A DNA stretch of 20,000 bases from an uncultured virus (IMG/VR IMGVR_UViG_3300024496_000014). Its lineage: Duplodnaviria; Heunggongvirae; Uroviricota; Caudoviricetes. Positions 1-20,000 of this stretch are shown in pieces. A program made the position numbers and the translations under genes. The notes under the pieces were generated by a model that worked only from the letters and a program-made list of their open reading frames with translations, searched no databases and was not told the DNA's origin. Positions within the stretch are counted from its first letter, which is position 1. The number at the start of each line of letters is the position of its first letter. The stretch lies in IMG/VR virus record IMGVR_UViG_3300024496_000014, one strand, 5' to 3'.

Positions 1-384
1 CATTCCTGCTTTCTTGGCTGCATTAAGGAAAGGATTATTTTGACCAATCTTTCCTTTTTTCCACATATCTTGAGCAACTTGACGTTTAGTTATGCCTCCT
101 TGACCACCTGCTGCTTGTTGACCACCGGCACCACCTGCTGCTTGTTGACCACCTGCTGCTTGACCTTGTGCGGGCTCTTCGTCATCTCCTGCACCTGCTA
201 CCGTACTTTTACCTGCGGCAAATCCTTTTTTAGCGGCTGCACCAAGTCCAGCTATACCACCTGCAACTGCGCCAACGCCTTTGGCAGCAGTTCCTACAGC
301 TTTGCCAACTGCACTACCAATTTTATTCATCAATGGGCCTTCGGCAAGTTCTTTATCTTCGGTTATGAATTCATTTAATCTCAT
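1..384 (-). CDS. Partial (3' end off window) Gly/Ala/Gln-rich protein, probable internal virion/head protein
   Basis: Not in ORF track. ATG at 384-382, 1 nt after the TAA of the 505-aa gene, open to position 1: MRLNEFITEDKELAEGPLMNKIGSAVGKAVG...GGQQAAGG...NPFLNAAKKAGM. N-terminal (L/I)xE motifs. Confidence 0.8.
   Translation of the reverse strand, partial: MRLNEFITEDKELAEGPLMNKIGSAVGKAVGTAAKGVGAVAGGIAGLGAAAKKGFAAGKSTVAGAGDDEEPAQGQAAGGQQAAGGAGGQQAAGGQGGITKRQVAQDMWKKGKIGQNNPFLNAAKKAGM
100..165. repeat. Intragenic repeat ccacctgctgcttg x3, encoding QAAGG linker repeats
   Basis: Copies at 104-117, 131-144 and 149-162, in frame with the minus-strand gene. Confidence 0.85.
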
Positions 385-385
385 T

Positions 386-1903
386 TTAAGCAGTTCCTAA
401 TTGTTTTTGTAAGAAGCCCATGATACGCTTTTTACTTTTCTTATCTAACTTAGCTAACTCTGATTTAACTTCTGCATATAGTGTAGCTGTTTTTTTACCA
501 TTGGCGCCACCTTGGCCACCTTGATCGGCACCGCCCTGACCGGGTGGTGGTAGTTTCATTTGACTATAAACTTGTGTAACAATACCTGCATCAATGCCCT
601 GATCTTGTAAAAACTTTGCTAGTTCTTCTGAATCTGTAGGAGCACCTGCTTTTTGCCAAGCAGAATTTAACTTGTCTGCCGTGACCTGTGTGGTCATGTT
701 ATGACCTTTTGTCTTGGCCCAATCAACTGCTTTGCCTGCTCCAGCTTTAACCTTGTCCATAAAGCCAGCTTCTGATAACACACGATTAAACACTAGATAT
801 ACTTGACCTTCACTTAAAGGTCTAGTTTGAATATAATAACTTTCTTGTTTTGGTTGTTTGCTGCCTGTACCAGCTGCAACTGCGCCTTGCGCAGCCGCGC
901 CTAAGAATTTAAACACTTCTTTAGCACCTTCGGCAGCAGATTTTAACATTGCTCGCTTGTCTGCTGTGGCAGCAATCTGAGCAATATACTCTGGATTATT
1001 AAATTTATCATCAATCATGCCCTGAAGAACTTGCCATACCTTGTCGCTTTGAGCATAATCTCCTGCTTGCCAAGCAGAAGTAGCATCCATGAATAACTCT
1101 TTAGCATCTGCAATATCTGCTGGTTGTCCTACTAGTCCTTTAATTTCAAAGTTAGCAGAACGTGATCCTAACTCTCCCCCAACTTCATCAAAGATTTGAG
1201 TCATGTTTAATCTTCTAGCACCAGGGAATAGATTATCTTTGATAATATCAACTCCGCCACTGAGTGCATCGCCAATAAGTTCAAAGGTCTTACCAGCAAT
1301 AAAACCATAGGCTGCTGTTTTAATACCTTTGCCAATGGTAGTTGAAAGTTTTTCGCCTTTGATTAGTTCAGACGAATTACGAATAATAGCACCTGCAATA
1401 GCGCCACCTACTGGGCCACCTGCAAGAGCTGCTAGAGTGGTAAGCACACCAATAATCGCTGCTGACTTACCTGGATTTTCTTTCATCCAAGTTCCCCATC
1501 CAGTTAGAGTTTTATCTAGCTCAGGAAACTTAGCACCAACTTTAGCCTTTAAATCTTCAAACTTTTGGTCCATGTTCTTAACAGGCGTAGTATCCTGTAG
1601 CCATTTACCAACTTTATTAACTACTTCATCTGCTTTTTTAGCAACATCGATGCCTTTGCCCAGCATTGTTCTATTACCACCACCTGCACTTACACTTTGC
1701 TCTACAGATCCAAATACCTGTTTAACCTGTTCAGGGCTTAGACTAGCTTCGATAAGAGGTAGCATTTCATTATAAATGCCTTCAACAATTCTGCGTTGTT
1801 CCTTATTAAGACCGTCACAGCTTTCCTCTAATATTAATCGTGAGTTGTGCATATGTCTTTCGACAAGTAACTGATGATTTTCTAATAATGTTGATATTTT
1901 CAT
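386..1903 (-). CDS. 505-aa hypothetical late protein, probable internal virion/ejected protein with a hydrophobic Gly-rich segment
   Basis: Long ORF; AATAAATA late-promoter motif just upstream; several (L/I)xE motifs; segment SAAIIGVLTTLAALAGGPVGGAIAGAII. The CDS is secure, the function is inferred. Confidence 0.7.
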   Translation of the reverse strand: MKISTLLENHQLLVERHMHNSRLILEESCDGLNKEQRRIVEGIYNEMLPLIEASLSPEQVKQVFGSVEQSVSAGGGNRTMLGKGIDVAKKADEVVNKVGKWLQDTTPVKNMDQKFEDLKAKVGAKFPELDKTLTGWGTWMKENPGKSAAIIGVLTTLAALAGGPVGGAIAGAIIRNSSELIKGEKLSTTIGKGIKTAAYGFIAGKTFELIGDALSGGVDIIKDNLFPGARRLNMTQIFDEVGGELGSRSANFEIKGLVGQPADIADAKELFMDATSAWQAGDYAQSDKVWQVLQGMIDDKFNNPEYIAQIAATADKRAMLKSAAEGAKEVFKFLGAAAQGAVAAGTGSKQPKQESYYIQTRPLSEGQVYLVFNRVLSEAGFMDKVKAGAGKAVDWAKTKGHNMTTQVTADKLNSAWQKAGAPTDSEELAKFLQDQGIDAGIVTQVYSQMKLPPPGQGGADQGGQGGANGKKTATLYAEVKSELAKLDKKSKKRIMGFLQKQLGTA

Positions 1904-1929
1904 AAAAGACTCAAAATTGATATACTACT

Positions 1930-1937
1930 TATTTATT
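1930..1937 (-). promoter_or_regulatory. T4-like late promoter (AATAAATA)
   Basis: Matches T4 TATAAATA at 7/8 positions; the same ATAAATA core precedes the genes at 7368 and 13106; a gp55-like sigma is encoded in the window. Confidence 0.7.
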
Positions 1938-1960
1938 GAAAAGCGAGCTAACGCTCGCTT
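1937..1960 (-). terminator. Hairpin, possible intrinsic terminator for the minus-strand transcript
   Basis: Perfect 8-bp stem aagcgagc (1941-1948)/gctcgctt (1953-1960) with a 4-nt loop, ending in a short U-run on the minus strand. The U-tract is weak. Confidence 0.4.
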
Positions 1961-2044
1961 GCTTTATCGCTTCGCTCAAAGCACTTTTCTTTTTTTTAAT
2001 TATTTCAAAGATGCAGTTGAAATATATTTTGCGCGAAGCGCAAA

Positions 2045-2414
2045 TTTAGCATTATCCAGATCGTTTCAGTCACACTTTGCCCGTTGCCGGGCAAAGAAAA
2101 AACATTATCCGAGTCGAACCATGTCACACAGCAGTAGAGCATTACAGAGGCGGTTGTCCGGTACCTCGAGCTCCGTCTTTACACAACGGCGGTATACATT
2201 AATCTGCTATCACTAATGTACACGTGGGGTTTTTCTCCCCTCATTTTACCTTTACATATCCTTTTCAAACAACTAAATCGCAGGTTTTAAGCGATCTTCA
2301 TCCATAAATGGGTAGTAGTTGAGTACCATTGCGGCATGGAATTCCGTCCCTGCGACCACGATTGACCAGGTTTAGAGCGCATGAAGTTAAGGCCTGCGCT
2401 AGCCAAAAACCGCT
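2045..2414 (-). ncRNA. Candidate large structured non-coding RNA, family not recognised (boundaries approximate)
   Basis: No credible ORF and richer in GC than typical spacers here. Many stems: 2075-2096 (9 bp, GCAA tetraloop on minus), 2192-2203/2212-2223 (12 bp with two G-U on minus), nested stems ~2136-2174, 2173-2189, 2226-2240, 2277-2295, 2376-2400. Confidence 0.6.
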
Positions 2415-2849
2415 TTATTTTGCCTTTTTATGTTCTTCTAGGCGTTGCCTTAGTATGTTTGAACCGCCTACTCTGACGTTTATAATGCCATTATAATATT
2501 CGTCAGTTTCTAAAACTCTGCGTTCAAACTGCTCTCTTGCCTCTAAATAGGACATTTCTGCCTTGGATTTGCAAAGATAAAGTATTTCTCTAGTGAAGTT
2601 TCCGGGACCTAATGCTTGGACGTCTGCGTTTAACCTATCAGAAGAACCCCAGTAATCGCGCCAATCGCTTTCAACTACGGATCTACGTTTAAGTTTTTTG
2701 CCTTTGAGTGGTGGTTTAGTACGTTTAAATTGTGCTAATTTCTTGCCTATGTACTTCTGCCCGGTTTGTGTGTTCGTGATGAGATAAACAAAGCCAATAT
2801 AGCCTTCTGGTATTTCGTTTATTGGTTGATTTTGATACGTCCATTGCAC
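2415..2849 (-). CDS. Stand-alone GIY-YIG family endonuclease (Seg-like catalytic domain), GTG start
   Basis: GFVYLITN...KYIGKK motif pair, YWGSS, FTREIL, LEAREQ (candidate catalytic Glu), YYN. Confidence 0.85.
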   Translation of the reverse strand: MQWTYQNQPINEIPEGYIGFVYLITNTQTGQKYIGKKLAQFKRTKPPLKGKKLKRRSVVESDWRDYWGSSDRLNADVQALGPGNFTREILYLCKSKAEMSYLEAREQFERRVLETDEYYNGIINVRVGGSNILRQRLEEHKKAK

Positions 2850-3080
2850 TCACTTAGTTATTTTAGGCGGTCTTCCAACCATGCCTTTTCTGGCTAACTT
2901 TCGTTGTTCGCGTTTTTCTTGTATCTCAACTCGCCTTTTTGATGCCTCGTTGCGTATTTCTGATAGCCAATATCGTGCCTTAATGCCTGCTTCATCTGAG
3001 CCTTTGTATTCAAATCGTTCTTGCCACTTAAAATATTCCTGAAAAGCAGCAATCATACGATCGTGCGATTCTGTTGTCAT
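2850..3080 (-). CDS. Small basic helical protein, resembles the histone H1-like Hc1 family
   Basis: FEYKGSDEAGIKARYWLSEIRNEASKRRVEIQ resembles the KGNKAAGTRARKAL.E....R pattern of Hc1-like proteins; basic C-terminal tail; ATGA overlap with the upstream gene. Confidence 0.5.
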   Translation of the reverse strand: MTTESHDRMIAAFQEYFKWQERFEYKGSDEAGIKARYWLSEIRNEASKRRVEIQEKREQRKLARKGMVGRPPKITK

Positions 3081-3631
3081 AACAAAGGAGGGCCTTCAAA
3101 GAATTGAATAAGTGTTTTTCTAGTGCCTTTGGTTACTGGATCAACTTTATGAGGAACCCAGCTAGGAAAAACTAACAATGTTCCTGGCAATCTAAATTCT
3201 TCAATTACATGAGGACCGTTGAAAAATAAACTTATATCACCGCCCTCATACGGTTCGTCAGATAAGTTTAGTAATGCTGTTAATTTAATATCCTTAATAC
3301 CATCTCTTCTCCCGTCGGTGTGCCAATCATATTCGCCGTTGGTTTTAGAATCGTAGGTATTGTAACTTAATATTGACTCGTACCCAATTGCGTCAAGATG
3401 AAATCTAAAAGCAAGGTTGTTAATAACACCAATTGATTCATAAAATTTTTCTAATTCGGGGGATATAAATTTTCTGTTGATAAATTTTACATCGGCAGTT
3501 TTAGTTGCTCCATCTGCAGGAACATCTTTTACAGAATCGTCTCTATTATAATGTAATAGAATTAAAGTCCTGAGTTCTTCACACATTTCTGGTGTATAAA
3601 GTTCTTTAACATAATAAAAGTCATAAATCAT
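3077..3631 (-). CDS. 2OG-Fe(II) oxygenase (PKHD/prolyl-hydroxylase-like)
   Basis: HxD (WHTDG), KLTALLNLSD..YEGG, VFPSWVPHKVDPVTKGTR (distal His and 2OG-binding Arg). Confidence 0.9.
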   Translation of the reverse strand: MIYDFYYVKELYTPEMCEELRTLILLHYNRDDSVKDVPADGATKTADVKFINRKFISPELEKFYESIGVINNLAFRFHLDAIGYESILSYNTYDSKTNGEYDWHTDGRRDGIKDIKLTALLNLSDEPYEGGDISLFFNGPHVIEEFRLPGTLLVFPSWVPHKVDPVTKGTRKTLIQFFEGPPLL

Positions 3632-5406
3632 TCTATAATCTCCACATCGTTGCTGTAACTGGTAAATCCGTTTTCTTTAATAACTTTTAACACATGATTT
3701 ACTCGATTTGTTAGATCATCTCTGTGAGAAATTAAGAAAACATTTTTATTTCTTTCTCTAGTCATCTTCTTAAGTACCGCAATACTTGATTCTACTCCGC
3801 TGGCATCCATGCCGCTGTCTACAAGCTCATCAATAAACAACAGGTTGATAGGATGATAAAGATTTTCCCACACATCTCGGAACGCCCAAGATAGAGATAA
3901 AATCAATCTGTTGCGTTCACCTCGACTTAAATTATCAAAATCTAGGTCCTGGCCTAATTGAGTAATAATAACACTAAGATCATTTTGAAATTCTACAATA
4001 TGAGGCAATCCTATTCTATCTAGATAATGAGTTAATCGTTGATTTAAGAATGCTAAGTTTTGATCGATAATACGTTTACGTACAAAACTATCTTTATTTG
4101 TTAAAAGTTTATGTAAAAACTCCTGATGATCTTTAACTCTTACAAGTTCGTTTAGGTTATTCCAGTCAATTTCTTGAACAGCAGTATTTTTTAATTCTAA
4201 GATTTGATCATCATAAGGGTTTTCTTCTGCTTCTTTAATAGTAGCATCTCTTTCTAACCCATCTAATGTGTTTTTATGATTAAGTGCTTCTTCTAAATTG
4301 TCATAAGTTACTTTTGGACAAGCAGTTAGCTCACCTAATAATGCCATTGCTTCGTTAAGAGTTGATAGTTCTTCTAAGTGTTCGTTAATAGAACCTTTAC
4401 TTTCTTCAACTTGTTGAGCTTTTGCTACAAGCATTTCTTCATGTTTGTCATCATGTAACTCTTGACCACAAGCATGGCATTTATGATCTGCAAGACTAAT
4501 AAGCTCTTTTTCTAATTTAGAAAGGACTTTTTGTTCTTTTTCTAATGCCGCTGTTTGTTTAGCAATTAAAGAATTAAGGTTATCTTTTTCTTTTTTGTTT
4601 TTATTCCATTCAACTAATGCTCGTTGATTTGATATTTCTTCTTCAATGTCAATTTGCATTAAACGATCAATACTTTTAAGTATATTTTCAAGAGAGGACT
4701 CTTTTTGATCGTTCCACATTTTTTGTTTACGCTCTAACGCTTCAATGCTTTGTTGAATGCGTTCATTACTAGCTTTAATTGTTTCTATTTTAGTATTTTC
4801 TGAAGTAATAGCATCTTTTGTTTGTTTGATTTGTTCTTTTAAATTTTCTGCTTTTTCTGATAAAAGTGTAATACCTAGTAATTGTTCAATAACGCTTCTT
4901 TGATCAGCAGCCTTCATTGATAAGAACGGTTCAGTATAAGTGTTCAACGCTAAAATGTGTTTAAACATTTCGTGACTCATACCAAATACATCTTCAATTG
5001 CTTTTTGTGTTTCTCGACTATCGCCTTGAGATTCGTCAAGGTCCTGTAATTCTTGTTCTTGACCGTTAATGCTAAATTTTAACAAGTTTGGTTTTCTACC
5101 ACGTTCAATGTGATATTCAACGCCGTGTTTTTCAAAACTAATTGTGACTAACATTCCCTTTTGATTAATCTTGTTGATAAGGTTGTCACGTTTAATATTA
5201 GTCAGGGCTTGACCGTAGATCGCATAACTCAAGCCATTGATGATAGTTGTTTTGCCCGTACCGTTGCGAGCCCCAGAATCATCACCTCCTAGATCTAGAT
5301 TTTCACCTAAGACTAGAGTTAATTGACCACGGTCAAAATCGATGGCTTGAGTTTGATTACCCACGCTCATGAAATTTCTTACGGTTAGATTCTTAATTTT
5401 AATCAT
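3628..5406 (-). CDS. gp46: Recombination endonuclease ATPase subunit, T4 gp46/Rad50/SbcC-like
   Basis: Walker A NGTGKTT, long coiled coil with CHAC zinc hook, signature LSRGE, Walker B LLFIDE, D-loop SGMD, ISH switch; directly follows gp47. Confidence 0.95.
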   Translation of the reverse strand: MIKIKNLTVRNFMSVGNQTQAIDFDRGQLTLVLGENLDLGGDDSGARNGTGKTTIINGLSYAIYGQALTNIKRDNLINKINQKGMLVTISFEKHGVEYHIERGRKPNLLKFSINGQEQELQDLDESQGDSRETQKAIEDVFGMSHEMFKHILALNTYTEPFLSMKAADQRSVIEQLLGITLLSEKAENLKEQIKQTKDAITSENTKIETIKASNERIQQSIEALERKQKMWNDQKESSLENILKSIDRLMQIDIEEEISNQRALVEWNKNKKEKDNLNSLIAKQTAALEKEQKVLSKLEKELISLADHKCHACGQELHDDKHEEMLVAKAQQVEESKGSINEHLEELSTLNEAMALLGELTACPKVTYDNLEEALNHKNTLDGLERDATIKEAEENPYDDQILELKNTAVQEIDWNNLNELVRVKDHQEFLHKLLTNKDSFVRKRIIDQNLAFLNQRLTHYLDRIGLPHIVEFQNDLSVIITQLGQDLDFDNLSRGERNRLILSLSWAFRDVWENLYHPINLLFIDELVDSGMDASGVESSIAVLKKMTRERNKNVFLISHRDDLTNRVNHVLKVIKENGFTSYSNDVEIIE

Positions 5407-6413
5407 AGTTCTTTATAAATCTCTAATAGGAGTCCTTTATCGTATGTGTCGCTTTCAATAGCATTGATTTGATTGATAACAATGGTATCAACACTTTCAA
5501 ATTCAATATCGATAGGCGAAGCACTCGATTCAACTTCTACCTTTTCTGGAATAAGCATTAATTCTCGCAAATCGTATTGCGGCATGAATTGCTCTTTAAT
5601 GAAATTTGCTTCTTCAAATGTAATAGGTAAGTCAATAGTAACACGACAATGCATTTTTGGTCTTAACAATGCGTCGGGAGTATCAATTATTTGACTTAGC
5701 TTGTAGGTACGATATACTGGTTGATTAGCCCAAGTTTTGTATTGGGGTTTGCCTCCCCACTCTAATAACATCATACCTCGATCGTCATCACCTGCATCGG
5801 CGTAATTGTGCGGAAATGCATTACCAATATACACTATGTTTCCTGTAGCTTGGCGTTTGTGAAAATGCCCGCTAAACACATAATCTTGATTTACAAAATG
5901 GTTTCTTTGCAACTGGCCATGATCGGGCATTTGAATCATAGCATTCATGTAGAAGCTTGGTAATTCTAAATGTCCAAAAATATATTTGCTTTTAATTTTT
6001 GGAATATCTTTCCATTCGTCTCCTACTAACCAAGGGAGTATTGTTACATTTCCATCTGTAAAGGGTTCTTTAATAGGAGTTACATTTGGAAACAATCGCA
6101 TAAATTCAATTGAATTGATTTCTCGTTTGTCTTTATAAAACAAATCGTGATTGCCTAAAATAAAATAGACTTTTTCAAAAGATGCGTTTAATCGTTCTAG
6201 GTTAGACACCGTATAATTCATAGTGCTAACATCTGTAGTTGATCGATTGTGATGCCAGTCGCCTAAGAAGATGCAAGTTTCTGCACCTTCTTCTTTAGCA
6301 GTATCACAAAACCATTTAACAAATTCTTCACAATCAATGTTGTGAGTTCTGCTTCCTGATTTTAATCCAAAGTGTATATCCGTAAAACATGCGGCTTTTT
6401 TAAATAGATTCAT
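5403..6413 (-). CDS. gp47: Recombination endonuclease nuclease subunit, T4 gp47/Mre11/SbcD-like
   Basis: Metallophosphoesterase motifs DIHFG, LGDWHH, GNHD, GHLE, SGHFH. Confidence 0.95.
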   Translation of the reverse strand: MNLFKKAACFTDIHFGLKSGSRTHNIDCEEFVKWFCDTAKEEGAETCIFLGDWHHNRSTTDVSTMNYTVSNLERLNASFEKVYFILGNHDLFYKDKREINSIEFMRLFPNVTPIKEPFTDGNVTILPWLVGDEWKDIPKIKSKYIFGHLELPSFYMNAMIQMPDHGQLQRNHFVNQDYVFSGHFHKRQATGNIVYIGNAFPHNYADAGDDDRGMMLLEWGGKPQYKTWANQPVYRTYKLSQIIDTPDALLRPKMHCRVTIDLPITFEEANFIKEQFMPQYDLRELMLIPEKVEVESSASPIDIEFESVDTIVINQINAIESDTYDKGLLLEIYKEL

Positions 6414-6419
6414 ATGACG

Positions 6420-6448
6420 AGTTTAATATAATTTTTATTAAAGGTCAA
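6420..6448 (-). promoter_or_regulatory. Sigma70-type promoter TTGACC-N17-TAAACT for the gp47 operon
   Basis: -35 at 6448-6443, 17-nt spacer, -10 at 6425-6420, 6 nt before the ATG at 6413. Confidence 0.65.
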
Positions 6449-7293
6449 TCCCAATCATTACCATTATCGATAGTAACAGGAGCGGTAGCAGGACCACTAC
6501 CACTACCCCATTGACGAGTCCAACTTGGATTCATACCGTTCATTTCCAGTATGTCGTCTCTGATGTTCTGGTTACGTTTTTCAATGTTAATGATCCGCAC
6601 GAATGAATTAGTGACAGCAGCAGTATAATAAGCAAAAGGATTATCGGATTTGCTTTCATCAAATTGTAGTCCTATCTGTGTTAGCTGTAAAATAGCCTGC
6701 CCTTTCATTTCGTCATTATAGGTATATCCTCTAACGTTGCCTCTAGTCGCATATCGGTCACATAATTTTAAAAACATTCGAGCTAGATTACTAGTCATTT
6801 GGCCGTGGTCTTTGCTAAATGCTCCGGTGTTAATATCACCTTTCCAGTGGCTTTTTACAACACATATTAGATTACCGTTGGTATCAAATTTCCAATGTTG
6901 AAAGGGCGGAAAATTTACTTTTTCATGACCGTCGCTGGTATTTTTAACGGTCTTTTTTCTTCCTGGAGCAAGAGGAATATGTTCAAAGGTCATAACTCTA
7001 AAGACTACATCATTCTTGTCAATTTTTTTATAGTCTATTTCAAATTCTTTTGCGGGAATTTTTTTACCTTGCGCTAACATTGCTGCTTCGTGGTTAATTT
7101 TTGCTAACCTAGAAGCTCTGTTTCTTTTTGCTTCGGCAATTGTCCTGATATTAATTTTGGACAAGTTTGGTACAATCATATCATACTCTAAAAATGCTTT
7201 ATCTGTGCATGAGCAGTATGTATTTTTGCTTAAATGTATCTCTCTTAGTAAGTCTTTGTTTGTTAGGTACTTAATTTTAGGTACGGTATTCAT
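6445..7293 (-). CDS. gp55: Late transcription sigma factor, T4 gp55-like
   Basis: N-terminal YLTNKDLLREI; C-terminal RGYTYNDEM...QFDESKSDNPFAYYT...F.R.I..EK; T4-like 55-47-46 order; SD AGGGAG. Confidence 0.85.
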   Translation of the reverse strand: MNTVPKIKYLTNKDLLREIHLSKNTYCSCTDKAFLEYDMIVPNLSKINIRTIAEAKRNRASRLAKINHEAAMLAQGKKIPAKEFEIDYKKIDKNDVVFRVMTFEHIPLAPGRKKTVKNTSDGHEKVNFPPFQHWKFDTNGNLICVVKSHWKGDINTGAFSKDHGQMTSNLARMFLKLCDRYATRGNVRGYTYNDEMKGQAILQLTQIGLQFDESKSDNPFAYYTAAVTNSFVRIINIEKRNQNIRDDILEMNGMNPSWTRQWGSGSGPATAPVTIDNGNDWD

Positions 7294-7319
7294 TCAGTAT
7301 ATATCTCCCTTTTATTAAT

Positions 7320-7330
7320 ATAATAGCACA
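7320..7330 (-). promoter_or_regulatory. Extended -10 promoter candidate (TGTGcTATTAT) for gp55
   Basis: TGTG-n-TATTAT in the divergent intergenic gap, upstream of the SD AGGGAG. Confidence 0.4.
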
Positions 7331-7340
7331 TTTTGACAAG

Positions 7341-7348
7341 AATAAATA
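7341..7348 (+). promoter_or_regulatory. T4-like late promoter (AATAAATA) for the baseplate operon
   Basis: About 20 nt upstream of the ATG at 7368, followed by SD GGAG. Confidence 0.7.
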
Positions 7349-7367
7349 GACTAAACGGAGTCTTTTT

Positions 7368-8501
7368 ATGCCATTATCGCTTAATCCATTAGCCCAATTA
7401 GTTAACAATGTTTCTCAAAGTATTAGCGGAGCCGCTAACCAAGCAGGAGCCGGCTTAAACAACATGACCGCTTCTTTATCTAAAACAAATTTAGATTCTG
7501 TAACTTCTCGTCTTTCCGGCGGATTAGGCAGCGGATTAAATGGAGTTACAGCGGGTGTTGGTAATGCAATTGACCAAGGAATGGCAGGCGTTAAAGGATT
7601 AACAGGCTCAATTGGAGGCGCCGGCCTTCCAGCATTAGGCGGCATAACAGGACAAGCACAAAACTTAGTATCTAAAGTTGGTACGGGTGTTGGTGCTATT
7701 AGTAACGTTACTTCTGACATTGCTACCTCTCTTAATAAATTAGGCGGTGGAAATATTGCTGGCGGACTACTTGGTGTTGCAGGTGCTATTTCCAAAGCCG
7801 CTGGACAATTAAACAATATTCTAAGTCTTGCTAGAGGAATAAACTTACCGTCAAATGCAGAGTTATTTCAAACACGAGGCGCGGTAGTATCAATGACACC
7901 AGTGCCAGGAAATGATTGGCGTGTTAGAATCAACTGCAATTGGGAATTGTTTAACTCTCCTTTGTTTGACGCAACTCTTAAGGAAACCGGCGGACTCGCT
8001 TGGCCATACTTGCCAAACATCACGGTATCTTCAAAGGCAAACTACAGCCAATTAGATCCTGTGCATAATATATATCCATTCCAGGCCTATAAGAGTAGTG
8101 CTATTGAAGACATTCAAATTAGTGGAGAGTTTTCAGTTGAAACTGAAAAAGATGCTTACTACTGGATAGCTGCCACCACTTGGTTAAGAACCGTTACTAA
8201 AATGTTTTATGGTACAGGACCAAACGTTGGTAATCCGCCTATTATTTGTCAACTAACCGGCTATGGAAGTAATGTATTCAACACCGTTCCTGTAGTAATC
8301 AAAGCAACAAGTTTTGATTTTAAAGAAGATGTTCAATACATTAAATGTCAAACAGATACAATGTCGCAACCAACATGGGTACCGACACTAAGTACTATCT
8401 CGGTGACGGTATCGCCAATTTATAACAGAGCAAGACTACGTCAATTTAGTTTAGAAGATTTTGCTTCTGGCAATACAGCAAACACAACAGGATTCCTATA
8501 A
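7368..8501 (+). CDS. Baseplate/tail-tube initiator-like protein (gp48/gp54-type) with a Gly/Ala-rich N-terminus
   Basis: C-terminal tube-like pattern (PYLPNITVSSKANY...IQISGEF...GNPPIICQLTGYG...VPVVIK); lies directly before the gp53-like gene. Confidence 0.55.
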   Translation: MPLSLNPLAQLVNNVSQSISGAANQAGAGLNNMTASLSKTNLDSVTSRLSGGLGSGLNGVTAGVGNAIDQGMAGVKGLTGSIGGAGLPALGGITGQAQNLVSKVGTGVGAISNVTSDIATSLNKLGGGNIAGGLLGVAGAISKAAGQLNNILSLARGINLPSNAELFQTRGAVVSMTPVPGNDWRVRINCNWELFNSPLFDATLKETGGLAWPYLPNITVSSKANYSQLDPVHNIYPFQAYKSSAIEDIQISGEFSVETEKDAYYWIAATTWLRTVTKMFYGTGPNVGNPPIICQLTGYGSNVFNTVPVVIKATSFDFKEDVQYIKCQTDTMSQPTWVPTLSTISVTVSPIYNRARLRQFSLEDFASGNTANTTGFL

Positions 8502-8502
8502 C

Positions 8503-8802
8503 ATGGCAAAGTATAGACAAAGTTCACCTTATTTTCTTACTAAACAAAACAATTTGTATCTTGAATTGTTGTCTATCAGACCCATTCCTGCAGAGACTGA
8601 TGATTTCAAATACAAAATAGAAAATCAATACAAACACAGACCGGATTTATTGTCCTATGATTTGTATGGAACACCAAAACTATGGTGGGTTTTTGTTCAA
8701 AGAAATATGGATGTTATTAAAGATCCAATATATGATTTTGAACCCGGAACAGAAATTTATCTTCCAAAAAAAAGCAATCTAGAAAGATTTTTAGGAATAT
8801 AA
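8503..8802 (+). CDS. gp53: Baseplate wedge protein, T4 gp53-like (LysM-like)
   Basis: RPDLLSYDLYGTPKLWWVF motif. Start corrected to the ATG at 8503 (MAKYRQ), 1 nt after the upstream TAA. Confidence 0.8.
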   Translation: MAKYRQSSPYFLTKQNNLYLELLSIRPIPAETDDFKYKIENQYKHRPDLLSYDLYGTPKLWWVFVQRNMDVIKDPIYDFEPGTEIYLPKKSNLERFLGI

Positions 8803-8803
8803 T

Positions 8804-11113
8804 ATGGCTTTAGGATTACGAGACATTGGTCAAGTATTTGGTGCAGCATTAACTAAACCAGACGGTACAGGAATCGATCCAACTGCAACAGCATCAAACC
8901 TTGGACTTGGTTTTGCAAAAACTTCATCAGACATAAAGTTAAGTTTATTGCAGGGAAAAACACCTGCAGGAACTGATGCCAGAGCAACTATTAGTGCAGG
9001 TAGCAAAGAAAATATTAAACCTAAACAACGAGGGTTTGCTAATCAGTTAGAACAATTTGCATCATATAATGTTTTATGGACGTTGGCATGTTTAAAACCC
9101 GAGGAAGCAAATAATCCTTACCTATACAGAAATTCTGCATTCGTTGAAAAACAAGTTGTATTTTCGTCTGGCGGAAGATATGATCAGGAAAGAGCAGCAA
9201 CAGCCTACGGAGCCCCTGAATACTTTATTCAAAACTTTTCTATGGATACCTTAATGACAGGTACTCCTGCTACAGGCTCTTCAAATGCTATTAACTTTAC
9301 CTTTGAAATTATAGAACCTTACAGCATGGGATTGTTTTTACAGAGTCTTCAGGTTGCGGCTCTGGCAGCAGGATATCCAAGTTATCTTGAAGAAGCAGTA
9401 TATTGTTTAAAAATGGAATTTGTAGGATTTGATCAAGATATGAAATCCTATGCTTCTATAAAACCAAAATTCTTTTTAATGTTGTTAAAGAAAACAACTT
9501 TTAATGTTACAGAATCTGGAAGCACTTATAAATTTGAAGCCATTGTTTATAATCAAGAAGGATTTTCTGAAACCTACACAGCATTAAAAACTGATATAGC
9601 AATCACAGGAAGTACCGTAAAAGAATTATTAGCAGGCAGAGAAAGAAGTTTAACAACGGTTCTTAATGAGCACGAACAAAAATCTGTTCCTGAATTAAAA
9701 ACGTACCCAGACAAGTACGAAATACATTTTCCAGAAAATTCATTTGATCCAATCCCTGGAGTTGGACCAGACGATGCAGACAACAGAGCAGTAATAAACA
9801 CATCAAATGAACGAGTAATTTCAAAAAGTGCATCTTATGCTAATCCAGAGGACGATCCGGCATTTTTTATTTCAAACGCTATAGGCAATGCAAGTTTTAA
9901 TTTCCAGGCAGACTCAGGAGGAAACTATGTTGCCCCAAAAGCAGAAGATGCATATGACGAAAGCACAGGAAAAGTTAATAGAGATAAAGTTTCAATAAAT
10001 GCAAAAGAAAGAACATTTAACTATGCTCAAAAACAATCAATATTAGAAGTTATTACACAAGCCATTGAAGAATCCGATTATGCAGCTAAGGCATTAAAAG
10101 AATCTAATATTGATCCAACTGGTATGATTAATTGGTTTAGAATTGATGTTCAAACACAGCTTTTGAATTGGGATCCTAAATTTAAAAAATATTCAAAACG
10201 TATTATTTTTAGAGTAATGCCATACAAAATTCATAATTCGGTTTTTACAAATCCTAATGCAGTCCCTTTAGGATATGACCAGTTAGAAGAACAAATAGTT
10301 AAACAATACAATTACATCTATACAGGTACAAATAATGATTTATTAAGATTTGATATACAAATTAATAATTCTTTTTATACCGCAGTTGCATCAAATAGAA
10401 TTGAAGATGCAGGCCGCCTTGCAAATAAAGATTTACAAACATCAGGCGATCCGCAACAAAACAAAGCAGAAGTTGAAAAAGGATCGGGAGGAGTAACAGC
10501 AGCTAAGAGTCCTACAGGAAGTAGGCCGGTTGCACAGGATGTAAATGCTATTAAACTACCGTTTGGCGGTTCTGGAAATTTAACTGATGAACAAGTAGTT
10601 GCTAATAATTTTCACAAAGCATTCCTTGAAAGTTCTCAAGCTGAAATGGTAAAAATTTCAGCAGAAATTATTGGAGATCCTTACTGGATGGTAGATAGCG
10701 GCATGGGCGGATATTTTGCAGGCCCAGGAGCCACAGATCAAATTACCGAAGACGGGACAGCAAACTATGAAGCAGGTGATACATTCATCTATATGAGATT
10801 TAGAACACCGATTGAACCAATGGAAGAAAAAGGAACTTATTTGTTTGTTGGAGAATCAGATAGTCCCTTTAGCGGCATTTATAAAGTTATTAAATGTCAA
10901 AATAATTTTTCTGAAGGATTGTTTAAACAAACACTAGAGTGTATTAGAATGCCTCTACAACCTAACGATCTTGATGACAAAGTTGATCCAGATAAACAAA
11001 GTACTCTTATGTACAATACAGATAAAGTTAAACCAGAATCGTCATCTCCTGTTGACACTGATGATGCCGGTGATGAGGGTGAACCGTCAGATCCACCTAC
11101 ATATTTTGCTTGA
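8804..11113 (+). CDS. Baseplate hub protein, gp27/VgrG-N-like (769 aa)
   Basis: C-terminal IIGDPYW...FSGIYKVIKCQNNFSEGLFKQTLECIR, typical of hub proteins; lies between gp53 and gp5. Confidence 0.6.
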   Translation: MALGLRDIGQVFGAALTKPDGTGIDPTATASNLGLGFAKTSSDIKLSLLQGKTPAGTDARATISAGSKENIKPKQRGFANQLEQFASYNVLWTLACLKPEEANNPYLYRNSAFVEKQVVFSSGGRYDQERAATAYGAPEYFIQNFSMDTLMTGTPATGSSNAINFTFEIIEPYSMGLFLQSLQVAALAAGYPSYLEEAVYCLKMEFVGFDQDMKSYASIKPKFFLMLLKKTTFNVTESGSTYKFEAIVYNQEGFSETYTALKTDIAITGSTVKELLAGRERSLTTVLNEHEQKSVPELKTYPDKYEIHFPENSFDPIPGVGPDDADNRAVINTSNERVISKSASYANPEDDPAFFISNAIGNASFNFQADSGGNYVAPKAEDAYDESTGKVNRDKVSINAKERTFNYAQKQSILEVITQAIEESDYAAKALKESNIDPTGMINWFRIDVQTQLLNWDPKFKKYSKRIIFRVMPYKIHNSVFTNPNAVPLGYDQLEEQIVKQYNYIYTGTNNDLLRFDIQINNSFYTAVASNRIEDAGRLANKDLQTSGDPQQNKAEVEKGSGGVTAAKSPTGSRPVAQDVNAIKLPFGGSGNLTDEQVVANNFHKAFLESSQAEMVKISAEIIGDPYWMVDSGMGGYFAGPGATDQITEDGTANYEAGDTFIYMRFRTPIEPMEEKGTYLFVGESDSPFSGIYKVIKCQNNFSEGLFKQTLECIRMPLQPNDLDDKVDPDKQSTLMYNTDKVKPESSSPVDTDDAGDEGEPSDPPTYFA

Positions 11114-11121
11114 GGTAATAA

Positions 11122-12624
11122 ATGGCAGAGTCAGTTAGAAAACCGCAGAATCAAAAATCTAGTCAAGGCATAGGCAACGGCCCTTATCTTGCTAAGGTGG
11201 TAAGCCATCTTGATCCTTCTTTTATGTCGGGATTAGAAGTTACACTACTTAGAGATTCTGCAAACGAAATTGGTGACGAAAGCCAAACATATCCTGTAAA
11301 ATACTTAACACCATTTTATGGAAGTACTGCCTACGAATTTATGGGCAAAAACACCGGCAATGCAGATGCCTATCACGATACACAAAAATCCTACGGCATG
11401 TGGTTTACCCCACCGGATATTGGCGTAACCGTAATGGTTATATTTGTAGATGGCAATCCTTCTGAAGGATATTTTATTGGTTGTGTTCCTAGCCGTTTTG
11501 CCAATAACATGATTCCAGCAATCGGCGGTACTGATGTGGTAGATATTTCGTCTACAGATAAATCTAAGTATTCAACTAGTATGCCGTTACCAGTTGCAGA
11601 AGTCAATAGAAAAGCCAACGATCTAACTAAAAGTACTGCGGTAGACAAGATTAAAAAACCAGTGCATCCTATGGCAGATAGATTTTTAGAACAAGGGTTA
11701 ATTGAAGATGATGCACGAGGAGTAACTACATCTACCGTAAGACGAAATGTACCAAATATGGTTTTTGGTATTTTAACTCCAGGTCCATTAGATCAAAGAG
11801 ACGGTGCTAAAAAATCAAATATTGGTAGAAAAGATTCTGCAACAATATCTCCGGTTCCGGTAGGCCGACTAGGAGGAACACAATTAGTATTTGACGACGG
11901 CGATGACAGATATTACCGAAAAACTTCTGCAGGTGAAGGAGGAGTTGAATATCTCGAAGGAAATAAGGGAGATAAAAATATTCCTTATAACGAATACTTT
12001 AGGGTACGTACAAGAACAGGCCATCAGTTGTTGATGCACAATTCCGAAGATTTGATTTATATTGGTAATGCTAGAGGAACAGCCTGGGTTGAATTAACCA
12101 GCAATGGAAAAATAGATATCTATGCTCAAGATAGCATTAGTATTCACTCTGAACAAGATTTAAACATTCGTGCTGATAGAGATATTAATTTAGAAGCAGG
12201 AAGAAACTTTAATGTTAGAAGTGTATTAGGAGCAGTTCATATTGATGCAACTACTAATTTAGAATTAGTTGTTGGAGCTAACGGATATCTAACAACAGCA
12301 GGAAGTATTCATTTAAATGCAACCGGCGATGCAAACATTACAGCAGCAGGAAACAGCAATATAAAAAGTGCTCACCACTTTGAAACTGCAAGTGCTATTG
12401 ACATGAACGGTCCAGCTGCAACACCTGCTACAAAAGCATTGCCGTTAACTTTAAATGACAATTTAGTAACAGACGGAACACTTGATTGGGCTAAAACAAA
12501 ATATATTAAACCTGATCCTGTTAAAAGTATTATGAAACGTATACCAATGCACGAACCGTGGCCTTTGCATGAAAATCAAGCGCCACAATTTGTTACTCCG
12601 GATAACACGGATAGGGATGCTTAA
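11122..12624 (+). CDS. gp5: Baseplate central spike, gp5/VgrG-like
   Basis: OB-fold motif GMWFTPPDIGVTVMVIFVDGNP..GYFIG; RTRTGHQLLM; beta-helix-like repeats (IDIYAQDSISIHSEQDLNIRADRDINLEAGRNFNV). Confidence 0.8.
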   Translation: MAESVRKPQNQKSSQGIGNGPYLAKVVSHLDPSFMSGLEVTLLRDSANEIGDESQTYPVKYLTPFYGSTAYEFMGKNTGNADAYHDTQKSYGMWFTPPDIGVTVMVIFVDGNPSEGYFIGCVPSRFANNMIPAIGGTDVVDISSTDKSKYSTSMPLPVAEVNRKANDLTKSTAVDKIKKPVHPMADRFLEQGLIEDDARGVTTSTVRRNVPNMVFGILTPGPLDQRDGAKKSNIGRKDSATISPVPVGRLGGTQLVFDDGDDRYYRKTSAGEGGVEYLEGNKGDKNIPYNEYFRVRTRTGHQLLMHNSEDLIYIGNARGTAWVELTSNGKIDIYAQDSISIHSEQDLNIRADRDINLEAGRNFNVRSVLGAVHIDATTNLELVVGANGYLTTAGSIHLNATGDANITAAGNSNIKSAHHFETASAIDMNGPAATPATKALPLTLNDNLVTDGTLDWAKTKYIKPDPVKSIMKRIPMHEPWPLHENQAPQFVTPDNTDRDA

Positions 12625-12626
12625 TT

Positions 12627-13064
12627 ATGGCAAAATTATATAATCAAAAAACGGTTGCAAGTAATATAGCATCTGTTGGAAATCAAAATATTACAGAATT
12701 TACCTATAAAGGTTTTTGTTCAGCAGAAACAAAAAAAGGATATAAACTCTATGACATCGATCTTGTTAAACAAGATCTAATTAATCATTTTTACATTCGT
12801 AAGGGCGAAAAGTTAGAAAACCCAGAATTTGGTACGGTCATTTGGGATTTATTATTTGAACAATTTACAGAAGAAGTAAAAAAATTAATTGCTAAAGACG
12901 TTGAAGAAATTATTAACTACGACCCTAGAATTGCTGTTAATTCAGTAATTGTCGATAGCACAGATCAAGGAATTCGAATAGAAGCAGAGTTAGTATATCT
13001 GCCTTTTAATGTTAGCGAGCGTATGACTTTTGACTTTGACAAGTTAAATTACTCAGTTAACTGA
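12627..13064 (+). CDS. gp25: Baseplate wedge protein gp25-like
   Basis: DLINHFYIRKGEKLENPEFGTVIWDLLFE...IINYDPRI motif. Confidence 0.9.
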   Translation: MAKLYNQKTVASNIASVGNQNITEFTYKGFCSAETKKGYKLYDIDLVKQDLINHFYIRKGEKLENPEFGTVIWDLLFEQFTEEVKKLIAKDVEEIINYDPRIAVNSVIVDSTDQGIRIEAELVYLPFNVSERMTFDFDKLNYSVN

Positions 13065-13080
13065 CCAGTTTATTTTCCGC

Positions 13081-13088
13081 GATAAATA
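13081..13088 (+). promoter_or_regulatory. T4-like late promoter (GATAAATA)
   Basis: ATAAATA core in the 41-nt gap before gp6. Confidence 0.65.
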
Positions 13089-13105
13089 TTGAATAGGACT
13101 ATAAA

Positions 13106-16100
13106 ATGACAGCTACATCAAGACAAAATAACTTAATTCTCAACGAAGACTGGACTAGAATTTATCAGACATTTAAAAATGCTGACTTCAAATCCTACGA
13201 CTTTGAAAATCTTCGCAGGGTCATTATTGAATATATTCGCGAAAATTATCCTGAAGATTTTAATGATTATATTGAATCAAGCGAATACTTAGCTTTAATT
13301 GACGCCATTGCATTTTTAGGACAGAGTTTAAGTTTCCGTATTGACTTAGCTAGTCGTGAAAATTTTATTGAACTAGCAGAGCGTAAAGAAAGTGTTTTAA
13401 AACTTGCTAGGATGTTGAGTTATACTCCTAAAAGAAATATTCCGTCAAAGGGATTGTTAAAATTTGACACCATATCAACAACTGAAGATATTGTTGATAG
13501 TAACGGAAAAAATTTATCTAAACAAATTATCATCTGGAACGATCCTACTAATTCAAATTGGAGCGAGCAATTCCTATTGGTCCTTAATGCAGCTATGGCA
13601 GACAATACAGAGTTTGGCCGAAGCCAAGGATCTGGTACTATTGACGGTATTAGAACAGAACAATATAGATTAAGAACATCTAACAGAGATATTCCATTAT
13701 ACACATTTAGTAAAAATGTTGCAGGAAGAAGAATGTCTTTCGAGCTTGTTAGCACAACCTTTAAAGGCAAAGAAGAAATTTATGAAGAAGCACCTACGCC
13801 TGCTAATCAACTAGGATTTATATATAAAAATGACAATAAAGGACCAGCAAGTTTAAACAATGGTTTCTTCTTAATGTTTAAACAAGGTAGTTTAGAATTA
13901 GCAGATTTCTCAATCGCAGTTCCTACGACAAATGAAAAAGTTTCTATTGACGCCGAAGGAATTAATAACAACGATATTTGGTTATATTCTTTAAACTCTG
14001 TTGGAGCACAAACAACAGAATGGTTGCAAGTTCCAAATTTAATTGGAAACAATATTGCTTATAATAGTTTGGTCAATCAGGTCAAGAACATTTATTCTGT
14101 TGTAACTAAAGACAAAGACAAAGTTGATTTATTATTCTCAGACGGAGTATACGGAAACTTACCTCAAGGTAATTTTAGAATTTATTATCGTGTTTCAAAT
14201 GGTTTGAGTTACTCTATAACTCCTAGCGACATGCGAGGAATCAGCATATCTATACCTTATGTTAATAAATTAGGATCAGCTCATACATTAACAATTAGTA
14301 TGAGTTTAAAATATACCGTATCGTCCTCAACTCCAAGTGAAAGTATTGATAGTATTCGTGCAAATGCACCAGCATCTTATTATACACAAAACAGAATGAT
14401 CACAGGCGAAGATTATAATCTTGCGCCTTTAACCAGCAGTCAAGATATTCTTAAAGTTAAAGCAATTAATAGAACATCGAGCGGTATTAGCAGAAATTTT
14501 GATATTATTGATGCCAGCGGAAAATATTCAAGTATTGATGTATTCGCTGACGACGGTTTAATTTATAAAAACGAAGTTGAGACAACATTAGGGTTTAAAT
14601 TTACAAATAAGATTGAAATTTATAACTTTATTAGAAATACTATTGAGCCATTAATTGACAGCACTGATGTTTTTAATTTTTATATAACAAAATATACAAA
14701 AATTTTGTTTACGGATCCAACATCGGTTTGGAATTCAGTAACCACATCAACTAATAGTTCAACAGGATATTTTATTAGTGGAGTTGACTCGTCATTATTA
14801 AAAACAGGTGTTTATACAAATAATACTTTGAAATATCTTTTACCTGATTCAATAGTTAAATTTGTTCCGCCCGCCGGCAAAGCATTTAAAAACGGAAAAC
14901 TTGTTACTCAAGATTTAACAGATCCTTTACAAAAATCATATATTTGGTCTAAGGTTGTTAGAGTTGTTGGTGACGGTACAAATGCGGGCCGTGGAGTATT
15001 AAGTACAGGCCTAGGCCCAATTACATTTAGTGATAATATTCCTTCGGGTTCGGTAGCTTTTCAAATAGTACCAAAGTGGGTTTCAAATTTACCTAATGCA
15101 TTTGAAACTGAAATGGCAAACCTTGCATTTTCAAATTTAAACTTTGGTTTGCGATACGATATTGAATCTGCCGCCTGGAAAATTATTACAGCCGCAAATC
15201 TAGATTTAATCAATAGTTTTAGTCTTGGTAAAGCAGGCGACACATCAAACTCTGGAATTGATTCTTCATGGATCATAGCGTTTGTTAAAGAACCAGACAA
15301 GTATGTTGTCCACGTTAGAAGCATGGAATATATTTTTGCTAGTATTAGAAAAAATCGTTTCTATTTTGATTCAAATCAAAAAATCTACGATAGCAAAACA
15401 AACAAGGTTGTTAAAGATCAAATCAAGGTATTAGGAATTAATACCGACAACGGTCTTTTAGATTATCTAAAACAAGATCTTGTTTTTGAAATTAGTGATA
15501 GTATTCGTTTTGAAGATGGATATCAAAGCACCGATGCAATTAAAATTGCGTTTGCTGATTCTGACGACGACGGAGTTATTGATGACCCAGACGAGTTTAT
15601 TAGAATTGTTGGAGAAGATTCAGCAAATAAATTTTTGTTTTTCCAAGAAACGGTCGACGACACCGGAGCAAAAATATTTCAATATTTCGATAATACAAAC
15701 AATGACATTGTATTAGCGGCTAAAGAAATTGACGTCAAGGTTACAGATTATACCGATGGCCAACTTGTATATTTTTATGACATTGCTGAAGATGTTGTAA
15801 AAATGGTTGATAGAACAACAAATACATTTGTTCTTCAAAGTAATTTTAGAGCAAACATTGGTAGGGCTGGAATTAAATTCCAATATCTGCACCATGCAAA
15901 TGTTGACCGCCGTATCGATCCAAGCGTAAGTAATATTATTGATGTGTATCTATTAACACGTTCTTATGACACAGATTTTAGAAATTACTTGCAAGGTGTG
16001 TTAACAAAAATGCCCGAACCGCCAACAACAGAAAGTTTAAGAATTGCATTTGGCGGAAACTTGAGTGCAATTAAATCTATAAGCGATGATATTGTATATC

Positions 16101-16513
16101 ATCCAGTTTCATATAAAGTGTTATTCGGAAAAACCGCAGATGAAAAATTACAAGCAATATTTAAAATTGTTAAAAACTCATCAAAGACAATCAACGATAA
16201 CGATTTAAAGGTTAGAATTATTGCAGCGATCAATGAATTTTTTGATTCGGCAAATTGGGACTTTGGAGATAAATTTTATCTTTCAGAATTAATAACCTAT
16301 GTGATTAATTCAACAGCGCCTGACATTACTAACATGGTTATTGTACCAAGACAACAATCTCAGGTGTTTGGTAGTCTGTTTGAAATTCAAAGTAGAGCAG
16401 ATGAAATTTTTGTAAGCGGTGCTACCGTAGATGATATAGAAATAGTAACATCTATTAATGCAGCAGAAATTGGTGCAATTTCTGGAACAATTATTACTTC
16501 AACGAGTACTTAA
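13106..16513 (+). CDS. gp6: Baseplate wedge protein gp6-like (1135 aa, enlarged)
   Basis: DFENLR...EDFNDYIESSEYLALIDAIAF...RENFIELAERKESVLKLARMLSYTPKR and ESIDSIRANAP...QNRMITGEDY motifs. Confidence 0.85.
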   Translation: MTATSRQNNLILNEDWTRIYQTFKNADFKSYDFENLRRVIIEYIRENYPEDFNDYIESSEYLALIDAIAFLGQSLSFRIDLASRENFIELAERKESVLKLARMLSYTPKRNIPSKGLLKFDTISTTEDIVDSNGKNLSKQIIIWNDPTNSNWSEQFLLVLNAAMADNTEFGRSQGSGTIDGIRTEQYRLRTSNRDIPLYTFSKNVAGRRMSFELVSTTFKGKEEIYEEAPTPANQLGFIYKNDNKGPASLNNGFFLMFKQGSLELADFSIAVPTTNEKVSIDAEGINNNDIWLYSLNSVGAQTTEWLQVPNLIGNNIAYNSLVNQVKNIYSVVTKDKDKVDLLFSDGVYGNLPQGNFRIYYRVSNGLSYSITPSDMRGISISIPYVNKLGSAHTLTISMSLKYTVSSSTPSESIDSIRANAPASYYTQNRMITGEDYNLAPLTSSQDILKVKAINRTSSGISRNFDIIDASGKYSSIDVFADDGLIYKNEVETTLGFKFTNKIEIYNFIRNTIEPLIDSTDVFNFYITKYTKILFTDPTSVWNSVTTSTNSSTGYFISGVDSSLLKTGVYTNNTLKYLLPDSIVKFVPPAGKAFKNGKLVTQDLTDPLQKSYIWSKVVRVVGDGTNAGRGVLSTGLGPITFSDNIPSGSVAFQIVPKWVSNLPNAFETEMANLAFSNLNFGLRYDIESAAWKIITAANLDLINSFSLGKAGDTSNSGIDSSWIIAFVKEPDKYVVHVRSMEYIFASIRKNRFYFDSNQKIYDSKTNKVVKDQIKVLGINTDNGLLDYLKQDLVFEISDSIRFEDGYQSTDAIKIAFADSDDDGVIDDPDEFIRIVGEDSANKFLFFQETVDDTGAKIFQYFDNTNNDIVLAAKEIDVKVTDYTDGQLVYFYDIAEDVVKMVDRTTNTFVLQSNFRANIGRAGIKFQYLHHANVDRRIDPSVSNIIDVYLLTRSYDTDFRNYLQGVLTKMPEPPTTESLRIAFGGNLSAIKSISDDIVYHPVSYKVLFGKTADEKLQAIFKIVKNSSKTINDNDLKVRIIAAINEFFDSANWDFGDKFYLSELITYVINSTAPDITNMVIVPRQQSQVFGSLFEIQSRADEIFVSGATVDDIEIVTSINAAEIGAISGTIITSTST

Positions 16514-16515
16514 GA

Positions 16516-19500
16516 ATGGCAAAGTTTTTTCCAAAAAGTCAATTACCTATTAGAAAGTCATCTGATTTATTACCAAAGGTATTTCAAACAGATGCTAATG
16601 ATAAATTTTTATCCGGCGTTTTAGATCCGTTACTGCAACCTGGTACACTAGAGAAGAACGTAGGATATGTTGGGCGTAGATACGGTAAAACATACAACGG
16701 CTCAGACATTTATTTAGATACCGACGCTACTCTTAGAAGTAGATATCAGTTGGAGCCTGGCGTTGTTCTTAAAAAAGATGGTAAGACACAAAATTTTTAT
16801 GACTTCATTGACTTTAAAAATATTTTAAAATATTTTGGAAATAATGAAGATAGAGATGATCTAATTGATCAACACCAGCACTATAGTTGGAACCCTCCTG
16901 TTGACTGGGATAAGTTTATTAATTATAGAGAATATTTTTGGATGCCAAGCGGTCCTCCACCAATTAGAATTTTAGGCCAAAGTTCTTCTGTAATAAGCAC
17001 ATATAGAGTTAAGCTCGGAGAAGCGTCTTCTTTTATTTTTTCTCCAGACGGCTATACAAACAATCCTAGAATAACATTATATAGAGGACAAAAATACAAA
17101 TTTATTGTAAATGTTCCGGGTAACGGATTTGTTATTAGAACATCATATGATACTGGTTCATTGACATTTAATCCTGATTTATTCTATCCTCAAGGATCTA
17201 TTGTTGTATTCAATGGTTCTGTATGGAAAGCAAAAGTTCCAGTATCTCCGGCCGACGGTAGCACAATAACAACAGAATCTCAAGACTGGGAATTTGTTGA
17301 AATTGTAAATGCAAATTCAGCAGCACTTGACTACACTAAAGGAATTACAAATTTTGGCATTGAGAATGGAACACTAACATTTGATGTGCCTTACGATGCG
17401 CCGGATATTCTTTATTATCAAAGTATTACTGATCCAAATAAATTTGGTCAGTTTATTATTTCCGACATTGAAGAAAATTCAAAAATTAATATTAACGATG
17501 ATATTATTGGAAAGACAACATATACAAGTAGCAACGGAATTGAACTAAGCAATGGTATGATTGTTAATTTTGGCGGTGTTGTTACCCCAGAGAAATATTC
17601 AAAAGGAAATTGGTTAGTTGAAGGTGTTGGTAAAGCAATCTCATTGACCAACTTTGATGATTTAGTTGTTCCTGTATTAACATCAGATGTTCCAGAAGTA
17701 TTATTTGATAATGAAGGTTTTGACACAGCACCTTTTGATGATGCAAGCTCGTATCCGGGAACAAAAGATTATATCACAATAGCTAAAAGTAGTAAAGATT
17801 TAAATCCTTGGTCACGATATAATCGTTGGTTTCATAGAAGTGTATTGGAACTTTCTTTTAAATTATCAGGAGAAGATTTTTACCACGACGAAGCAGCTAG
17901 AGCAAAACGTCCTATTATAGAATTTTTACCAAATTTAAAATTATACGAACACGGAGTATTTGCTAAGGAAACCGTAGATTACATTGACACATTTACGTCA
18001 GACGTATTTTCTAAAATTGAAGGAAGTACTGGTTATAGTATTGACGGTGAGCCGTTGTTTAACGGAGCAAGAATTCTTGTAACGGCCGACACTGATAGTT
18101 TAGCTAATAATAAAATTTATCAAGTTAAATTCTTCACTCAAAACGGTCAAAATCAAATCACCTTAATAAAAGTTGATGATACTGAATCCATCATTGGAGA
18201 AACCTTATTAGTTCGCCGTGGAAAGAAAAATAAAGGAACAATGTTCTACTATGATGGAACCGCTTGGTTAAGTAGCCAAGAAAAAACTAAAGTTAATCAA
18301 GCACCTTTATTTGATGCATTTGATGAAAATGGTGTAAGTTTTTCTGATAAAGATACGTATCCAGTTTCAACATTCCGCGGTACTAAAATTTTAGCATACA
18401 AAGAAAGCACAGGAGTTGTTGACCTAGAACTTGGATTTCCAATTAGCTATCTTAATATCAGCAACGTTGGAGATATAAGTTTTGAATTTGTATGGGATAT
18501 AGAATCCTTTACCTATGAAGTTTTAAGAAAATCATATTCAAAAAATATTAATACTGGTTTCTGTAAATTTAACCTAACAGACGAATATGTTAATCATTGG
18601 ATTGAAACTGAACAAAAATATCTACAACCAATCATTGATTCGCAGGTAATTACCACAGCAACTGACACGGTTTATTTTAATACCGTTGATTGGTTTAAAG
18701 TAACTGATCAAGACGAAATTTATTTTTATAAGAACGGAGAGCGTTATACAGAATCATATACAAGACAAGGTGGAAATTTTATTTTTGCTACACCGTTTGC
18801 TGTAAAAGATGTTCTTGTAATAAAAATATTTTGTAATTTAATTCCAGAAGAAGGATATTATGAAATTCCTGTAGGTTTGGAAAAAAATCCGTTAAACAAC
18901 GAACTAACAGATTTTACGTTTGGACAAGCAGTTGATCATATTTCGTCTGGATTAGAATTTTACAATGGATTCTCTGGACTTGTTGTAGGAAATAATTCTT
19001 TAAGAGACATTCATGGATTCCAGGCATATACTAAGAGATTTTTAAAACATGAAAGTGTGGCACCTGTTGCATTAACATTGCTAGTTGATAAGCAGGTTAA
19101 TTTAATTAAAGCTCTCCGATATGCTAAAAAGTCTTATACTGATTTTAAACATAATTTTATTAAAATTTCTGGAGAATTAGATTTTGATGGAGATATTCCA
19201 AAGCTAGTTGACAATATTATTAATGAATTAACAAGAGGTAAAAATCCTTCAAGCCCGTTTGTAAATTCTGATATGATCGGTAGCGGAGCATATACAAATT
19301 TAATTTACGAAGTTGAAGATCCAGATATTAACACATTTGTTATTTCAGATAAATTTGATTTAAAAACTTTAAGTAATCGAGCTGTCTACCTATACATTAA
19401 TAATCAACAATTAATTAATGGATTTGATTACGAATTTAATAGTGACTTTTCTTTTGTTAATATTTTAAAAACACTTAATGTTGGAGACATACTTGAAATT

Positions 19501-20000
19501 AGAGAATATGTTTCTTCAGGATTTAATCATATCCCTCAAACACCGACAAAGATTGGATTGTTTAAAAAGTTTGTACCTGAAAAATTCTTAGATGACACCT
19601 TTGTTGAACCAAAATATATGATTCAAGGACACGACGGTAGCCTTACAACAGCATTTAATGACTATCGAGACGATGCGCTTCTTGAATTAGAATTAAGAAT
19701 TTTTAATAACATCAAAAAAGAATATGATGAAAATATATTTGATATTGATGCAACCGCTGGCGGATATTATAAGACTGGAATATTTGAATACAATCAAATT
19801 ATACAAATAAACACACAAGAATTTTTAAAATGGATTGCAGATACAAATATCGATTATGTAAGTAATAGCTATTTTGACAGCGAAAATTCTTTCACTTATA
19901 CATATTCTAATATGTCTGACCCAGCCGGATTAGAAAATTTACCAGGTTGGTGGAGAGGAGTCTACAAGTATTTTTACGATACAGATCGTCCACATCGCTG
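16516..20000 (+). CDS. Partial giant structural protein (>1160 aa), probable gp7-like baseplate wedge/fibre-anchoring protein
   Basis: Missing from the ORF track because it runs off the window. ATG at 16516, 2 nt after the gp6 stop: MAKFFPKSQLPIRKSSDLLPKVFQTDANDKFL...; spot checks along frame +1 show no stop, ending ...LPGWWRGVYKYFYDTDRPHR. Position after gp6 suggests gp7. Confidence 0.8.
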   Translation, partial: MAKFFPKSQLPIRKSSDLLPKVFQTDANDKFLSGVLDPLLQPGTLEKNVGYVGRRYGKTYNGSDIYLDTDATLRSRYQLEPGVVLKKDGKTQNFYDFIDFKNILKYFGNNEDRDDLIDQHQHYSWNPPVDWDKFINYREYFWMPSGPPPIRILGQSSSVISTYRVKLGEASSFIFSPDGYTNNPRITLYRGQKYKFIVNVPGNGFVIRTSYDTGSLTFNPDLFYPQGSIVVFNGSVWKAKVPVSPADGSTITTESQDWEFVEIVNANSAALDYTKGITNFGIENGTLTFDVPYDAPDILYYQSITDPNKFGQFIISDIEENSKININDDIIGKTTYTSSNGIELSNGMIVNFGGVVTPEKYSKGNWLVEGVGKAISLTNFDDLVVPVLTSDVPEVLFDNEGFDTAPFDDASSYPGTKDYITIAKSSKDLNPWSRYNRWFHRSVLELSFKLSGEDFYHDEAARAKRPIIEFLPNLKLYEHGVFAKETVDYIDTFTSDVFSKIEGSTGYSIDGEPLFNGARILVTADTDSLANNKIYQVKFFTQNGQNQITLIKVDDTESIIGETLLVRRGKKNKGTMFYYDGTAWLSSQEKTKVNQAPLFDAFDENGVSFSDKDTYPVSTFRGTKILAYKESTGVVDLELGFPISYLNISNVGDISFEFVWDIESFTYEVLRKSYSKNINTGFCKFNLTDEYVNHWIETEQKYLQPIIDSQVITTATDTVYFNTVDWFKVTDQDEIYFYKNGERYTESYTRQGGNFIFATPFAVKDVLVIKIFCNLIPEEGYYEIPVGLEKNPLNNELTDFTFGQAVDHISSGLEFYNGFSGLVVGNNSLRDIHGFQAYTKRFLKHESVAPVALTLLVDKQVNLIKALRYAKKSYTDFKHNFIKISGELDFDGDIPKLVDNIINELTRGKNPSSPFVNSDMIGSGAYTNLIYEVEDPDINTFVISDKFDLKTLSNRAVYLYINNQQLINGFDYEFNSDFSFVNILKTLNVGDILEIREYVSSGFNHIPQTPTKIGLFKKFVPEKFLDDTFVEPKYMIQGHDGSLTTAFNDYRDDALLELELRIFNNIKKEYDENIFDIDATAGGYYKTGIFEYNQIIQINTQEFLKWIADTNIDYVSNSYFDSENSFTYTYSNMSDPAGLENLPGWWRGVYKYFYDTDRPHR

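Follow-up and report, generated by a model that had tools for sequence, protein, structure and literature searches.

The locus considered here raises the question of what a long non-coding interval is doing directly behind a nuclease gene, and whether the two belong together. The window analyzed, a 20,000-nt stretch of DNA, comes from an uncultured, T4-like freshwater phage. A gap of 511 nt without a fitting ORF (1904-2414) lies between the minus-strand ORFs at 386-1903 and 2415-2849, whereas the remaining same-strand junctions in the window measure 0-41 nt, with the sole exception of 8501-8804. The preliminary description of this DNA was thus right to call the gap after the GIY-YIG stop codon unusually long. 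It had also proposed that the gap specifies a large structured RNA on the minus strand, cotranscribed with the nuclease and possibly serving as its cofactor or guide.

Sequence conservation in the gap spans about 380-390 nt, and an nhmmer profile of 374 positions matched 2408-2036 with an E-value of 1.5e-100. The whole structured RNA, of ∼390 nt, was placed at 2025..2414 on the minus strand, with its 5′ end at or just past the nuclease stop codon and its 3′ end, which is uncertain, after a UUCG-loop hairpin of variable stem (2028..2044, minus strand). This hairpin is the sole terminator-like site and likely forms the 3′ end; by eye, its stem varies with compensation in alignments A1 and A2. 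The RNA outlined in the preliminary description therefore stands, with the left edge moved ∼20 nt further, to the UUCG hairpin (2044-2028). Across relatives the RNA is about 390-440 nt long. It is conserved in >230 viral loci and is common in uncultured freshwater T4-like phages, at least 120 matches having been obtained in each of two pattern scans. The phage setting of the RNA is a replication and recombination gene block.

Beyond the RNA lies a spacer common to many loci (1904..2024, minus strand; columns 560-640 of alignment A2), composed of an A-rich tract, the box GAGCGnnGCGA, and the hairpin AAGCGAGCG-TTAG-CTCGCTT. In relatives, this hairpin is followed by a late-promoter-like box for the next gene, TATAAATA, which in the window reads AATAAATA. 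The downstream gene (386..1903, minus strand; 505 aa) is outside the module and has no Pfam or PHROG match; its median identity between loci is 0.31 and is uncorrelated with the module. Among loci the neighbor 3′ of the RNA changes and can be on either strand.

The 5′ domain of the RNA proved to be known. By cmscan, 2267..2404 (minus strand) matches Rfam family RF01718, the Polynucleobacter-1 RNA with helices P1-P6, over model positions 1-141 of 141, with 100.2 bits (gathering score 37) and an E-value of 5.5e-21; the gathering score was also reached in loci L207, L034, L050, and L233. The rest of the RNA, a pseudoknotted center and a duplicated 3′ module, is absent from Rfam. The earlier remark that the RNA was not recognized as a known family fails for its 5′ 138 nt and holds for the remainder; given that the preliminary description had itself named an Rfam hit as removing novelty, part of the novelty is lost. 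In Weinberg et al. 2010 (PMC2864571), Polynucleobacter-1 has 16 representatives, is considered a probable RNA and probably cis-regulatory, is listed with unknown riboswitch status, and is assigned to “Burkholderiales, fresh water/estuary.” The freshwater habitat is shared, and the full 141-position model is matched here, but the motif makes up just the 5′ third of a ∼390-440-nt RNA, and the phage copies lie 3′ of a nuclease gene rather than 5′ of a regulated gene. The 5′-UTR position implied by the rating “cis-reg: y” in that source was not found in the phages, in which the motif lies a median of 5 nt after a stop codon; the next ORF lies 250-500 nt past it, belongs to varying families, and may be oriented either way. 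Other classes of RNA were rejected. No tRNA or tmRNA was detected by ARAGORN, and a group I intron with an intron-encoded GIY-YIG enzyme is contradicted by unmatched intron models and by an upstream ORF that abuts the nuclease start, leaving no room for a 5′ intron half.

Covariation far above two kinds of control established a fold of 13 helices, including 3 pseudoknots. In 38 sequences, 96.5% of cells were paired compared with 83.5 ± 0.4 in shuffles (0/500), and 44 of 73 pairs had changed on both sides compared with 31.0 ± 2.4 (0/500); in slid controls, only 36-42% were paired. The fold of the single sequence was mildly better than that of shuffles (z of −2.1, 1/100). Several stems singled out in the preliminary description were recovered with covariation. 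In the 5′ domain, agcgca/tgcgct corresponds to P1 (2399-2395/2381-2377) and the long-range caacta/tagttg pairing to P4 (2321-2316/2275-2270). The central domain (2128..2239, minus strand, as are all helices given here) contains H7, H8, PK1, H9, H10, and H11. Changes on both sides were found in H7 (2239-2237/2228-2226) and, at 12/12 pairs, in the long hairpin H8 (2223-2212/2203-2192), which is the stem noted earlier at 2192-2223; the H8 loop (2210-2204) forms the pseudoknot PK1 with 2134-2128, with both-side changes at 7/7 pairs. The tracts ggagc/gctct and gaggt/gcctc are H10 (2174-2170/2140-2136; 3/5 pairs changed on both sides) and H11 (2167-2163/2151-2147; 1/5), respectively. By contrast, the hairpin proposed at 2173-2189 was not upheld: its 3′ side varies without compensation in A1 and A2, and its 5′ side instead joins the pseudoknot H9 (2187-2183/2157-2153; 3/5). 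The 9-bp stem at 2075..2096 is H12, which is 97% paired with 2 pairs changed on both sides; the window does have the GCAA loop to which attention had been drawn, but relatives do not conserve it. Two pairs are invariant G-U in 38/38 sequences, and GC/GU alternations are many. Because an invariant G-U is an A-C mismatch on the opposite strand, the fold belongs to the minus strand only, as had been argued.

A further pairing is proposed between the leader sequence GCGG (2410..2413, minus strand) and the P3-loop sequence CCGC (2334-2331), with the window register read by eye. In a 119-sequence alignment, columns 3-6 and 83-86 are paired in 85-95%, with GC/AU/UA alternation. Such a pairing would constitute a pseudoknot beginning 1 nt past the nuclease stop codon.

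H12 is flanked by two 13-nt “twin” elements, R1 (CGA-CTC-GGATAAT-G; 2103..2116, minus strand) and R2 (CGA-TCT-GGATAAT-G; 2050..2063, minus strand), which vary between lineages, are identical within one RNA, and are spaced by 47-65 nt. R1 equals R2 at the four variable positions in 119/119 representatives, and an exact twin 7-mer is present in 162/168 unique RNAs; the difference between CTC in R1 and TCT in R2 is fixed in phage, marine-type, and bacterial copies. By mutual information, the best partner of each twin position is its twin (others ≤0.24), and no intramolecular partner covarying with the elements was found in the RNA alignment. Given this lack of a covarying partner inside the RNA, a partner in trans is indicated; identity within an RNA together with drift between lineages is the signature of a trans partner that reads both elements. 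The variants do not track flanking context. The idea, suggested by DRT2-like systems, that the elements are rolling-circle template ends encoding a repeat protein was rejected, the unit being 47-65 nt and stops interrupting the concatemer in all but 16 (sense) and 44 (antisense) of 117.

The nuclease gene (2415..2849, minus strand; GTG start, TAA stop at 2417-2415) encodes a SegE-type GIY-YIG protein of 144 aa, of which residues 3-123 match positions 1-123 of the Pfam profile PF19835 with 124.6 bits (cut-off 25) and an E-value of 3.6e-36. A PDB sequence search with the nuclease returned nothing relevant. An AlphaFold2 model (pLDDT 86) was best matched by the I-TevI catalytic domain (1ln0; probability 0.97, TM 0.62, rmsd 2.9 over 104 columns), at a Foldseek E-value of only 0.16, followed by PD-T4-3 and UvrC at 0.16 or worse; the predicted structure agrees with the GIY-YIG α/β fold. 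Tyr22, Tyr33, Gly35, Arg87, Glu103, and Asn120 are invariant in 47 relatives, and all but Gly35 are candidate catalytic residues. The Lys/Arg-rich insert pointed out earlier is not particular to this protein but is a conserved β-hairpin of the whole family, present in short form in the window protein. Likewise, the argument built on the absence of a DNA-binding domain is judged weak, T4 endonuclease II being a similarly small stand-alone GIY-YIG enzyme. Relatives are encoded in 294 GenBank phage records, in all of which the family is single-copy. PHROG 447 and many phage records mislabel the family as “NAD synthetase.”

The gene that usually directly precedes the nuclease encodes a small basic protein of family c2 (2850..3080, minus strand; 76 aa in the window), a relative of the histone H1-like protein Hc1; the TGA stop of this gene directly adjoins the GTG with which the nuclease begins. 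Pfam Hc1 (PF07432) is matched by 10/34 family members (best E-value 9.2e-16) and not by the window copy. The c2 cluster lies upstream of the nuclease in 57 loci, and in most loci the nuclease gene is positioned between this conserved gene and the RNA gene.

The linkage of nuclease and RNA in phages was established from loci retrieved through the RNA alone. Among the matches listed, 105 of the 111 loci with enough upstream DNA carry a SegE-type GIY-YIG gene that ends a median of 5 nt before the RNA, bearing out the proposed co-occurrence, and in 3 further loci this gene is one ORF away. Given that the RNA begins right at the nuclease stop codon, the gene and the RNA are almost certainly on one transcript, as had been suggested; metatranscriptome contigs that bridge the junction point weakly in the same direction. 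The summed depth of such contigs rises from the flanks to the nuclease-RNA region; as this is also where contigs from related phages accumulate, nothing is drawn from depth, and the lack of coverage of bins 1948-2109 in 3/4 runs proves nothing. Distances for the RNA and the nuclease correlate (0.67) in one context of 26 loci; across 49 loci, RNA divergence correlates more strongly with that of the backbone gene gp46 (Spearman 0.50) than with that of the nuclease (0.17).

The coupling, which the preliminary description had left open to refutation by a failure to co-occur, is not obligate, since each component occurs without the other. Freshwater bacteria also carry the RNA, in mobile elements. 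In 17 bacterial loci carrying the 5′ domain of the RNA, no GIY-YIG gene was found within about 4 kb; the full RNA layout with twin elements was present in 9/10 of the bacterial loci aligned or read. The bacterial RNA stands alone, with a divergent neighbor and no same-strand upstream ORF. A divergent DUF6641 gene adjoins it in 16/17 loci, and in 6 loci a tyrosine recombinase of 188-194 aa, all catalytic domain by Pfam, lies downstream; in 3 loci no recombinase was found within about 3.9 kb. The c2 protein and bacterial DUF6641 were rejected as one partner family (hhalign probability 0.04%), as was a relation of c2 to the winged-helix protein of L050 (BLASTP E-value 1.1).

In the phages, L207 and L249 carry a PD-(D/E)XK nuclease (PF24608, E-value about 1e-29) whose gene stops 5 nt and 19 nt short of the RNA, respectively, another ORF separates the GIY-YIG gene from the RNA in L034, L051, L193, L202, and L215, and no upstream nuclease was found in L233, L192, and L050. 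The nearest relative of L207 has only 78% RNA identity, too distant to show a recent nuclease swap. Conversely, the complete genomes of Melnitz (nuclease 64% identical) and S-SRM01 contain the nuclease without an RF01718 match. No relative of the 1051-nt region was found by blastn in 50,697 records, and with this search and that for nuclease relatives no copy of the module was found in cultured phages among those records. The nuclease gene is not patchily distributed among close relatives: occupancy is 105 of 111 loci among the matches listed, and neither a closely related empty site nor a close phage pair with and without the gene was found in the sample. Homing-type behavior of the nuclease is thus putative.

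The role of guide or cofactor found no support. Segments of the RNA gave no match beyond controls to flanking DNA or elsewhere in the phage genome. Twin-element words were not in excess over controls in the 86-kb record, a 219-kb relative gave 6 hits compared with 7 for a control pattern, and no convincing match was found in three bacterial genomes or within 8-kb bacterial loci. When own and foreign variants were compared in the flanks of 164 loci, only the “R2 complement” was raised (19 versus 10.4), an excess that we attribute to a conserved Tyr-Leu-Asp coding motif of gp46 without covariation. Thus, across the flanks, the 219-kb record, and the bacterial genomes, no variable stretch of the RNA was found that would pair with target DNA in or close to the element. 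The bacterial RNAs without GIY-YIG, the PD-(D/E)XK enzyme in the same slot, and the close GIY-YIG relatives without the RNA likewise argue against such a role.

The reading that we prefer, and to which we give about an even chance, is an autonomous large-RNA gene at whose 5′ edge a Seg-like, free-standing nuclease gene has settled. The RF01718 motif would be merely the 5′ domain of this RNA gene, and the GIY-YIG gene would occupy the interval between the Hc1-like gene and the RNA gene much as T4 seg and mob genes are kept between conserved genes, for example segB in a tRNA cluster. Nuclease gene and RNA would be cotranscribed, and the RNA released or stabilized through its own fold, so as to do its own job in phages and bacterial mobile elements rather than act as a nuclease guide; it may be a scaffold that displays one 13-nt recognition element in duplicate, for a partner binding at both copies. 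The presence of the RNA in bacteria lacking the nuclease makes it probable that the RNA is an independent gene rather than the guide of the nuclease. SegE family membership with the I-TevI catalytic fold, the separability of the two components, and the tracking of gp46 by the RNA support this reading. Set against it are an occupancy that is very high for a selfish gene (105/111 among the matches listed, plus 3 one ORF away) and single-copy presence in 294 records, a pattern closer to domestication than to sporadic parasitism. The tight junction (median 5 nt), with the first helix at the stop codon, would suit a co-evolved unit, and the distance correlation of 0.67 in the 26-locus context also counts against an independent RNA. 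So does the fact that three unrelated DNA enzymes without an evident DNA-binding domain (GIY-YIG, PD-(D/E)XK, and tyrosine recombinase) adjoin the RNA, as they would in an RNA-directed system.

Such a system is the main alternative, one that we regard as possible but doubtful: RNA and adjoining enzyme, a GIY-YIG or PD-(D/E)XK nuclease in phages and a tyrosine recombinase in bacteria, would form one ribonucleoprotein in which the RNA, as scaffold or guide, gives DNA-site specificity through the twin elements. The 95% linkage in RNA-found loci among the matches listed, two unrelated nuclease folds filling the same slot at the same distance from the RNA, the conserved and very basic β-hairpin of the nuclease, and the 188-194-aa all-catalytic recombinase 3′ of the RNA in 6 bacterial loci are in keeping with it, as are twin elements that vary between lineages, match within the RNA in 162/168, and have no internal covarying partner. 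However, twin-element matches did not exceed controls in the 86-kb record, the 219-kb relative, the three bacterial genomes, or the 8-kb loci; the flank excess is explained by gp46 coding sequence; element variants are independent of flanking context; 3 bacterial loci lack the recombinase within about 3.9 kb; and RNA and nuclease each occur alone, in bacteria and phages, respectively. In its boldest form, which we consider unlikely, the RNA would be the programmable specificity subunit of a new RNA-directed DNA enzyme, each twin element placing one catalytic-domain-only protomer and setting the site by its sequence, with GIY-YIG or PD-(D/E)XK in freshwater and marine T4-like phages and the ∼190-aa tyrosine recombinase in islands of freshwater Betaproteobacteria. 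That the conserved region acts instead as DNA (a replication origin, iteron-like protein sites, or a recombination site) is highly improbable. Iterons and other DNA sites bound by proteins typically contain direct repeats covarying by identity, and the region does occur in mobile elements and in the phage replication and recombination block, but compensatory changes in 44/73 base pairs, invariant G-U pairs, an Rfam covariance-model match at 100 bits, and, more weakly, the presence of the region in RNA-library contigs all argue for RNA, and a twin spacing that varies from 47 to 65 nt allows no helical phasing. That the RNA serves the nuclease transcript as a cis-acting 3′-UTR element, either a stabilizer or an operator bound by the nuclease or the Hc1-like protein to limit expression, is quite unlikely. 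Here, the RNA begins at the stop codon, where a terminating ribosome would open the leader helix, identical twin sites would suit a dimer-binding protein, and T4 homing endonucleases are described as tightly controlled through RNA structure and processing in PMC2988022. Nevertheless, ∼390 nt with three pseudoknots far exceeds the needs of a stabilizer, and the RNA stands alone in bacteria and persists in phage loci without the nuclease.

With the autonomous RNA gene as the preferred reading, an orphan Rfam motif of 2010 that was filed as a probable 5′ regulatory element becomes the first domain of a pseudoknotted RNA of 390-440 nt, which changes the design of any experiment on Polynucleobacter-1. 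If the partner of the twin elements is DNA, a new class of RNA-directed nuclease or recombinase would follow; if it is a protein, the RNA would offer a clean natural case of RNA-protein specificity co-evolution. The analysis also corrects the widespread “NAD synthetase” label in databases.

Several known systems invite comparison. In type III toxin-antitoxin loci (ToxIN-like), tandem identical RNA repeats precede an endoribonuclease toxin gene; this class was rejected, given that the RNA here is downstream, that only 13-nt elements repeat, in different modules, and that the nuclease has a DNA-nuclease fold. GOLLD and ROOL are large ornate RNAs of phages and mobile elements. They resemble the present RNA in habitat, in a length of several hundred nt, and in their many pseudoknotted helices; neither gave a cmscan match at E-values up to 10 over 1850-2900, and the twin-element architecture and tight nuclease linkage are distinctive here. 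In OMEGA systems, IscB or TnpB enzymes with RuvC/HNH folds use ωRNAs (formerly HEARO RNA) whose guide is taken from DNA at the element end. The two cases share a large structured RNA encoded immediately next to a small nuclease gene in a mobile element, but the enzymes here are GIY-YIG or PD-(D/E)XK, no guide match was found, and the RNA also occurs without any nuclease. The bridge and seek RNAs of IS110/IS1111, as described in PMC11208158, are structured RNAs with two specificity-bearing elements beside a recombinase, a layout resembling that of the present RNA, with its two elements, beside a small recombinase in bacterial mobile elements. Unlike that case, the recombinase here is of the tyrosine type rather than the DEDD/serine IS110 enzyme, the two elements are mutually identical instead of matching two different DNAs, no DNA complementarity was found, and in phages a nuclease takes its place. 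For T4, PMC2988022 describes 12 free-standing endonuclease genes as intergenic, between conserved genes, with segB between tRNA genes; some are transcribed from promoters lying upstream or contain promoters that serve genes further downstream. Compared with SegA-G, the window nuclease has only 144 aa, without a C-terminal DNA-binding region, and is single-copy and near-universal in its phage group rather than sporadic, and any homing or cleavage site would be putative; it shares with them the SegE Pfam family, an intergenic slot in a T4-like phage, and, like segB, a place beside a stable-RNA gene.

The window is a segment of an 86-kb IMG/VR virus record, and its source is a T4-like phage. Its minus-strand block comprises genes for a gp55-like late sigma factor (6445-7293), an SbcD/gp47-like protein (5403-6413), an SbcC/gp46-like protein (3628-5406) and a 2OG-Fe(II) oxygenase (3077-3631), a 76-aa ORF of the c2 small-protein family (2850-3080) whose stop abuts the nuclease start, the 144-aa GIY-YIG ORF (2415-2849) and a 505-aa ORF without known family (386-1903); baseplate genes come next, on the plus strand. 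The last two minus-strand ORFs are separated by an ORF-free gap of 511 nt. The ORF map confirmed that this gap is unusual, as the preliminary description had stated, since it is the sole long same-strand gap besides 8501-8804. That other long gap among the main ORFs is overlapped by a 113-aa ORF (8461-8802).

Rfam cmscan found a full-length match to the Polynucleobacter-1 RNA model (RF01718) on the minus strand, at 2404-2267; it scored 100.2 bits, the gathering threshold being 37. No other Rfam family came near its gathering score within 1850-2900, even at E values up to 10. Thus, the first third of an RNA that the preliminary description had not recognised as a known family is already catalogued, and the full RNA is three times the length of the Rfam model. 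The entries for this motif in Weinberg et al. (2010; PMC2864571) describe 16 representatives from Burkholderiales and fresh-water/estuary metagenomes and grade it a probable RNA that is probably cis-regulatory, with riboswitch status unknown. A full-text literature search returned no further paper naming the motif.

Two separate pattern scans of IMG/VR were run, one with the invariant 5'-domain core and the other with an invariant box taken from the 3' part. Given that both scans required exact cores and listed at least 120 loci each, the viral-locus counts reported here are samples of conserved members. In each of the two sets, 119 of 120 loci were hit by a 374-position nhmmer profile derived from the alignment of the first set, against 0 of 24 loci from an off-target control pattern; because both locus sets were matched and the controls were not, the two halves of the RNA belong together. 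Conservation was 70-89% per 20-nt block across ∼380 nt past the nuclease stop codon.

Mutual information and pair counting over 119 representatives (<95% identity) recovered helices P1-P6 of the Rfam domain, a pairing of the leader with the P3 loop, hairpins H7, H8 and H12, the nested helices H10 and H11, and two pseudoknots, one between the H8 loop and 2134-2128 and the other between 2187-2183 and 2157-2153. Covariation was tested with 38 sequences over 73 pairs in 13 helices, P3 being excluded because these sequences aligned poorly there. Paired cells amounted to 96.5% (83.5 ± 0.4% in 500 shuffles), 44 of the 73 pairs changed on both sides (31.0 ± 2.4), as did 349 cells (97 ± 9.5), and 0 of 500 shuffles were as high on any of these measures. 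Slid controls, with partners shifted by 1-3 columns, gave 36-42% paired cells and 13-19 pairs changed on both sides. Covariation above both kinds of control, together with the conservation, bears out the proposal of a large structured minus-strand RNA, and the earlier argument from G-U pairs also held: the strand is assigned as minus because such pairs are invariant. The hairpin proposed at 2173-2189 found no support in alignments of relatives, and the GNRA loop put forward as an RNA feature is not conserved in them. Given that a UUCG hairpin at 2044-2028 is the only terminator-like site, the RNA is predicted to span about 2414-2025 on the minus strand.

Between the RNA and the next gene, one arrangement recurs in many loci (alignment A2, columns 560-640): the box GAGCG-nn-AGCGAAA is followed first by a short GC hairpin and after it by TATAAATA. 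The window copy lies at ∼1935-1985 on the minus strand and has AATAAATA in place of TATAAATA. The arrangement resembles a portable cassette of terminator and late promoter, located at the boundary where gene content changes.

A module occurs twice in tandem at the RNA's 3' end; each copy comprises GTGAC, then 8-9 nt, a trinucleotide, a 7-mer, a linker and a hairpin. The 13-nt twin elements in these copies, R1 (CGA-CTC-GGATAAT; 2116-2103, minus strand) and R2 (CGA-TCT-GGATAAT; 2063-2050, minus strand), differ solely in a fixed CTC against TCT; across loci they are spaced by 47-65 nt. Phage variants of the 7-mer include GGATAAT, AGATAAT, GCATAAT, GGATGAT and AGATGAG, marine-type phages have ACATGAT or ACATGAA, and bacterial copies have AGCGAAA, ATCGAAA or ACCAAAA. 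Four variable columns were identical between R1 and R2 in all 119 representatives, and 162 of the 168 unique RNAs carry an exact twin 7-mer; in 107 of these 162 the three preceding bases match as well. Such within-RNA identity extends to marine-type and bacterial copies. No column of the RNA covaries with R1 or R2, and these patterns suggest that both copies must be read by something outside the RNA. A nucleic-acid partner was sought in the flanks, the phage genome and bacterial genomes; none rose above controls, which argues against the suggestion that the RNA guides the nuclease. A template-repeat explanation of the twin elements was also tested and failed.

Since loci were collected through the RNA alone, the neighboring gene is an unbiased read-out. 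The abutting same-strand ORF was a GIY-YIG relative in 81 of the 85 de-duplicated loci of the first set with an upstream ORF in view, and such a relative abutted the RNA in 65/72 loci of the second. Pooling gave 180 non-identical loci, 111 with at least 450 nt upstream; in 105 of these 111 the GIY-YIG gene abuts the RNA, and the median distance from its end to profile position 1 is 5 nt (range -12 to 57). The anticipated co-occurrence of nuclease and RNA in phage relatives was therefore observed. River metatranscriptome contigs (X2 record 10, X3 record 18 and X4 record 28) span the nuclease stop and the RNA 5' domain; being contigs, they report neither strand nor level. The usual phage order is gp46, optional extras, c2, nuclease, RNA and then a variable gene on either strand. 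RNA divergence correlated with that of gp46 at a Spearman coefficient of 0.50, versus 0.17 for the nuclease (49 loci). In the 26 loci that share one context, the distances of nuclease, c2 and RNA correlate at 0.67-0.71, and those of the downstream gene show no correlation.

The predicted nuclease structure is a confident GIY-YIG fold, nearest the I-TevI catalytic domain. The Lys/Arg-rich insert remarked on previously is present, but it is a conserved β-hairpin of the nuclease family and not peculiar to the 144-aa protein; its long form occurs in 75 loci and its short form in 28, including the window. The family, widely labelled "NAD synthetase" in PHROG 447 and GenBank phage records, is a GIY-YIG nuclease according to Pfam and the predicted fold. 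A c2 gene precedes the nuclease in 57 loci. Of 34 family members, 10 match Pfam Hc1, a histone H1-like nucleic-acid-binding protein; the window copy falls below threshold.

Nuclease and RNA are separable in phages. A PD-(D/E)XK "PDDEXK_15" endonuclease gene (PF24608) replaces the GIY-YIG gene before the RNA in loci L207 (1735-2256, plus strand; E = 2.5e-29) and L249 (1669-2235, plus strand; E = 5.6e-30), leaving 5 and 19 nt, respectively, between its end and the RNA; in L207, c2 and gp46 lie upstream as in the usual order. In five loci an extra ORF of 257-341 aa separates nuclease from RNA (L034, 2175-2948; L051, 2153-2932; L202, 1473-2246; L215, 616-1641; L193, 2774-3700), one being methyltransferase-like and the rest without family, and three phage loci carry the RNA without a nuclease. 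By tblastn, 294 GenBank phage records, most of them from cyanophages, contain the nuclease family, always as a single copy, and a blastn search of 50,697 records with the 1051-nt region detected no relatives. Neither Methylophilales phage Melnitz, whose nuclease is 64% identical, nor Synechococcus phage S-SRM01 has an RF01718 match in its complete genome; a 219-kb relative of the window phage contains exactly one.

Four marine-looking loci, L015 and L023 (∼2430-2790) and L020 and L024 (∼2750-3190), have nucleases 68-77% identical to that of the window, followed by a strongly diverged RNA with no Rfam match and a partial nhmmer match or none. This RNA keeps the R1-hairpin-R2-UNCG-hairpin layout. 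The GIY-YIG frame of L024 (2449-2877, plus strand) contains an in-frame stop codon and may be a decaying copy or reflect a sequencing error.

A 5'-core scan of 185,579 species genomes returned 37 stretches, with ∼28 expected by chance by our own estimate. Nineteen were confirmed by nhmmer, two on tiny MAG contigs of phage type and 17 on bacterial contigs labelled Comamonadaceae, Limnohabitans, Polynucleobacter, Burkholderiales and others. No GIY-YIG relative was found within ∼4 kb of the RNA in any of these 17. Reading and alignment revealed the same overall layout as in phages in 9 of 10 bacterial loci: the Polynucleobacter-1 domain, a larger center with an ...ACCGCC box, and a 3' module with twin elements. 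Shared boxes, layout and partial nhmmer alignments in two loci point to homology of the central domain with that of phages. In the bacterial alignment A6, RNAalifold predicts pairing between the CUC of R1 (columns 406-408) and an invariant GAG immediately 5' of P1 (columns 11-13); these three invariant pairs, which show no covariation, would close the entire bacterial RNA and set R1 apart from R2.

A divergent DUF6641 gene neighbors the RNA in 16/17 bacterial loci. A tyrosine recombinase of 188-194 aa, catalytic domain throughout by Pfam, lies downstream on the strand of the RNA in six loci and is absent within ∼3.9 kb of the RNA in three. In L330, of freshwater Betaproteobacteria type, the RNA (∼3560-4060, minus strand) lies between the DUF6641 gene (4249-4683, plus strand) and the recombinase gene (2009-2575, minus strand); L298, L309, L313, L318 and L326 have the same arrangement with a full-length RNA relative. 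This unit looks like a small mobile element. The proposed coupling of RNA to nuclease thus stands as tight linkage in phages, but not as a general dependence, given the RNA without nuclease in the 17 bacterial contigs and the nuclease without RNA in Melnitz and S-SRM01.

The reading we favor, with about an even chance of being correct, is that phages and bacterial mobile elements carry the RNA as an autonomous gene, and that the GIY-YIG nuclease gene is free-standing and Seg-like; it would be parked at the 5' edge of the RNA gene and transcribed together with it. Against this stand the 95% nuclease occupancy, the absence of empty sites from the sample, and the presence beside one RNA of three different DNA enzymes, none with an evident DNA-binding domain. 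Because of these same observations, an RNA-protein machine remains the main rival, although we consider it rather unlikely. A literature search from which subscription journals were largely absent found nothing connecting structured RNAs with GIY-YIG genes, nothing on an RNA-guided tyrosine recombinase and no mention of DUF6641; no cultured phage with the nuclease-RNA module was found. The favored reading, of an autonomous RNA gene with a free-standing nuclease gene at its edge, has a likeness in phage T4, where, according to PMC2988022, seg and mob genes sit between conserved genes, with segB among tRNA genes; the nuclease gene here likewise lies between conserved genes.
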